DNA of 64,000 nt from Longimicrobiales bacterium. GTDB lineage: Bacteria; Gemmatimonadota; Gemmatimonadetes; Longimicrobiales; Gaopeijiaceae. The DNA is taken from positions 608,001 through 672,000 of the forward strand of contig CBDFIQ010000002.1 of assembly GCA_965248195.1 (NCBI GenBank), read 5' to 3'. Below are positions 1 to 64,000 of this stretch, piece by piece. A program made the translations under genes and the position numbers. Within the stretch, counting starts at the first letter, position 1, and every line of letters begins with the position of its first letter. Below the pieces are notes generated by a model. The model was not told the origin of the DNA, did not search any database, and saw only the letters and a program-made list of their open reading frames with translations.

Positions 1-1114
1 CTTCCGACACCAAGGGATGTACGAACCGATATACGATGTGGGTTCCGTCGGCCGCTTCCTCGATGAGCTGCCTTGTCCGCAGTTGATCCAGGCCCGCCAG
101 AATGTCGGCCTCGGACTGCTCGACTACCGTGTTGAGGAGTCCGTGGTCTACCCTGGTGCCCGCCACCGCCAGGAGGTTCGCGACCTCTCGAGCCGCGGAG
201 CTCAACTCGCCGAAGCGGGCGGAGACCGCCTCGGTGACCGATGCCGGGAGGTCCAGATCCACCACCTCCCACCCCAACCACCGTCCGTCCTGCACGAAGA
301 GCTTTCCGGAATCCACGAGTGATTTGAGGATCTCCTCGACGAAGTAGGGATTCCCTCCTGTGCGTTCATGAACCTGCCGCGCCAACGGCTCCGCGATGCC
401 CGGGTCAGTTTGAAACGTACGGAGAACCAAATCCACGGTTTCGTCGGCGGAGAGCGGCACGACGTCCAATGCCTCCGAGCCCGAAACAGACAGCAGCGGT
501 CGCTCCATCTCTTGGAACGAGGGATTGTGAACGAGGTCCTCCGTGTTGTACACGCCAAGGAGCACGAGGGGAACATCCGCAAGTTGCCGCGAAACGAAGT
601 GAAACAGGTCCAGACCTGAGGGATCGCTCCAGTGGAGGTCGTCGAGTACGACCAGAAGTGGAGTCCTCTTGCTCAGCCCCCGTAGCAATTCGGTGAAATT
701 CCAATGGATCTGTGTGCGAAGCTCCCCGGAATCGGTCGAGGCAAAGACAGAATCCGGGGTGCCTCCGCTACGCAGCCCGGGTACTACGATCGAGAGTTCT
801 TCTTCTCCGCCTCGGGTCAACACGGACAACGTGGCGTCGTCCATGCCCCGCAGCATCGGGAAAAAGGCGTTGGACCAGAGCCCGTAGGGCACCCCGGTGT
901 CCATTCGATACGCCTGACCGGTTACGGTCTCGAAGCCGGACCGGGTCGCTTCTTCGGCGACAGCCGATGCCAGGCGAGACTTGCCCGTGCCCGTGTCGCC
1001 TTTGAGAAAGATCGCCGCTCCCGATCCTGCCTTGGCCGAGGATAGGGCTGTGGTGAGGATGTCGAGCTCGTGCGCTCGGCCCACGAGTGGTAGTGATGGT
1101 AGGATGTTCGACAT
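1..1114 (-). CDS. AAA_16-type ATPase (STAND/LuxR-like regulator), 5' part only; runs off the left edge
   Basis: Not in the ORF track. Manual translation from ATG 1114 gives MSNILPSLPLVGRAHELDIL...IFLKGDTGTGKSRLA (VGR motif, Walker A). The same frame at the left edge reads YRFVHPLVSE. Confidence 0.85.
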   Translation of the reverse strand, partial: MSNILPSLPLVGRAHELDILTTALSSAKAGSGAAIFLKGDTGTGKSRLASAVAEEATRSGFETVTGQAYRMDTGVPYGLWSNAFFPMLRGMDDATLSVLTRGGEEELSIVVPGLRSGGTPDSVFASTDSGELRTQIHWNFTELLRGLSKRTPLLVVLDDLHWSDPSGLDLFHFVSRQLADVPLVLLGVYNTEDLVHNPSFQEMERPLLSVSGSEALDVVPLSADETVDLVLRTFQTDPGIAEPLARQVHERTGGNPYFVEEILKSLVDSGKLFVQDGRWLGWEVVDLDLPASVTEAVSARFGELSSAAREVANLLAVAGTRVDHGLLNTVVEQSEADILAGLDQLRTRQLIEEAADGTHIVYRFVHPLVSE

Positions 1115-1399
1115 TTGTGTGTTAGATGGTTCGAGGGTTTCTCAAGGTTCCTTGGGAGGGGCTCGGGCACAAGTGGCTTGTCGGTTGCGGGTGTGTGAAA
1201 GGCGCACCGGCTGCCTGGCCAGCCGATGCCCACCGAGGACGGGGACTAGGCCGCACTGGATTTTTCCTCGATGCATCGCCACCCTCATGCAAACGCTCCC
1301 ACCTCGAAGCTCCCATTTCGAGAGCAGTCGGAAAGGACGTGAGTAACCGTCCCTTCCCTTCGGATCGGGACCCGTTCTGTTGAAGGATGACACCGGAGG

Positions 1400-2924
1400 A
1401 TGTTGCCGATGCGTAGTCCGATGCGTAGTCCGACGCGTGGTTCGATGCGTAGTCCGAGGGGTAGTTCCACGGACGAAGCCGTGGAGCGCGTTCGATTGGC
1501 GCCGGGCTTCACGGTGTCGCGGGTCTCCACCGGACTTGGGCAAATTGCGGACATGGAGCGAGACGGGGATCCGCTTGATCCCGACAGGACGTCGGCTGCT
1601 CTGGGTCGTTATCTCGATGCGGGCTTTACCACCTTCGCGATGGCGGACGACAACGGCTCCGCCGAAGTGATCGCCGGCCGATTCCAGGGGAGTCACCCGG
1701 GGTGGCGAGGCACAACTTCTTACCACTTGGGTGCCTGAGCCCGGGCCGTTCACGTTCGAGGATGTTCGTGCCGCCGTCCAACGATCTCTGGACCGCTTGG
1801 GAACCGACCGGATCCACCTTTTTCAGTTCGATGCATGGAGTTATGCGGACGCGACTTGGCTCGATTGCCTCTTCTGGCTTCAGGACCTGAAAGAGGAGGG
1901 GCTCATCGGCCATCTCGGACTCGTGAACTTCGATGCTGCCCATCTCCGCATCGCCTTGACAAGTGGCATCGACATCGTGTCCAACCAGGTTTCCTACTCC
2001 CTTATCGATCAGAGGGCCCGAGGCGGTATGGCCGATCTCTGTCTCGAGCACGGTATAAAACTTTTGGTGATCGGAACGCTGGCCGGAGGCTTGCTCACGG
2101 ACCGCTGGCTGGGGGAGCCCAGGCCCGAGCTGGCGGATTTGACCACCCGGTCGGAGGCGAAGTACTGGCGCTTCATCCAAGCAGCAGGTGGATGGGAGGC
2201 GTTCCAGCACATCCTCGAGTGTTTGGCGGGCGTGGCGAAGAAGCACAAGGTCTCCATTGCCAACGTCGCGTGTCGCTACATGCTCGACCTGCCTGCCGTG
2301 GGTGCGGTCATCATCGGAGCGCGGGTCGGGGAAAAGGAGCACATTCCGGACAACCTGAGAGTCTTCGGGTTTTCGCTCACGAAGAAAGATCGATCGGACA
2401 TCGAGTACGCTCTGACCAGACTCGATCCCCTCCCCGGCGACTGCGGGGACGAATATCGCAAGGCCCCGTTCCTTACGGCGACGGGTGACCCGGGGCGTAA
2501 CCTCGACGCCTTCCCTCGACCGTACGAGACGAAACGGAGCCGCAATCGTCGGGCCCTGGTTCTCACGGGCACGGCGTGGGAAGAGACTGCGGGGTTCAGT
2601 CGCGCGGTGCGCCACCGCGATCACGTGTGGATTTCGGGCACGACCGCGACGCACCGGTCACGCGTGATCGGCGGGACGGACCCTGAAGCGCAGGCGCACT
2701 TCGCGATCGACAGGATAGAGGGGGCGCTCCAGTCCGTTGGAGCATGTCTCGAGGACGTGGTCCGTACCCGGGTGTATATTCGAGATACCTCCATGTGGGA
2801 GGCTGTAGCCCGGGTACACGGAGAGCGGTTTGGTCACATCCTCCCTGCAAATACGATGATTCAGTCGGGTCTCATCGGAGATGAATACCTGGTCGAGATC
2901 GAAGCGGAGGCCATGGTAGCATGA
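1400..2924 (+). pseudogene. Aldo/keto reductase-like domain fused to a C-terminal Rid (YjgF/RidA family) domain; frameshifted near 1687-1702
   Basis: ORF 1400-1738 carries the AKR N-terminus (GFTTFAMADDNGSAE) and ORF 1731-2924 the rest (RSLDRLGTD, SNQVSYSL) plus the Rid domain (GFSRAVR, SGTT, LVEIEA). Removing one G from a GGGG run joins them. Start codon uncertain. Confidence 0.75.
1406..1465 (+). repeat. 12-bp tandem repeat x5 (ccgatgcgtagt consensus)
   Basis: Units at 1406, 1418, 1430, 1442 and 1454, with 0-2 mismatches each. Confidence 0.9.
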
Positions 2925-3445
2925 TTACGATCACCAGTTACCACGAGGATTGGCCCAAGCGGTTTGGGGAAATCCGAGACTGCCTGCGCTCCGAGATGGC
3001 GGGTGAGGGTGGGGCCTTCGAGGTCGAGCATTTCGGGAGCACCGCCGTCCTGGGACTCGTGGCGAGGCCGTTGCTCGATCTTTGTGTGGTCGTTGCCGAC
3101 GAGTCTGACTTGCCCGCCCTCCTGGGCGGGCTCGACCGGTTGGGCTACGTCTACGAACCGGCTCAACGTGTGCCGGGGCTAGAGACCTTCCGGCGCAAGG
3201 GGCCGGATGTGCCATTTCTCGCGCACAAGAGGGACTTCTCGCCGCATCATCTCTACGCGTCAGTCAAGGGTGCTCCCGACCTTGGCCGACACCTGGCGTT
3301 CCGCGACCAGCTCAAGCACGACTCCAATGACAGAGCCGCTTACGCGAAGCTGAAAATCGATCTCGCTCCGCACGCCGATGCCGCCGGATACATACGGGCG
3401 AAGACCGAGTTCATCCAGTCCGTATTGGCCCGGATGGGCGGGTAG
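2921..3445 (+). CDS. GrpB family (UPF0157) protein
   Basis: YHEDWPKRF, EHFGSTAVLGL, HLAFRDQL, YAKLK; ATGA overlap with the upstream stop. Confidence 0.85.
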   Translation: MITITSYHEDWPKRFGEIRDCLRSEMAGEGGAFEVEHFGSTAVLGLVARPLLDLCVVVADESDLPALLGGLDRLGYVYEPAQRVPGLETFRRKGPDVPFLAHKRDFSPHHLYASVKGAPDLGRHLAFRDQLKHDSNDRAAYAKLKIDLAPHADAAGYIRAKTEFIQSVLARMGG

Positions 3446-3475
3446 CCCCCTCCGGATGGGCCGATAGGCCTTCTT

Positions 3476-4174
3476 CTAGGGGACGTCGAGAAGTTCGATC
3501 TCGAAGATCAGCGTAGCGTTGGGTCCGATGTCCCTTCCGGTTCCCTGGGGCCCATATGCCAGGTCGGAGGGAATGACGAAGCGGTAGTGGCTCCCCACGG
3601 TCATCAGTTGAAGGCCCTCGCTGAATCCAGGAATGACCCCCGTGACGCCGAATTGGGCGGGCGCGTTCCGCGAATAGGAGCTGTCGAACTCCGTTCCGTC
3701 GATGAGGGTCCCGCGGTAGTGAATCGAAACCTGATCAGCGGGTGCGGGCTGAGCGCCACCTGCCTCCCCCTCCCGAAGGACTTCGAACTGGAGCCCGCTG
3801 GCGGTAGTCGTCACGCCATCCTTTTCCGCGTTCGATGCGAGATAGGCCTCGCCTTCCACCCTATTGCTTTCCGTCATGGCCTCGAACTCCGCGTTTTGTT
3901 CTTCCCGGATCAGTGTCCCCACACGCTGCGTCACTTCGGCCAGTTGCTCGGGGGGGATCGCCGGATCGCGCCCGTCGAGGGCATCCTCGATGCCGCGAAG
4001 GAGGGCAGCCCGGTCGAGATGAGTCACGGTGGGCTCTAGGGAACGGCCGATATCCAGTCCGAAGCCGTAGCTCGCGATTTCGTCATCGGTCTCGAGGGAA
4101 GCCGTGCCGCCGGCCTGGCAGGCGGTCAGGGCCGTCAGGGCGAAGATCGCTGTCCATTTGCCACGGAGTCGCAT
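3476..4174 (-). CDS. FKBP-type peptidyl-prolyl isomerase with FKBP_N domain, lipoprotein
   Basis: LTAC lipobox; SGLQFEVL, HYRGTLIDGTEFDSS, VIPGFSEGL, IPSDLAYG. Confidence 0.95.
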   Translation of the reverse strand: MRLRGKWTAIFALTALTACQAGGTASLETDDEIASYGFGLDIGRSLEPTVTHLDRAALLRGIEDALDGRDPAIPPEQLAEVTQRVGTLIREEQNAEFEAMTESNRVEGEAYLASNAEKDGVTTTASGLQFEVLREGEAGGAQPAPADQVSIHYRGTLIDGTEFDSSYSRNAPAQFGVTGVIPGFSEGLQLMTVGSHYRFVIPSDLAYGPQGTGRDIGPNATLIFEIELLDVP

Positions 4175-4270
4175 GTGTCATCCTTATGGTGGGTCGAGAT
4201 GGTGGGTCCAGGTTCGGAAAGGTCGAATCTACCGTGGATGCGGTGGATGTCCAACGGGCTCAAAAGGCCT

Positions 4271-4623
4271 CTATCGCCTCGTCACCGCTCCCGACCCGCT
4301 GGTGGCGTCGGCCACGGCCGCGGAAAACGAGTCAAAGGCCTCCGCCGGGACGGCGCCCCGGAACTCAACCCGTTCACCGTATGCCTCGGCTTCCACCACG
4401 ACCTCCATCTCCGTCATGATGCGGTGGAGGTCGTTAACGTGCCCGCGGCGAAGGCCCAGCAGTTATGGGTGGCGTCGGGGAACTCGTCTCGGATCTGCCT
4501 CACGAATTCATGGGCCACGGCCGCCCTGGGCGCGTGTGAAAGAGTGGTGATGAACCGGCTCCGTTGGATCGTCTCCTGCGCGCGGTGCACCCCGGCGGGA
4601 ATCGGATAGCGCGATTCACTCAC
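4271..4623 (-). pseudogene. yigZ: yigZ (IMPACT family) pseudogene with an internal deletion
   Basis: N-terminus IQRSRFI...DATHNCWAF, then in another frame a DUF1949-like C-terminus (HVNDLHRIM...AYGERVEF...VADATSG) ending TAG at 4271. The central DDGEP/RYFGG core is absent. Confidence 0.75.
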
Positions 4624-4632
4624 CGGACGTTG

Positions 4633-6150
4633 CTACTCCACGTGGCCCATCATTTTATTCACCCCTGGGCTCATGAGAAGAGCGACAATGCTCGCCGCCG
4701 CGAGAAGCGTTGCGACCGTACGGAAAAGGGCGAAGGGGGCGAGGGTTTCGAGGCTGCCCGCGACCAGTCCCGCGACCAGGGTCCCCAGGGCGGTTGCCAC
4801 GAACCAGATGCCCATCATCTGACCCACCCGGCCTTTGGGGGCCAACTTGGTGATGGACGACAATCCTACGGGGGACAGCGCGAGCTCTCCCATGGTGTGG
4901 AGGAAATACATCACGACCAGCCAGGCTGGAGAGACCGGCGTCGCGGCCGTGGCGTTCGCCGCCCCCCAAGCGATGACGAAGAATCCCGCCGCCAGGCCGA
5001 TGAGGCCGAACGCGAATTTCAGTGGGATCGACGGGTTGGCGTTCCGCGAGGAGAGCCATACCCAAAGGGACGCAAAAATGGGGGCGAAGATGATGATCAA
5101 GCCGGCGTTCACGGATTGGAGGAAGCCCGCCGGCATGAGCCAGCCGAAGATGTTGCGGTCGGTGAGATCCTGCGCAAACAAGTTCAGGGACGAGCCGGCC
5201 TGCTCGAACCCCGACCAGAAGATCGCCGCGAAAACGAACAGCCAGAGGATGACGAGCAGGCGTTTCTTCTCCTCCCGCGTATGGCCCCCCAGGATGAGAA
5301 CGTACGCAAAATAGATCAGCACGATGAGCAGGATGCTGCTGCCGAGCGCGGTCGCGATCTGCGTGAGCGTCAGTGGGATGACTCCTTGAGCCACCAGCCA
5401 CCCGAAGAGCACGATGGCGGCGGCGATTCCGAAAAAGCCGCCGAAGAACCACTGGGCCTTGTTGGCGAGCTCGGCCCTGGTGTCGTTGGTCTTGAGGTGC
5501 CCGGCGTCGCCCAGCAGACCCGCGCCCCGCTTATACTGGATGAGCCCGAGTACCATGCCGAAGCCCGCGGCGGAGAATCCCCAGTGCCAGTTGTACGTCT
5601 CCCCGAGAAATGAGCAGAGGAGCGGGCCTACGAGCGCGCCGAGGTTGATCCCCATGTAGAAAATCGAGAAGCCGGCGTCACGCGCTGCCCCACCTTGGGG
5701 GTAGAGATCCGCGACCATCGTGCTGACGTTGGGCTTCAGTAGGCCGGTCCCCAAGACGATGAGCACGAGACCGGCATAGAAGGTCGTCGTCGTGGGAGTG
5801 GCCATGCTGAAGTGGCCCGCCGCGATGATCCAACCCCCGACGTATACCGCTTTGCGTTGCCCCCATAGGTTGTCGGCCACCCAGCCGCCAGGCAGGGACA
5901 GCAGGTATACGAGGCCCGTATACAATCCGTAGATGGCTGCCGCCGTGCCCACGTTGAGTTCGAGTCCGGGATTCTCTCCGGTGCTGGCCGCCGTCATGAA
6001 AAGGATGAGGAGCGCCCGCATTCCGTAGTAGGAAAAGCGCTCCCACATCTCCGTGAAGAACAGGGTGGCGAGCCCTCTCGGCTGTCCGAAGAACGTTTTC
6101 CCGCCCGTCGATTGAGCCAGAGGTGCCGCGTACTCGGAGGTCGTACTCAA
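4633..6150 (-). CDS. POT/PTR family proton-dependent oligopeptide transporter
   Basis: FFTEMWERFSYYGMR, GTGLLKPN, FYMGINLG, GELALSP. Confidence 0.97.
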   Translation of the reverse strand: MSTTSEYAAPLAQSTGGKTFFGQPRGLATLFFTEMWERFSYYGMRALLILFMTAASTGENPGLELNVGTAAAIYGLYTGLVYLLSLPGGWVADNLWGQRKAVYVGGWIIAAGHFSMATPTTTTFYAGLVLIVLGTGLLKPNVSTMVADLYPQGGAARDAGFSIFYMGINLGALVGPLLCSFLGETYNWHWGFSAAGFGMVLGLIQYKRGAGLLGDAGHLKTNDTRAELANKAQWFFGGFFGIAAAIVLFGWLVAQGVIPLTLTQIATALGSSILLIVLIYFAYVLILGGHTREEKKRLLVILWLFVFAAIFWSGFEQAGSSLNLFAQDLTDRNIFGWLMPAGFLQSVNAGLIIIFAPIFASLWVWLSSRNANPSIPLKFAFGLIGLAAGFFVIAWGAANATAATPVSPAWLVVMYFLHTMGELALSPVGLSSITKLAPKGRVGQMMGIWFVATALGTLVAGLVAGSLETLAPFALFRTVATLLAAASIVALLMSPGVNKMMGHVE

Positions 6151-6258
6151 AACCGCTCCAGGTCTGTGGGCCGATATCGCTTTTCCCGGTGGAATGCTCT
6201 CTATCTCGGGGTTCTCGTCGTCGCTGGCAAGGGCAGATCTCGGCGTCGACGATTTTTT

Positions 6259-6288
6259 TTGACAAGGACCGCGAACATTCCCTACTCT
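6259..6288 (+). promoter_or_regulatory. Putative sigma70 promoter
   Basis: TTGACA-18 bp-TACTCT upstream of ATG 6372. Confidence 0.5.
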
Positions 6289-6371
6289 TAGCCATTCCCC
6301 AGAGTTGATATTACGCGCTTACGGCCGGCGTGAAGGTCCGGTTGTCCGCGCATCTGAAGGAGCGGCATACG

Positions 6372-7832
6372 ATGAAGATCACAACGAAGATCGAACTGGG
6401 ATCGGCCCCGCGAGGCGTGCTGGCTACCCTGGCGTTCGTCGCCCTACTGGTGCCGGGCAGCCTTGGTGCCCAGGAGGCGTCCCACGCCGACGTGACCTTC
6501 ACGCGCGACATCGCGCCCATTCTCCAGCGAAGCTGCCAGACCTGCCACCGGGAGGGTGGCGTCGCACCGATGACCCTCGTGACCTACCAGCAGGTGCGCC
6601 GTTACTCGAGCAGGATCGTATATAAGACGGGCCTCCGTGACGTGGCTGGAGCCATGCCGCCCTGGTACGTGGAAAAGGACATCGGGATCCAGCACTTCAA
6701 GAATGACCCGTCGCTGAACGACGAAGAGCTAGCCCAGATCGCGGCGTGGGTGGAGAACGGGATGCCCGAAGGGAACCCGGCAGACATGCCTCCGCCGAGG
6801 GTATTCCCCAACGACGACGTTTGGATCGCCGGTGAGCCGGACCTGATCGTCAAGACGAACGAGATCTTCGTCGAGGGTGGCTCGCCCGACTGGTGGGGCG
6901 AGATCGAGAGTGTGCCGGTCGGGCTTACCGAGGATCGTTATGTGGCCTCGGTGGAGATCAAGGAGGTCAACGACGTCGACAACCGCAGCGGGAACGACGA
7001 CCGGCAGACGGTTGGCCGACGCTACGTCTTCCATCACATGATCTGGAGCACCCGGGTCCTCGATGAGGGCGAGGACAGTGGACAGTTCGCCGAGAGAGGT
7101 GAGGACGCCGTGGGTTGGCCCGTCCACGAGGTCGGCCGTAATCCGGACATGTTCGCGCCCGAAGCAGGCCGGCTTCTCAGGGCGGGCTCGAGTGTCGTAT
7201 CCAACTCGATTCACTTGCACTCGAACGGCCAAGACACACGTGCCCACCTCGAGATCGGGTTCCGGTTCCATCCGAAGGGCTACGAGCCGGACTACCCGCG
7301 GGCGAGCTTGGGACTCGGAAACGGGGTCGACATCGACATCAGAGGAAACGAAAAGGATCAGGAGCTCCACGCCTACCGAACGCTGAGCGAGCATACCAAG
7401 ATTGTCACCTTCGAACCCCACCTGCACGCGCCGGGTGCCCGCATGTGCCTGGAGGCCATCTGGGGCTACAGTGTCGAAACGCTCTCATGCGTGGGTTACG
7501 ACCACAACTGGGTGCGGGGCTACGCGTATGCCGACGACGCGGCACCGCTTCTGCCGAAAGGCACCATTCTCCACATCACTGGCTATATGGACACCACGGA
7601 GGAGAACATCAACGTGCCGGATTCCAGAAACTGGCAGGGATCGGGCAATCGGTCCGTCACCAACATGTTCATCGACCTCGGGATGCGGGTCTCGATGACG
7701 GACGAACAGTTCATCGGGGAGATGGCGAAGCGGAGAGAGGTTCTCAATCTGACGGCGAACGATCATGTGATCGGGTGTCCGCTTTGTACGGTCCTGCCGG
7801 AGGAGCCGGCGGAAGAGGAGGGTAGCCGGTGA
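6372..7832 (+). CDS. Secreted cytochrome c / Cu type II monooxygenase (PHM)-like protein
   Basis: Signal peptide; CQTCH heme motif; MPPW; FHHM, IHLH and PHLH His clusters; RBS aaggag. Confidence 0.65.
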   Translation: MKITTKIELGSAPRGVLATLAFVALLVPGSLGAQEASHADVTFTRDIAPILQRSCQTCHREGGVAPMTLVTYQQVRRYSSRIVYKTGLRDVAGAMPPWYVEKDIGIQHFKNDPSLNDEELAQIAAWVENGMPEGNPADMPPPRVFPNDDVWIAGEPDLIVKTNEIFVEGGSPDWWGEIESVPVGLTEDRYVASVEIKEVNDVDNRSGNDDRQTVGRRYVFHHMIWSTRVLDEGEDSGQFAERGEDAVGWPVHEVGRNPDMFAPEAGRLLRAGSSVVSNSIHLHSNGQDTRAHLEIGFRFHPKGYEPDYPRASLGLGNGVDIDIRGNEKDQELHAYRTLSEHTKIVTFEPHLHAPGARMCLEAIWGYSVETLSCVGYDHNWVRGYAYADDAAPLLPKGTILHITGYMDTTEENINVPDSRNWQGSGNRSVTNMFIDLGMRVSMTDEQFIGEMAKRREVLNLTANDHVIGCPLCTVLPEEPAEEEGSR

Positions 7833-8821
7833 GACGGCTGCTTTTCGTTGCTCTGTTCATGCTGCTGAGCCACCAGAGCCTTGGTGCGCAGCTGAGCTAT
7901 TCTCGGGGCCAGAACGTCTCCCCCGGGTACGAAGGGTGGGAGCAGAACGAGGACGGATCGTTCAGCTTCCTGTTCGGCTACATGAACCGGAACTGGCTCG
8001 AAGAAATCGACGTCCCGGTGGGACCGGACAACACGATCTCGCCCGGCCCGGCCGATCAGGGCCAACCGACCCATTTCTTGCCGCGCCGTAACCGGTTCAT
8101 CTTCAAGGTGCGTGTTCCGGCGGACTTCGGCGATCAAGAGATGGTGTGGACGCTCACGACCCAAGGAATCACAGAGCGCGCGTACGCGTCGCTTCGTACG
8201 GATTACAAGGTCGACAACATGGTGATCGCGTCAGAGACAGGCGCGCTCGGCGCAGGGACGAGTAGCCCCGAGACGAGGTCGAACATGGCGCCGGTCCTCC
8301 GGATCATCGGGGACAGAGAGTTGACCGCTCGGGTCGGCCAACCGCTCACGCTGGCGGCGGAGGTGACCGACGACGGCCTTCCTAGACGGAGGAGACCCCG
8401 CGCGTCGCTTGCTGCTGCGGATTCGACTGATGCTGAGGCGGCCGCCGATAGTACGGAGGGTGCAAGAGGGCCGAAGCTGTCCGCGCGGGCGCTGCGCCCC
8501 CCGTCGAGGGTCACCGTGGGCAAGAGGGTGGGGTTACACCTCTCTTGGTTCGTTTACCGGGGCCCTGAATCCCTCGATCTTGGACATGAGAAGGTGGCCT
8601 TCGATCCCATCCAGGTGAAGGTATGGGAGGATACGCGGGCGGCGGCGAACTCTCCCTGGGGGCCGCTCTGGGTCCCGCCGGAGGTGCCCGAAGACGGGCG
8701 CTGGGAAGTGCAGGTAACCTTCGACGAGCCGGGCAGGTATGTGTTGCGTGCGCGTGCGGACGACGGCGGCCTGTACGCCGATGACGACGTGACCGTACGC
8801 GTGACGTCCCTGATTCCCTGA
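7829..8821 (+). CDS. Secreted hypothetical protein with an Ig/PKD-like C-terminus
   Basis: GTGA coupling; signal peptide; GYEGWEQNEDGSFSFLFGYMNRN; FDEPGRYVLRARADDG. Confidence 0.75.
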   Translation: MRRLLFVALFMLLSHQSLGAQLSYSRGQNVSPGYEGWEQNEDGSFSFLFGYMNRNWLEEIDVPVGPDNTISPGPADQGQPTHFLPRRNRFIFKVRVPADFGDQEMVWTLTTQGITERAYASLRTDYKVDNMVIASETGALGAGTSSPETRSNMAPVLRIIGDRELTARVGQPLTLAAEVTDDGLPRRRRPRASLAAADSTDAEAAADSTEGARGPKLSARALRPPSRVTVGKRVGLHLSWFVYRGPESLDLGHEKVAFDPIQVKVWEDTRAAANSPWGPLWVPPEVPEDGRWEVQVTFDEPGRYVLRARADDGGLYADDDVTVRVTSLIP

Positions 8822-8865
8822 CGAGGGATTCCCTGACCCACTGATCGAGCGTTCCTCCCTCAGGG

Positions 8866-9831
8866 CTAGAAACCGTCGCCGAGGATCGCACGGCCCTCGT
8901 TCGCCGCCTCGACCGAAGTGCGGATGATCTGCCAGCCCTCCCGCACCCGCCTCGCGACGTCCTCACCCGTGCTCGCCGAGATCGCGCAGGCGACATCGTG
9001 TCTGTTGCACGCCGCAAGGATCTGTTGGAAGGCTTCCTCGAGCTCGGGCGCACCTTGAGTGACGCCCAGCGAGCGACTCAGGTCGCCACCGGCGCCCGGG
9101 AAAAGGGCCCCGACGCCCGGAGTGGAAGCGATCGCATCGACGTTCCGCAAGCCTTCGACCGACTCGATCATCATCACGGCCAGCAGGTCCCCGTCGGGAT
9201 TGAGCGGCCACAGGTCGGCTCGCCGAGAATACTCTGCTGAACCCACCCCCCACGCCCACGCCGCGTTGCCGGCGCCCGAGCCCCGGATCCCCTTCGGCTC
9301 GGGATAACGCGAATCCCGAAGCTGTGGATAACGCATGGTGCTGACCGCGAACGCTGCCTGTTCCGGAATGTCCACGCCGTTGAAGATGATCCCGTACAGC
9401 CCGATGTCCAAAGCCTGCTTCACGACCCATTCGGATTCGTGGGGTGGCGGTGCGAAGCGCGCGAACAGTGCGAGGTTGGGCTGCGCGTTCCCCTTCCTGA
9501 GGATCATCTGCTTATCGGCCATCCCCAGGAGAAACATCCTCAAGGCGGGAAAATCCATGGGGCTGTGCTCCATATCCACGTATATGAAGTCTGCCGGTGC
9601 CCGCGCGACCTGGCGCGCGTAAGAGAGGGAGAGGTCCTGCGTGCTGAGTCCGTACACGATCTCGCCCGCTTCGAGCTTGGCGATCACCGGGTTCAGGTGG
9701 ACGCGCTCTTGGGCCGGCACAGCGCACGGAAGCAGGAGGAGCGCGGTCCAGGAGGCGACGCACGAGCTTCTACGGGCACGTGGAATTCGGTCGCACGTCT
9801 GCGGGAACGAAGGGTCGGTCGATCTGCTCAT
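8866..9831 (-). CDS. HpcH/HpaI aldolase/citrate lyase family protein, possibly secreted
   Basis: VDMEHS, KQALDIG, MIESVEG, GDLS. Confidence 0.85.
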   Translation of the reverse strand: MSRSTDPSFPQTCDRIPRARRSSCVASWTALLLLPCAVPAQERVHLNPVIAKLEAGEIVYGLSTQDLSLSYARQVARAPADFIYVDMEHSPMDFPALRMFLLGMADKQMILRKGNAQPNLALFARFAPPPHESEWVVKQALDIGLYGIIFNGVDIPEQAAFAVSTMRYPQLRDSRYPEPKGIRGSGAGNAAWAWGVGSAEYSRRADLWPLNPDGDLLAVMMIESVEGLRNVDAIASTPGVGALFPGAGGDLSRSLGVTQGAPELEEAFQQILAACNRHDVACAISASTGEDVARRVREGWQIIRTSVEAANEGRAILGDGF

Positions 9832-10006
9832 CGCGCCATCTCCTTTTCGCGGCCAGCAAATACGTGTGAAAGCGGATGGGAACGTACGCGCGCCGACGCC
9901 AGTTGGCACGTGCCGACGAGTCCAGTATGGGCGCCCCTATGCCGCCCTAGAAGACTGATCGGAAAGGTGGTTTTCCGAGTCCGGGATGTTACGGAGGCCG
10001 GGCGAG

Positions 10007-10735
10007 CTACTCGGGCAGGGCTACGCGCACGAATCTCCGGAGGATCGCCTCGGCCTCCGGTGTTTCCGGCGTGGCGGCCGAGAATTCCTCGAGCGTGTCG
10101 TACCCGGTGAGCGGCAGATACGACGGATACTGGGCGATTCGCGCGATGATGCCGGCACGGTCCAGCTCCGGATGGAACTGGGCACAGTAGATGGGCTTGT
10201 CGGCGAAGCAGAACGCCTCGTTCTCAACGGTGGCGCTCGACGCCAGAAGCGTTGCCCCCTCAGGGAGCTTGGTCACGATATCCTCGTGGCCGATCAGGAC
10301 CTGGAAGCGGTCCCCCAGAGGACCGAACACGGGGTCCTTCTTACCCTCGGGTGTCAGCTTCAGCCAATGCGTCCCGACCTCCGCCTGACTCCGGTCCGTG
10401 ACCACCTCGCCCCCCATGGCTCTGGCCATGGCTTGAAACCCCCAACAAGACGCAAACGTCGGCTTGGACGTCTCGTGTAGCTGACGCATGGCTTCGAGGG
10501 CCGCGGACAGCCACGGACCGCCTTTGGCGACGGAGTAGTCGCCGCTCCCACCCAGCAGGACCACGTCGGCCTCGCCCAGCTCGGACTCGGTGGGCACACC
10601 GCTCAAGAGGTCGAAGACACGAATCTGATCTCGATCGCAGCGGAGCGAACGGGAAAAGCACTGGACCTCGTGCTCCCTCATGGGGTCGTCGGGATCACGG
10701 ACCTGAAGGAGCAGGAAATGGAGTGGGTGTGTCAT
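10007..10735 (-). CDS. Type 1 glutamine amidotransferase
   Basis: GGSG, ASCWGFQ nucleophile elbow, QFHPE; start reassigned to MTHPLH. Confidence 0.9.
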   Translation of the reverse strand: MTHPLHFLLLQVRDPDDPMREHEVQCFSRSLRCDRDQIRVFDLLSGVPTESELGEADVVLLGGSGDYSVAKGGPWLSAALEAMRQLHETSKPTFASCWGFQAMARAMGGEVVTDRSQAEVGTHWLKLTPEGKKDPVFGPLGDRFQVLIGHEDIVTKLPEGATLLASSATVENEAFCFADKPIYCAQFHPELDRAGIIARIAQYPSYLPLTGYDTLEEFSAATPETPEAEAILRRFVRVALPE

Positions 10736-10850
10736 GGAAGGGTTGCTTATTGAGCGGGAAAGAGTGGGGCCGCGACGAGGGGACCAACGAGGGGGGCGTG
10801 CCCGCGACGGGTACGCCCCCCTCTTGGTGGATGCTGACGAGGTAACGTGC

Positions 10851-11678
10851 TCAGTGGCCCTGCACAACCTGGTTCCGCAGGATGCCGACGCCCTCGATCT
10901 CCACCTCGTAGACGTCACCCGGCTCCATCGCGCGGGTGCTGCCCATCGTGCCGGACCAGATCAGATCGCCCGGCTCGAGCGTGAAATATCTGGAGATGTA
11001 GCTGACCATATGGTTCATGTCGAAAATCAGGTCGGAGCTGTTCTCCTCCTGGCGTATTTCGCCGTTGAGGCGACCCTCGATCTGGAGGTGCGTATAGTCC
11101 AAGCCCGCGACCACGACCGGACCCACGGCGTTGAACCCGCGGGTGCCCTTCGCACGGACCCACTGGATGTCGGTACCCTGCCAGGCTCGCTCACTCACGT
11201 CATTCCCGGCCGCCACGCCGAAGATATAGTCCGGCGCATCTTCCGGACTCACATTCACGGCACGCCTGCCGATCACGATGACCATCTCCGCCTCGTAGTG
11301 GAGATTTTCGGATCCCGGAGGCCGTACGATGTTCTCACCGGGACCGATGAGCGAACTCGCGGGCACGGTGAACAGGCCCGGATACTCCGCCGGCTCGCCA
11401 CTGATATGGCTGCGGAAGTTGAAGGCGGTCATGAAGACGAGGGTCGGGTCGACCGGGGCCTTCATCGTCACGGCGGACTCCGTCGTCGTCCGCCCCGTAC
11501 GCTGACCCCCGAGGTAGGGAGCGTCGCTGAGCTGGCGAATCGTGGTGCCATCCAGCTCTCCCCACGAGATGTCTCCAGCTTGCTCGTACCTTACGTATCT
11601 CGTTTGGGCGTCGGCCGTGTCGCCCACCACCCCCGCCGCGATGACGCCAAGCACAAACAGTGTCAACATACGCTTCAT
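10851..11678 (-). CDS. Fumarylacetoacetate hydrolase family protein with a signal peptide
   Basis: HYEAEM, GNDVSER, AKG, TLEPGDLIWSGT. Confidence 0.92.
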   Translation of the reverse strand: MKRMLTLFVLGVIAAGVVGDTADAQTRYVRYEQAGDISWGELDGTTIRQLSDAPYLGGQRTGRTTTESAVTMKAPVDPTLVFMTAFNFRSHISGEPAEYPGLFTVPASSLIGPGENIVRPPGSENLHYEAEMVIVIGRRAVNVSPEDAPDYIFGVAAGNDVSERAWQGTDIQWVRAKGTRGFNAVGPVVVAGLDYTHLQIEGRLNGEIRQEENSSDLIFDMNHMVSYISRYFTLEPGDLIWSGTMGSTRAMEPGDVYEVEIEGVGILRNQVVQGH

Positions 11679-11753
11679 GAAAAACCTCCTGTCGATGAAT
11701 CCATCGCTACCGTAGGGCGCTGGCCCGGGGCCGTCAAGGCACCTCAGGCCGTA

Positions 11754-12374
11754 TCAACGGACCTCCGGCCCACCCACGCGATCATCGGGGACGAAGCGGT
11801 TTCGGGCGGGCATCACCACCGCCGGTAGGGTCTCGGCATTCATGACCGCGTCCTCCGGGATGATTTCATTGAGGAAGAGGATGTATGCGGCGACCGCGTA
11901 GACTTCGTCGTCCGTGAGCGACCCGGGGAACGTCATCGGCATCGCACGCTTGACGTAGTCGAAGATGGTGGTGGCGTACGGCCAGTAGTTTCCGACGGTC
12001 TTGCGGATGCCTCGGGTTTCGCCGAACGGAAAACCCTCCCGGGGCTCACGGCCCACGAGCCGATCGTTCGGACCCTCTTGCCCCGTGATACCATGGCAAG
12101 CGACGCACTTGACGTTGTAGACCGCCCTGCCCTCGGCGACGGAGCCGCTCCCAGGAGGGGCTCCTGCTCCGTCCGGTCCGAAGTCGATGTTCAGCACGTC
12201 AATCTCGGCTGGCGTGGCGTCCTGGCCGATCGCAAAAGAAGCGGGCCATTCGCTGGTTCCCGACCCCACCCCACTACTCCCTTGGTCCGCCGTGTCCGGC
12301 ACGCATCCGTACAGGAGGAGCGCCGTCGCCGCCACCAGCCCACAAAAGGGCCCTCCCGGGCTTCGCTGGCTCAA
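11754..12374 (-). CDS. Mono-heme cytochrome c lipoprotein (SoxD/SorB-like)
   Basis: LYGC lipobox; CVACH; GNYWPYATTIFDYVKRAMP. Confidence 0.88.
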   Translation of the reverse strand: MSQRSPGGPFCGLVAATALLLYGCVPDTADQGSSGVGSGTSEWPASFAIGQDATPAEIDVLNIDFGPDGAGAPPGSGSVAEGRAVYNVKCVACHGITGQEGPNDRLVGREPREGFPFGETRGIRKTVGNYWPYATTIFDYVKRAMPMTFPGSLTDDEVYAVAAYILFLNEIIPEDAVMNAETLPAVVMPARNRFVPDDRVGGPEVR

Positions 12375-13621
12375 AGCATCTCTCCCTGTGCGAAGAACAC
12401 GCGTCCGTCGGCTTCGACCTTCCAGGGCCGGATGTTGTTGTAGTGGTAGGAGGTGCCTTCGCCCCGCGCCGCTATCTGTGTTTCAAGATCCGGCTGCACG
12501 TAACCGGTTTCGTCGATTGCGCGGCTCATGAGAAGGGCCTCGCCGCCGTCCCAGTTCCAGATGTGCCGGAAGCGGGTGGCACACTTCGAGAGGACCGGCT
12601 CCTGAAGCTGAGCGGGTACCCACGTGCGCCCGCCGTTCGTGCTCACTTCCACCCGGGTGATGCGGCCCCGGCCACTCCACGCCAGGCCTCGGATCTCCCA
12701 CCAACCGCGCTCCGGAAGTACGAAGGGATAGGCCGGGAAGGTGATCGTCGACTTGGCGTCCATCACGAAGCTGAACTGCCGCACGGTCCCATCGGCGAGG
12801 GGGTCCGTGTACTTGGAGGTTTCGTCGCGCGTCATGGACGGCCGGTCGGAGGCCTCGAGGCGGCGGATCCATTTGACTTGGGCGTTGCCTTCCCACCCAG
12901 GAAGGAGCAGCCGCGCGGGAAAGCCCTGCTCGGGACGGATCGCCTCGCCGTTCTGCCCGTACGCGATCATGGCGTCGTCCAACGCCTTTTCGACCGGAAT
13001 GCTGCGGGACATGACCGCCGCATCGCCACCCTCGGCCAGCAGCCAGGTAGCGTCGGGGCTGATCCCGACCTCACGCAGGAGGGTCGAAAGTGCGACACCG
13101 CTCCATTCACTCGTGCTGAACAGTCCGTCGATCTGGCTGGGGGCACGCTCCCGAGGGGCGTTCCGGTTATAGGCGGCACCACCGTTGCCGGAGCACTCCA
13201 TGAAACAAATCCGAGACTCCGCTGGAAACCGCTTCAGGTCGTCGAGCGTGTACGTCATCGGTCGATCCACCATCCCGTGGATCAGGAGTTCATACCGATC
13301 CGGGTCGATCGCTGGAACGCCGGCGTGGTGGCGCTCGAAGTGGAGATCCGCCGGAGTGATGATGCCCCGAAGTTGCTCGAGCGGGCTCCTGGAGGACGCT
13401 GTCGGTGCGGGTGTGCCCATGACGCGCCGGGGCTGCTCTCCCGGTGCCCGTTGGCCCAGCACGCTGGTCGGCGCCCCGAGAAACTTCGTGGGATCCACCT
13501 GTGCGGTCTGCAGGGGGGCGGCTTCTCCCACCGTGACCGCATCGGCCTGGGTCTTCAACAGACCCCCAGCGATCAGCCCTCCCGTGGCTCCCAACATCGC
13601 GCGTCTTGAGATGTCGCCCAT
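12371..13621 (-). CDS. soxC: Sulfite dehydrogenase molybdopterin subunit (SoxC/SorA type)
   Basis: Tat motif SRRAML; LHFERHHAG; ECSGN; EQGFPARLLLPGWEG. Confidence 0.88.
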   Translation of the reverse strand: MGDISRRAMLGATGGLIAGGLLKTQADAVTVGEAAPLQTAQVDPTKFLGAPTSVLGQRAPGEQPRRVMGTPAPTASSRSPLEQLRGIITPADLHFERHHAGVPAIDPDRYELLIHGMVDRPMTYTLDDLKRFPAESRICFMECSGNGGAAYNRNAPRERAPSQIDGLFSTSEWSGVALSTLLREVGISPDATWLLAEGGDAAVMSRSIPVEKALDDAMIAYGQNGEAIRPEQGFPARLLLPGWEGNAQVKWIRRLEASDRPSMTRDETSKYTDPLADGTVRQFSFVMDAKSTITFPAYPFVLPERGWWEIRGLAWSGRGRITRVEVSTNGGRTWVPAQLQEPVLSKCATRFRHIWNWDGGEALLMSRAIDETGYVQPDLETQIAARGEGTSYHYNNIRPWKVEADGRVFFAQGEML

Positions 13622-13717
13622 CGTTCGACTCCTGGAATTTGGTAGCCTGCATGTCACGGGACACAACCTTTGTCCAGAGCCATGCCGTCCGCAAGCCGTG
13701 ACAGGAAAATCGCGGCG

Positions 13718-13746
13718 TTGACACCCTATCCCTCTCCGCCTAGCGT
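13718..13746 (+). promoter_or_regulatory. Sigma70 promoter giving a probably leaderless transcript
   Basis: TTGACA-17 bp-TAGCGT; ATG 13754 follows after 7 nt. Confidence 0.6.
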
Positions 13747-13753
13747 GCTAGGC

Positions 13754-14089
13754 ATGATAGGTACGAACGTGCGCATACGTGATCGTTTCATTGCCGTGTT
13801 GGCAATCTGGATCGTGGCTGTGGGCGCCCTCATCCCGTCCATGGATCGGGAGCTCCTCGGCTCGGACCTCGCGATCGAGTCAGGGCACAACGAGGCGTGC
13901 GCTCATCCCCATCACGATCACACGTTCTGCATGCAGCTCGGCAAGCAGCGCTGGTCCAAGGGCTCATCGATTCCGTCTCAGGTGTTTCCGCCTGTTGCGG
14001 GCGAGTCGGTCTCGGTGCGCCACGATGCCCCGGTCGAGGTCCTGCGCCGCATCCTCACCCGCTCCCGCGCCCCACCACACACCACCTGA
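13754..14089 (+). CDS. DUF2946/CruR-like His/Cys-rich leader protein ending in RAPP
   Basis: Hydrophobic N-terminus; HNEACAHPHHDHTFC; C-terminal SRAPPHTT. Confidence 0.7.
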   Translation: MIGTNVRIRDRFIAVLAIWIVAVGALIPSMDRELLGSDLAIESGHNEACAHPHHDHTFCMQLGKQRWSKGSSIPSQVFPPVAGESVSVRHDAPVEVLRRILTRSRAPPHTT

Positions 14090-14218
14090 GAACAACCTCT
14101 GCGTGCTGCAGAGGAACCATCGAGCGCAGCTCCCGAGCCCAGAACCGTCGGGGGCAGTGCTTTGCGGGTCGAGTGTTCCGGTCATAGCCCCGGCAGACCC
14201 GAATCTCAGGGAGTTGCC

Positions 14219-15568
14219 ATGCGAAACATTCCATATGGGTGCGTACGGTTTCTTGCGTTGGCGGGAATCCTGGCCGTTAGCCCGGTACGCGCGCAGGCAC
14301 AGGACGTGCCGGCGGCGCGGCTCGATTCCCTCCGGGTGGCCCTCGAGGTGCTGAGAGCTCGGCTCGACAGCCTCGAGGGCATCGTGGCTCGTAGCCAGGC
14401 GGGGCCGGAGGTTCGAGATCAAGAGGAGACGACGACGGACGCGATCGCCCGGCTCCGGGCGGCGGCCCAGGCTGCTGCGGGGGACGCCGCAGCAGACACG
14501 ATGGCCCGGGCCCAGGGCGCCCAGGAGTTCGTCGGTCGTGCCCGGTCGCTACAGGCGCTGAATCCGGAGATCAGCCTGAATGGTGATTTTTTTGCGTCCA
14601 TCCAGAGTGGGGAACCCGACGCGGAGAACTTCATTCCTCGCGAGTTCGAGCTGTCGCTCGTCTCGGCGCTGGACCCCTTCACTCGTGCCAAGGTATTCCT
14701 CGCCTCGGAGGAGCAGGGGGGTCGGATCGAAGTGTTTCCGGGTGGTGGTGAAGAGGAGGGCTCCGGGGCGGGCGTTTCTGTGGAGGAGGGCTACGTCGAG
14801 TGGGTTGCGTTGCCGGGCGGTGTCGGCCTCAAGGTCGGGCGGTTCTTCCAGCAGTTCGGGCAGCTCAACCGCTGGCACTCGCATGCGCTTCAGTTCCAGA
14901 GCCGGTCACTCCCGCACCTCGCCTTCATCGGAGAGGAGTCCTTGGCCCAGGACGGCGCCTCGGCTCACTGGCTGCTTCCGACCGGGGGGTCCGGAGCGTA
15001 TGAGGCCACCGTGGAGGTCACCCGGAGTCGTAATGAGATCCTGTTCGGGGAGTCGCACCGGCTCAGCTATCTGGGCCATATGAACGCGTTCTGGCAGCTT
15101 ACTCCATCCACGGATCTGGACCTGGGCGTGAGCGCTCTGTTCGGTGACTACGAGGATCCTTCTGGACGACACGGCAATCGCCTTTTTGGAGCGGAGATGT
15201 CGTTCAATTGGGCCCCGCCGGAGCGAGCGCTTTACCGCGGAGTCGTCGTACGAGGGGGAGTCATGCTCTCGGATCCCGCGGCCGTTTCCGGACTTCTCGA
15301 GCCGGATCCGGCGTGGGGTATCTGGTCGCTGGCAGAGGTCAAACTCTCTCGCCAGTGGATTGCCGGAGGGCGGTACGATTGGGTGGAAAATCCGGAGAAT
15401 CCCACTGAGTCCGCGTGGCTCGCCGGCCCCGCGCTGACCTATTGGCAGAGCGAGTACGTACGGTTGAGGGCGGAGTACGACATCCTGGGGAATCCCGGCA
15501 AGACCACGGGGCAGTTCACGCTCCGGATCACGTTCGCAATGGGTCCGCACAGACACGAAACATATTGA
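14219..15568 (+). CDS. Outer-membrane beta-barrel associated with metal uptake
   Basis: Signal peptide, coiled coil, LNPEISLNG, alternating beta strands, C-terminal GPHRHETY; in an operon with the metal ABC genes. Confidence 0.75.
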   Translation: MRNIPYGCVRFLALAGILAVSPVRAQAQDVPAARLDSLRVALEVLRARLDSLEGIVARSQAGPEVRDQEETTTDAIARLRAAAQAAAGDAAADTMARAQGAQEFVGRARSLQALNPEISLNGDFFASIQSGEPDAENFIPREFELSLVSALDPFTRAKVFLASEEQGGRIEVFPGGGEEEGSGAGVSVEEGYVEWVALPGGVGLKVGRFFQQFGQLNRWHSHALQFQSRSLPHLAFIGEESLAQDGASAHWLLPTGGSGAYEATVEVTRSRNEILFGESHRLSYLGHMNAFWQLTPSTDLDLGVSALFGDYEDPSGRHGNRLFGAEMSFNWAPPERALYRGVVVRGGVMLSDPAAVSGLLEPDPAWGIWSLAEVKLSRQWIAGGRYDWVENPENPTESAWLAGPALTYWQSEYVRLRAEYDILGNPGKTTGQFTLRITFAMGPHRHETY

Positions 15569-15580
15569 GGGGGTGACACG

Positions 15581-16621
15581 ATGCTGAGAACCATCGCCGC
15601 AGTCACAGCTTTGGGTTTGATGGCGGGAGAGGGGAGCGCGCAAGCGGATCCCGTCCGGGTCGTTGCGACGCTTCCGGTCTATGCAGATCTCGTCGAGAAG
15701 ATCGGGGGTGCTGAGGTCGACGTGAGCGCCATCGCGGCACCGAATGAGGACGCTCACTTCGTGCGTCCCAAGCCGAGCTTCGCGCTGTCCATTCGGCGGG
15801 CCGATCTGTTCATCACGACGGGACTCGACCTCGAGCTTTGGGCTCCGATCGTGCTGGACCGGGCCGGAAACGCCGACGTGTCCGAAGGGGGAAGGGGGTA
15901 CGTGACGGCCTACACGAGGATCGAATTACTCGACATCCCCGTAACAGCGGACCGGAGCGGAGGAGACGTGCATATTTTCGGTAATCCGCACCTCACGACC
16001 GACCCCCTCCGAGCCCTCCAGGTGGCCCGCAACATCACCGTGGGGCTCGAACGGGTGGCGCCGGACCGGTCCCGGGTCTGGGACGCGGGACTGGCCCGCG
16101 TGACGGCGGAAATCCATCGGCGGCTATTCGGAGACAGGCTCGTGGAGCTCCTGGGCGGAGATCTGCTCGAACAGCTCGCACTCCAGGGGACTCTTCATGC
16201 CTTCCTGGAAGGGGAAGAGTTCGAGGGCCGTCCGCTCATCTCCGAGTTGGGTGGCTGGTTGGGCGTCGCGGAAGCGTTCCGAGGCCGTGACATCATTTGC
16301 TACCACAAGAACTGGGCATACTTGGAGGATCGGTTCGGTGTGCATTGCGCCGAGTTCGTCGAAGCGAGGCCCGGCATCCCTCCGACCCCGGGACACGTGG
16401 TCTCCCTTCTCGAGAAGATGACGAGTGAGGGGATCGGGGTGATCCTAGCCGCTTCCTACTACGACGAACGAAAGGTCGAGACGGTCGCCCGACGTGGGAT
16501 GGCCCGCTCGGTCGTGGTGTCGATGAACCCCGGGGGGACGGCGGGTGTCGACGACTACTTCGCCCTGGTGGACACGTGGGTGGACGGTTTGGCCGGGGCG
16601 TTCGCCGGGTCCGGGGGCTGA
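15581..16621 (+). CDS. Metal ABC transporter substrate-binding protein (ZnuA/TroA family)
   Basis: EDAHFVRPKPS, GNPH, YHKNWAY, PGIPPTPGH. Confidence 0.92.
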   Translation: MLRTIAAVTALGLMAGEGSAQADPVRVVATLPVYADLVEKIGGAEVDVSAIAAPNEDAHFVRPKPSFALSIRRADLFITTGLDLELWAPIVLDRAGNADVSEGGRGYVTAYTRIELLDIPVTADRSGGDVHIFGNPHLTTDPLRALQVARNITVGLERVAPDRSRVWDAGLARVTAEIHRRLFGDRLVELLGGDLLEQLALQGTLHAFLEGEEFEGRPLISELGGWLGVAEAFRGRDIICYHKNWAYLEDRFGVHCAEFVEARPGIPPTPGHVVSLLEKMTSEGIGVILAASYYDERKVETVARRGMARSVVVSMNPGGTAGVDDYFALVDTWVDGLAGAFAGSGG

Positions 16622-16623
16622 AA

Positions 16624-17445
16624 ATGCTCGATCTCATGATCCCGCCGATCGTGGCCGGCCTGGTGATCCTTTCGATCCACACTTATCTGGGCCTCCACGT
16701 CATCGCCCGGGGGGTGATTTTTGTGGATCTCGCTTTCGCGCAGATCGCCGCGCTCGGTGCCACGGTGGGATTCTTGATGGGCGTAGCACACGGGACGCCG
16801 ACCGCCCTGGCTTTTTCGATGGGCTTTACCCTCGTGGGGGCGCTCATCTTCTCGTTCAGCCGTCTCGAAGAGACCGTCGTTCCCCAGGAGGCCGTGATCG
16901 GCATCACCTTTGTGGTGGCTTCGGCCGCGGTGATTCTGATCGCCGGGTTCACGGCGGAGGGTGCCGAGCACATCGCCGAAACGCTGACCGGGACGTTGAT
17001 CTGGGTCGGGTGGCCAGAAATTATCCGCATGGCCGTGGTCTACGTGATACTCGGCGTGATCTACTTCATCTTCAGGAAGCCCTTCCTGTCGGTATCCCTG
17101 GGAGAAGCCGACGTGCCACGGGCCCGTGGGTGGGATTTTCTCTTCTATGCGCTCTTTGGGATCGTCATCTCGTTCTCGGTGCCGGTCGCCGGGGTGCTCA
17201 TGGTGTTCAGTGCACTCGTCATTCCCGCGGTGGTCGCGTTCCTCTTCACGAGCCGGTTCCGTGTGGCCCTCGGGATCGCGTGGGCCGTCGGTGCGGTCAC
17301 GCTCGTGACCGGCGTTGTGGCGTCTTTCGCCTCGGACATCCCCACCGGTCCTCTTCTCGTATGCATGTTCGGCTTGGCCGTGCTGATCGCCCTGCTGATT
17401 CGATTCGTTACGGGTGTTCGCCCAGGCTCGGTCGTCAAGCCCTAG
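16624..17445 (+). CDS. Metal ABC transporter permease (ABC-3/ZnuB-like)
   Basis: HTYLGLHVIARGVIFVDLAFAQ, GVLMVFSALVIPA, PTGP. Confidence 0.9.
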   Translation: MLDLMIPPIVAGLVILSIHTYLGLHVIARGVIFVDLAFAQIAALGATVGFLMGVAHGTPTALAFSMGFTLVGALIFSFSRLEETVVPQEAVIGITFVVASAAVILIAGFTAEGAEHIAETLTGTLIWVGWPEIIRMAVVYVILGVIYFIFRKPFLSVSLGEADVPRARGWDFLFYALFGIVISFSVPVAGVLMVFSALVIPAVVAFLFTSRFRVALGIAWAVGAVTLVTGVVASFASDIPTGPLLVCMFGLAVLIALLIRFVTGVRPGSVVKP

Positions 17446-17482
17446 CCCCAGTCGGATTCACGGGCTTCAGTAAAGGGGGACC

Positions 17483-18292
17483 TCACGTCCGCAGACCATC
17501 GAACAGATCGCTCTCACGCTCCCGCCCGCCGTTCACAGTGCTGAAAACGCGATAGAACGCCTGAGACCCCCAAAGCGCTTCGTGGAGTTCGGGCGGGAGG
17601 TCCTCGAGTTTCTCATAGGCCGAGATCTGTGATGCGTGGCAGGATATTGCTCTCCATACCTGCGGCCACCACCTCCGGGTGTCGATTCGGGTGGTGATCG
17701 CCCAATCCGGCCATGGAGTGGCTTGGCGCTCCACACCATCGACGGTCATTGTGAGCTTCTTGAAGGCGGCCTGGTAGGCGGCCCACTCGGGCGCCGACCA
17801 GCAAAAATAATACAGCTTCGAGAGAGCGTGGGGCGCCCCTTGGCCGGGGAGATACGCCGCGTCCGCCGCCGCGACCGCGGCCGCCGTGGTGAACTGGCAG
17901 ATCGCGATGTGATCCGCGTGGCCGTAGGCGCCCGCCTGATCGAACGTCAACACGACCTGCGGGCGTACGCGCCGCAGATGCTGGACGATCTTACCGATGG
18001 CTTCGGTCGGATCGGCCTGATCCAGGTCCCCGTCCACGTAGTCGAGAAAGCTGACCTCCTCGACCCCGAGGACGTCCGCCGCGTCCAGGAGCTCCTGTTC
18101 CCGGATTCGGCCCATGGCCTCAGGACCGGGGTGCTCGGTGCCGTCATGATACCGGCCGCGCTCACCACGCGTCGCGGTCACGACGTACGTCTTCACTCCC
18201 TCCGAAGCGTATTTGGCCAGGGAGCCTCCCGTCCCCAATGATTCGTCGTCCGGGTGGGCCAGAACGGCCATGAGTTTTAGCGGGCGCGTCAT
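17483..18292 (-). CDS. PIG-L family deacetylase
   Basis: AHPDDE, TRGE, YGHADH, HASQ. Confidence 0.95.
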   Translation of the reverse strand: MTRPLKLMAVLAHPDDESLGTGGSLAKYASEGVKTYVVTATRGERGRYHDGTEHPGPEAMGRIREQELLDAADVLGVEEVSFLDYVDGDLDQADPTEAIGKIVQHLRRVRPQVVLTFDQAGAYGHADHIAICQFTTAAAVAAADAAYLPGQGAPHALSKLYYFCWSAPEWAAYQAAFKKLTMTVDGVERQATPWPDWAITTRIDTRRWWPQVWRAISCHASQISAYEKLEDLPPELHEALWGSQAFYRVFSTVNGGRERESDLFDGLRT

Positions 18293-18437
18293 GTTTGCCG
18301 TGGGAAAATTGTCTTCATCGGGCGCCCCGGGGATGAGGCTCCTTAAGTGTTGTGTGTCGCAACTGTCGTGTGCCGCAACCTGACGGGCACTTCAAGCCCA
18401 TGCAAGAAGGCTATTGCAAGAAGGCTATTGAAGGAGA

Positions 18438-18533
18438 GTGACCTACTGGGCAGTTTCGTTCGTCTCGCCGAGCGCGGGATGGGCCGTAGGCCCGGCTAGG
18501 AGGATCACTCACTTGGCCTTTCTGGACCACTGA
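18438..18533 (+). pseudogene. Remnant of a YCF48/BNR-repeat protein C-terminus
   Basis: Translates TYWAVSFVSPSAGWAVGPARRITHL, resembling the 'v.F.....GwavG..g.i' repeat; no upstream gene body. Confidence 0.45.
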
Positions 18534-18717
18534 TGTTGAGCGAGTAATGACGAGTGAGGTTGAACGACTAAATTAATGGAACTTACGAGCCGGTTCGCGG
18601 GATTAAGAACTCACGCTACGGGCGGTTTGTACGCACGGGAGCCGCCCATGGCAGAGGGTTCTCCCACGGCGACGGGGCCACCCCCGCCGACTACCCGCAC
18701 AACTGGAGAAAGCGACC

Positions 18718-19707
18718 ATGCTGATCCGAAGGCCCGCCGACATTCCGTCGTCCGAGATCACACCCGAGCGCGTCTATATCAATCGCCGTGAGTTCATTGG
18801 GAAGAGCGCGGGGATCGCGCTTGGTGGGGCTACCGGAGGTGCGCTGATCGGCGGTGCCGCAGGGGGCGCGCTGGTGGGCAGGCCCGAAAGGGCGGCGGCT
18901 CAGACGTCGCCGGGTCGCCAGAGAGACTGGAGCAGTGTGCGCTCCGAAATGGGCGAGGAATTGACGCCCTATGAGGACGTGACCTCCTACAACAACTTCT
19001 ACGAGTTCGGGACCCAGAAGGACGACCCGGTCAAAAACGCACATACACTTCAGCCCCGCCCTTGGACGATCGAGGTGGGAGGGATGTGCGCCAACCCGGG
19101 CGTGTACGGGCTGGAGGACTTCATTCGGCCCGGGAGGATGGAGGATCGGGTCTACCGGCTGCGGTGCGTAGAGGCTTGGTCCATGGTGATCCCCTGGTAT
19201 GGCTTCGCGCTCAAAGATGTGATCGATCGGGCGGAGCCGTTGGGAAGCGCTGGTTTCGTAGAGTTCAAGACGCTCCACGATCCCGCGCAGATGCCCGGTC
19301 AACGTGGGAGGGTCCTGGACTGGCCCTATGTAGAGGGCTTGCGCCTGGACGAGGCGCGCCACCCGCTCACCATTTTGGTGACCGGTGTCTACGGTCGGGA
19401 TCTTCCTAATCAGAACGGTGCGCCCATCCGGCTTGTGATACCGTGGAAATATGGGTTCAAGGGCATCAAGTCCATCGTGAGCATGACGTTCACGGAGCAG
19501 ATGCCGTGGAACTCGTGGAATAGGGCTGCGTCGAACGAGTATGGCTTTTACGCCAACGTGAACCCGGAGGTCAACCACCCGCGGTGGAGCCAGGCGCGGG
19601 AGCGGCGGCTCGGTGAGTTCCGCAGACGTGAGACGCTGTTGTTCAACGGGTACCTCGATCAGGTGGCGGGTCTTTACGCCGGGCTGGATCTCCGAGTCAA
19701 CTACTGA
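18718..19707 (+). CDS. msrP: Protein-methionine-sulfoxide reductase catalytic subunit
   Basis: Tat motif NRREFI; YNNFYEFG; RLRCVEAWSM; PWKYGFKGIKSI. Confidence 0.97.
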   Translation: MLIRRPADIPSSEITPERVYINRREFIGKSAGIALGGATGGALIGGAAGGALVGRPERAAAQTSPGRQRDWSSVRSEMGEELTPYEDVTSYNNFYEFGTQKDDPVKNAHTLQPRPWTIEVGGMCANPGVYGLEDFIRPGRMEDRVYRLRCVEAWSMVIPWYGFALKDVIDRAEPLGSAGFVEFKTLHDPAQMPGQRGRVLDWPYVEGLRLDEARHPLTILVTGVYGRDLPNQNGAPIRLVIPWKYGFKGIKSIVSMTFTEQMPWNSWNRAASNEYGFYANVNPEVNHPRWSQARERRLGEFRRRETLLFNGYLDQVAGLYAGLDLRVNY

Positions 19708-19721
19708 GCGGACCGAGCGGG

Positions 19722-20405
19722 ATGGGGTTGAGGCGTCGCCGCCTCCTACTCAAGGGGCTGGTCTGGCTCCTGGGGCTTGCGCCCGCCGTGTGGCTCCTGT
19801 GGCTCGGGTTCACGGACCGCCTCGGGGCCAACCCGATCGAGGAGGTACTGCACCGGATAGGCGACACCGCCTTGATCCTCCTCTTGGTTACGCTGTCCAT
19901 CACCCCCATTCGGCGCCTCACCGGCTGGAATAGCCTCGCTCCGCTCCGGCGCCCGGTCGGGCTCTTCGCGTTCTTCTACCTGACGATGCACTTCCTTTGG
20001 TATGCCGTCGTGGATCAGACGCTCGACCTCGAGTTCATCATCGAAGACATAATGGAGCGCCCGTATATTCTGGCTGGATTCACGGCTTGGTTGCTGCTGA
20101 TCCCCCTGGCCCTCACTTCGACCAAAGGATGGATCCGGAGACTCAGAAAGAACTGGCAAAGGCTCCATCGTTTGGTGTACGTGGCGACCAGTTTGGGCGT
20201 GCTGCATTTCTTCTGGCAGGTGAAGGCGGATACGTATTGGCCGGTCGTGGCTACGACCGTGTTGGTTGTCCTGATGCTCCTTCGTATTCGGCGGCGGCCG
20301 GTCTCAACAAGGCATCCGCTGCCCGAGGTCGATCCCCGAGGTCGATCCCCGAGGTCGATCCCCGAGGTCGATCAGAGCGCCCGCCCGGCCTTCAGACGCA
20401 GGTGA
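19722..20405 (+). CDS. msrQ: Protein-methionine-sulfoxide reductase heme-binding subunit
   Basis: LGANPIE, RRPVGL, LALTS, WQRLHRLVY. Confidence 0.95.
   Translation: MGLRRRRLLLKGLVWLLGLAPAVWLLWLGFTDRLGANPIEEVLHRIGDTALILLLVTLSITPIRRLTGWNSLAPLRRPVGLFAFFYLTMHFLWYAVVDQTLDLEFIIEDIMERPYILAGFTAWLLLIPLALTSTKGWIRRLRKNWQRLHRLVYVATSLGVLHFFWQVKADTYWPVVATTVLVVLMLLRIRRRPVSTRHPLPEVDPRGRSPRSIPEVDQSARPAFRRR
20322..20373 (+). repeat. 13-bp exact tandem repeat x4 (cccgaggtcgatc) in the msrQ 3' end
   Basis: Units at 20322, 20335, 20348 and 20361. Confidence 0.95.
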
Positions 20406-20415
20406 GAGTGATCGC

Positions 20416-21933
20416 ATGAATCCACTCGAACGGTACCGGGCGATCATCCCCGATTGGGAGCGGTTTCAAGAAACCATGCTTCGTCGCGATCCGCCCACGC
20501 TCCGGGTTCGGACGGGACGGATCTCAACGGTGAGCCTCAAAGACCGGCTCCAGGCCCAGGGTTTCGTCCTCTCCGAGGTGGAGGGGTTGCCGGATTTCTT
20601 GCGTGTGATCGATGGCCCCCATGCTGTGGCCGACACGCTCGAGAACTGGCTGGGCCTTTTCTACATCCAGCAAGCCTCCACGGGGGTGGCCGCGCCCCTA
20701 CTCGGCCCGCGTCCCGGTGAGCGGGTGCTGGATCTTTGTGCGGCCCCGGGGGGGAAGACCACCCACGCTGCCGACCTCATGCAGGACCGCGGCTGCATCG
20801 TGGCCGTCGACCGGAACGAAGACCGCATACGGGCGCTCCTCGGCAATATGTACCGCACGGCCCACCCGAACGTACTCGTGGTGGCCGGCGACGGCAGGTC
20901 GCTGCCGGACGGGGCGCTCTTCGACCGGGTGCTGGTGGATGCCCCATGTTCGGCCGAAGGGACGCTCCGCAGAAAACGCGGGAAGGCGAGAGGGCAGACG
21001 GCCAAGTTCCACAAGCAGGCGCCCCGGCGGCAGGAGGCGCTGCTCCGGCGAGCCATCGACCTTACCCGGCCCGGCGGCGCGGTACTCTACTCCACCTGCA
21101 CATTCGCCCCCGAAGAGAACGAGGCCGTCGTCGATCGTGTACTGAAGGACGCTCCCGTCACCCTCGATCCGATCACGATCGAGGTTCCCCATGCCCCCGG
21201 GCTGACCTCCTTCGAGGATCAGACGTTCGACGCGAGTCTCGAGGGTGCCTGCCGGATCTACCCTCACCACTTCGATTCGGGGGGACTGTTCCTGGCACGT
21301 CTCACGCGGCTCGGCGGGGACCAACCCGCCGGCTCCGTCGTGGACGATGCGGTGGGCTTGTCCGGGTGGAGTCCGGTCCCGACCGCCTTTCCCGACGCGC
21401 GCACGGATCCCGAGGCCGCGGCTGAAACGATCGAGGCCGCCTTCGATCGGCTGGAATCGTTGTTCGGGATCGGAGCGGACGTTCGGAGCGACTTCGGGTG
21501 GATCGTGAGAGGCGAGGATCTTTGGGCGCATCGCTGCGGAACCTGGCCCTTGGGAAGCTGGGGCGAGAGTGACCGCTGGCGGGTGGTCTCGGTCGGTCTG
21601 CGGGCGATGGTGCCGGATTACCGGAATCGGCCGCGGCCCACCAACGATCTCTTTCGGCTCCTTGAGACGGCGATTCTGCCCAAACTGATCTCGCTCTCGG
21701 TGGATGAGTGGGCGAAGCTCCTGAACGGTGAGGACGTCCCGGTCCCGGGCGTCGAATCCGGGTTCGTGCCGTTGGGAATCCAAGGGCAGGTCGCAGGCCG
21801 GGGCCTCGTGCGGGGAGAAACCGTACGCCACGAAATTCCCAAGGTGCAGGCGCGCTGGCTGGCGAGAATCCTGGAGCTGATTTCGAGTCCCGCTGCGTCG
21901 GGCGTCAAAGACAGTTCAGCCGGGAACCCGTAG
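20416..21933 (+). CDS. RsmB/RsmF/NOP2 family RNA m5C methyltransferase
   Basis: DLCAAPGGKT, DAPCS, YSTCT, EENE. Confidence 0.95.
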   Translation: MNPLERYRAIIPDWERFQETMLRRDPPTLRVRTGRISTVSLKDRLQAQGFVLSEVEGLPDFLRVIDGPHAVADTLENWLGLFYIQQASTGVAAPLLGPRPGERVLDLCAAPGGKTTHAADLMQDRGCIVAVDRNEDRIRALLGNMYRTAHPNVLVVAGDGRSLPDGALFDRVLVDAPCSAEGTLRRKRGKARGQTAKFHKQAPRRQEALLRRAIDLTRPGGAVLYSTCTFAPEENEAVVDRVLKDAPVTLDPITIEVPHAPGLTSFEDQTFDASLEGACRIYPHHFDSGGLFLARLTRLGGDQPAGSVVDDAVGLSGWSPVPTAFPDARTDPEAAAETIEAAFDRLESLFGIGADVRSDFGWIVRGEDLWAHRCGTWPLGSWGESDRWRVVSVGLRAMVPDYRNRPRPTNDLFRLLETAILPKLISLSVDEWAKLLNGEDVPVPGVESGFVPLGIQGQVAGRGLVRGETVRHEIPKVQARWLARILELISSPAASGVKDSSAGNP

Positions 21934-21975
21934 AAAATACTCCGCTCAGCCGGGAACCCGTAGAAAATACTCCGC
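21916..21975. repeat. 30-bp exact tandem duplication covering two convergent stop codons
   Basis: tcagccgggaacccgtagaaaatactccgc x2. Confidence 0.95.
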
Positions 21976-22335
21976 GACGAAACGGGCGTCACACGGGGCG
22001 AGGCTGAGCGTCGGTAGCGAGTCGAGCTCGACCCAACTGATCTCTGTATGCTCGGTCGGCTCGGGCTTACCACGGATGCCAACATCGAAAAACCGAACCA
22101 GGAATGGCGATCCGGGGTCTCGACACTCGTACACGACCCTCCCGACCGACGTCGTCTCGACCCCGAACTCCTCCAGGAGCTCACGTGTCACCGCGTCGAC
22201 CTCCGTCTCCCCCTCGTCGATCTTTCCCCCGGGAAACTCCCACAAGCCCCCGTGACGTTTATGGTCGGGCCTCCGGCCCAACAGAACCTTGTTCTCCCTC
22301 CGGATGATCGCTGCGACGACGGAAATCTGAGTCAT
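21946..22335 (-). CDS. NUDIX hydrolase (MutT/NudG-like)
   Basis: WEFPGGKIDEGETEVDAVTRELLEEFG Nudix box; start reassigned to MTQISVV. Confidence 0.92.
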   Translation of the reverse strand: MTQISVVAAIIRRENKVLLGRRPDHKRHGGLWEFPGGKIDEGETEVDAVTRELLEEFGVETTSVGRVVYECRDPGSPFLVRFFDVGIRGKPEPTEHTEISWVELDSLPTLSLAPCDARFVAEYFLRVPG

Positions 22336-22496
22336 GCCACAGGGTAACTTTTGGTGACAGCCGTAGCGACCGGTTTGGCCGATCTGCTCCATCCTGAGAA
22401 ATGTCTTGGGTGCCGCGGGAGGCCGTCCATAATTTGGATCATGGATACGGTCTCGATCGTACTTGGCCGGCCTACACACTTTTCCCGAGGTGACTT

Positions 22497-23696
22497 GTGT
22501 TTGATTTATCCCCCCGGTGCTCTGTTTGGGCAAAGCAGGTGGCCGCCTGCTTTACGCTCTTCCTCCTATCATCGCCCGCCGATGCAGGGGCTCAGGGAAC
22601 GTCGGTACTCACCCTCCTCAGCACCGATGGACGGGAACTGGAGATCGGTGACGAGGTCGGAGGCGCGCTTTCTGCGTCGGACTTCGTCACGGCGAATGAG
22701 AACTATGTAGAGGCGTGGGCCTTGGAGGGAGAACCCGGGCAGGAGGTTTGGATTGATCTCGTATCTGACGACTTCGATAGTTATCTGTACGTGGTGGGTC
22801 CGGGTTTCGGGGAGACCCTTACGGACGACGACAGCGGTGGTGCCTGTCACGCGCGAATCAACTTTACGTTCCTTGATCGGGGTGTGTTTCGTGTGGTCGC
22901 GAGCTCCACCTCGGGGCGGCAGAGCGGCACTTATCGACTCCGGGTGTCAAGGGATCCCCGTCCCGCGGCGGAGATCTCCTGTGGCGGGGTCGATGGGTCT
23001 GCGCTGGTTGCGCTGCCGACCGACGGGGGAGAGTTGACCTGGGGCGAGCAGGCACGGGGACGCCTATCCGGCATCGAGGCTATGCTCGGGGACGGCAAGC
23101 CGGTTCAGGTTTGGACTTTGGAGGCCCTTGCGGGCGAGAGGGCTACGATTCGGCTCGAGTCCGACGACTTCGACGCATATCTCTTCGTCTACGGTCCCGG
23201 TATGGGTGAGGCCATGACCGACGACGACAGCGGTGGAGACTTGAACTCCGAGCTGACGCTTCGGTTTCCCGAGACCGGCACGTACAGGATAGGTGCGGGG
23301 GCGCTGAGCCTGGGGTCGACCGGGTCGTACTCCTTGAGCGTCGTGGATCCGATCGATATGAACGAGCTCGCCACCGATGGCCGGATACTTCGGAGAGGAT
23401 CGCCCCCCATGGGGAGGCTCACGGGGGCGGATCCGGTAATCGACGGCAAGCCTGTGCAAGCGTGGGCCTTTGAGGCTCGCGCTGGGGGTTTCGTGACGAT
23501 CGACCTGATGTCGGACGACTTCGACAGCTACCTGTACGTTGTCGGCCCGGGTCTGCCGGACCCGCTGACGGACGACGACGGCGGGGAGGGTTTGAACTCC
23601 CGTCTCGACGTCTCCTTCCCGTACGACGGCGTGTACCGAGTGGTCGCTTCGTCCCTCGGAGGAACACTGGGCACGTTCACTCTACGTGTGCGCTGA
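22497..23696 (+). CDS. Secreted protein with three tandem PPC (pre-peptidase C-terminal)-like domains
   Basis: Three repeats of W...G....IxLxSDDFD(S/A)YL(Y/F)V.GPG....TDDD.GG; start uncertain. Confidence 0.8.
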   Translation: MFDLSPRCSVWAKQVAACFTLFLLSSPADAGAQGTSVLTLLSTDGRELEIGDEVGGALSASDFVTANENYVEAWALEGEPGQEVWIDLVSDDFDSYLYVVGPGFGETLTDDDSGGACHARINFTFLDRGVFRVVASSTSGRQSGTYRLRVSRDPRPAAEISCGGVDGSALVALPTDGGELTWGEQARGRLSGIEAMLGDGKPVQVWTLEALAGERATIRLESDDFDAYLFVYGPGMGEAMTDDDSGGDLNSELTLRFPETGTYRIGAGALSLGSTGSYSLSVVDPIDMNELATDGRILRRGSPPMGRLTGADPVIDGKPVQAWAFEARAGGFVTIDLMSDDFDSYLYVVGPGLPDPLTDDDGGEGLNSRLDVSFPYDGVYRVVASSLGGTLGTFTLRVR

Positions 23697-23774
23697 CGTG
23701 AGCGCCGAGAGCCATCGTCGAGAGCCGATAACGTGGACGGTAGCCGCGAAGGAGTCCCCCTAACTTCGATTCGA

Positions 23775-25403
23775 CTATTGAATGATCGGCCTCTCCCTCA
23801 CCGTGGGATACTCGATGCCGAGCTGCTCCAGATACGTGTCGAATCGCGTAGGGTCGTAGTAGTAGGGCTCCATCAGGGGCCGGTACCTCTGCATGATCGC
23901 CTCGTTGAGGAAGATGGCCGGTTCGTCCGTGTCCGAGATGAAGGGGATGTATTCCTGTTCAGGGGTCTGGACGTCGTTGAAGTATGACCATGCATCTTCC
24001 ACGAGCTCGGGCCTGAGGAGAAGATCCAACAGGGTGAGCGCCTGTACCTTCGCACCCGCCAACGTGCCCTTGTGCGCGATTGGCGTGGCCATCGTGATGC
24101 CATTGGCCCAGTTGTGCCCGGGGCCACCGGGTATGTTGGCGGGATAACGCAGCGTCACCGTCGGCATGTTCCAGGAGACGTCGCCGATGTCGTCCGAGCC
24201 GCCCCCCAACGAGCGCGAGAGGTCGACGGGTCCCCGGAGCTCGGGGATCGAGTCCGGCAACCCCTGCTCCTCCTGACCCAACTCACGCTGGAGTCCGTTG
24301 GCCAGAGTCTGGTCGTCTTCGGACCAATCGGGCAAGCCCACGCGCTGAATGTTCTCGTGCGTGGCCTCGGCCACAGGCTTGTTGAAGTGGCGGCTCCAGG
24401 CCGAGCCCACGATCTGAATCGTGTCGATCTCCGTACCCGTCATGAGGGCGGCGCCCTCCGCCATGAGGATCGCGGCGTCGTATTGCTCCTTGGTCAGCGC
24501 GTAGTCGCGTTCTCTGAAGAAAAACCAGATCGTAGCCTGCTGAGGAACGACGTTGGGCTGGTCTCCGCCTTCGACAATGATGTAGTGCGAGCGTGCGGCT
24601 GGTCGGAGATGCTCCCGCTTGAACTCCCACGCCTGCGCCATCAACATCACCGCATCCAGCGCCGACCGTCCCCGCCAGGGTGAGCCGGCGGAGTGTGCGG
24701 TCTCCCCGGTAAAGCTGAATTGTGCCGAGATGAGTGCGTTGCCGCTGCTCTGGCCCCACGCCATGCTGAAGTTCGAATCGACGTGGGTGAACAGGTTGAC
24801 GTCAACGCCCTCGAAGACACCATCGCGCACGAAGAAGGCCTTGGACCCCAGTTGCTCCTCGGCGATGCCCGGCCAAATGAGCAGGGTGCCCGAGAGGCTC
24901 TCTCGCTCCATGATCTCCTTCACCGCCAGGGCGGCGACGATGTTTACCGCCTGCCCCGAGTTATGTCCCTCCCCGTGCCCCGGAGCCATGGAGAGGATCG
25001 GCTCGCGGTACCCCACGCCCGGCTTTTGATTGGACTGGGGAATACCATCGACGTCCGATCCCAAGGCGATCACCGGGCGGCCCGAGCCCCACCTCGCGGT
25101 CCACGCGCTCGGCATTCCGGCGACCCCCAACTCGATCTCGAAGCCATTGTCCTCCAGCAGTCCGGTCAGGTACCGCTGGGTCTCGAACTCCTGAAAGCCG
25201 AGTTCGCCGAACGAAAACAGTTGGTCGACGATTTGCTGCACCATTTTCGCGCGGCCCTCGACCGACTCCAGCGCCTCGACTTTCATAGCCTCGAGGCGCG
25301 GGTCCGCGTCCTGGATTGTCGCGGCGGCTGCGGCGAGGGGTATGCATGCAAGGGACGCCAGCGTGGCGGCGAAGGATCGTAGCGGAAAGCGGCACATCTT
25401 CAT
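23775..25403 (-). CDS. M20 amidohydrolase (AbgB-like), secreted
   Basis: ELGFQEFET, GHGEGHN, AEE, GGSDDIGDVSW. Confidence 0.92.
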   Translation of the reverse strand: MKMCRFPLRSFAATLASLACIPLAAAAATIQDADPRLEAMKVEALESVEGRAKMVQQIVDQLFSFGELGFQEFETQRYLTGLLEDNGFEIELGVAGMPSAWTARWGSGRPVIALGSDVDGIPQSNQKPGVGYREPILSMAPGHGEGHNSGQAVNIVAALAVKEIMERESLSGTLLIWPGIAEEQLGSKAFFVRDGVFEGVDVNLFTHVDSNFSMAWGQSSGNALISAQFSFTGETAHSAGSPWRGRSALDAVMLMAQAWEFKREHLRPAARSHYIIVEGGDQPNVVPQQATIWFFFRERDYALTKEQYDAAILMAEGAALMTGTEIDTIQIVGSAWSRHFNKPVAEATHENIQRVGLPDWSEDDQTLANGLQRELGQEEQGLPDSIPELRGPVDLSRSLGGGSDDIGDVSWNMPTVTLRYPANIPGGPGHNWANGITMATPIAHKGTLAGAKVQALTLLDLLLRPELVEDAWSYFNDVQTPEQEYIPFISDTDEPAIFLNEAIMQRYRPLMEPYYYDPTRFDTYLEQLGIEYPTVRERPIIQ

Positions 25404-25562
25404 TCTCCATCAAGAGCGTTCTGGGTCTGGTAGCTCGGGGACCCGCCTCGGAAAAGCCTGAGGCGTAGGTCGACGCTCCGGGCAGGATGGGCCGGAAGGT
25501 CGTGTCCCGCAACCTGACACGCCGCTGAACCTGATGCGTCGCTGAAGTAGGCGGGCTGTGTG

Positions 25563-26816
25563 CTATTCGGGCGGCGTGTGAAGGTAGACCTCGTTCAGGG
25601 TGGTCACCCCTTCACGTGCCACACCCAGGGCCATCGAGCGCAGGGTGGTCATGCCCTCCAGTACCGCTTCCGCCTGAAGCTCGCTTTCCGAGGCTTTTTC
25701 GATCACCAGTTGCTGTAGATGGTCGGAGAACGGCATCGACTCACACACGAGAATTCTCTCGTCCGTGTATCCGAGACCATGACAGGCGTCGCCCCCGACG
25801 GCCCGATGGGAAGCGAAGGGTTCGGGCGTGCTCAGGCCGGTTTGCTCGTCGGGCGAGGGCGTCCCCAGAACCACGGCGTGCTCTCGGCACTCGACGCACA
25901 GACGCCGTAGGAGCCGCTGCGCCTGAATCAGCGCGATGCCGCTCCCCACGAGCCACGGCTCGATCCCCAGATTCACGAAATGTGTTACGGCCGCCGCGGC
26001 ACTGGAGCTATGGAGGGAGGTGATCACGAGCTTTTGATGCTCGATCGCCGCGCTCAGCGCCAGCGTGGCGGATTCAACGCCGGAAAGGTCTTGCACATAG
26101 ACGACATCGGTATCTGTCCTCATGAGGGCCCGCAGCATCGTGTTTTTTTCGTCCACGTCCACAGCCTCCATCCGGTGCACGCCGGGGATCTGCCCTTGAG
26201 CGACCCTTTCGATCGTCGCCACGCTGCGAGCGCTACGGTCGATCCGAAGCAGCGAAGCGTAGGCGGTGGTGTCCAGGCCGCTGCCGGCGGGTCCGCACAA
26301 TACGATGAGTCCGGACCTCCGTTTGAGGGCGGACTTCAACGTGGTCAGCTGATCGTGCACCAGGCCTATCTCGTCGAGACGCCGGGGGTCCATGTGGGTC
26401 TCTCGGAGCACCTGAAGTATGGCCTTTTCGCCCGTGATGCTTGGCAACATCTGGGTGGCGAACCGATGCGTCTTACCCCCGTTCTGGAATTCGATGACGC
26501 CCCACTCCGGACCGAGGGGTGGCACCACGCTGAGGCCCGCCAACGTCCGAAGCCGCGTCATGACCGCTGAAATGTCGCGAGGCTCCCTCGCGAACTCCCG
26601 ATACTCACGCCCGACCCGATATCGCACGGCTACATCGTCATCCACCGGTTCGATATGGATGTGGGAGGCGCACTGCGTGATCGCCCCCTGCAGCGCCGAC
26701 TCGAGAAACGCGACTTCAGGGGCTTCGTCTGCGGGAATGTGTTCCATGCTCAATCCTGTGGCATGGCGGCCCGGTTGTGCAATGGTTCTGGTTTCCACTG
26801 GAGGTTTGGGCCGCAT
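25563..26816 (-). CDS. GspE/PilB-like protein with degenerate ATPase motifs
   Basis: ASHIHIEP, GEKAIL and AQRLLRRLCVEC retained; Walker A reads GPAGSGLDTT. Confidence 0.8.
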   Translation of the reverse strand: MRPKPPVETRTIAQPGRHATGLSMEHIPADEAPEVAFLESALQGAITQCASHIHIEPVDDDVAVRYRVGREYREFAREPRDISAVMTRLRTLAGLSVVPPLGPEWGVIEFQNGGKTHRFATQMLPSITGEKAILQVLRETHMDPRRLDEIGLVHDQLTTLKSALKRRSGLIVLCGPAGSGLDTTAYASLLRIDRSARSVATIERVAQGQIPGVHRMEAVDVDEKNTMLRALMRTDTDVVYVQDLSGVESATLALSAAIEHQKLVITSLHSSSAAAAVTHFVNLGIEPWLVGSGIALIQAQRLLRRLCVECREHAVVLGTPSPDEQTGLSTPEPFASHRAVGGDACHGLGYTDERILVCESMPFSDHLQQLVIEKASESELQAEAVLEGMTTLRSMALGVAREGVTTLNEVYLHTPPE

Positions 26817-27017
26817 GTTCTCTGCGTCCGCCCGTCCTCAATGGGCCACTCGGAGCCCAAGGAGATCTGAAATGACCCCGTCGTCCATGGTCCCCCGGTA
26901 CGCCAGGCGGCCGATCTGCCGTCGATCGCCGAGAAGACGGAGGGGACGGAAAAACTCATGGGTTTCTTCCTTTGTATTGGGATGAGGAGGAGGGTTGAAA
27001 ACACCCCGGAAAACCTG

Positions 27018-27046
27018 TTGACGCGACCAACCTCGAACGCTACGAT
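27018..27046 (+). promoter_or_regulatory. Sigma70 promoter of susC1
   Basis: TTGACG-17 bp-TACGAT; conserved in the second copy. Confidence 0.75.
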
Positions 27047-27049
27047 CAG

Positions 27050-27240
27050 CTTTGAGCCATCAGCTTCGATTGCGAGGTTTCTTGGAGAGCTCGTACTTCG
27101 AGGTTGGTATCGAGAAGCTCGGCCCCAGTGGGGTCGCGTGGTTTTGTCGCATATAGTGGTTTTGTCCTAATAGGCGATCGGCACGTTGGGGCCCACTCCC
27201 GGGCCCTGTGCGGTGTGTAGTTCAACCAAAAGGGGGAGCT
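27050..27240 (+). ncRNA. Candidate structured cis-regulatory 5' leader (copy 1)
   Basis: Four hairpins shared with copy 2; one compensatory pair; loop ACUCCC complementary to the SD. Confidence 0.55.
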
Positions 27241-30200
27241 ATGAAAACAGGATTCCGTTCCAGAGTACTGGGCGGGTTCGGTGCCTTGGTGATGGCTCTG
27301 TTAGTAGTAGCGCCGAGTATCGGCGCGCAGCAGGGCGGTACCGTCACTGGTCGGGTGCTGGATTCGCAGACCGGGGCGCCGTTAGCGGCAGTCCAGGTCT
27401 TTATCTCCGCACTGGACTTGGGCGGCCTGACGCAACAGAACGGCCGCTATCTACTGCAAAACGTGCCTGCGGGCACCCACACGCTGAGCGTGGCCCGCAT
27501 CGGGTACCGGACAGCAGAGGCACAGGTCTCGGTCGGTGGCGGTCAAACCGTCGAGCAGAATTTCGCCATCGCCGAAGAAGCCCTGGCGCTCGATGAGATC
27601 ATCGTCACCGGAACTCCGGGAGGTACGCAGAGGCGGGCCATCGGGAACGCCGTGACCCGGCTGGACGCGTCGGCTGTTACCGACCGGATGGCGATCACCG
27701 GCATACAGGACCTGCTGACCGCCCGAGCCCCCGGCCTCCAGTACAACAGGCTGAGCGGCAACGTCGGCACGGGCGGGGGGATTCGGATCCGTGGTGTCTC
27801 GAGCCTCGAGCTCGGGGCGCAACCCCTCATCTACGTGGACGGCATTCGGGTCAACAACTCGAATGCGATCGGGCCCGACATTGGCCGGGACCGGCAGAGC
27901 AGCGCCTTGAACGACTTCAGCCCCGACGAAATCGAGAGCATCGAGATCATCAAGGGACCGGCGGCGGCGACGCTGTACGGCACCGAGGCCTCGGCGGGTG
28001 TGATCCAGATCATCACGAAGAGGGGTGAGGTGGGCGCCCCCGTGTTCAACCTCTCGGTGCGGCAGGGAACCAATTTCATGGTGGACCCGGCCGGTAAGCT
28101 GGGCACCAGGTATGGATGCATCACGACGTTCGCCCCGCCCTGTCCTGCAGCGGACGTCGTCAGCTACAACCCTTACGACGAAGCGAACGCCTGGCGGGCA
28201 AGGGAAGGCCTACCTGGAGATCTCTACCAGAACGGTCTCTCCTCCAATTACAACCTCTCCGTGCGGGGCGGCACCGAGGCGGTTCGCTACTTCGTGTCGG
28301 CTGACTATACCGACGACAACGGGATCGTCGACTACAACTTCAAAGAGCAGACCAACGTGAGGGCCAACCTTAGCCTGATCCTGGCTCCGACCCTGAACGC
28401 TGACATCTCGACGGGCTTTGTCTCGGGCACGATCAGGTATGCCGCGCCGGTCATATCAGACGGTGGAACCTGGCAGGATATGCAGTGGGGTAACGGCTTC
28501 TGCCTGTTGAGCACTCAGCAGACCCGCTTCGACCGGGGGATCAATCCGGTAGGAGAATCGGTTCCCATGTTCCCGGACCCGAACTGCGGTCTCGCGGGCT
28601 TTCAGGAGCACCTCCCCACGGACGTCGAGGAGGTCAATGCCTTCCGATACTACGATCGCTTCACCGGGAGCGCCACGCTGACCCACACGATAGGTGACAA
28701 CTTCACCCAGCGCCTCGTAGGCGGGGTCGACAAGGGTTGGGACACCAACAGCTACTTCATCCCGCTGGATGAAGACGGGATTTACACGGAGAACGTGTTG
28801 GGTGAAGTGAGGTTGGGCACGCCCGAAACGACGGTCCTCTCCGTCGACTGGTCCGGTACCTACCGATACGACGTGAACGACAACTTCAGGGTCACGTCGT
28901 CGGTCGGAACACAGTACTACTCCAGACTTTTCGAACAACAAGAGGTGATCGGAAAGGGATTCGCCTCGCCTGAGCAGAAGACGGTCAACCAGACCGCGAG
29001 AGACCAGCTCGAGGTTACCTATCTATTTAGAGAGAACAAGTCGCTCGGCGTCTTCGTGCAGGAGGAGATCGGCTACCAGGACCGGATCTTCTTGACGGGG
29101 GCCGTCCGCGCGGACGACAACTCCGCGTTCGGCTCCGACTTCGATCTGATCTACTACCCCAAGTTGTCGGGTACGTGGGTCCTCTCGGAGGAGGAAATGT
29201 GGAACATCGACTTCATAAACTCGTTCCGGATTCGCGGCGCGTGGGGCAAGGCCGGGCGCCAGCCCGATGTGCTCGCCCGGGCGACCCTCTACGCAGCATT
29301 TCCGGGACCGGGGGGAGCCCCCGCGTTGAGGCCGAGCCGGCCCGGTAACACGGCGGTCGGTCCGGAACAGAGCACCGAGCTCGAGATTGGCGCCGACTTC
29401 GCACTCATGGACGACCGCGTCTCCGGCGAGTTCACCTGGTACAACCAAAAAACAACGGACGCGCTCCTGGATCTGGATCAGGTGCCGAGTTTTGGATTTC
29501 CGGGGGACTTTCAAGGGAACATCGGCCGGATCGACAACTGGGGCTGGGAAGCGATCCTGAACACGCGGATCGTACAGACGCAGGATGTCGGGTTCGACAT
29601 CACCTTTTCGGCGGACCACACCGATAACCTGATCGTCGACCTCGCCGGCGTCGATGCGGGTAACAATTCCCAAGTCGGGCATCCCTTCCCGAACGAAGTT
29701 GACCGCATCCTCCGCAGCGTGGCCGGTCTCGATCCGGTTACGCAGGAACCGATCGACGCGATGTGCGACCCGGGTATCCCCCGGGAGGGCACGAACCCGG
29801 CCACGGGCGAGGCGTGGGCGGACTCAAACGTCCAGGGGGGCGTGCCAGTCGCCTGCGGTGGTATAAGGAGTGCGCAGTTGCTGATCGGGCCGGCGTTTGC
29901 CACATACACGTTCAGCGTGGCGCCCACGCTTTCGCTGCTCGGCAACACTCTCCAGATCTTCGCTATGGCGGAGGGCCAGTACGGCAAGACTGGCGACGAG
30001 GGCGACGTGGAATGGGGGATCGACTACAACAACAGCCTGCAGTCCCAGTTGAGGACGGATCCCCTCTTCGTGGCCTCGGAATCCGCTTTCATCGGAGACG
30101 ACACGCAACACGCTCACTTCGACGCGTCCTTCTGGAAGCTGCGGGAGATCGGAGCCCGGTATCAACTGCCGCAGTCCTTGACCTCGACGTTGGGGGTGGA

Positions 30201-30420
30201 TCGAGCCTCCTTCTCGCTGTCGGGGCGGAATCTAGTGACGATTTGGCAAAGGCAGAAGAGACTCGGCGCCTTCGGAGATGACGAAGGCCTCGTAATTCCG
30301 GATCCCGAGCACGGGGGAACGCAGGACGACTCCGGCAACAACGCCGGCGGCGGTAATAACACGCTCTGGGGGCTACCCGGCATCGCGAGCGTGCATGCTA
30401 CGCTGCGGGTCACCTTCTGA
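27241..30420 (+). CDS. SusC/RagA family TonB-dependent outer-membrane transporter 1
   Basis: Signal peptide, carboxypeptidase-regulatory-like domain, LDEIIVTG, IEIIKGPAAATLYG plug, C-terminal LRVTF. Confidence 0.95.
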   Translation: MKTGFRSRVLGGFGALVMALLVVAPSIGAQQGGTVTGRVLDSQTGAPLAAVQVFISALDLGGLTQQNGRYLLQNVPAGTHTLSVARIGYRTAEAQVSVGGGQTVEQNFAIAEEALALDEIIVTGTPGGTQRRAIGNAVTRLDASAVTDRMAITGIQDLLTARAPGLQYNRLSGNVGTGGGIRIRGVSSLELGAQPLIYVDGIRVNNSNAIGPDIGRDRQSSALNDFSPDEIESIEIIKGPAAATLYGTEASAGVIQIITKRGEVGAPVFNLSVRQGTNFMVDPAGKLGTRYGCITTFAPPCPAADVVSYNPYDEANAWRAREGLPGDLYQNGLSSNYNLSVRGGTEAVRYFVSADYTDDNGIVDYNFKEQTNVRANLSLILAPTLNADISTGFVSGTIRYAAPVISDGGTWQDMQWGNGFCLLSTQQTRFDRGINPVGESVPMFPDPNCGLAGFQEHLPTDVEEVNAFRYYDRFTGSATLTHTIGDNFTQRLVGGVDKGWDTNSYFIPLDEDGIYTENVLGEVRLGTPETTVLSVDWSGTYRYDVNDNFRVTSSVGTQYYSRLFEQQEVIGKGFASPEQKTVNQTARDQLEVTYLFRENKSLGVFVQEEIGYQDRIFLTGAVRADDNSAFGSDFDLIYYPKLSGTWVLSEEEMWNIDFINSFRIRGAWGKAGRQPDVLARATLYAAFPGPGGAPALRPSRPGNTAVGPEQSTELEIGADFALMDDRVSGEFTWYNQKTTDALLDLDQVPSFGFPGDFQGNIGRIDNWGWEAILNTRIVQTQDVGFDITFSADHTDNLIVDLAGVDAGNNSQVGHPFPNEVDRILRSVAGLDPVTQEPIDAMCDPGIPREGTNPATGEAWADSNVQGGVPVACGGIRSAQLLIGPAFATYTFSVAPTLSLLGNTLQIFAMAEGQYGKTGDEGDVEWGIDYNNSLQSQLRTDPLFVASESAFIGDDTQHAHFDASFWKLREIGARYQLPQSLTSTLGVDRASFSLSGRNLVTIWQRQKRLGAFGDDEGLVIPDPEHGGTQDDSGNNAGGGNNTLWGLPGIASVHATLRVTF

Positions 30421-30557
30421 TCCCCGCGGCAAATCCGATCTGAGCGTTGAGAGAAACGGCCATAAGCGGCGGCGCGGGGCACGAAGAACCACCCGCGCCG
30501 CCGATCGGCCGCTCTCTCGACGAACCGACCATCGTATGTGAGAGAGGACGACATAAA

Positions 30558-32039
30558 ATGACGACACCACATAAGCTTAGGAGAGGGAGGACCGCTCTCG
30601 GACTCGCCTTCGCCTTTTTGTTCGGCGGCCTGATCGGCTGCGACAGCCTGTTGGAGGTGGACCTGCCCGACTCGGTCACCGATGCTGTGCTGCTGGATCC
30701 CAAAACGGCAGGGACTCAAGTGAACTCGGCTATGGGGCTGTTCGAGTGCGGGTTCTCGGACTTCACGTACGCCGAAGGGGGCTACTCGGACGCCTACATC
30801 GGGATCGCCGGTGTGGGCGGTAGTTATGCGCGTTACAATGAGCGTCCCCAGGACGGGGAGTGCGACACCGTCGTACAGAGCCGCAACTGGTACCAGCCCA
30901 TGCAGACCTCGCGCTCGATGGGGGAGAGCGTGTTCGCGCAGATGGACACGCTCTGGACGGACGCCGAGGTCGAGAACAGGCAACAGCTGATGGCCACGGT
31001 CGCCATTTACATCGCAGCGGTCTACGGCCATTTCGGGGAGCACCTCTGTGAGACCGCTATCGACGCAGGTCCCTTGTTGACGCCGGACGCGACGCTCGCG
31101 ATCGCCGAGCAGTGGGTCGACACCGCGCTGAGCATCATTGGGAACATCGGTGACTTCGCAATATTCAACGGCATCTCGACCAGCGCGACGACCATGGCGT
31201 ATGGGATCCGAGCCCACGCCCGCTGGGCCCGGGGGCCCGCGCAGTGGGCTGGTGCCCAGTCCGACGCGGAGCGGATTGCGCAGGGCTTTACGGCCTGGGT
31301 GAGCCGGGAGCCCGGGGAGTTTCGCAGGAACAAGCCTTACTCCCACTATATCCCGGCCTTCGGCTGGCTGCAGGGCCCCGTCGACTGGTGGCCGCCCGGC
31401 ACCAACCCGGTGACGGGTCAGGTCTGGCCCCAGCCGATTCCCTTCACGGGCTATCTGGACCTGGGTATCATGACCGCCACCGGACGGGCCATCTCCGCTC
31501 CCCCGCAGTACCCCATCCTGAATACTGATGCCGGGGCCGAGATGGACACTCGGATCACGCACGTGGTCAAGGGGGTTCAAGGGGGACTGGACGGCCCTAC
31601 TCCGCTCAAGTATCTGTCGGAGGCCGACGATATCCCCTTCATCAGTTGGGAGGACATGTTCCTCATCCGGGCCGAGATCGAGCTTGGGAACGGGAACGGG
31701 GCCAACGCAATCTCCCTGGTCAACAACATACGGGCTGCCGAAGGGTTGCCGCTTGTGACCTACCTGACCGGCGCCAGCGCCGTCACTGACATCGAGGACA
31801 TGATCATCGAGGAGCGTCGCCGGCAACTCTTCATGGAAGGCCGGTTCTGGTCGACGAAGATCCAGCACCTCGACAAGCTCTGGTTCCCTCGTAACGTCGG
31901 CATCAACCCTGGCAGCTACTCCATGGACGGTGCCATTCGCCTCGCCATGCCGGAGGACGAGTACATCCTCAATGAGAACTTCGGCGAAGACGACGCCGGC
32001 ACCATCTGTGTTGTCAATCAACGGCCGACTATTGACTGA
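30558..32039 (+). CDS. SusD/RagB family lipoprotein 1
   Basis: LIGC lipobox; LIRAEI, EERRRQLFMEG. Confidence 0.9.
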   Translation: MTTPHKLRRGRTALGLAFAFLFGGLIGCDSLLEVDLPDSVTDAVLLDPKTAGTQVNSAMGLFECGFSDFTYAEGGYSDAYIGIAGVGGSYARYNERPQDGECDTVVQSRNWYQPMQTSRSMGESVFAQMDTLWTDAEVENRQQLMATVAIYIAAVYGHFGEHLCETAIDAGPLLTPDATLAIAEQWVDTALSIIGNIGDFAIFNGISTSATTMAYGIRAHARWARGPAQWAGAQSDAERIAQGFTAWVSREPGEFRRNKPYSHYIPAFGWLQGPVDWWPPGTNPVTGQVWPQPIPFTGYLDLGIMTATGRAISAPPQYPILNTDAGAEMDTRITHVVKGVQGGLDGPTPLKYLSEADDIPFISWEDMFLIRAEIELGNGNGANAISLVNNIRAAEGLPLVTYLTGASAVTDIEDMIIEERRRQLFMEGRFWSTKIQHLDKLWFPRNVGINPGSYSMDGAIRLAMPEDEYILNENFGEDDAGTICVVNQRPTID

Positions 32040-32101
32040 GGTCGTCGCGGTGTCGGGGGTGCTATGCTGATACCTAGCTAGCGCGTCATGCGGCAAGCAA
32101 G

Positions 32102-32142
32102 AGCCGGGCCCGGGGGAGAGATCCTCGGGCCCGGTTGTTTTT
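32102..32142 (+). terminator. Intrinsic terminator after susD1
   Basis: agccgggcccgggg...cctcgggcccggtt stem followed by a T tract. Confidence 0.8.
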
Positions 32143-32246
32143 GTACGGCGACCGCCCGGCCGTGCTGGGGAAACCGGAGGTTAGACAGATGGAATTAGCC
32201 GTAAGGGTCTACCGAATGACGTGGTTCCAGCTCTTTCGCGTGGGCT

Positions 32247-32990
32247 CTACCGGCCGCTGCCGGAACGCGTCGTCACCACTATGACGCCGTTCGCGGCGAG
32301 CGGATAGCGGAACGCAGCGGCAGGGCCCCGTAGGACCTGGATATCCAACACGTCCGAGGCGGGAATCCGGCTCAGGGCGTCGAGCGTCGATTCCCCCGTC
32401 GAGACCAAGGCACCATCGATGTAGACGAGCGGCTCAACACTCTGCGTGAGGCTGCCGATGCCCCGCACGTTGATCACGAAGTCATTCTTCCCGATGTTAC
32501 CGGATCTCCAGCTGCGCACGCTGGGGTTTTGTACGAGGAGCAGGTCTTCAGCCGTGCGGGGGTCGGATATTCTCGATCTGTCGCCGGGAACTCCGACCAG
32601 CAGCTCGGAGAGCACGGCGGAGACCGAAGGAAGACGGAACTGGAGAAAAACGATCCCATCGCCCGTGACGTCGACCTCCTGCGTGACGCTGGGGTGCCCT
32701 GGTGCCGTAACATGGACCGACATCATTCCGAAGTGTAGGTCGGGAAACGCGAAGTCACCGTACCTTCCGGTCTGGGTCTCGATGTCCGTGCCGAGCAGCG
32801 AGACCGTAGCCGATTCAATGGGCTGGCCGGTCGACTCGTAGACGACGACACCCTGGAGGAAAGGCTGCGTCCCGGCTCCCGACCGGGGTTGCTGTGCGGC
32901 GGCGGCGAGAGGTAGCGCGTGCTGGGTGACGAGGAGAACTACCAGAGCGGCCAGCGCTCCGGCCCAGGGTCGGATCGCTGGGCATGACAT
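32247..32990 (-). CDS. Carboxypeptidase-regulatory-like plus TonB plug domain protein, no beta-barrel
   Basis: Signal peptide; EPLVYIDG, IQVLRGPAAA, NGVIVVTT, then stop. Confidence 0.85.
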   Translation of the reverse strand: MSCPAIRPWAGALAALVVLLVTQHALPLAAAAQQPRSGAGTQPFLQGVVVYESTGQPIESATVSLLGTDIETQTGRYGDFAFPDLHFGMMSVHVTAPGHPSVTQEVDVTGDGIVFLQFRLPSVSAVLSELLVGVPGDRSRISDPRTAEDLLLVQNPSVRSWRSGNIGKNDFVINVRGIGSLTQSVEPLVYIDGALVSTGESTLDALSRIPASDVLDIQVLRGPAAAFRYPLAANGVIVVTTRSGSGR

Positions 32991-33107
32991 TGCATCGATA
33001 TCCGGCTAAATCATCAAAATACCTCAACATACGCTACCCTCTGACGCATGCCCCGTTCCCCAAGGTGTTTTGGCTGGAGGAGGGTTGGAAACACCCTAGA
33101 AACGCTG

Positions 33108-33136
33108 TTGACGCGACCGAGCTCGAACGTTAGCGT
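33108..33136 (+). promoter_or_regulatory. Sigma70 promoter of susC2
   Basis: TTGACG-17 bp-TAGCGT. Confidence 0.7.
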
Positions 33137-33139
33137 GAC

Positions 33140-33295
33140 TTTCGATTGCGAGGTTCCTTGAAGAATCTCGTACGCTCGAGGTTTGTCTCGAGAAGCGCGG
33201 CCCCTAGCGGGGTCGCGTCGTTTCGTTGTATATGGGCACGTTGCGGCCCACTCCCGGGCCGTGGTGCCGTGTGTAGTTCAACCAAAGGGGGAGCT
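33140..33295 (+). ncRNA. Candidate structured cis-regulatory 5' leader (copy 2)
   Basis: Homolog of 27050-27240 with the stems preserved. Confidence 0.55.
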
Positions 33296-36200
33296 ATGAA
33301 AACAGGATTCCGTTCCAGAGTACTGAGCGGGTTCGGCGCCCTGGTGACGGCCTTCTTGCTTGTAGTGCCGAGTATCGGCGCGCAGCAGGGCGGTACAGTC
33401 ACCGGTCGGGTGCTGGACTCGCGGAGCGGGTTGCCTGTGGCGGCAGCCCAGGTCTTTATCTCCGCATTGGACTTGGGCGGCCTGACGCAACAGAACGGCC
33501 GCTATCTAATGCAAAACGTGCCCGCGGGCACCCACACGGTGACCGTGGCCCGCATCGGGTACCGGACGGAAGAGGCACAGGTCTCGGTCGGTGGCGGTCA
33601 AACCGTCGAGCAGAATTTCGACATGGCCGAGGAAGCTCTGGCGCTCGACGAGATCATCGTCACCGGGACGCCGGGCGGTACGCAGCGTCGGGCCATCGGA
33701 AACTCTGTCGTGACGGTCAACGCATCCGACATTGTCGCGGTGGCGCCTGTATCAAACATGCAGGAGTTGCTGTCTGGACGAACTCCGGGCCTCCAGTTCA
33801 CACGGCGGACCGGAAACGTGGGCTCCGGCTCGCCGATCCGGATCCGGGGCATCGGGAGCTTCTCCCTGTCCACCAACCCCCTTATCTACATCGACGGCAT
33901 ACGGGTCAACAACTCCTCCAACGCCGGGCCTGCAGTCGAAGACGGAGGTTTCGAGGAACAGAGCGCGGAAGGGGGTACAACGAGCGTGCTCGACGACTTG
34001 AACCCGGACGACATCGAGAGCATCGAGATCATCAAGGGGCCGGCGGCGGGGACGCTCTACGGAACAGAAGCGTCGGCCGGTGTGATCCAGATCATCACCA
34101 AGAGGGGCGCAGAGGGCGACGTACAGATCAGCGCGTCTGTGCGTGCGGGCGTCAACTTTATGACCGACCCCGCCGGAAGGCTGGGCACCATGTATGGATG
34201 TCGGTCTGGCACATCGACGCCCTGCCCCGTGGGAGACATAATCACGTACAACATGTACGAGGAGGCGAACGATTACATCAGCGGGAGGACTCCGGGCCCG
34301 GACGGTGGGAGGTACTTCGATTGGCCCACCAAAAATCTCTACCAGTACGGCCCTATCCAATCCTACAACGTGGACGTTAGGGGAGGAAGCCAGACGTTCC
34401 GCTACTTCGCCTCTGCCAACTACGACAATGAAGAGGGGATCGAGTGGTACAACAGGGACGAGACGGCGCGGTTGCGGGCGAACCTGAGTATTACGCCCGG
34501 GGGGGATTGGTCCATGGACCTCTCGACCGCCTTTGTTCAGGGAGACACGAGGTATGCTTCGCCCGTCCTCAACCAGGGTAGCCCGTGGCAGGACATGGGT
34601 TGGTCTAACGGTCGCTGCCTGTTTCGTATCAACCCGGGCCTGTGCCCTCGTCTCGGCGGTTTCCAGGAGCACCTCCCTTCGGACATAGCCAAGATAAACA
34701 CCACACGGGACTACAGTCGCTTTACTGGAGGCCTGACACTGAACCACAATACCGGTGACTGGTTGAGCCAGCGCCTCATTCTCGGGATCGACAAGGGATG
34801 GGACGTAAACCAGGTGCTCTTCCCGGTAGAAAACATTCTGACCACGGTTTATTCCGAAACCAACAAAGGGCAGATCCAACGCGAAGATCCGACCACGACG
34901 AACATTTCGCTGGACTACGCTGTTACCGGCACGTACGACTACAATAGCTTGAACTTCCAGACCTCCGTCGGGGGTCAGTACTACATCAAGCGGTTCGAAA
35001 AGCTCAACGCCATTGGGCGAAATTTCGCCTCGGCGCTGTCCACCACCGTCAACCAGACCGATGTCGCGCAGGCGACTCTCGACTTCATATTCATCGAGAC
35101 TCGGTCGTTGGGCTTCTACGTGCAGGAGCAGATAGGATGGAATGAGCGCCTATTCGTGACCGGCGCGATCCGCTTCGACGACCATTCGGCGTTTGGCGCT
35201 GACTTCGAAGCGCTCGTATATCCGAAGGTGTCGGCGACTTGGGTGGCCTCGGAGGAAAGTTTCTGGAACATCGACTACATCAACTCGTTGCGCTTGCGGG
35301 GAGCGTGGGGGCAGGCGGGGCGCCAGCCGGACGTCTTCGCCGCGACAGACGTCTACGGAGTGATCCCCGGGGTGGGCGGTTTCTCAGGGATCTCGCCAGT
35401 GAGCCCGGGTAACGAGTTGATCGGTCCCGAGGTGAGCACCGAGATCGAGTTGGGCTTCGACATGGCCCTGATGGACGGGCGGCTCGCGGCCGAATTCACC
35501 TACTTCACGCAAAAGAACGAGGATGCTCTGCTGGAACGGGAAGTCGCGCCGAACTCGGGATTCCCGGGTGCGGTCCAGCAGAATGTGGGCCGGATCGACA
35601 ACTGGGGATGGGAGGCATTGCTGAGTGCACAGGTTTACCAGGCTGACTCCTGGTCCTTCGACCTGCGTCTCAACGCCGATCACGTGGACAACAAGGTCAA
35701 GGATCTCGGTGGCACCCTGCCGACCACCGAGATTCGGGAAGGGTGGCCATACCCGGTCTTCACGGGCCGGTACTTAGTCGAGTCTGCGGATCCGGGGACG
35801 GGCCCGGGGACATTCAGCAACGCCATGTGCGATAGTGGAACGGGCGGCGCGCCCGGGGAGGCACAGTTCCAGGGAGGCGCGCTGGTGCCCTGTGGGACTG
35901 TCTCTGGCAGTACGCGAATCATGATCGGGCGGGCTTTCTACACATACAAGTATGGCATCGCCCCGAGCCTGAACCTGTTCAACAACCGCCTTCAGCTCTT
36001 CGCCCTGGCCGAGGGCGCCTACGGCCGGGAAGGCGTAGACAACGTTCTGGAGTGGAGCCACATCTACAACAATTCCCTTCTCTCCCAGGCCGAGGACGAC
36101 CCGCTCTATGTGGCCAGGGATCAAGGCAACTTCCAGGACGACCGCTCGAAGGAATATTTCGATGGAGACTTCTGGACGATGCGGGAGTTGGGATTCCGGT

Positions 36201-36424
36201 TTACCCTCCCGCAGTCCTGGGTCGGTGCTATGGGGGCGGACCGTGCGAGCTTCTCGTTCTCTGCTCGGAACACCTTTTTCCTTTATCGGGCCCAAACCAC
36301 GGTCGCCGGAGGGACAGTTGGGGATCCGGAGATCGGCTCCGTCGAAGAGCTTGACGGCGGCAGCAACTTCCGCTCAAGCCCACCCACTGCGAGCATAAGC
36401 GCGACCCTGCGGGTCTCGTTCTGA
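33296..36424 (+). CDS. SusC/RagA family TonB-dependent outer-membrane transporter 2
   Basis: Same architecture as 27241-30420; C-terminal LRVSF. Confidence 0.95.
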   Translation: MKTGFRSRVLSGFGALVTAFLLVVPSIGAQQGGTVTGRVLDSRSGLPVAAAQVFISALDLGGLTQQNGRYLMQNVPAGTHTVTVARIGYRTEEAQVSVGGGQTVEQNFDMAEEALALDEIIVTGTPGGTQRRAIGNSVVTVNASDIVAVAPVSNMQELLSGRTPGLQFTRRTGNVGSGSPIRIRGIGSFSLSTNPLIYIDGIRVNNSSNAGPAVEDGGFEEQSAEGGTTSVLDDLNPDDIESIEIIKGPAAGTLYGTEASAGVIQIITKRGAEGDVQISASVRAGVNFMTDPAGRLGTMYGCRSGTSTPCPVGDIITYNMYEEANDYISGRTPGPDGGRYFDWPTKNLYQYGPIQSYNVDVRGGSQTFRYFASANYDNEEGIEWYNRDETARLRANLSITPGGDWSMDLSTAFVQGDTRYASPVLNQGSPWQDMGWSNGRCLFRINPGLCPRLGGFQEHLPSDIAKINTTRDYSRFTGGLTLNHNTGDWLSQRLILGIDKGWDVNQVLFPVENILTTVYSETNKGQIQREDPTTTNISLDYAVTGTYDYNSLNFQTSVGGQYYIKRFEKLNAIGRNFASALSTTVNQTDVAQATLDFIFIETRSLGFYVQEQIGWNERLFVTGAIRFDDHSAFGADFEALVYPKVSATWVASEESFWNIDYINSLRLRGAWGQAGRQPDVFAATDVYGVIPGVGGFSGISPVSPGNELIGPEVSTEIELGFDMALMDGRLAAEFTYFTQKNEDALLEREVAPNSGFPGAVQQNVGRIDNWGWEALLSAQVYQADSWSFDLRLNADHVDNKVKDLGGTLPTTEIREGWPYPVFTGRYLVESADPGTGPGTFSNAMCDSGTGGAPGEAQFQGGALVPCGTVSGSTRIMIGRAFYTYKYGIAPSLNLFNNRLQLFALAEGAYGREGVDNVLEWSHIYNNSLLSQAEDDPLYVARDQGNFQDDRSKEYFDGDFWTMRELGFRFTLPQSWVGAMGADRASFSFSARNTFFLYRAQTTVAGGTVGDPEIGSVEELDGGSNFRSSPPTASISATLRVSF

Positions 36425-36489
36425 TGGTGGGTCGACCGACGGACTTGACTACTCACTTGACTACTCAGAGATACGGAATGGTGAACGAT

Positions 36490-38064
36490 ATGAGCAAAAC
36501 GAGAATGAAACCGGAAAGCCGGGCATGGGTGAAGGAGGGAAAGTCTGCTCTGATCCTCGCCCTGGCGGTAGGCACGCTGACTGCCTGCAACAGCTTGTTG
36601 GACGTGACGCTGCCGGCGGTCGTTAATGAGGAGGTGCTGGAGGACCCCCTGAACGCCGACGTAATCGTGGCCTCGATCATCGCGAACTTCGAGTGCGGCT
36701 ATTCAGCGTTCGGTTGGCTGTCGATGGGTCACGACGGCGTCACGGAGTCGGTCGCAGGCCGGGGCGGTGGCAGTGGGACCTACAACTCGGTTCCCGACGC
36801 CGGCGTGGAGTGCGACGCAGGTGGGGATTCCTCGAACGGCAACTACTACGATCAGTTCGCGATCGCGAGGGGGGCGGGGTACGTTGCGTATGAGAGCCTT
36901 GGGGGTTGGACGGACGCGGAGGTGCCTGGTGGGGCAGTCAATAGGGAGAAGCTGATGGCCACCACTGCCCTTTACCTTGGGGCGATTTTCGACTACTTCG
37001 GCGAGTTCTACTGCGAGATGACCATCGACGAAGGTCCGCTCATGACGCCGGACCAGACTATTGCGCTGGGCATAACCTGGCTCGACAGGGCGCAGGGGCA
37101 TATCAACAACATCGGCGACTACGCGATCCCCCACGGTGCCAGCACCAGCGCCCAGAGCATGTTGCATGGCCTTCGCGCCCGGATGCTCTGGCATACAGGG
37201 GACCTTGTCGGCGCTGCGGCGGCTGCGGCGTCGTTCCCAAAGGATTTCACGGCCTGGGTGACCCGCGACGTGGGTCCCCAGCGGAGAAACAAGCCGTACG
37301 AGTCCCTCACGGCCACCGGCTGGAATGGGATGCTGGGATTGAGCGCCTCCACCGGCGACTTCGCCTGGAATCCTCCCGATGGCCGTACCAACCCTGTGAC
37401 GGGCCTGGATTGGCCAGACCCCATTCCGTTCACCGGCTACCTCTTCCTGGGCATCATGCCCGACGGTCGGGCGCTCTCTGACACGGGAATCGCAGTCAGG
37501 TGGGCGGAGGAGTTCCGGGTAGCCGGCGACGATCCGACCCCGCTAAACAACGGTGCGGTAGCGGATACCCGGGTCCTGCACTTCAAGAAGTCGATCCAGG
37601 GCCCCTCGCCCAGAGAGGTTCCGGACACGTATAAATCGGATTCCGACGACCTCCCCTTGGTGGACTGGGAGGAGATTTGGCTCATCCAGGCCGAGATCGA
37701 GGGAGGTCAACGCGCCATCGACCGCGTGAACGATATTCGGGCCGCCTACAGCCTCCCGCTGGTCACTTACGTGGATCCGGGCAATGCACAACAGGTGAAG
37801 TTCATGATTATCGAGGAAAGGCGGCGAACCTTGTTCAACGAAGTGGGGCGGTTCTGGGCCACGAAGATCTTGAACACCGACCTTCTATTTTTCCCCCGGA
37901 CCAAGGGGGCCACTCCGGAACAGGGATACAACCTGAATGGTGGTGTGCGTCTGGTAATGCCTACCGACGAGTACGAGCTGAACCCAAACCTCGGCTTTAA
38001 CGTCCGGGGGACCGGTTGTGACCCCGATCAGAGACCGATCGAGGACGAGGGTTGGGGGTTCTAG
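36490..38064 (+). CDS. SusD/RagB family lipoprotein 2
   Basis: LTAC lipobox; LIQAEI, EERRRTLF. Start uncertain (36424-36505). Confidence 0.9.
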   Translation: MSKTRMKPESRAWVKEGKSALILALAVGTLTACNSLLDVTLPAVVNEEVLEDPLNADVIVASIIANFECGYSAFGWLSMGHDGVTESVAGRGGGSGTYNSVPDAGVECDAGGDSSNGNYYDQFAIARGAGYVAYESLGGWTDAEVPGGAVNREKLMATTALYLGAIFDYFGEFYCEMTIDEGPLMTPDQTIALGITWLDRAQGHINNIGDYAIPHGASTSAQSMLHGLRARMLWHTGDLVGAAAAAASFPKDFTAWVTRDVGPQRRNKPYESLTATGWNGMLGLSASTGDFAWNPPDGRTNPVTGLDWPDPIPFTGYLFLGIMPDGRALSDTGIAVRWAEEFRVAGDDPTPLNNGAVADTRVLHFKKSIQGPSPREVPDTYKSDSDDLPLVDWEEIWLIQAEIEGGQRAIDRVNDIRAAYSLPLVTYVDPGNAQQVKFMIIEERRRTLFNEVGRFWATKILNTDLLFFPRTKGATPEQGYNLNGGVRLVMPTDEYELNPNLGFNVRGTGCDPDQRPIEDEGWGF

Positions 38065-38134
38065 TGAGGTCCTTGCTCGTCGGGGCGCGCTGCGCTGGCA
38101 CTTAGCTTCTTAGCTAGCGTCATGCGCGGGAAGG

Positions 38135-38175
38135 AGCCGAGCCCGGGGAGAAATCCCCGGGCTCGGCTTAATTTT
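38135..38175 (+). terminator. Intrinsic terminator after susD2
   Basis: agccgagcccgggga...tccccgggctcggct stem plus a T-rich tail; homologous to 32102-32142. Confidence 0.8.
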
Positions 38176-38314
38176 GTGGGTACCGGCGCCGCACTGCATG
38201 GGCGACGCGCATACGAGCGAGAAGCGCCGTCGGGGGCGATGGGCGCAGGAACTATTCGGGGGACGCCTGAGTTCATTTACAAATCACTGCTTCCGCCGCT
38301 ACTGTTTCCGCCGC

Positions 38315-39490
38315 ATGAACCAGAAAATGCTTCTTTCCGACCGGATGCCGGATCCGCCCTCTGGGGCCTTCTCCTTTCTCTCCTTCGGCCTTGCTCTGGC
38401 TACGCTGGCCGTATCGGCATGCTCGGGTGGGGACCTGCCGATGGTGGGTCCGGATGATGAGCCGGCCTTGACCGCGCTGTGCCAAGAAATTCAGGCGGAC
38501 CTGGTCGGAGCTGCGGCGAAGGATGCGATTCCCGCACTTACGGACCCTGAGCTGGTCGCGGTGGACGATCTCAGGGCCGAATTCCTACTGCCGACGGACC
38601 GAGTGATCGGGATCGAGGTCGATGGCCAGTACATCGCCATCCCACACAACATTCTCTGGTGGCACGAGATCGCGAACTTCAACGCATACGAGTTGGCCGT
38701 CACGTATTGCCCGCTTACCGGGTCCAGCATGGTCTTTCAGCGCGGGTCGGTCGATGGAGACGAGTTCGGTGTATCTGGGCTGCTCTTCAACAACAATCTG
38801 GTGATGTACAACCGCACCCCTGTTGGGGTGGAGGAAACTCTGTGGCCGCAGATGTTGGCGGGAGGGCGTTGCGGCCCGGCGTCAGGTACGGAGCTGGCGA
38901 TGTCTCCGTCCCTGGAGATCGAATGGGCCGACTGGGTGGCGCTCCACCCGGACACACGTGTCGTTGGGGGGGACACCGGATTTCCGCGGGATTATCGACT
39001 GTATCCTTATGGGGGCTACGAAGTAGAGACCAACAGCATCACACTGATCCCCCAAGATGACTTGGATCGCCGGAGACCCCCGAAGGAGCGGGTGTTGGGG
39101 ATTCCGTTCGGTGATGGAGGAGGGATCGCCTTCCCCTTCGGGGCCCTCCGCAGCGTCGGCGATCTTGCGGCGATCCATACGATCCTCGGCGACGGCCAGG
39201 AGGAAGCCGGCGGTATAGACCCCGTCGTCGTGTTCTGGAGTAGCGCTGCGGCTGCCGCCATGGCATTTACCCCTTCGATCGCAGGCAAGGATCTGACCTT
39301 CGAGGTAAGAAACGGCGCTTTCGTGGATGTAGAAACGGGGAGCCAGTGGAGTCTCGATGGCAAGGCGCTCTCCGGTCCGTTGGCGGGCGAGAGCCTCTGG
39401 AAGATTCGCGACGCCTACGTGTCGTTCTGGTTCGCCTTCGCGACGTTCTTCCCCGACCCCGTTCTCTGGACTCCAGCTACCTCGTCGTGA
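38315..39490 (+). CDS. DUF3179 domain lipoprotein (paralog 1)
   Basis: VSAC lipobox; KDAIPAL, WHEI, TYCPLT, FGVSGLL, FWFAF. Confidence 0.88.
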   Translation: MNQKMLLSDRMPDPPSGAFSFLSFGLALATLAVSACSGGDLPMVGPDDEPALTALCQEIQADLVGAAAKDAIPALTDPELVAVDDLRAEFLLPTDRVIGIEVDGQYIAIPHNILWWHEIANFNAYELAVTYCPLTGSSMVFQRGSVDGDEFGVSGLLFNNNLVMYNRTPVGVEETLWPQMLAGGRCGPASGTELAMSPSLEIEWADWVALHPDTRVVGGDTGFPRDYRLYPYGGYEVETNSITLIPQDDLDRRRPPKERVLGIPFGDGGGIAFPFGALRSVGDLAAIHTILGDGQEEAGGIDPVVVFWSSAAAAAMAFTPSIAGKDLTFEVRNGAFVDVETGSQWSLDGKALSGPLAGESLWKIRDAYVSFWFAFATFFPDPVLWTPATSS

Positions 39491-39540
39491 GCCCTCAGAC
39501 GGGCGCAGTGTTCGCGGATGCCGGTGTGGTCGCGCACACT

Positions 39541-39633
39541 CTACCGGCCGGCGCCCGAACGCGTCGTCACCAGCACGACGCCGTTCGCCGCGAAGGGATA
39601 GAGGAACGCAGCGGCAGGGCCCCGCAGGACCTC
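39541..39633 (-). pseudogene. 3' remnant of a plug-domain gene paralogous to 32247-32990
   Basis: EVLRGPAAAFLYPFAANGVVLVTTRSGAGR* versus QVLRGPAAAFRYPLAANGVIVVTTRSGSGR*. Confidence 0.85.
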
Positions 39634-40103
39634 GAATAGCGGGCTCTCTCGGCTCTTTTAGTTGCGCGGGGCGCCGTTGTTGATCCAGTTCCTGAAATTG
39701 GTGAGGTCGATGCTGTCGAGCAACGGGCCAAACGGCATCCGAGACCCTACTCTTTGGCGACCCTCAAACCGGATGATCAGGTAGCTGTTGGTCGCGTCGA
39801 AGGGCTCGACGAGCAGAAACTCGCGCTCGGTGTCTGCAGGCACGTTCACGATGTTGGCGTAATTTTCGCGAGAGTCGGGGTGGAGGAAGAGCGCCCCCTG
39901 TCCGTCCCCGTGACAGTTGGAGGCGGTACACCCTTTTCGCACGAAGATCTCTTGTACGTCCTCTTGAAACGAGGGAAGCTGTAATACGACGCGAGTCATC
40001 TCGGACTCAGGGTCGTCAAGGTCAGGGTCAGGACGTGGACCGGTCGGAATCGGGTCTCCAAAGCACGATGTGAGGGCAGTCCCCGCGACAAGCAATGTAA
40101 AAA

Positions 40104-41479
40104 GGTCAAGTCCCGATTTGTGTGTAAAAGCGGAGGAAGCTCCTCGCCTTCGGCTAGGCTGCTTGGGCGACCTCCTGTTTCTGGAGGAGTGAGAGGTCGA
40201 GGTAACGCCGGTCGCCCCAGACGTGTGTGGTCCTGAGTGCGACGGCCGTGATGAGCCTGAGGGCGCTGGCCCGGTCCGGGAAGGCGCCGGCGGCCTTGAT
40301 CCTGCGTTTGATCTCGCCGTGCAGCCGCTCGAGGCTGTTGGTGGTACGCAGCCGGGGCCAGTGCGCCTCGGGGAACGCGTAGAACTGCGTCGCTGCCCCG
40401 AAGCCCCGCTCCAGGACCTCCACGGCCTCGGGCAGCTCCTTCTTCCAGCGTGCGCCGAACTCGCCCAGGAGCTTCTTCGCCTCGGCGAGTCCGGATGTCT
40501 GGAAGATCACCGAGACCTCACGCGCCACGCGCTTGCGTAGGCGGTGGGGGACCCTCGCCCCCACATTACGCTGCAGATGGACCGTACACCTCTGACGGCG
40601 TGCCTCGGGCAGGAAGCGGCGGACCGCAGCTGCCAGGCCTGCGTGCTCATCGGCGATCACGAGCTCGACACCGCCGAGGCCGCGGTCCTGGAGTTGCTCG
40701 AGGAGCTCCGACCAGCTCTGCTGCGACTCCTCAGCGCCCAGCGTGACGGCCAGGAGCCGTCGGTGACCCTCAGGGCCCACTGCATACGCCACGAGCGCAC
40801 TCACGTTCTCGACTTTGCGGGCCCAGCGGGCGTCCAAGAACGTGGCGTCCAGGTACAGATAGGGGTGAGGCCCCTCGATCGGCGCACGGCGCAGCCCTTC
40901 CACGGCCTCGTCGAGCCGTTTTGCCACACGACTCACCGTCGAGCGCCCAACACGCTCGCCCATCAGCGCCTCGGTGACGTCGCCCATCTTGCGCTGTGAC
41001 ACGCCGCTCACATACGCCTCGACCATCATCTCGTCGAGCTCGGGGCTCCTGCGCTGGTAGCGGCCGATCACGTCGGCCGGCGAACCGTTGTCCCGGCTCC
41101 GGGGCATGGCGACCTCGATCTGCCCCAGGCTCGTCAGCAGCCGCCTCAGGTATGTGCCGTTCCTATGGTCCTTCCGGCTTCCCACCCGCTCGAAGCGGCG
41201 TGCACCTACCATGGCCTTCAGCTCCTCTTCCAGCACCATCTCGAGCGTCAGCCGGATCGCGCCTTGAAACAGCTCGCGCAAATCATCGCGTAGCTCGTCT
41301 TGCGTGGCCCGACCGATCTCCACAATCTCTTGCATCGGAAGCTCCTCTCCGGTTCCGAGCCTGCTCTGCAGACCCGGACTCCCGGGTTCATGTGACAGTG
41401 AACAACAACAGAGGAGCTTCCGTTTTTCTTTCCCTCCTGTCCAGCTTATCCGCTTTTACACAAATCTAGGGACACTACC
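40104..41479 (-). mobile_element. IS256 family element with a 9-bp TSD (atgtaaaaa)
   Basis: TIRs ggtcaagtcccgatttgtgtgtaaaagcgga and (reverse complement) ggtagtgtccctagatttgtgtaaaagcgga; TSD at 40095-40103 and 41480-41488. Confidence 0.95.
40154..41335 (-). CDS. IS256 family transposase
   Basis: RNGTY, YLDAT, IADEH, QRCTVH, RTTNSLERL. Confidence 0.97.
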   Translation of the reverse strand: MQEIVEIGRATQDELRDDLRELFQGAIRLTLEMVLEEELKAMVGARRFERVGSRKDHRNGTYLRRLLTSLGQIEVAMPRSRDNGSPADVIGRYQRRSPELDEMMVEAYVSGVSQRKMGDVTEALMGERVGRSTVSRVAKRLDEAVEGLRRAPIEGPHPYLYLDATFLDARWARKVENVSALVAYAVGPEGHRRLLAVTLGAEESQQSWSELLEQLQDRGLGGVELVIADEHAGLAAAVRRFLPEARRQRCTVHLQRNVGARVPHRLRKRVAREVSVIFQTSGLAEAKKLLGEFGARWKKELPEAVEVLERGFGAATQFYAFPEAHWPRLRTTNSLERLHGEIKRRIKAAGAFPDRASALRLITAVALRTTHVWGDRRYLDLSLLQKQEVAQAA

Positions 41480-41639
41480 ATGTAAAAATCCGAACACGAT
41501 TGATCATTCTAGGCTCCTCAGCGCCGCCCGCGGGAGTCGGACAGGTCGCAGGGCCGGTGTTCTACACTCGATCCAGGAGGGGAGTGCCAGGCTGGGTCGC
41601 CCATCGCCAGCCGGCCCCACGGCGCCCCAAAGTGCCCGA

Positions 41640-41717
41640 AACCATTGGCATAAGCACTACGACGTGCAGGTGCTCTACGGGCTGAGCGGGACGTGCGTCA
41701 TCGTCTACCGCGCGGGC
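41640..41717 (+). pseudogene. Internal fragment of a cupin gene paralogous to 43174-43542
   Basis: NHWHKHYDVQVLYGLSGTCVIVYRAG versus TNWHKHDDVQVLYGLSGTCVVVDREG. Confidence 0.85.
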
Positions 41718-41750
41718 GCATTTCGGAGTTGTTTCAGGCTTTTCGGAGTC

Positions 41751-42905
41751 TCATGGAAGCCACAGAACGGGATCCGGGTAGAATTGCGAGAACGCGAACC
41801 AGAACGACACATAGGCCTCGGCAATCTTGTCAAGGCTCTCACCCACAAACGGGCCGGAGAGCGCCTCCCCCGCAATGCTCCACTGACTCCCCGTCTCTAG
41901 ATCCACGAAGGCGCCGTCCCTTACCTCGAAGGTCAGTGCCTGGCCGGCGATCGTAGTCCCATACGCCATCGCCGCAGCCGCTTCGTTATCCCAGAACACG
42001 ATGATCGGCAGGCTGATGGCGCTGGCCTCATCGGCGCTGCCAGCGGTCGCGTGGATCGCCGCGAGGTCGCCGACGCTGCGGAGGGCGCCGAAGGGGAAGG
42101 CGATCCCGCCCCCATCCTTATACGGGATTCCTAGCACCCGCTCCTTCGGAGGTCTCCGATCATCGAACTCATCGAGGGGGGCTAGCGTGGCTATGTTGTC
42201 CTCCACTTCATAGTCCCCATACGGATAGAGTGTGTAGGCCCTCCCGCCCCGCCCCAACCCGGTTTCGCCGCTCACGACCCGGGAGTCCGGATGGAGCTCC
42301 ACCCAGTCGGCCCACTCGATCTCCAGAGACGGGTACATCTTCAGGCGATCACGCTCCGAGGGGCCGCAGTGCCCTACTGCCAGCATCTGGGGCCACAGGG
42401 TCTCCTCTATGTCCGGACCCGCGCGGTCGTACATCACCAGATTGTTCTTGAAGAGAAACCCAGATACGCCGAATTCGTCACCGTCTATGTTCTGGCGATG
42501 AAAGACCATGCTGGACCCGGTGAAGGGGCAGTAGGTGATCGCCAGGCCGAGCTCGTTCATATTCACGATCTCATGCCACCAGAGGACGTTATGCGGAAAG
42601 GCCAAGTACTCGCCGTCGATTTCGATCCCGATCACACGGTCGGTGGGGAGCAGGTAGTCGGTATCCCTATGATCCGGCGAGACAAAATTAGGGTTCGAAA
42701 GCGCAGGAATTGCGTCCCTCGGAAGCACCGAGGTGAGATCCATCTGAAGTTCTTCGCACAGCGCGGTGAGCGCGGCCTCTTCTCCTCCACCACCACCCCC
42801 GCCCCCAGACGGTCGCACCGCATCTGAGCACGCCGCTACGGCCACCGTGGCCAAAGCCATGCGGGAGCAGAGGAAGGAAACTCTCTCGGACCTTTTTTCC
42901 CCCAT
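41751..42905 (-). CDS. DUF3179 domain lipoprotein (paralog 2)
   Basis: VAAC lipobox; RDAIPAL, TYCPFT, FWFAF; start reassigned. Confidence 0.88.
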   Translation of the reverse strand: MGEKRSERVSFLCSRMALATVAVAACSDAVRPSGGGGGGGGEEAALTALCEELQMDLTSVLPRDAIPALSNPNFVSPDHRDTDYLLPTDRVIGIEIDGEYLAFPHNVLWWHEIVNMNELGLAITYCPFTGSSMVFHRQNIDGDEFGVSGFLFKNNLVMYDRAGPDIEETLWPQMLAVGHCGPSERDRLKMYPSLEIEWADWVELHPDSRVVSGETGLGRGGRAYTLYPYGDYEVEDNIATLAPLDEFDDRRPPKERVLGIPYKDGGGIAFPFGALRSVGDLAAIHATAGSADEASAISLPIIVFWDNEAAAAMAYGTTIAGQALTFEVRDGAFVDLETGSQWSIAGEALSGPFVGESLDKIAEAYVSFWFAFSQFYPDPVLWLP

Positions 42906-43173
42906 GTTTCGACCCCACTCAGCTGCCCAGACGACACGCTCCTTCAAGCCCTTCGCGCGGCGCGCGAATGCAGGAAGCGTCAATCTGTTGCCGAACCCAT
43001 ACCCCGCCCGAACAGTTCCCCCGCGCAACCAAACCCGTGCTGGCAGGTGATCTGGAGCCGGGTTCCCTTGCAGTTCCCGACACGACCCGACATCGTCGCG
43101 GTGCGCGGGGCCGCTGCCGTGTGGCTCCGTGACGCTCGAGCGGTCTACCTCTTCCCCTACACGACGACCGAAA

Positions 43174-43542
43174 ATGAGAGCCATTGACCACGCCAGCCTG
43201 CCCCACGGCGCCGCAGACGAGGACCACTTCGTACGCCCCGCCCTGATGCAGCCCCTACTTGGCCGCGCCGACGGGCTGCCGGTACGGGTGTACCGCGTCA
43301 CCTTTGGTGAGGGTGGCCGGACCAACTGGCACAAACACGACGACGTTCAGGTGCTCTACGGGCTGAGCGGTACCTGCGTCGTTGTCGACCGCGAGGGCAA
43401 CGAGCTTCGGCTCCACACGGGGGACGTGGTCGTGATCGACCCGGACGAAGAGCACTGGCACGGTGCGGCCCCGGGAAAGGCGGGCGAACACCTCGCGATC
43501 AACGCGGGGGAGGAAACGACTTGGCTGGAGTCCTCGGCTTAG
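43174..43542 (+). CDS. Cupin domain protein
   Basis: RTNWHKH...Q, GDVVVI, EEHWHGA. Confidence 0.9.
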   Translation: MRAIDHASLPHGAADEDHFVRPALMQPLLGRADGLPVRVYRVTFGEGGRTNWHKHDDVQVLYGLSGTCVVVDREGNELRLHTGDVVVIDPDEEHWHGAAPGKAGEHLAINAGEETTWLESSA

Positions 43543-43617
43543 TCGACCCTAGCCGCGGGTAAGCTCCGCGCCAAACGCGCCGTCAGCCACCATCTGCGGA
43601 CGCGGAACCCGGGGGCC

Positions 43618-44607
43618 TCAGGCGTCGCGCACGGCCCTCTTCACGAGGTTCTCCATGAGCGGCACCTTGAAGTGGTTGTACCGCAAGGGCTCCGCTCCGG
43701 CTACGGCTTCTGCGCCCGCCATGGCAGCGGTCTCCTCGTTCTGGACGCGGCCTCTCACGAGGTCCTCGACGTCCGTCAGGCGCCGAGGGATGCACTCGAC
43801 GGCACCCACGACGATGCGGGCGTCGGCGATTCGGCCTCCCTCGAGCCGGAGCGCAGCGGCTACGTTCACGAGCGGGAAGTCCCAGGCACCCCGGTCCGCC
43901 ACCTTCTCGAAGTAGAAGTTGGCTCCGGCCCAGGTGTTGGGAATACGGATGGTCGTCAGCAGATCCTCGGGCTCGAGGACCGTCATGCGTTGGATGTCGA
44001 CGGCGGGTGTCATGAAGAAGTCCTCCGCAGACACCACCCGCTCTCCGCGGGAGTTGCGAATCACCATCTCCGCTTCGAGCGCCACCAGCGCGGGTCCGGG
44101 ATCGGACGGAGTTACGGCCACGCACCGGTTGGCTCCGAAGATGGCATGCTCCCGATTCATGGCCTCCGGGGCGCTCGCGTAGCACGTGTTGCCACCGGCC
44201 CTGTAGCATGCCAGCCCGAAGCGGTAATACCAGCATCGGGTGTCCTGTAGCACGTTGCCGCCCAGGGTGCCCGAGTTACGGATCTGGGGGCTCGCGACCA
44301 TGAGAGCCGCCTCCGCGAGCAACCCGAACCTCTCCTGGATGACCGGATGGCGCTCAATTTCGGTGAGGGTAGTCATCGCTCCGAGCTCGATTCCTTCAGC
44401 GGTCTCACGGACCCCATGAAGCTCGGCGATCCCAGCGAGGTCGATCACGGCCGTAGGCTGTTTCCCCCGATCCTTGAACCAGCCCAGGCTGTCGTGCCCC
44501 CCGGCGATGGTCCAGCACTCCTCCCCATAACGATCCAGGAGATCGAACGCATTGTCCACATCTACGGGTTGAAAAAGCTCGAAGTGCGACATCATGTCGT
44601 TCAGCAT
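43618..44607 (-). CDS. Xanthine dehydrogenase family FAD subunit (PaoB-like, with Fe-S Cys insert)
   Basis: IAGGHD, ASPQIRNSGTLGGN, RCWYYR..CYRAGGNTC. Confidence 0.93.
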   Translation of the reverse strand: MLNDMMSHFELFQPVDVDNAFDLLDRYGEECWTIAGGHDSLGWFKDRGKQPTAVIDLAGIAELHGVRETAEGIELGAMTTLTEIERHPVIQERFGLLAEAALMVASPQIRNSGTLGGNVLQDTRCWYYRFGLACYRAGGNTCYASAPEAMNREHAIFGANRCVAVTPSDPGPALVALEAEMVIRNSRGERVVSAEDFFMTPAVDIQRMTVLEPEDLLTTIRIPNTWAGANFYFEKVADRGAWDFPLVNVAAALRLEGGRIADARIVVGAVECIPRRLTDVEDLVRGRVQNEETAAMAGAEAVAGAEPLRYNHFKVPLMENLVKRAVRDA

Positions 44608-44697
44608 GCGTGGCTCTCCTTCAACATGCGGGTGCCTGTCATTGGGCGCCTGTCATTGGGTGCCTGTCAGCGGGTTCTCACTCATGGGGCTGCTCCC

Positions 44698-47124
44698 TCA
44701 CGCCGTGTTAACCTGTAGCGGGCTGTGAGATTGTGCCTGCCCCGAGGCGGCATTCACGATCATGTCCGGCACGATCGGTGCTCGATTGAAGTAGTGGCCG
44801 TCCATGGCGTCGGAGATCGCGCACAACAGCGCGGCCGCCGCACATCCCATGGTCGGCTCACCGATTCCCTTCGACCCGACCGGGCTCTGGGGATCGGCTA
44901 TGTCCACTGCGTTCCACTGCATCTCGAGTGGAACGTCCAGATACGTCGGGGGCTTGATCTGGTGAAAGCCGACCGTGCCCGGCAGACCGTAATGTGTGTC
45001 GTAGATATGGCGCTCGAGGGCTGCCATGCCGAAACCCATCACGGCGCCGCCTTTGATCTGCGCCGACAGTCCCATGGGATGCATCACCGTTCCGCAGTCC
45101 GCGACGCCCAGGTAGTCGATGATCTCGAACTGGCCGGTCTCGACGTCCAACTCGATCTCGATGAACCCGGCCGCCAGGGCGGGAACGGTGCCGTTTTTCG
45201 GGATATTGTCCCGCGCCACCCCGATCAAGCCCGTACCGGCGATCACCTCCACGGCGCTCGCGGTCATCGGGTTGATGTCGTCGGGCACCTCCTCACCGCT
45301 GAAGCGTCCCCCGAGTTGCACAGCCCTCTGAGCCGCAGCCGCGTACGTAAGGCGCCGCGACGGATTTGCGCTCGCGAAGACGGATTCATTACCGATATCG
45401 TAGTCCCCGGGCGAGCCTCCGAGGTCGCGCGCCGCGAGCTCTTTGAGCTTCTGGACGGCGTCCATGGCCGAGGCGTAATTGGCGCGGGTCTCCGTGAAGG
45501 ATGTGTTGCTCCCGAACTGACCTAGAGTCCAGGGGAGACCGCTGCTGGAGTTACCGCGGACGATCTCGACGTTCTCCCAGTCGTAACCGAGCACCTCCGC
45601 CGCGACCCGGGACGTGCTGGCGTACGAGTACGTACCCAGATTTCCCGCGCCGGTGTGGACGTGCAACTTTCCGTCCGGTGCGATGCGCAAGAGCCCGTCG
45701 AATCCGTTATTCCCGGCGGCGTGGAACGCTTGCCCGACCGCGACACCCGTGACCTTGGAGCCACGACGCTGCCCACTGCGGGCGCGCCTGGCCTCCCAGC
45801 CGAACTGCTCAGCCCCAATGTCGAGCGCCTCGCGTTGATAAGCGCTGGTGACCGGACCCTGGCTGGCACCATACCCGGCACTGTTGTCCGGGGCATTGAT
45901 TCGGCGAATGGCTACGAGGTCGAGACCCAGCTGGCGGGCTGCCTTGTCGAGAATCGGTTCGACAGCGCAGGCCAGTTGGTTCTGCCCTGGCCCCCTCTGG
46001 GCCCCCGTGGGCGGTGTGTTGGTCAGGACGGGAACCCCTCGGAAGCGCATCGCGGGCGGCGTGTAGACGATGGACATCGCGCCTCCGGCGGAGTTGTAGT
46101 CACCCCCACCGGAGTTGGGTCCGTTGTTCTGGACGATGTACAGGTCGGCTGCCGTGATCCGCCCGTCAGCCCGGAACCCGATCTTGAGCCGGCCCTGGAA
46201 AGCGGGTCGGCAGGAGCCGATAAAGTTCTCCTCCGCTCGGCTGATGCGCATGAGCACGGGCCGGCCGGTCTTCCTCGCCATGTAGGCCGGAATCCCCATC
46301 ACGGGGTAGGCGCCCCCCTTCGACCCGAACCCACCACCACAGAACTCCGCGACGTAGACGAGGTCCTCCGGCTCGATCTCGAGGAGGGCGGCCAGCCCCG
46401 GAACCACGTAGGCCTGGCTCTGGGTCGAGCCGTACACGTAGCACTTCCCGTTCTGCCAGTACGCCATGGCGGTGCGTGGCTCCATGGAGTTATGCGACGT
46501 GCCCGCGGTGATGAAGGACTCGTCGAGCACGAGCGCGGCGTTCGCGAAGCCCGCCTCGACGTCGCCGTACGACCAGTCCGTCATGGGCCGGCCCATGGGC
46601 ATCTGGCCCTCACCTGCGGCCGCGAAGTCTTCTGCGGTCCACTTGATCTCCCCCACGCCCTCGTTCGTGTCGACCTCCGCCACGGTCTCGCGCCCCTGCG
46701 GCATATTTCCCGTTGTCCTGGCGTTCGGGCCGTCCGGACGCAGGCTCTCGAGCGGATCCACGCAGAACGGAAGCGGCTCCAGATCCACGTTGATGGCCGC
46801 GATGGCGTTCTGGGCCGTGGTCTCGTCGACCGCCGCCACCGCGAGGATCGGCGCGCCTACGTAGAGCGGCTCGTTCGTGAGGATGGTATTACCCGGCGCG
46901 GCCACGTCGGGCAGCTCGTCGGCGGTCAGAATCGCGACGACGCCCTCCATGTTGAGCGCCTCGGACGCGTCGATGTTCCGGACGCGCGCGTGCGGCATGG
47001 GGCTCGTCAGAAGCCGGCAGAACAACATACCGTCCGCGCGGAAATCTTCGGCATATTTCGCTCGCCCGGTCACCTTCGCGTGAACATCCGGTGGCGTGAA
47101 GTCTCGACCTAACAGGTGTGCCAT
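44698..47124 (-). CDS. Xanthine dehydrogenase family molybdopterin subunit
   Basis: KVTGRAKY, GGGFGSK, QRGPG, KGIGEP. Confidence 0.95.
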   Translation of the reverse strand: MAHLLGRDFTPPDVHAKVTGRAKYAEDFRADGMLFCRLLTSPMPHARVRNIDASEALNMEGVVAILTADELPDVAAPGNTILTNEPLYVGAPILAVAAVDETTAQNAIAAINVDLEPLPFCVDPLESLRPDGPNARTTGNMPQGRETVAEVDTNEGVGEIKWTAEDFAAAGEGQMPMGRPMTDWSYGDVEAGFANAALVLDESFITAGTSHNSMEPRTAMAYWQNGKCYVYGSTQSQAYVVPGLAALLEIEPEDLVYVAEFCGGGFGSKGGAYPVMGIPAYMARKTGRPVLMRISRAEENFIGSCRPAFQGRLKIGFRADGRITAADLYIVQNNGPNSGGGDYNSAGGAMSIVYTPPAMRFRGVPVLTNTPPTGAQRGPGQNQLACAVEPILDKAARQLGLDLVAIRRINAPDNSAGYGASQGPVTSAYQREALDIGAEQFGWEARRARSGQRRGSKVTGVAVGQAFHAAGNNGFDGLLRIAPDGKLHVHTGAGNLGTYSYASTSRVAAEVLGYDWENVEIVRGNSSSGLPWTLGQFGSNTSFTETRANYASAMDAVQKLKELAARDLGGSPGDYDIGNESVFASANPSRRLTYAAAAQRAVQLGGRFSGEEVPDDINPMTASAVEVIAGTGLIGVARDNIPKNGTVPALAAGFIEIELDVETGQFEIIDYLGVADCGTVMHPMGLSAQIKGGAVMGFGMAALERHIYDTHYGLPGTVGFHQIKPPTYLDVPLEMQWNAVDIADPQSPVGSKGIGEPTMGCAAAALLCAISDAMDGHYFNRAPIVPDMIVNAASGQAQSHSPLQVNTA

Positions 47125-47125
47125 C

Positions 47126-47848
47126 TCACACCTCCCCTGCTGCGCGCATGATTCCATTGAGATAGTGGTCGTAGGCGCCGCACCGGCAGACATTTCCCGA
47201 CATCGCCTGGCGCGCCTCCTCCCGGGTCGGATTCGGGTTGGCCGTCAGAAGACCCACGGCCGCCATCACCTGGCCCGGCGTGCAAAAGCCGCACTGGGGT
47301 CCCAACTCGTCCATGAATCCCTGTTGGACGGGGTGGAGCTCCCCGGTGGGACTCTCCAATCCCTCCACCGTCGTGATCTCCTTCCCGCGAACGCGCTGCG
47401 TCAGCGTGGAGCACGAGTAGTGCGTCACGTCGTCGATCAACACCGTGCAGGCCCCGCACTCCGCGCGGTCACAGCCGAGCTTTGTGCCCGTGAGCCCGAG
47501 CTTGTAGCGCAGGGTCATCGCGAGCGTCTCGTTGGGAAGCACATCGACGCGGCGGGTCTGTCCGTTGACGTTCAACGAGATCAGGCGCTCTACCGCACCG
47601 GCCTGAAGAGTCGGCCTGGAAGCGGCGGAGGCCAAGTATGGCACTCCCGATACTGCCACCCCCGAGGCGATGACGCCCTTGATGAAGTTTCTCCGGGACC
47701 AATGCGCGCGGCCCTCGAGCCACTCGAACGGCGCACCGTCGAGGGAGGGGTCAGCGCACGTCGGGATCTCCGACTCCGCGGGGTGGAGGGGGGATGGGCT
47801 CGCACTCGATCCTGCGAGACCGACGTCGAAGGGGTTCCTTTCGGACAT
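47126..47848 (-). CDS. Xanthine dehydrogenase family 2Fe-2S subunit with a Tat signal
   Basis: SRRNFIK; GCDRAECGACT; QCGFCTPG; CRCG. Confidence 0.95.
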   Translation of the reverse strand: MSERNPFDVGLAGSSASPSPLHPAESEIPTCADPSLDGAPFEWLEGRAHWSRRNFIKGVIASGVAVSGVPYLASAASRPTLQAGAVERLISLNVNGQTRRVDVLPNETLAMTLRYKLGLTGTKLGCDRAECGACTVLIDDVTHYSCSTLTQRVRGKEITTVEGLESPTGELHPVQQGFMDELGPQCGFCTPGQVMAAVGLLTANPNPTREEARQAMSGNVCRCGAYDHYLNGIMRAAGEV

Positions 47849-47999
47849 GGGCACCGCTCCCTGCTGAGGCTCAGGTGTTCATTGTATGGCGAATCGGCAT
47901 GGGAGACAACCTTTTTGCGCGATGCTCCGCCATCTTTCGCGATGTCCCGCACCTAGTGGGATGATGCGGTCCTCTCCCCGCCAACCCGCCAGTCCGGTC

Positions 48000-48527
48000 C
48001 TAATGCCCTACCTCGATCTGGAGTGGGATGATCGTGTTACCCCAGTGGAAGCGTAGCGTCGCCTCCTCGGGCCCGACCACCGGAAAATAGTAAGCCAGGA
48101 CCTCCATGTGTGATCCGGCCTCCGGCTCAACCATCGTCCGAAAGACCTCGGCCCCAAATGGAAACAAACCGTGATCCGTGTCCCAGTCGCGGACGACAAT
48201 GATCTCCCAAGGCCTGTTCTCCTTTGGCACCATCCAAATCGCGTAACGTCCTGCTTGGAGAGCGTGACCCTCGACGGTCACAGGCTTGGAAAAGTCGATC
48301 CAGGTCGCCCGGTTCGCTCCTGGCGTCCAGATCGCGTCCCATTCTACCAGAGCCCCGAAGAGTTCACGCCCCCGCGCCACGGGACGATCGTACTCCATCG
48401 TGATCACCGTCGTGTAGACGGTTTGGGCGACGACGGCGTGTTGGCTCGCTTGCTGCGAGGAAGCGGGAAGGGAGCCCACCGCCGCCGCAAAGGTTACTAT
48501 GGTGGCAATCATGAGCAGTCGTCGCAT
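48000..48527 (-). CDS. DUF2911 domain protein
   Basis: Signal peptide; YDRPVARGRELFGALV, WTPGANRAT. Confidence 0.85.
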   Translation of the reverse strand: MRRLLMIATIVTFAAAVGSLPASSQQASQHAVVAQTVYTTVITMEYDRPVARGRELFGALVEWDAIWTPGANRATWIDFSKPVTVEGHALQAGRYAIWMVPKENRPWEIIVVRDWDTDHGLFPFGAEVFRTMVEPEAGSHMEVLAYYFPVVGPEEATLRFHWGNTIIPLQIEVGH

Positions 48528-48794
48528 GTCGGCGTCTCCAATCCAGCGTCGCTGGGAATCGTTGATAGGCGGAACCCGTTCGACCGGGCGGGCGTTCCAA
48601 TGTAAGGCCGCTCGAGGGAGCGGGCATCAGGTGTTGCGATCGAGGCGCGTCCTCGGCAGGTTGGCCGGCAGGATCACCGGAGGAGGGGGGGACGATGAGG
48701 ACCGTTGGGGGAGCAGGGGAGGGACGATGAGAGCCATTGGGGCTGCGGCCGCACAATTCGCCTTCGACCTGATCGAGCGCTCCCTGCCTACAGG

Positions 48795-49739
48795 CTGACT
48801 GCTCCACGCCCCACCCACCCATCCCCATTGACGGTGGTAATCGCCTTCGCGGCGATTTATCTCATCTGGGGCTCCACCTACCTGGCGATTCGATTTGCCA
48901 TCGAAACGCTTCCCCCATTTGCGATGGCGGCGTTTCGTTTCACCGTAGCCGGCGGAATTCTCTACGCCATCGCTCGACCGCGCACGGAGCGGCCCACGAG
49001 GCTCAACTGGTTCTCGGCGGGGGTCGTGGGCACACTCTTGCTCGCAGGAGGCAACGGTGGCGTGGTATGGGCCGAACAGTGGGTCCCGTCCGGGCTCGCC
49101 GCACTGATTATCGCCACCGTTCCGCTTTGGATGGTTCTGTTCGATTGGCTGTTTGCGGGCGGCCCCCGCCCAAGCAAGGCGCTAATGGCTGGTCTGGTCT
49201 GGGGCCTGTGCGGGGTGGGGCTGCTGATGAGCTCGACCGAGGTCGGCGCCCAGAGCCGTGAGGGATTGCTGGGAGGTCTCGTAGTGCTGGGCGCTTCCGT
49301 CTCGTGGGCGGCTGGCTCGATCTACGCGAGGAAGGCGCCGCTTCCGCGGTCCCCGTTCCTCGCGACAGCGATGCAGATGATCATGGGTGGTCTCGTACTG
49401 GCGCTCGTGGCGGCGATCGCCGGAGAGGGCGGACAACTCCATCTTTCTGCGTTCTCGATGAAGTCCATGTTGGCGCTCGCCTATCTGATCGTGTTTGGTG
49501 CACTGATCGCCTTCACGGCGTACATCTGGCTCCTCGGCGTGAGCACGCCGGCTCGCGTCTCCACCTACGCGTATGTAAATCCTGCGGTAGCCGTTCTCCT
49601 CGGTTGGGGGCTGGCCAATGAGCGACTCGACGTGAGGGCCGCACTGGCCGTCCTCATTATTCTATCCGCCGTCGCGCTGGTCTCGGTAAGGGGTGGGGAT
49701 ACGAGGCGTTCCAGTGTCCTGAGGCAGAAGGCTAGCTGA
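48795..49739 (+). CDS. EamA/DMT family transporter (YedA-like); start uncertain
   Basis: IYLIWGSTYLAIR, YAYVNPAVAV. Confidence 0.9.
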   Translation: MTAPRPTHPSPLTVVIAFAAIYLIWGSTYLAIRFAIETLPPFAMAAFRFTVAGGILYAIARPRTERPTRLNWFSAGVVGTLLLAGGNGGVVWAEQWVPSGLAALIIATVPLWMVLFDWLFAGGPRPSKALMAGLVWGLCGVGLLMSSTEVGAQSREGLLGGLVVLGASVSWAAGSIYARKAPLPRSPFLATAMQMIMGGLVLALVAAIAGEGGQLHLSAFSMKSMLALAYLIVFGALIAFTAYIWLLGVSTPARVSTYAYVNPAVAVLLGWGLANERLDVRAALAVLIILSAVALVSVRGGDTRRSSVLRQKAS

Positions 49740-49775
49740 CCACCTCCTTAGACTCTTCACCCGGTTCCTTCGACT

Positions 49776-50642
49776 CTATTCATCCGGCTTCGACGCCTCG
49801 TCCTGCCCTTCGTCCGAATCTGGCTCCTCGTAGGGCGCGTAGGTCCCGAACATGCGCATCTCGTCGGAGGCTTGGTCGAGCGCCTCCAGGCACTCCTGCA
49901 GAGCCTCGATTTCGGGCGCCACGATCTCCATATAGAACCGGTATTTCCAGGGCTCGCCACGGATAGGACGAGCCACGATTTGGCTCATGTCTACACTGTA
50001 GCCGCTGAAGACACCGAGGAGGTTATGCAGGGCCCCGGGCTCATTGGGGATGCCCACGGCCACGGCAGCGCACACCCCCCGGGAATCGGGAACCACACCC
50101 GGGGCGGCCAGCTCGAAGAACCGCGTGTAATTACGATGGTCGTCTTCGACGTCGGTCTGGAGCAAGTGGGCCCCGTAAAGCTCGGCCGCGAGTCGGGAGC
50201 TGATGGCGGCGTCATATGCAACCGAGCCCGCCATCATGTCGCTCACGCTTCCAGCCGTATCGTAGACCACGACGGGCTCGATCTGCGGGTTCTGCTCCAG
50301 CAAATTTCGGCACTGCTGCAGGGCGACGGGGTGGGAAGCCACGGACCGGACATCCTCGAAGGCCACACCCGCTGGCGCCGAAACGCAGAGGCGGATGCGA
50401 ACACGCGTCTCTCCCCGAACCGTCAGGCGGGACGACCATAACAGGTCGAGGCTCTCGACCACCGGGCCCGCCAGGGCGTTCTCGACCGGTATCACCGCAC
50501 GGTCCGCCTCACCGCTGGAGACCGCGTGAAAGGCTTCGGAGAACGTCCTGCATGGTACCAACTGGATGTCGCGCCCTAGCAACCTTTGCGCTGCTTCGTG
50601 GCTGAACGCACCGGCTTCGCCCTGTATGGCGACCTTGGTCAT
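49776..50642 (-). CDS. pheA: Prephenate dehydratase with an ACT domain
   Basis: VAIQGEAGAFSH, PVEN, SHPVALQQC, NYTRF. Confidence 0.92.
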   Translation of the reverse strand: MTKVAIQGEAGAFSHEAAQRLLGRDIQLVPCRTFSEAFHAVSSGEADRAVIPVENALAGPVVESLDLLWSSRLTVRGETRVRIRLCVSAPAGVAFEDVRSVASHPVALQQCRNLLEQNPQIEPVVVYDTAGSVSDMMAGSVAYDAAISSRLAAELYGAHLLQTDVEDDHRNYTRFFELAAPGVVPDSRGVCAAVAVGIPNEPGALHNLLGVFSGYSVDMSQIVARPIRGEPWKYRFYMEIVAPEIEALQECLEALDQASDEMRMFGTYAPYEEPDSDEGQDEASKPDE

Positions 50643-51012
50643 CGCCAACTCTTGCGTGTATGGGCCGAACTCATCCTTCCCGTATTTACGGGTGACGAAG
50701 CCCTTCGCGGGCCTCGGTGAAACGAGCGCTCGTCCGGAAAGTACGGCACATGCGCCGATACTTAGTCGGGCCGGCGCGACCGTGTCAAGATTCGGCTTGG
50801 CAGGGAGACTCAAGTCTCGTCTGAAAACAGCTTGACGGGGGCGTTGGCTTGGACAACCTTTACCGCCTATTCTCAGAATAATCGCGTCTGCCCGCTTCTT
50901 CTTTCGTGGTGAGAACCACGATCCCGACGTGGGGCGCGACCGCGAGTGCCAGGAGGTCGCGAGCTGCGGATCGTCCGCAGTCCCGACCACGACAAAACGG
51001 ATGGAGCAGAAG

Positions 51013-51222
51013 ATGCGTAGCAAAGGAACCGTGAAGTGGTTCAACGATCAGAAGGGGTTCGGATTCATCACTCCGGAAGACGGGACCAAGGATTTGTTTG
51101 TCCACCATAGTGCAATCCAGGCGGAGGGCTTCAAGTCGCTCGCCGAGGGGGAGAGCGTCGAGTTCGACGTGGTGGAGGGAGCCAAAGGTCCCGCCGCTGA
51201 GAACGTTGTGAAGCTTTCGTAG
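51013..51222 (+). CDS. Cold-shock protein (CspA family) 1
   Basis: [22 protein letters not shown]. Confidence 0.98.
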
Positions 51223-51248
51223 TTCACGGCTAGAGAGCCGTCAAGGAG

Positions 51249-51300
51249 AAAGGGGTCGCCCCTGTGCACGGCCCCTGTGCACGGGGGTGGCCCTTTTTTC
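51249..51300 (+). terminator. Intrinsic terminator after csp1
   Basis: aaaggggtcgcccc...ggggtggcccctttttt. Confidence 0.8.
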
Positions 51301-51302
51301 TC

Positions 51303-51607
51303 GGAAGGCTATTGAAGGAGTACAGCGGGTCGCGCACAGGGCGCTTGTGCGCGTTCAGACAAGGAACGACGACGAGGCGTAGCAACGCTACGGCGAGGAG
51401 GAGAGACGCAGGATCAACCGCACAACCGCCCTGTGCCCTCCACCATCTAGGGCATGACCTTACACGTTGGTGGGTTGCGGTGGCACGGCCCCATCTCCGT
51501 TGTTGGAGTTCCTAGCCATAGCTACGGCTATGGCGTCGTCGCTCCGCCTAGGAGCTAGGACCGTGGCATCCGCAACGCGGCCCACTGTACTCCTTCAACA
51601 GCCTTCC
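51303..51607. mobile_element. MITE-like element, 305 bp, with 27-bp terminal inverted repeats
   Basis: ggaaggctattgaaggagtacagcggg versus cccactgtactccttcaacagccttcc (2 mismatches); internal hairpins; no transposase; no clear TSD. Confidence 0.75.
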
Positions 51608-52552
51608 AACCCCTTCGAGAGGTTTATGGGTCGACAAGGGGTGACCGTCCTCGACGGTGGGCTGGCCACGTCCTTGGAGGAGCTGGGATATGACCTCGCG
51701 GACGACCTTTGGTCGGCTAAGATCCTTCTCGAAGACCCCGACGCCATTCGGCGCGTGCACACCGATTTTCTCCGGGCGGGAGCCGACTGCGTCACGGCCG
51801 GTACCTACCAGGCGTCGATCCCGGGCTTCGTGGCACGAGGGTTGACTCACGACCACGCGGTGGAGGTTCTGGACCGAGGCGTGAGCCTCGCCGTCGAAGC
51901 GCGGGACGCTTTCTGGGGCGACGCCGCAAATCGCGAGCGCCGGCTGCGTCCGTTGGTGGCCGCGAGCGTCGGACCGTACGGCGCATATCGCGCGGATGGG
52001 TCGGAATATACGGGGGAGTACGGTCTGAGTGACGATGAGCTCCTGGATTTCCACGAAGCTCGTTGGCGGATCCTGGCGGCGAGCGCGGCCGATCTCATGG
52101 CTTGTGAGACCATTCCATCGCTACAGGAAGCGGAGGTGCTCCTTCGACTGTTACGGCGAACCCCCGATCGATGGGCTTGGATGAGCTTCACCTGCCGGGA
52201 CGGCGCGAACCTGAGGGACGGCACCCCTCTTTCGGCGGCGGCAAGGTCCTGCGGTGCCGTGCCGCGCGTCGCGGCGGTCGGCATCAACTGCACACGGCCC
52301 GAGCACGTCCCGGAGCTGATCTCGGTGGTCCGGAACGCGACCGAGAAGCCGATCATCATCTACCCCAACGCGGGGGGCAGATACGACGCCAAGCGAAAGA
52401 CATGGGAAGGCCAACCACCCCGGCGGGACTGGCCGGCGATGGCGGCGGAATGGAGTGACCTGGGCGCTTCGGTGATCGGCGGGTGCTGCCGCGTCGGCCC
52501 GGAGAGCATCTCCCTCATGCGGCGTCGCCTCCTCCCCTCCCCTCACCCATGA
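51563..52552 (+). CDS. mmuM: Homocysteine S-methyltransferase
   Basis: VLDGGLAT, SVGPYGA, GINC, GGCC. Start is GTG 51563 (inside the MITE) or ATG 51626. Confidence 0.92.
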   Translation: MASATRPTVLLQQPSNPFERFMGRQGVTVLDGGLATSLEELGYDLADDLWSAKILLEDPDAIRRVHTDFLRAGADCVTAGTYQASIPGFVARGLTHDHAVEVLDRGVSLAVEARDAFWGDAANRERRLRPLVAASVGPYGAYRADGSEYTGEYGLSDDELLDFHEARWRILAASAADLMACETIPSLQEAEVLLRLLRRTPDRWAWMSFTCRDGANLRDGTPLSAAARSCGAVPRVAAVGINCTRPEHVPELISVVRNATEKPIIIYPNAGGRYDAKRKTWEGQPPRRDWPAMAAEWSDLGASVIGGCCRVGPESISLMRRRLLPSPHP

Positions 52553-53004
52553 CGGACATCTACGTCGACGCGGACGCGTGCCCGGTCAAGGACGAAGTCT
52601 ATCGCGTTGCCCAGCGGTACGGCCTCAGAGTGCTGTTGGTCGCCAACGCCTGGCTGCGAGCTCCGAACGAGGAGTGGCTCGAGGTGGTCGTCGTCGGAGA
52701 GGAGCTCGACGCCGCCGACGCATGGATCGTCGAGCACGTCACCGAAAACGATATCGTCGTCTCAGCCGATATCCCGTTGGCCGCCTTGTGCCTGGAGAAG
52801 GGCGCGGGCGTCCTCGGACCCAGAGGGCGTCCCTTCACCGAGGATTCGATCGGCGATGCACTGGCGACACGGGAGCTGATGTCTCAGCTCCGCGAAATGG
52901 GGGAGGTCTCCGGAGGGCCACCTCCCTTCGAGAAGCGGGACCGGTCACAGTTTCTCCAAGCTCTGGATCGAATGGTGCACACGATTCGGAAACGACGTCA
53001 GTAA
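52549..53004 (+). CDS. YaiI/YqxD family protein (DUF188)
   Basis: IYVDADACPVK, DAAD, DIPLA; ATGA coupling. Confidence 0.95.
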   Translation: MTDIYVDADACPVKDEVYRVAQRYGLRVLLVANAWLRAPNEEWLEVVVVGEELDAADAWIVEHVTENDIVVSADIPLAALCLEKGAGVLGPRGRPFTEDSIGDALATRELMSQLREMGEVSGGPPPFEKRDRSQFLQALDRMVHTIRKRRQ

Positions 53005-53588
53005 GGCGGAACTGGGTATGCACTGGCGTGGACCCGGCACAGCCGTCCTTTGGACGCTCGTGCGACATGATATTTCGCGACCAGTCGAGCGAACTCTTCG
53101 GTTAGCTCGGCCGCGAAGGCGGTCTGTGATTCTTGAGACTTGAAGCGGATGTCGGCCTGAAGTGCCAGAGTCTGGGCATCGTCGTTCGGATGGCCGGTTC
53201 GGTACTGAAGGCCGGCGAGCTCCTGAATCATCTGTGACGCGACCGCCAACAGGTAGCCGGCCGAGGCCTTGTCTTCTATTCGCTCAGGATCCGCCCCGAG
53301 CTTGCCGAGTGCGGCGGGACTAATCAGGTAGGATCGGCCCACGGCTTGCACCAATCTTTCTATGCAGTTTCTCACCCTCCGCTCTCCGACGAGCTTGACG
53401 AGACCTTGCCCCTCGAGCTGTCGGACGTGGTAATTCACTTGTTGCCGAGGCACCCCGATCCGGCGCGCCAGACCCGCAGCCGACTCGGGCTCGGCAAGCT
53501 CGCGGAGTATCTCGAGCCGAAGGGGGTGGAGGGCGGACGTCGCTGCTTCTCCCTCGTCGATGACATGTACCGCTGGATTCATAAACAT
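52998..53588 (-). CDS. ArsR-like winged-helix transcriptional regulator
   Basis: LHPLRLEIL...SAAGLARRIG.PRQQVNYHVRQLE. Confidence 0.9.
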   Translation of the reverse strand: MFMNPAVHVIDEGEAATSALHPLRLEILRELAEPESAAGLARRIGVPRQQVNYHVRQLEGQGLVKLVGERRVRNCIERLVQAVGRSYLISPAALGKLGADPERIEDKASAGYLLAVASQMIQELAGLQYRTGHPNDDAQTLALQADIRFKSQESQTAFAAELTEEFARLVAKYHVARASKGRLCRVHASAYPVPPY

Positions 53589-53630
53589 TCTCGCATTCCT
53601 GAAGGTAAACGATCACACCCACAAGAATAT

Positions 53631-53642
53631 TTGTCAAGACAA
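53631..53642. promoter_or_regulatory. Palindromic candidate operator TTGTC-AA-GACAA overlapping a minus-strand TTGACA
   Basis: About 45 bp upstream of the HTH gene. Confidence 0.45.
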
Positions 53643-53900
53643 TAGTGAGAGTCGTCACAATCGTTTCATGGCCTGCGATTTCTGATGGCGCGGTGGAAAA
53701 AGGACAAAGTCTTAGGTAGCAGGCCCTTGACCAGGGCGGCCTCCGTCGCAACCCTAACGGTGTTTCCCGGCGGATGCCGGGGAAATTTCCCACGACTCGG
53801 TTGTCGTGGTACCCAGCGCGGGGGACGTTCCGTGCGTGTTATGTGGTCAGGCAGTACGGATCTTCCGGACTCCGACAATGACCACCAAAGGAGTTGGACG

Positions 53901-54107
53901 ATGCGTACGAGAGGGACTGTAAAGTGGTTCAACGATCAGAAGGGCTTCGGATTCATTACGCCGGAGGACAACAGCAAGGATTGCTTTGTCCACCACTCCG
54001 CCATCCAAGCAGAGGGTTTTAAGACCCTGAACGAGGGTGACGCGGTGGAGTTCGAGATTGTGGAAGGGCAGAAGGGTCCAGCTGCGGAGAACGTTGTTCG
54101 ACTTTAG
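53901..54107 (+). CDS. Cold-shock protein (CspA family) 2
   Basis: [25 protein letters not shown] aaggag. Confidence 0.98.
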
Positions 54108-54137
54108 CCAGTCCAGATAGCCAAAAAGATCAAGCCG

Positions 54138-54177
54138 AGGGCCGCTCCGATTCGTCGGAGCGGCCCTTCGTTTTTTC
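54138..54177 (+). terminator. Intrinsic terminator after csp2
   Basis: gagggccgctccga-ttcg-tcggagcggccctt followed by cgtttttt. Confidence 0.85.
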
Positions 54178-54183
54178 GACGCC

Positions 54184-54777
54184 TTAGTTGCTCGAAGCGT
54201 ACAGCGCGGCGTGAAGGACCAGGCCCCGCTTGACCGCTTCGGCCGTGACCTCGGCGAAGTAGAACGGCATCGAGCCCAACTCGCTCGACGAAAGGCCGTC
54301 GAGCGCTCTCTCGGGGTCGTCGCCGTGGCGCATCCCCACAAATCCCTCCATCAGCCCGGCCTCCGTCGCCTTCGTCACCCACGGCCTACTCTCGGCCGTG
54401 GCTTTGGTCATGATCGCGCTCATCACCACGCCGTCTCGGTCCAAGGTCAGTCCGACCTCTACCGGGCCATGCTGTGTGTTGGCTTGCGGAAAGAGCACCA
54501 CTCCGACCACGCGCCCGGCGGCGTCTGTGCCGTAGTAGAAATTGTACTCCGGGTCATCGAGCTTGAACGAGATTTCTTCCCGGATACTCGCGAGGGCGTC
54601 ACGGCCGATCTCGACTGTGCGGACGAAAAAGTCGTCGGCGTCGTCCAGCGTACGCCGGATCACGTCGGCCTGCTCCGTCAGCACGACCGTCGGTGTGATG
54701 TGCGGTGCCGCGGCAGTCGTTGCGCCCATGAAGATCGCGCCGATTGCAAGGCCCATCGCCGTTTTAAAGAGTCTCAT
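54184..54777 (-). CDS. Secreted hypothetical protein, distantly FMN_bind/RnfG-like
   Basis: Signal peptide then HITPTVVL; TQHGPVEVGLTLDRDG; ATGA coupling to the upstream gene. Confidence 0.6.
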   Translation of the reverse strand: MRLFKTAMGLAIGAIFMGATTAAAPHITPTVVLTEQADVIRRTLDDADDFFVRTVEIGRDALASIREEISFKLDDPEYNFYYGTDAAGRVVGVVLFPQANTQHGPVEVGLTLDRDGVVMSAIMTKATAESRPWVTKATEAGLMEGFVGMRHGDDPERALDGLSSSELGSMPFYFAEVTAEAVKRGLVLHAALYASSN

Positions 54778-55358
54778 GCGTTTCTCCTCAGTCTTTGGTT
54801 ATATCCGAATGTGGATCGAGTGGTTCCGACGAGGACCACCACATAGACGGCCATCATCGTCCAACCCGAGAGGATAGTGAGCCAGGCGAATCCACCCAGC
54901 CCGGCCTTCATCAACCATTGCCCTGAGAAGTCGAGCGCGGCCGAGGCGAACGCGGCGACGATCACCGTGTCGCGCCACCAGGCAGGCCACCCCAAGCCCA
55001 GGACGATCAGTGTCTGAAGTGCCGCCAGGACAGCGAACATCATGAGGTGAACGTGGCTGTCCTGGATCAACAGGTCCGTGTCGATCTGGTGTCCCGTTTC
55101 CTGCATCTCGTCGAAATTGAACGGTACCGACCGTGAGCTGGACTCGTCGGGCAGGGTGGCCTCGTCGACTGTCGTCGGCATGAATGTGTCACGGACATCC
55201 GTAGGCGTTAGCCCTGCGTACTCGCGCACCATCAGGAACGCGAAGATGTAGCCGTATCCGAGCAGAAGCATGAACAAGAGGGCGCCGATTCGGACCGACC
55301 GATCCGCTTCGCGCAAGCTGTACAGGCCCGTCCCCCGGGACCCCGCTTCGGAAGTCAA
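54774..55358 (-). CDS. Four-TM membrane protein with an SHVHL motif
   Basis: TTG start after aggagg; LIQDSHVHLMMF. Confidence 0.7.
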   Translation of the reverse strand: MTSEAGSRGTGLYSLREADRSVRIGALLFMLLLGYGYIFAFLMVREYAGLTPTDVRDTFMPTTVDEATLPDESSSRSVPFNFDEMQETGHQIDTDLLIQDSHVHLMMFAVLAALQTLIVLGLGWPAWWRDTVIVAAFASAALDFSGQWLMKAGLGGFAWLTILSGWTMMAVYVVVLVGTTRSTFGYNQRLRRNA

Positions 55359-55389
55359 GGTCGCCTCCTGGAGCCGGGGAGCACCGGGA

Positions 55390-56598
55390 TCAAAACGTGG
55401 CGACGAGCTGCAGGACGTACCGGAGGTTCCAGTCGTCCAGCCCACCGTCAGTCTCGAAAAAGTCTATGTTCGACTGATCCAGCCGAACCTCGCCGCGAAG
55501 CTGGAATCGGGGGATGCGGAACGTGGTGTGCTCGACGTTCGAGAAAATCCCGTTTCGGCCCGTACCGATGAAGTAGACGGGCGCCAAGCTGAGCGATTTG
55601 AGCTTCTGTGCCTCGCCCGTACGCGCGCCATCCCTGTCGTCGAAGATTTCGCCACGAAGCGTCACACCGAACCGTCGGTGAAGGCGCCCGAAGACCGTGA
55701 GGGTGCCACCGACCCAGTGGTTGTCCGCGCCCTGAAGGTGGTCAGCACCCCAATTCGCCTCGCCCCCGAGGATCAGATCATTGACGGGCTCCCATGAGTA
55801 GTCCACTGAGATCACGCTGCGGTCGTTGACCTCATCGTGCTCACCCTCCGGTCCGAACGTACCCCCGACGCCGAGGCTCGAGTTCTCGCTGGGGAGGATT
55901 CCGACCCGACCTGCAATCGTCTTTCCGCGGTTGGGGTCGATTTGCGACTCCCACCCATTGGTGACCATGAGGAGCAGGTTCAGCCGCGGATTGAGGTTCC
56001 AGCGTCCGCCGAGGCCGATCAGCTTGATCGGGCGCCCGAACTCGAAGTTGAAGCTCGTCGTGGACTGCAGGTTGAGCGGCTCGTCGTCGCGCTCGAAGCC
56101 CAGCGGAGAATCGATCTTCCCTAGGAAAAAGCTGAGGCCCGGTGCACCCGGCGGAGTGAAGTTCACGAGGAAGTTGTCGATCTCGATCTCGGCGACGACA
56201 CCCTCTCCGCCTTCTTCGCCCTCCGCCTCCTCGCCGCCGCCCGCTTCGGCTTCTTCATCGTGCCCACCAGCTTCCTGGTGCCCCCCGAGCAGTGTGGTTA
56301 GCTGGCCGAACATCCATAAGCTCTCTGACAGCTCTCGGAACAAAGAAGTGGCGAACTTGCTGGCCAGGAACGTGTTGTCGTCGGTGCGCCCGTCGAGTGT
56401 GTATCCGCCAGTACCGAACCCCGTGATCTGGAGGGGCAACCCGGTCTCGCCGGTCAGTTGCTCGAGCGACTGGCCCGCTCCGAGGTCGAGTGGTCGGTCC
56501 TGTGCCGCGACGTCGGGGGTTGCCATCTGAATTGTGAGGCCCAGAGAGAAGGCCATCGCCAACCCGCAGGGGATACCGCCAAGTGTGAAAGTTTTCAT
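55390..56598 (-). CDS. Outer-membrane beta-barrel/porin with a His/acidic loop
   Basis: Signal peptide; GHQEAGGHDEEAE; GKIDSPLGFE; C-terminal LVATF. Confidence 0.8.
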   Translation of the reverse strand: MKTFTLGGIPCGLAMAFSLGLTIQMATPDVAAQDRPLDLGAGQSLEQLTGETGLPLQITGFGTGGYTLDGRTDDNTFLASKFATSLFRELSESLWMFGQLTTLLGGHQEAGGHDEEAEAGGGEEAEGEEGGEGVVAEIEIDNFLVNFTPPGAPGLSFFLGKIDSPLGFERDDEPLNLQSTTSFNFEFGRPIKLIGLGGRWNLNPRLNLLLMVTNGWESQIDPNRGKTIAGRVGILPSENSSLGVGGTFGPEGEHDEVNDRSVISVDYSWEPVNDLILGGEANWGADHLQGADNHWVGGTLTVFGRLHRRFGVTLRGEIFDDRDGARTGEAQKLKSLSLAPVYFIGTGRNGIFSNVEHTTFRIPRFQLRGEVRLDQSNIDFFETDGGLDDWNLRYVLQLVATF

Positions 56599-56659
56599 GT
56601 ACCTCTCCGTCAGTCCCACCGCCGAGCACGGCGATAGGTGCGATTTTCTTGTCGCCAGG

Positions 56660-56688
56660 AAAAGCGGATCGGCGAATGGCCGATCCGC
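56660..56688 (-). terminator. Terminator-like hairpin between the leader ORF and the porin
   Basis: Minus strand gcggatcggc-cattc-gccgatccgc-tttt (perfect 10-bp stem). Confidence 0.6.
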
Positions 56689-56838
56689 CCCTACCGACGA
56701 CCCTGTGCCGGCCCACGCGAACGTGGACGGGCGCAAACGGATGCGGACGGGGCGCACACGGATGGCGAGCGGGCGCACACGGATACCGTGTACGGCCAAC
56801 CGGCTTGAGATTTCGAGCCTTGCCTTTGGCTCGATCGG

Positions 56839-57279
56839 TTAGGAGCTGTGAGGTGGTGGTTGGGGAAGCGGAGCGACGTACGCGTTTTGGCGGGTGTCGA
56901 GGAGGGTTGTATGTAGCCTCTCCACGACGTTCAGTGCGGTGAAAGAAAGCGGCTGAGTGTAGATCCGGCCGGGTGAGAAAGAATCTCCGGACTCGGCATC
57001 ACACGCATTCAAGCACGAACAGAGAGCCTTGTCGTGCTCTGACTCCGAGTCGGCGGGTGTGGCATCTCCGTGGGGAATCCCACCAGGGATGACTTCCGTG
57101 GACATCCCGGGTTGCGCATGTCCCGCAGAGTCCAAACTCGTGTGGTGTGGGCATGGGCTGAACCCCTGGCCGACCATGCCCAGTAGGAAGACCGCGAGGG
57201 TTGAGATATGGAGTACCGTGCCCCTCCGGGGGTCCCCCGTCGGGGGATAAACACGGCTGGGTTGCCGATGGCTGAACAA
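56839..57279 (-). CDS. DUF2946-like Cys/His-rich leader protein ending in LPQPPP
   Basis: TTG start 6 nt after aggag; hydrophobic segment; CPHH; CSCLNAC; APLPQPPPHSS. Confidence 0.65.
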   Translation of the reverse strand: MFSHRQPSRVYPPTGDPRRGTVLHISTLAVFLLGMVGQGFSPCPHHTSLDSAGHAQPGMSTEVIPGGIPHGDATPADSESEHDKALCSCLNACDAESGDSFSPGRIYTQPLSFTALNVVERLHTTLLDTRQNAYVAPLPQPPPHSS

Positions 57280-57397
57280 GTCCAACTCCTGCAGTTCTGT
57301 TGACCGATGTACTATATCGGACACCCCTCTCTGCCAACGTACGTGAGACACGGAGCACGCAAAGAATTAGAGTAGGGCGAAGGCAGAGAAAACGAAC

Positions 57398-57847
57398 ATG
57401 TTGGGACTGCGAGAGAGAATGGAAGAGAATGGTAGTGCCCCTGGAATCGGGGAGGCCAAGCGAAGCGCGGCAGCTCCTGCGGACCCGGAGGTAGTAGATA
57501 GGCCGCTACGCCGGCGGTTCAGTCCATCGTACAAGCTGCGGATCGTCGAAGAAGCGGACCGGTGCACCGAGCCCGGCGAGGTGGGTCAGCTCCTGCGGCG
57601 CGAGGGCCTGTACTCGTCGCACCTGACGACGTGGCGCAAGGCGGCGCATAGCGGGTCGCTGAAGGCCCTGTCGAAGAAACGCGGCCGCAAGCCGGAGCGG
57701 AATCCGCTGGATGAGAAGGTACGCAAGCTGGAGCGGCAAAACGCACGGCTCGAGAATGAGCTCAGGAAGGCACACCTGATCATCGACGTGCAGGGAAAAG
57801 TTGCGGGGCTGCTGGGGATAAGCCTCGACGACGGGACGAACTCTTGA
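57398..57847 (+). CDS. IS3 transposase OrfA
   Basis: RRRFSPSYKLRIV, LRREGLYSSHL; slippery GGGAAAA near 57793 with an open -1 frame into OrfB. Confidence 0.93.
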   Translation: MLGLRERMEENGSAPGIGEAKRSAAAPADPEVVDRPLRRRFSPSYKLRIVEEADRCTEPGEVGQLLRREGLYSSHLTTWRKAAHSGSLKALSKKRGRKPERNPLDEKVRKLERQNARLENELRKAHLIIDVQGKVAGLLGISLDDGTNS

Positions 57848-58851
57848 AGGCGGCCGATGAGCTGGCTAAGCACGTCGGTGTAAAACCGGCGTGCGCGGCT
57901 CTCGAGGTCTCCCGATCGACGTTCTACCGTCGTCGAGGCCCATCGACCGGGCAACGGCAGCCCCGCCCGACGCCCGCCCGGGCATTGAGCGAGACGGAAC
58001 GAGGCGAGGTCTTCGACACGCTGTGTTCGGAGCGGTTCGTGGACCGCTCACCCGCCGAGGTGGTGGCCACGCTGCTCGACGAAGAGGTCTACCTGTGCAG
58101 CGAACGCACGATGTATCGTGTTCTGGCCTCCGAGGTGCCGGTTCAGGAACGCCGGGCGCAGCGCACCCATCCCGAGTACAAGAAGCCCGAGTTGATGGCC
58201 ACGGCGCCGAACCAGGTGTGGTCCTGGGATATCACGCGGCTACTCGGGCCGAAGAAGTGGAGCTATTACTACCTCTACGTCATCATGGACATCTACAGCC
58301 GCTACGTCGTGGGCTGGATGGTGGCGGACCGGGAGAACTCGGCCCTGGCCGGCCGGTTGATCCAGCAGAGCTGCCTGAAGCATGGCGTCCAGCCCCGGGT
58401 CCTGACCCTGCACTCGGATCGGGGAGCTCCAATGACGAGCCAATGCACCGCTCAACTTCTCGCTGACCTCGGCGTGACTCGCTCGTTGAGCCGGCCTCAG
58501 GTGTCGGATGACAACCCGTTTTCCGAGGCTCAGTTCAAAACCTTGAAGTACCATCCCTCGTTTCCCGGGCGGTTCGGGGATCAGGGCCAGGCCAAGACGT
58601 TGTGTCGATCGTTCTTCCGCTGGTACAATGCCGAGCACCGCCATGGCGGTATCTCGATGCTAACCCCCGAGCAGGTCCACTTCGGGAACGCCGATCAGGT
58701 CATTGCCGGCAGGAAATCCGTGCTCCGCGAAGCATGGGCCGCTCATCCCGAACGCTTCGTCACAGGTGTGCCGAAGCCCAAACCGCTCCCGGAGGCCGTC
58801 TACATCAATCCTCCCATCCCTTCCCTCACCACACAGGATATTGCTCTCTAA
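57844..58851 (+). CDS. IS3 transposase OrfB (DDE integrase core)
   Basis: PNQVWSWDIT, HSDRG, DNPFSEAQFKTLK. Confidence 0.96.
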   Translation: MKAADELAKHVGVKPACAALEVSRSTFYRRRGPSTGQRQPRPTPARALSETERGEVFDTLCSERFVDRSPAEVVATLLDEEVYLCSERTMYRVLASEVPVQERRAQRTHPEYKKPELMATAPNQVWSWDITRLLGPKKWSYYYLYVIMDIYSRYVVGWMVADRENSALAGRLIQQSCLKHGVQPRVLTLHSDRGAPMTSQCTAQLLADLGVTRSLSRPQVSDDNPFSEAQFKTLKYHPSFPGRFGDQGQAKTLCRSFFRWYNAEHRHGGISMLTPEQVHFGNADQVIAGRKSVLREAWAAHPERFVTGVPKPKPLPEAVYINPPIPSLTTQDIAL

Positions 58852-59160
58852 TTAATCCCGTAGAGTGTCCCATTGTCGTTGACAGGTTCCGCACCGTCTC
58901 ATGCATTTCTGTTGACCGACGGAAGGTATCGGACACCATTCCCTCGGTAAAGCCACCAAGAGGCGACGAGCCGGCTGCACGAAACGTCGAGCGGTTCCAC
59001 TCCCGAGTGGCGCAATGGTTTCAGATCGTACAACTTCGGAGCGCCGTGAGGCTCGTGGCTCGAAGTGTGGTGTGGCTGGAAAGTTCCGGATGGTATTTGA
59101 GGTTTAGCTGCCGCCGTGAGAGGAGCGAAGCTCTACTCTGACCCCGACTCGGGAGGACCC

Positions 59161-59724
59161 ATGGTTACCATCGGTGCACTCTGGCTCCCCATCCTGCTTT
59201 CTGCCATCGCGGTGTGGGTGGCGAGTGCGCTCTTCTGGACCGTCATGCCACACCATAAGTCGGACTACGCGAAGCTCCCCGATGAGGATGCGGCCCGTCG
59301 GGCGCTGACCCCTCAGGCGCTCATTCCCGGCCAGTACATGATCCCCCACGCTGTCACGCACAGGGATCTCCAGGACCCGGAGACCACTCGTAAGTTCGAG
59401 GAGGGTCCGGTGGGCTTTTTCACGGTCCTGCCTCCGGGTGTTCCGACCATGGGGAGCAAGATCATGCTGTCGTTCGTCTTCTATTTCGTGATCAGCATCG
59501 TTGTGGCGTACCTGGCGAGTCGTACGCTCGACCCGGGTGCCGAATACCTCGCCGTGTTCAGGGTCACCGGCACGGTGGCCTCGCTGGCCTACGGCACTGC
59601 CACGGTTCCGGACGCGATCTGGTTCGGGCGGCCGTGGTCCGGAATCGTCAAAGGGCTGCTGGACGCACTCGTGTTCGGTCTCTTGACGGCTGGGTTCTTC
59701 GGCTGGCTTTGGCCGGCCGGATGA
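59161..59724 (+). CDS. Hypothetical four-TM membrane protein
   Basis: RBS ggagga; LWLPILLSA...HHKSDY. Confidence 0.8.
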   Translation: MVTIGALWLPILLSAIAVWVASALFWTVMPHHKSDYAKLPDEDAARRALTPQALIPGQYMIPHAVTHRDLQDPETTRKFEEGPVGFFTVLPPGVPTMGSKIMLSFVFYFVISIVVAYLASRTLDPGAEYLAVFRVTGTVASLAYGTATVPDAIWFGRPWSGIVKGLLDALVFGLLTAGFFGWLWPAG

Positions 59725-60170
59725 CGCTGGAGGCATGGTCCGTGGGGGGTAGAGCCGGTGGAGGCGAGGCGAGGGTTCGGCTCTCTCGTTCCATCTCGAA
59801 GTCGGCGAAGTTGTTGACTGCGTTGAGCGCGCCATGGGCTTTGGCTTGCGCCGGGGGTGCCATGCTGGTTCCCGTCTTCCTCCCCGGAGAGCGAGTAGAG
59901 TGCCTTTTCCAGGTGATCGGCGAGGTGACTGTGGAGGGACCCTTTCGGGCCCAAGACGACATCGAGGGCGGGCCTCGGGAGGCGGTCTTGCAAGGTGTTC
60001 GGCTGGAGGTGGCTCAAGAGGTGGCCGGGTCGGGTGCGGACGCCGTCATGGTCCGCGAGCTCCTATACGACCGGGATTCTGTTGCGGCCGAGGACGACGC
60101 TCCTGAGATCATCGCCGTGGAAGGAATGCTCCTTTCTTTCGTGGATCCAGCTTGCGTGCCGGGCGAGTAA
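59721..60170 (+). CDS. Hypothetical lipoprotein
   Basis: ATGA coupling; ALAC lipobox-like motif; GADAV. Confidence 0.55.
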   Translation: MTLEAWSVGGRAGGGEARVRLSRSISKSAKLLTALSAPWALACAGGAMLVPVFLPGERVECLFQVIGEVTVEGPFRAQDDIEGGPREAVLQGVRLEVAQEVAGSGADAVMVRELLYDRDSVAAEDDAPEIIAVEGMLLSFVDPACVPGE

Positions 60171-60267
60171 GCCTAAGCCGCCCGTCAGGGCGAAGCGGCC
60201 TTATTCCCGCCGCGCCTCCAGCCTGTGATCGGAGTGGTGTCGTGAGCGAGGGAGGGGACGAGAGAGA

Positions 60268-61071
60268 GTGAGAGCGACCTACGCGACCCTCGGGTCGATC
60301 GTGGCCTTCCTCGCGATCACCCATCTGCTTTGGGGTGACCAGCCGGGGCTGGTGCGAGACTTCGCGCCGGAACTGGCCACCGAGGTCCTGGGAATTCTGA
60401 TCACCCTCGTCTTCGTACAACGCATCATCGACCGGCGCGCCCAAGAGGACCGCGCGCGCGCCTCCCGCGGAGGTGTGAGGCGATCGGAGGATCCGTTGAG
60501 GGACCTCTCCGACCTCTGGACCGAAATCGTGCGCGGATGCCTCGAGCGGCTTCCCGCAAGGCCGCCCCGGACCTATCTGGAATTGTTCGTTCCGGAATGG
60601 TCGGCCGTAATCGACGACTGCGACCTCACTCGAGTCCGATTCGCATGGAGCGAGGAGACCTGGGCCGAGTCCGCGGCTAGGGTCATTTCACGCGCCCGAG
60701 ATCAGATCAGCGGTATCCTCGACCTCTACGGTGTGCACCTCAACGCGCACTTCATCGAGGTTCTCGATGAAATTCGGGACGACCCCTTTCTAGCTCATGT
60801 CGAAACGCTGGGAGAGCAACTGCGAATAGCTCGCGAGCTGTTCCCGGATGAGATCGAGCCGGAAGACTACGCCATCAACCGGACGTCGGCCGTTCGAAGC
60901 GACTTCATCGGGACCCTCTCCCAAACGATCCGATTGTACAATGAAACCGCACTGGGCGATGTGCCCATCAGCGAACTTCCCGAGGGATTTTGGAGCCCCG
61001 ACCGGAGTCCTGCGCCGGGTACGTTGCGCCGGGGCGGTCCCGCTCCGGCGCCGCCCCAGCTGTCCGGGTAA
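60268..61071 (+). CDS. Hypothetical protein with two N-terminal TM segments
   Basis: Long ORF after a purine-rich RBS. Confidence 0.75.
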   Translation: MRATYATLGSIVAFLAITHLLWGDQPGLVRDFAPELATEVLGILITLVFVQRIIDRRAQEDRARASRGGVRRSEDPLRDLSDLWTEIVRGCLERLPARPPRTYLELFVPEWSAVIDDCDLTRVRFAWSEETWAESAARVISRARDQISGILDLYGVHLNAHFIEVLDEIRDDPFLAHVETLGEQLRIARELFPDEIEPEDYAINRTSAVRSDFIGTLSQTIRLYNETALGDVPISELPEGFWSPDRSPAPGTLRRGGPAPAPPQLSG

Positions 61072-61127
61072 CCCTCACACCGCTCTGGGTACGATCGAAT
61101 AGCGTCGATTCCAGTTGGTAGCGAAAC

Positions 61128-61158
61128 AAGCGGGGGGAGGCGAACCCCCCCCGCTTTC
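61128..61158. terminator. Hairpin terminator between convergent genes
   Basis: aagcgggggga-ggcgaa-cccccccgcttt. Confidence 0.7.
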
Positions 61159-61180
61159 CGGTACGCGACCGAACCGCCTA

Positions 61181-61915
61181 CTAACCGCGTTTTCGGAAGG
61201 GATGACGGCCACTTCGAGTCGACAAATCGACTTCGAAGGATTCACCGTCCACGGTCATGGTGGCCAGGTTCGTACCGTTGAAGGTGATCACGACGGTACG
61301 GCTTTTCGTGACGTCCCCGTCGGGTCCATCGACGATATTGATGGTCATATCGCGTGTGATCGTGCCCGACAGGGGCCATGCGTCGTCCGTCCGCGGCACA
61401 GGGTGGATGACGTCCTCGATGACCGACGTGCTCGACATGTCGTAAGTCCTCGTACCGTCCGCGTCCGTGTGCTGGCTCCGGGTCATGCTGCCGCTTCCGG
61501 TTCCGTTCACGGTGCGGCTCGTCTCCTCGCCCTCGAGCCCGGTTATCCAGAGGTCCCGCGAGCGCGTGCCCGTCGCCGACCAGGAGTCCCGAGAAAACTC
61601 GTGGGTCGCTTCGATCAGGAGGTGAATCGACGCCGTCGTAAGCGGGTCTCGGGTAGCCTGTTCCGTTCCGTCCGCATCGAAGAACGTGGCGGTGTGGGTC
61701 CTGTCCCGGGTGGATGCTTCACCTGGCACTGGAAAGGCGCCGCCCCCGAACAGCAGGCCGATATCGCCCAACTCGTCGATGGCGGCGTCTGCGGCGATCA
61801 TGGCGACATCAAGGGTCAAGCTGTCCTCGAAGCCGTCGGGCCCGACCGTCTCACTACATGCCGCCAGCACGAGGAGGGCAAAGGCCAGAGCTTCTGATTT
61901 CACACGATGTTTCAT
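61181..61915 (-). CDS. Hypothetical beta-rich lipoprotein
   Basis: LAAC lipobox; WPLSGTITR, ITFNGT. Confidence 0.8.
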   Translation of the reverse strand: MKHRVKSEALAFALLVLAACSETVGPDGFEDSLTLDVAMIAADAAIDELGDIGLLFGGGAFPVPGEASTRDRTHTATFFDADGTEQATRDPLTTASIHLLIEATHEFSRDSWSATGTRSRDLWITGLEGEETSRTVNGTGSGSMTRSQHTDADGTRTYDMSSTSVIEDVIHPVPRTDDAWPLSGTITRDMTINIVDGPDGDVTKSRTVVITFNGTNLATMTVDGESFEVDLSTRSGRHPFRKRG

Positions 61916-62053
61916 TTCCCACTCTCCTCAATACGATTCGAATGCCGAACGAAACGTCCGATCATCCCTTCCACTTGGGTCTGATTCCGGACGGGCTTGA
62001 AACGTTAAGTGGGGCCGACGCGGACGCGCCGTGAAGCAGAGGGGTGGTGGGGG

Positions 62054-62764
62054 CTACAGGATGGTTGCCCGCTCGATTCGATCCAACTCGGGAAACTCGA
62101 CATCGAAGTACTCCGCGCCCAGGGCGAGCGCCCTCGCTTGATACACGCCGTCGCCGCGGGGCGGACCGTCTCCGTAGCCCGCGTACAGCCCATCCACCAC
62201 GTCCATCCCCTCGACGACCTCGCCGAACGGGGCGAAGCGGTCGTCCAGGCTGGAGTTGTCCTTGTGGTTGACGAACACGTGGGTTGTCCGGCTGTTGGCG
62301 CCGGACCGGGCGAAGGACACGCGGCCTCGCGTGTTCGACTGGGTGACGGGATCGTCGAGGAGCGTCTCCTTTTGCCAGACGAAGTTCACGTAGGGATCGT
62401 CATGGATACCCCATCCGGCGGTGAAGTCCTGCAGCACCCGGTGGAATCGCACGCCGTCGTACCACCCACGCTTTACGAGGTTGTAGAAGCGGTCGGCCCC
62501 GAGGGGAGCCCAATCACGGTACACCTCGATGACGAAGACCCCGGCCGTGGTCTCGAGGCGGGCCTGGAAGATATCCGGAGCCGTCTCGTTGAACTGCCTG
62601 GCAAAAAGAAGCGGGTTCTGAAGCCTCGGGTCTACGGGCTCGTCACGGTCCCCGGTGCAGGCAGCCGAAAGGCCCACGGCTAGAACGGAAAGGGTGACTC
62701 TGGCCGGGTTTCCAATGACTCCGAAAAATCTATGCCGAGGCAGGTCGCACCTCCATGTCGTCAC
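62054..62764 (-). CDS. Cyclophilin-type peptidyl-prolyl isomerase, lipoprotein
   Basis: WAPLGADRFYNLV, YDGVRFHRV, PFGEVVEGM. Confidence 0.92.
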   Translation of the reverse strand: MTTWRCDLPRHRFFGVIGNPARVTLSVLAVGLSAACTGDRDEPVDPRLQNPLLFARQFNETAPDIFQARLETTAGVFVIEVYRDWAPLGADRFYNLVKRGWYDGVRFHRVLQDFTAGWGIHDDPYVNFVWQKETLLDDPVTQSNTRGRVSFARSGANSRTTHVFVNHKDNSSLDDRFAPFGEVVEGMDVVDGLYAGYGDGPPRGDGVYQARALALGAEYFDVEFPELDRIERATIL

Positions 62765-62846
62765 CCGTCGTCAGAACGTAGCCACACACCTCCGGTATGC
62801 CCCGAATATACGAACAGGCCCGGCCGAAGGCATCACGGACTTCGGT

Positions 62847-63410
62847 CTACCGGCGTGGACGCCGTCTCCGTCGCCTGCGCCGCTCCTCCTCCTCATCCCG
62901 GCGGATGTCGTTCGTGAGTCTCTCCAAGTCCAGATCCTCGAGGGCTTCGACTCCTTCCAGAGCCTCGAACAGCGCCTCGAAATCAGCCATCTCCCGTGCC
63001 TCGAGCCGGAGCTCTTCCATCTGGGCCCTTAATCTTTCCACCTGCTCCCGATCGAATCCCTTTATCGCCCGTTCAACACGCCGGAGCTCTTCCAACTCGA
63101 TGTTCCGCTGTTCGCGGGCCAGGTCTGCGGCCCTCTCTCGGGCCTCTTCGACGTTCACCCTAAGTCTTCGTCTTTCCAAAGGCTCCCAGACGGGCCGGTT
63201 CGACCGAGCTCGGCTTCGGAAGTAGATGGTAGAGGCACCGGACCCATCCCTCACCAAGACTCGCCCCGGCAAGACACGTACCTCCACGGATGCGTCGTCC
63301 ACCTGAGCCACGGGAGCGCTTCTGGCGTAAAGGCTGGTAAGTCCTAACCCGAGGCCCGCGCCGCCGAGGATTGCCGCGAGCGCCATAAAATCTGAAGTCC
63401 GTTTACGCAT
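62847..63410 (-). CDS. Hypothetical membrane-anchored coiled-coil protein with a poly-Arg tail
   Basis: N-terminal TM segment, E/R-rich heptads; RBS aggag. Confidence 0.7.
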   Translation of the reverse strand: MRKRTSDFMALAAILGGAGLGLGLTSLYARSAPVAQVDDASVEVRVLPGRVLVRDGSGASTIYFRSRARSNRPVWEPLERRRLRVNVEEARERAADLAREQRNIELEELRRVERAIKGFDREQVERLRAQMEELRLEAREMADFEALFEALEGVEALEDLDLERLTNDIRRDEEEERRRRRRRRPRR

Positions 63411-63589
63411 CTGTGGCTCCTGTGTCTAAACTCCGTCCCAATCCGGGGTATGCCCCGAACCTGCCGCGGTCGGCGGTCCCGCCGCAACCCCATCCAGCAT
63501 GAGACGCGAAATCCTTTCAGAGCGTTGCTCGACACCTCGGCCGACCTAATTGAGCCTGCCCTTTTTGGGCGCTCCCTAGTGCGCGCGTG

Positions 63590-63787
63590 TTAGCGTCGGC
63601 CGAAAGTTCCAGTCTCCTCGACCTCGACCCGGTGCCCGTCTACTCGCGAGGGAATCCGCCCGGCCGTGCGCCGGTCCTTCACGTAGACCTTGAGGCAGGG
63701 TTTGCCTTTGGACAGCCCGATCGCGGTTCCGGTCACTCCTGGGCGATCGATCACCGCCTTGGTGAGCTTACTGAGTGCGGCCTTCAT
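63590..63787 (-). CDS. Small hypothetical protein
   Basis: RBS ggag; PGVTGTAIG...CLKVYV...VEVEETG. Confidence 0.65.
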   Translation of the reverse strand: MKAALSKLTKAVIDRPGVTGTAIGLSKGKPCLKVYVKDRRTAGRIPSRVDGHRVEVEETGTFGRR

Positions 63788-64000
63788 ATCTCCGATATCT
63801 CCAATGACCTCAACTCCCGTCGATTTTCACTTCGAAACGATCCAACACGAGGTCGATCGGGTTGGCGATCGTATTAGTGGTGCTTCCGGCGAACAGTAGC
63901 CCCACTGGCCGCCGGTCGCTTCCGCCGCTCGAGCGCGTGACCACGAGAGATCCCGAATCTCCGCCCTGGCTGAACCGCCCATCGCTGATGAGGATCTGGT

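Follow-up and report, generated by a model that had tools for sequence, protein, structure and literature searches.

The two tandem susC genes of the window (i.e., the whole stretch of 64,000 nucleotides under analysis) are preceded by leaders that appear, from comparison with their homologues, to be shortened versions of a 5' leader RNA that is conserved in one susC subfamily, and this leader is confined to a single genus (Longimicrobiales-like, Gemmatimonadota) among the genomes searched. That the leader is a structured RNA maintained by selection is very probable. As for what the structure does, the reading favoured here, albeit tentatively, is that of a two-layer cis-regulatory switch, in which a predicted attenuator in the upstream part would be followed by a predicted masking of the ribosome-binding site (RBS) in the downstream part.

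In the window, a susD-like gene follows each of the two susC genes (copies A and B), and the genes, promoter-like sites and predicted leader elements are the following:

27018 to 27046, + strand: promoter-like site of copy A (-35 TTGACG, 17 nt, -10 TACGAT)
27072 to 27094, + strand: hairpin H1 of copy A (hairpin 1 of the initial annotation), anti-antiterminator-like by prediction and exclusive with the rod
27077 to 27118, + strand: long rod HL of copy A, which replaces H1 and H2, antiterminator-like by prediction and the RNAalifold consensus
27112 to 27155, + strand: H3 of copy A with its extension and U-rich tail (H3 core 27117-27139; GAGAA pairs with the UUUU after H3)
27138 to 27166, + strand: tandem duplication of an 11-mer found in copy A only, source of the 24-nt insertion
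27181 to 27211, + strand: hairpin H4 of copy A (outer stem GCAC/GUGC, inner stem, loop ACUCCC at 27195-27200)
27217 to 27242, + strand: hairpin H5 of copy A (GUAGUUC/GAGCUAU pairing; local fold -11.4 kcal/mol)
27241 to 30420, + strand: susC copy A, SusC/RagA TonB-linked outer-membrane protein of 1059 aa (TIGR04056 above cut-off)
30447 to 32039, + strand: susD-like partner of copy A (PF07980 match)
33108 to 33136, + strand: promoter-like site of copy B (TTGACG, 17 nt, TAGCGT), which a consensus promoter scan did not call
33148 to 33171, + strand: hairpin H1 of copy B
33153 to 33196, + strand: long rod HL of copy B, with one C-A mismatch
33189 to 33233, + strand: H3 of copy B with its extension and tail (H3 core 33195-33218; CGAGA/UUUCG extension; tail UUGUAUAU)
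33235 to 33268, + strand: hairpin H4 of copy B (loop ACUCCC at 33250-33255)
33273 to 33297, + strand: hairpin H5 of copy B, over the end of the Shine-Dalgarno (SD) sequence and the start codon (local fold -10.1 kcal/mol)
33296 to 36424, + strand: susC copy B, 1042 aa (TIGR04056 above cut-off)
36424 to 38064, + strand: probable susD-like partner of copy B, by its position; no family match

Transcription is predicted to start near 27053 in copy A and near 33143 in copy B. The initial annotation was right in that both susC genes share a promoter (TTGACG-17 nt-TAnnnT), that the same four inverted repeats lie in each leader, and that the loop ACUCCC and the motif GGGAG (27234-27238 and 33289-33293) are present in both copies. 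The larger indels (14 and 24 nt) do fall outside the stems, as it had said, although 1-nt indels are found inside hairpins 1 and 3. Its set of four hairpins was incomplete, as the fifth, H5, over the SD end and the start codon, had been overlooked; in copy A, H5 would mask the SD at its 3' end together with the first two bases (AU) of the start codon. Both leaders are more stable than dinucleotide shuffles (z -3.47 for A and -3.61 for B). Elsewhere in the window, positions 32247-32990 (- strand) encode a protein of 240-255 aa that has, of a TonB-dependent receptor, only the carboxypeptidase-regulatory domain and the plug, without a barrel, and which is also present at L196:5719-6483, L196:11690-12448 and L197:6760-7482 and stands head-on after susCD pairs in three genomes. 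Just past the second susCD pair (38174-43334), a Mutator-family transposase lies between two DUF3179 genes.

The upstream regions of A and B can be aligned from about 30 nt 5' of the TTGACG site through the start codon, with 138 of the 159 aligned leader columns identical. Identity at four-fold sites is 50/57 in codons 1-100 and near 55% in the remaining gene, and that of the SusC proteins is 86% in residues 1-100 and 36-68% farther on. The likeness of the leaders is not above the neutral level, and promoter, leader and N-terminus seem to have been copied recently as one unit; the hairpins shared by A and B carry no weight, since joint recent copying predicts the same under neutral descent. 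The leader identity equals the silent-site identity of the copied 5' ends, and the proposal that two paralogues show covariation is not supported. The compensatory swap reported in H4 (G27189-C27206 in A, C33244-G33261 in B) does exist, but the pair is open in 5/10 homologues with an intact hairpin, and the better-supported pair of H4 is the fourth, which occurs as G-C, A-U and G-U across homologues. As for the genes themselves, codons 1-100 (27241-27540 against 33296-33595) are far closer between the paralogues than the remaining gene, and a fourth paralogue (G000:C1:1422864) has the same N-terminal domain with a different signal peptide and leader; to judge by the N-terminal likeness of the paralogues, 5' cassettes may have been exchanged among susC genes.

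DNA and protein searches of related genomes yielded 12 leaders of the susC subfamily (including a frameshifted third copy in the window's genome), which is marked by its signal peptide and, in the related genomes searched, was not found outside the window's genus. A metagenome scan used the start codon and the first coding bases as its anchor and took no account of leader sequence 5' of the SD; its 13 matches (13/13) are all true members of the subfamily. After the removal of L054 and L059 (duplicates of L050 and L008), 23 distinct leaders were kept; L052 (broken gene) was excluded from the trees, the frameshifted L015 was used with its first 68 codons only, and L055 was excluded from the seven-row column counts. 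A covariance model of the leader matched 3/150 genomes of a family sample and 2/150 of a class sample, all from the window's genus and with its own genome counted. In a genus sample, 7/12 genomes were matched at E<=0.5, and all 9 matches with E<=1.1e-4 precede genes of the subfamily (3 weaker matches lie outside this tally). Under the strict filters of the genome-sample scans, only 19-26 candidates per genome were scored in samples of more than 40 genomes, so weak matches may be missed. When 185,579 species genomes were scanned for the motif, there were 77 matches, two of which are the susC leader (in a Longimicrobiales and a Gemmatimonadota bacterium), the other 75 being rejected as chance-like. 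The idea of a general susCD regulon is not supported by these searches: no other susC-like gene of the window's genome matches the leader model, and a comparable anti-SD loop is found in 1/54 other susC leaders. Such hairpins also occur in 2/400 genes of the window's genome, so the anti-SD loop is not general, and chance could produce it.

About 200 nt ahead of the start codon, a sister group of susC genes (L026, L027, L029, L030) shows a conserved promoter of a different sequence (TTGCAC-17-TACGCT) and a structured leader, in which a C-rich loop lies some 37 nt ahead of the SD, a distance similar to that in the present family. It was rejected as a leader homologue, its leader being unalignable and the 4-nt test being passed by 1/3 dereplicated members. 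Three other susC paralogues of the window's genome (G000:C1:1235566, C1:1246499 and C2:2225218) have in common a different signal peptide and a portion of another leader.

Regarding the make-up of the family, TTGACG with the 17-nt spacing is found in 16/16 leaders that include the promoter region (TAnnnT in 15), the remaining 7/23 having lost this region to contig ends or rearrangement. A 5' domain some 100 nt long, by prediction a three-way junction, is present in 9/23 leaders; the rod, which makes up the middle module together with H3 and the tail, in 9/23; and an intact H4 in 10/23, with 5' domain, middle module and H4 all present in 3/23. The 5' domain was not found in copy A or copy B, and a model of it matched 1/150 genomes and not the window's genome. 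Deletions are frequent among the homologues, and the state of H4 has changed at least 4 times on the tree. The 5' domain (L049:1690-1797 on the - strand, L005:1340-1446, L053:1352-1457, and also in L058, L007, L056 and L060) features an invariant AAA-N3-4-GUUUGC hairpin and a UACU bulge, has no Rfam match, and would be the best aptamer candidate in the leader family. The third copy of the window's genome, L015 (G000:C1:294705, - strand), with its frameshift near codon 71, keeps the last 60 nt of the leader, promoter and most of the leader having been replaced, and one mismatch breaks its H4 stem. In L196 (G006:C7:1822000-1842000), three tandem susCD pairs of the subfamily have short and degenerate leaders, one of which retains a 4-bp stem and a loop UCCCCC still matching its SD.

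The homologues span 2.7-3.9 substitutions per silent site. In the seven leaders in which the middle module is complete and H4 present, 37/62 stem columns are invariant, against 11/40 four-fold sites (Fisher p 0.001), and so are 2/26 loop or internal-loop columns; the H4 loop differs from these other loops in having 5/6 invariant columns (Fisher p 6e-4). Neutral simulations on the four-fold-site tree retain 58-70% of pairs (58% for the rod), and the cells kept paired amount to 132/141 in the rod HL (P 0 at the full rate and 0 at half rate), 72/78 in H1 (P 0 and 0.003), 45/54 in H2 (P 0.006 and 0.14) and 48/50 in the inner stem of H4 (P 0.001 and 0.04, in a set chosen by the motif). A nested model is 91% paired, with 7 pairs showing two-sided change against 2.5 in shuffles, counts that are inflated by relatedness and by the poorly aligned row L055, in a type of test where closely related rows can beat shuffles. 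G-U cells outnumber A-C cells (50 vs 13; variant types, 13 vs 8), which points to an RNA of the window's forward (susC) strand. A DNA palindrome or operator is disfavoured by the same bias, even if single elements may still fit. Because stems are conserved while loops vary, with the exception of the H4 loop, a selected structured RNA is indicated, and the initial annotation's conserved, structured, cis-acting RNA is borne out by homologues rather than by its two paralogues, in structures that are predictions on 23 related sequences of one genus.

Which are the structures so conserved? The four hairpins are not supported as the conserved fold: over hairpins 1 and 2, the RNAalifold consensus of nine homologues is one long rod, 3-4 pairs of which show two-sided change, hairpins 1 and 2 show none against the commonest pair, and hairpin 2 is weakly kept (81% of cells paired). 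Alternatively, the 3' strand of the rod could form pairs with the sequence that follows H3, which extends H3 to the U-rich tail. By prediction, H1, the rod HL and the extended H3 are mutually exclusive and share their strands in the way of an anti-antiterminator, an antiterminator and a terminator. The predicted ensemble is dominated by H1 in 3/9 leaders (A, B and L003) and by the rod in 5/9. The two states lie within about 1.5 kcal/mol of each other in A, B, L003 and L060, and the rod state is 5-7 kcal/mol lower in L004, L049 and L056 (constrained folds). In GC-rich RNA, near-equal alternative folds are common.

The extended H3 is the chosen fold in 6/7 full leaders, one pair of the extension has changed from C-G to U-A (in L060), and the extension helix is weakly better than shuffles (39/500). 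Tail scores of at least 3.5, a value reached by 12/300 control windows, are found in 5/7 full leaders, and without the extension the scores are 2.1-2.5 in 6/7; the H3 tail of copy A is terminator-like but weak (2.73), and that of copy B is terminator-like with a score of 3.59. Invariance of the tail (6/13) is not clearly above neutral, and the attenuator features of the seven full leaders count as one ancestral event, not seven. In L013 and L055, H1 is lost, the rod is locked, and H3 and tail have decayed jointly. After stop codons, U-tailed hairpins show no genome-wide excess (12/300 vs 11/300 mid-gene), and the lineage may therefore make little use of intrinsic termination.

In the upstream layer of the proposed switch, formation of H1 would leave the GAGAA strand free, H3 would be extended to the U-rich tail and transcription would pause or stop; formation of the rod would hold the GAGAA strand, and the polymerase would read through. 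In the read-through RNA, the SD region would be closed by the H4 loop in homologues with the loop GCUCCC (6 pairs) and, in the window copies, which combine the weaker ACUCCC loop with the strongest H5, by H5.

The alternative that best survives, rather unlikely as we judge it, is a constitutive structured leader, whose stems would protect a long-lived outer-membrane-protein mRNA and fix its translation level, with nothing switched and with the alternative folds as side effects of repeated short motifs. This would suit the stem that starts at most about 6 nt from where transcription is predicted to begin, both in leaders that have the 5' domain and in copy B, the independent loss of modules in many lineages, and the lack of a regulator or ligand clue, the neighbouring genes varying by locus. 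It does not account for the 5' strand of H1 (G-N-GAG), which is unpaired when the rod forms and yet conserved, with 4/5 positions invariant in nine leaders against 9/36 four-fold sites (p 0.016), nor for the H4 loop, conserved unlike other loops, of which a protective stem has no need.

Turning to the downstream module, GGGAG ends 2 nt before the AUG, and it is AAAGGGGG, ending 4 nt before the AUG, that pairs best with the 3' end of the genome's 16S rRNA; GGGAG thus merely overlaps the SD, and its final AG is presumably not forced by the ribosome. The complementarity proposed between the loop CUCCC and the SD stands for GGGAG and, by this overlap, for only part of the SD itself. Likewise, the loop described as invariant is so where the hairpin is intact (the same 5-mer in 10/10; 0/4000 neutral simulations, and 0.002 at half rate, in a set chosen by the motif), but that is the case in just 10/23 leaders. 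A helix between the loop and GGGAG is selected by RNAalifold and possible in 10/10 intact hairpins, at a loop-to-GGGAG distance of 32-40 nt throughout. Five of its pairs never vary, whereas the sixth occurs as G-C in 5 leaders and as A-U in 2 and is open in the other 3, the two window copies (A-C) included; with five invariant pairs and one variable, the helix is compatible with the data, not proven by covariation. GGGAG is kept in 10/10 leaders with an intact H4 against 7/13 without it (p 0.017), in rows that are not independent and represent about 4 events.

Energies set H5 (-11.4 kcal/mol in A, -10.1 in B) against a rough pseudoknot estimate of +1.0 to -2.3, an advantage of about 8-12 kcal/mol in this rough model, by which H5 probably outcompetes the loop-SD pseudoknot in both window copies; in three of five G-loop leaders the two energies are comparable. 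An open RBS state was not found among the downstream folds, the H4-loop and H5 states both closing the RBS. The mean unpaired probability of the RBS region (-12..+3) stays at 0.36-0.43 across 4 to 60 C in nested folds of A and B. This constancy of the predicted pairing speaks against the temperature control considered initially, and an RNA thermometer was rejected, as the RBS hairpin does not melt in the growth range in those folds.

According to the initial annotation's model, the pseudoknot between the H4 loop and the SD would be the sole switch, acting on translation only, with a protein, an ion or a ligand to stabilise it and the upstream stems as a scaffold. It draws on the invariant 5-mer, on the helix and distance just described, on the two A-U versions of the sixth pair and on the rarity of comparable hairpins (just 2/400 own-genome genes), and is nevertheless improbable: invariance of five of the six pairs means no covariation and the sixth is A-C in the window copies, H5 is favoured over the estimated pseudoknot there, the intact hairpin is missing from 13/23 leaders, and the exclusivity of H1, rod and H3 is left unexplained. 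Of the translational switch proposed earlier, the conserved structured RNA and the conserved loop are retained in the two-layer reading, which adds a transcription layer and H5 and makes heat an unlikely trigger.

There is also a small chance that the full-length leader represents a new riboswitch class, with the 5' three-way junction or the H4 pseudoknot binding a nutrient imported by SusCD. If true, this would mean tandem transcriptional and translational platforms, paralogues retuned by deletion of whole modules, and window copies that are sensor-less derivatives. A riboswitch with an aptamer in all copies was rejected, the aptamer-like 5' domain being present in 9/23 leaders and in none of the window copies.

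Could the H4 loop be instead a binding site for a protein or a small RNA, or act in trans on other mRNAs, its local SD match being incidental? Invariance without covariation would suit such a sequence-specific site, and single-stranded anti-SD motifs act in trans in AbcR1, according to PMC4152367; nonetheless, GGGAG tends to be retained where the loop is, H4 comes after the terminator-like site and so would be absent from the truncated RNA, and Hfq was not found in the window's genome, which leaves this reading a slim chance. Coupling to a leader frame, whereby an upstream frame from a UUG after the SD-like GAGG in H1 would melt the structures and open the susC start, is very improbable: several leaders have a UUG frame with GAGG 4 nt before it, and the frames of L004, L049, L056 and L060 end at the same UAG in the 5' arm of H5, but the peptide is not conserved, H4 is read in all three frames, the upstream frame coincides with that of susC in B and meets an early stop in A, and the UUG is already explained by rod pairing. 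A leader-peptide attenuator was likewise rejected, the upstream frames differing in frame, length and sequence. Neutral inheritance of an ordinary GC-rich spacer copied with the 5' end of the gene accounts fully for the match between A and B and fits the frequent deletions, but is largely refuted, and scarcely credible, in view of the contrasts between stems, loops and silent sites and of the neutral simulations over 2.7-3.9 substitutions per silent site.

As for what would set the two-layer switch, Hfq, CsrA, a BglG-type RNA-binding domain (CAT_RBD) and a second NusG were sought and none was found in the window's genome (91.8% complete); an ANTAR search matched nowhere and carries no information; and the neighbouring genes, which differ between loci, give no consistent clue to a common substrate. 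The trigger is probably either a protein or the time course of folding; heat is improbable, as is a small molecule in the window copies. Contigs from RNA libraries of relatives extend from the leader into the coding region, which fits a leader, though they may derive from DNA; being assembled, and from RNA runs with shares all under 0.2, they do not allow ends, strand, level or habitat to be read off. In the literature, no paper on this leader or on RNA-level control of Gemmatimonadota susCD was found, although motif tables in supplements could hold it; Gemmatimonadota are described as having many susCD importers (PMC10469786). At 150-270 nt, the leader is an RNA that can be synthesized and probed, with natural module-lacking variants as ready controls, and a ligand or protein, if found, would hint at the cargo of the SusCD importers; its weight is limited by its restriction to one genus in the genomes searched and by the frequent loss of modules.

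Regarding known systems, Rfam 15 gave 0 matches in the window at the gathering threshold, in agreement with the earlier statement that the leader is absent from Rfam, and E-value searches of 14 loci and three short leaders gave 3 matches at chance level, which lay outside the motif or on its antisense strand. SAM-II and cobalamin kissing-loop riboswitches are of the SD/anti-SD pseudoknot types, and ompA-type leaders offer a further comparison for the susC leader. To the former types also belongs preQ1-I, a translational riboswitch with an H-type pseudoknot whose S2 pairs the SD with an anti-SD (PMC7641330). The susC leader resembles these riboswitches in its hairpin loop, complementary to an SD region that lies 32-40 nt farther 3', and in the A-rich stretch before the SD, and differs from them in its unrelated genes, its 6-nt loop, its competing local hairpin and the absence of an Rfam match or of a conserved ligand pocket among the features found. 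Membership in preQ1-I was rejected, there being no Rfam match and the downstream genes being susC/susD, not queuosine-related.

Anti-SD loops are also known from small RNAs, namely the cuckoo RNAs, with 2-4 adjacent hairpins each carrying the loop CCUCCUCCC (PMC4615179), and AbcR1, which also controls nutrient uptake genes (PMC4152367). With them the leader has in common a C/U-rich anti-SD motif shown single-stranded, unlike them it presents one RCUCCC loop in an mRNA leader, not in a free small RNA, and in another phylum; it was rejected as a cuckoo family member, having a single RCUCCC hairpin, variable other loops and no CCUCCUCCC array. In Bacteroides, susC genes have DonS-type cis-antisense RNAs (PMC7366714), with which RNA-level control at susC 5' ends would be shared, the present leader being a sense-strand structured RNA with G-U bias, not an antisense one.

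Close parallels are the protein-controlled transcription attenuators of B. subtilis, i.e., the rplJL leader, with its anti-antiterminator, antiterminator and terminator (PMC4538822), and the infC leader (PMC1865079). In these, and by prediction in the susC leader, three exclusive helices follow in series within 150-270 nt, the last one then followed by a U-rich tail; the differences are the genes (ribosomal proteins there, susCD here), the predicted weakness of the terminator and the lack of a binding protein found here, and the second, RBS-masking module that the susC leader adds. The leader belongs to none of the families tested, and its mode of action would most plausibly, though by no means surely, be like that of a known attenuator joined to an RBS-masking element.
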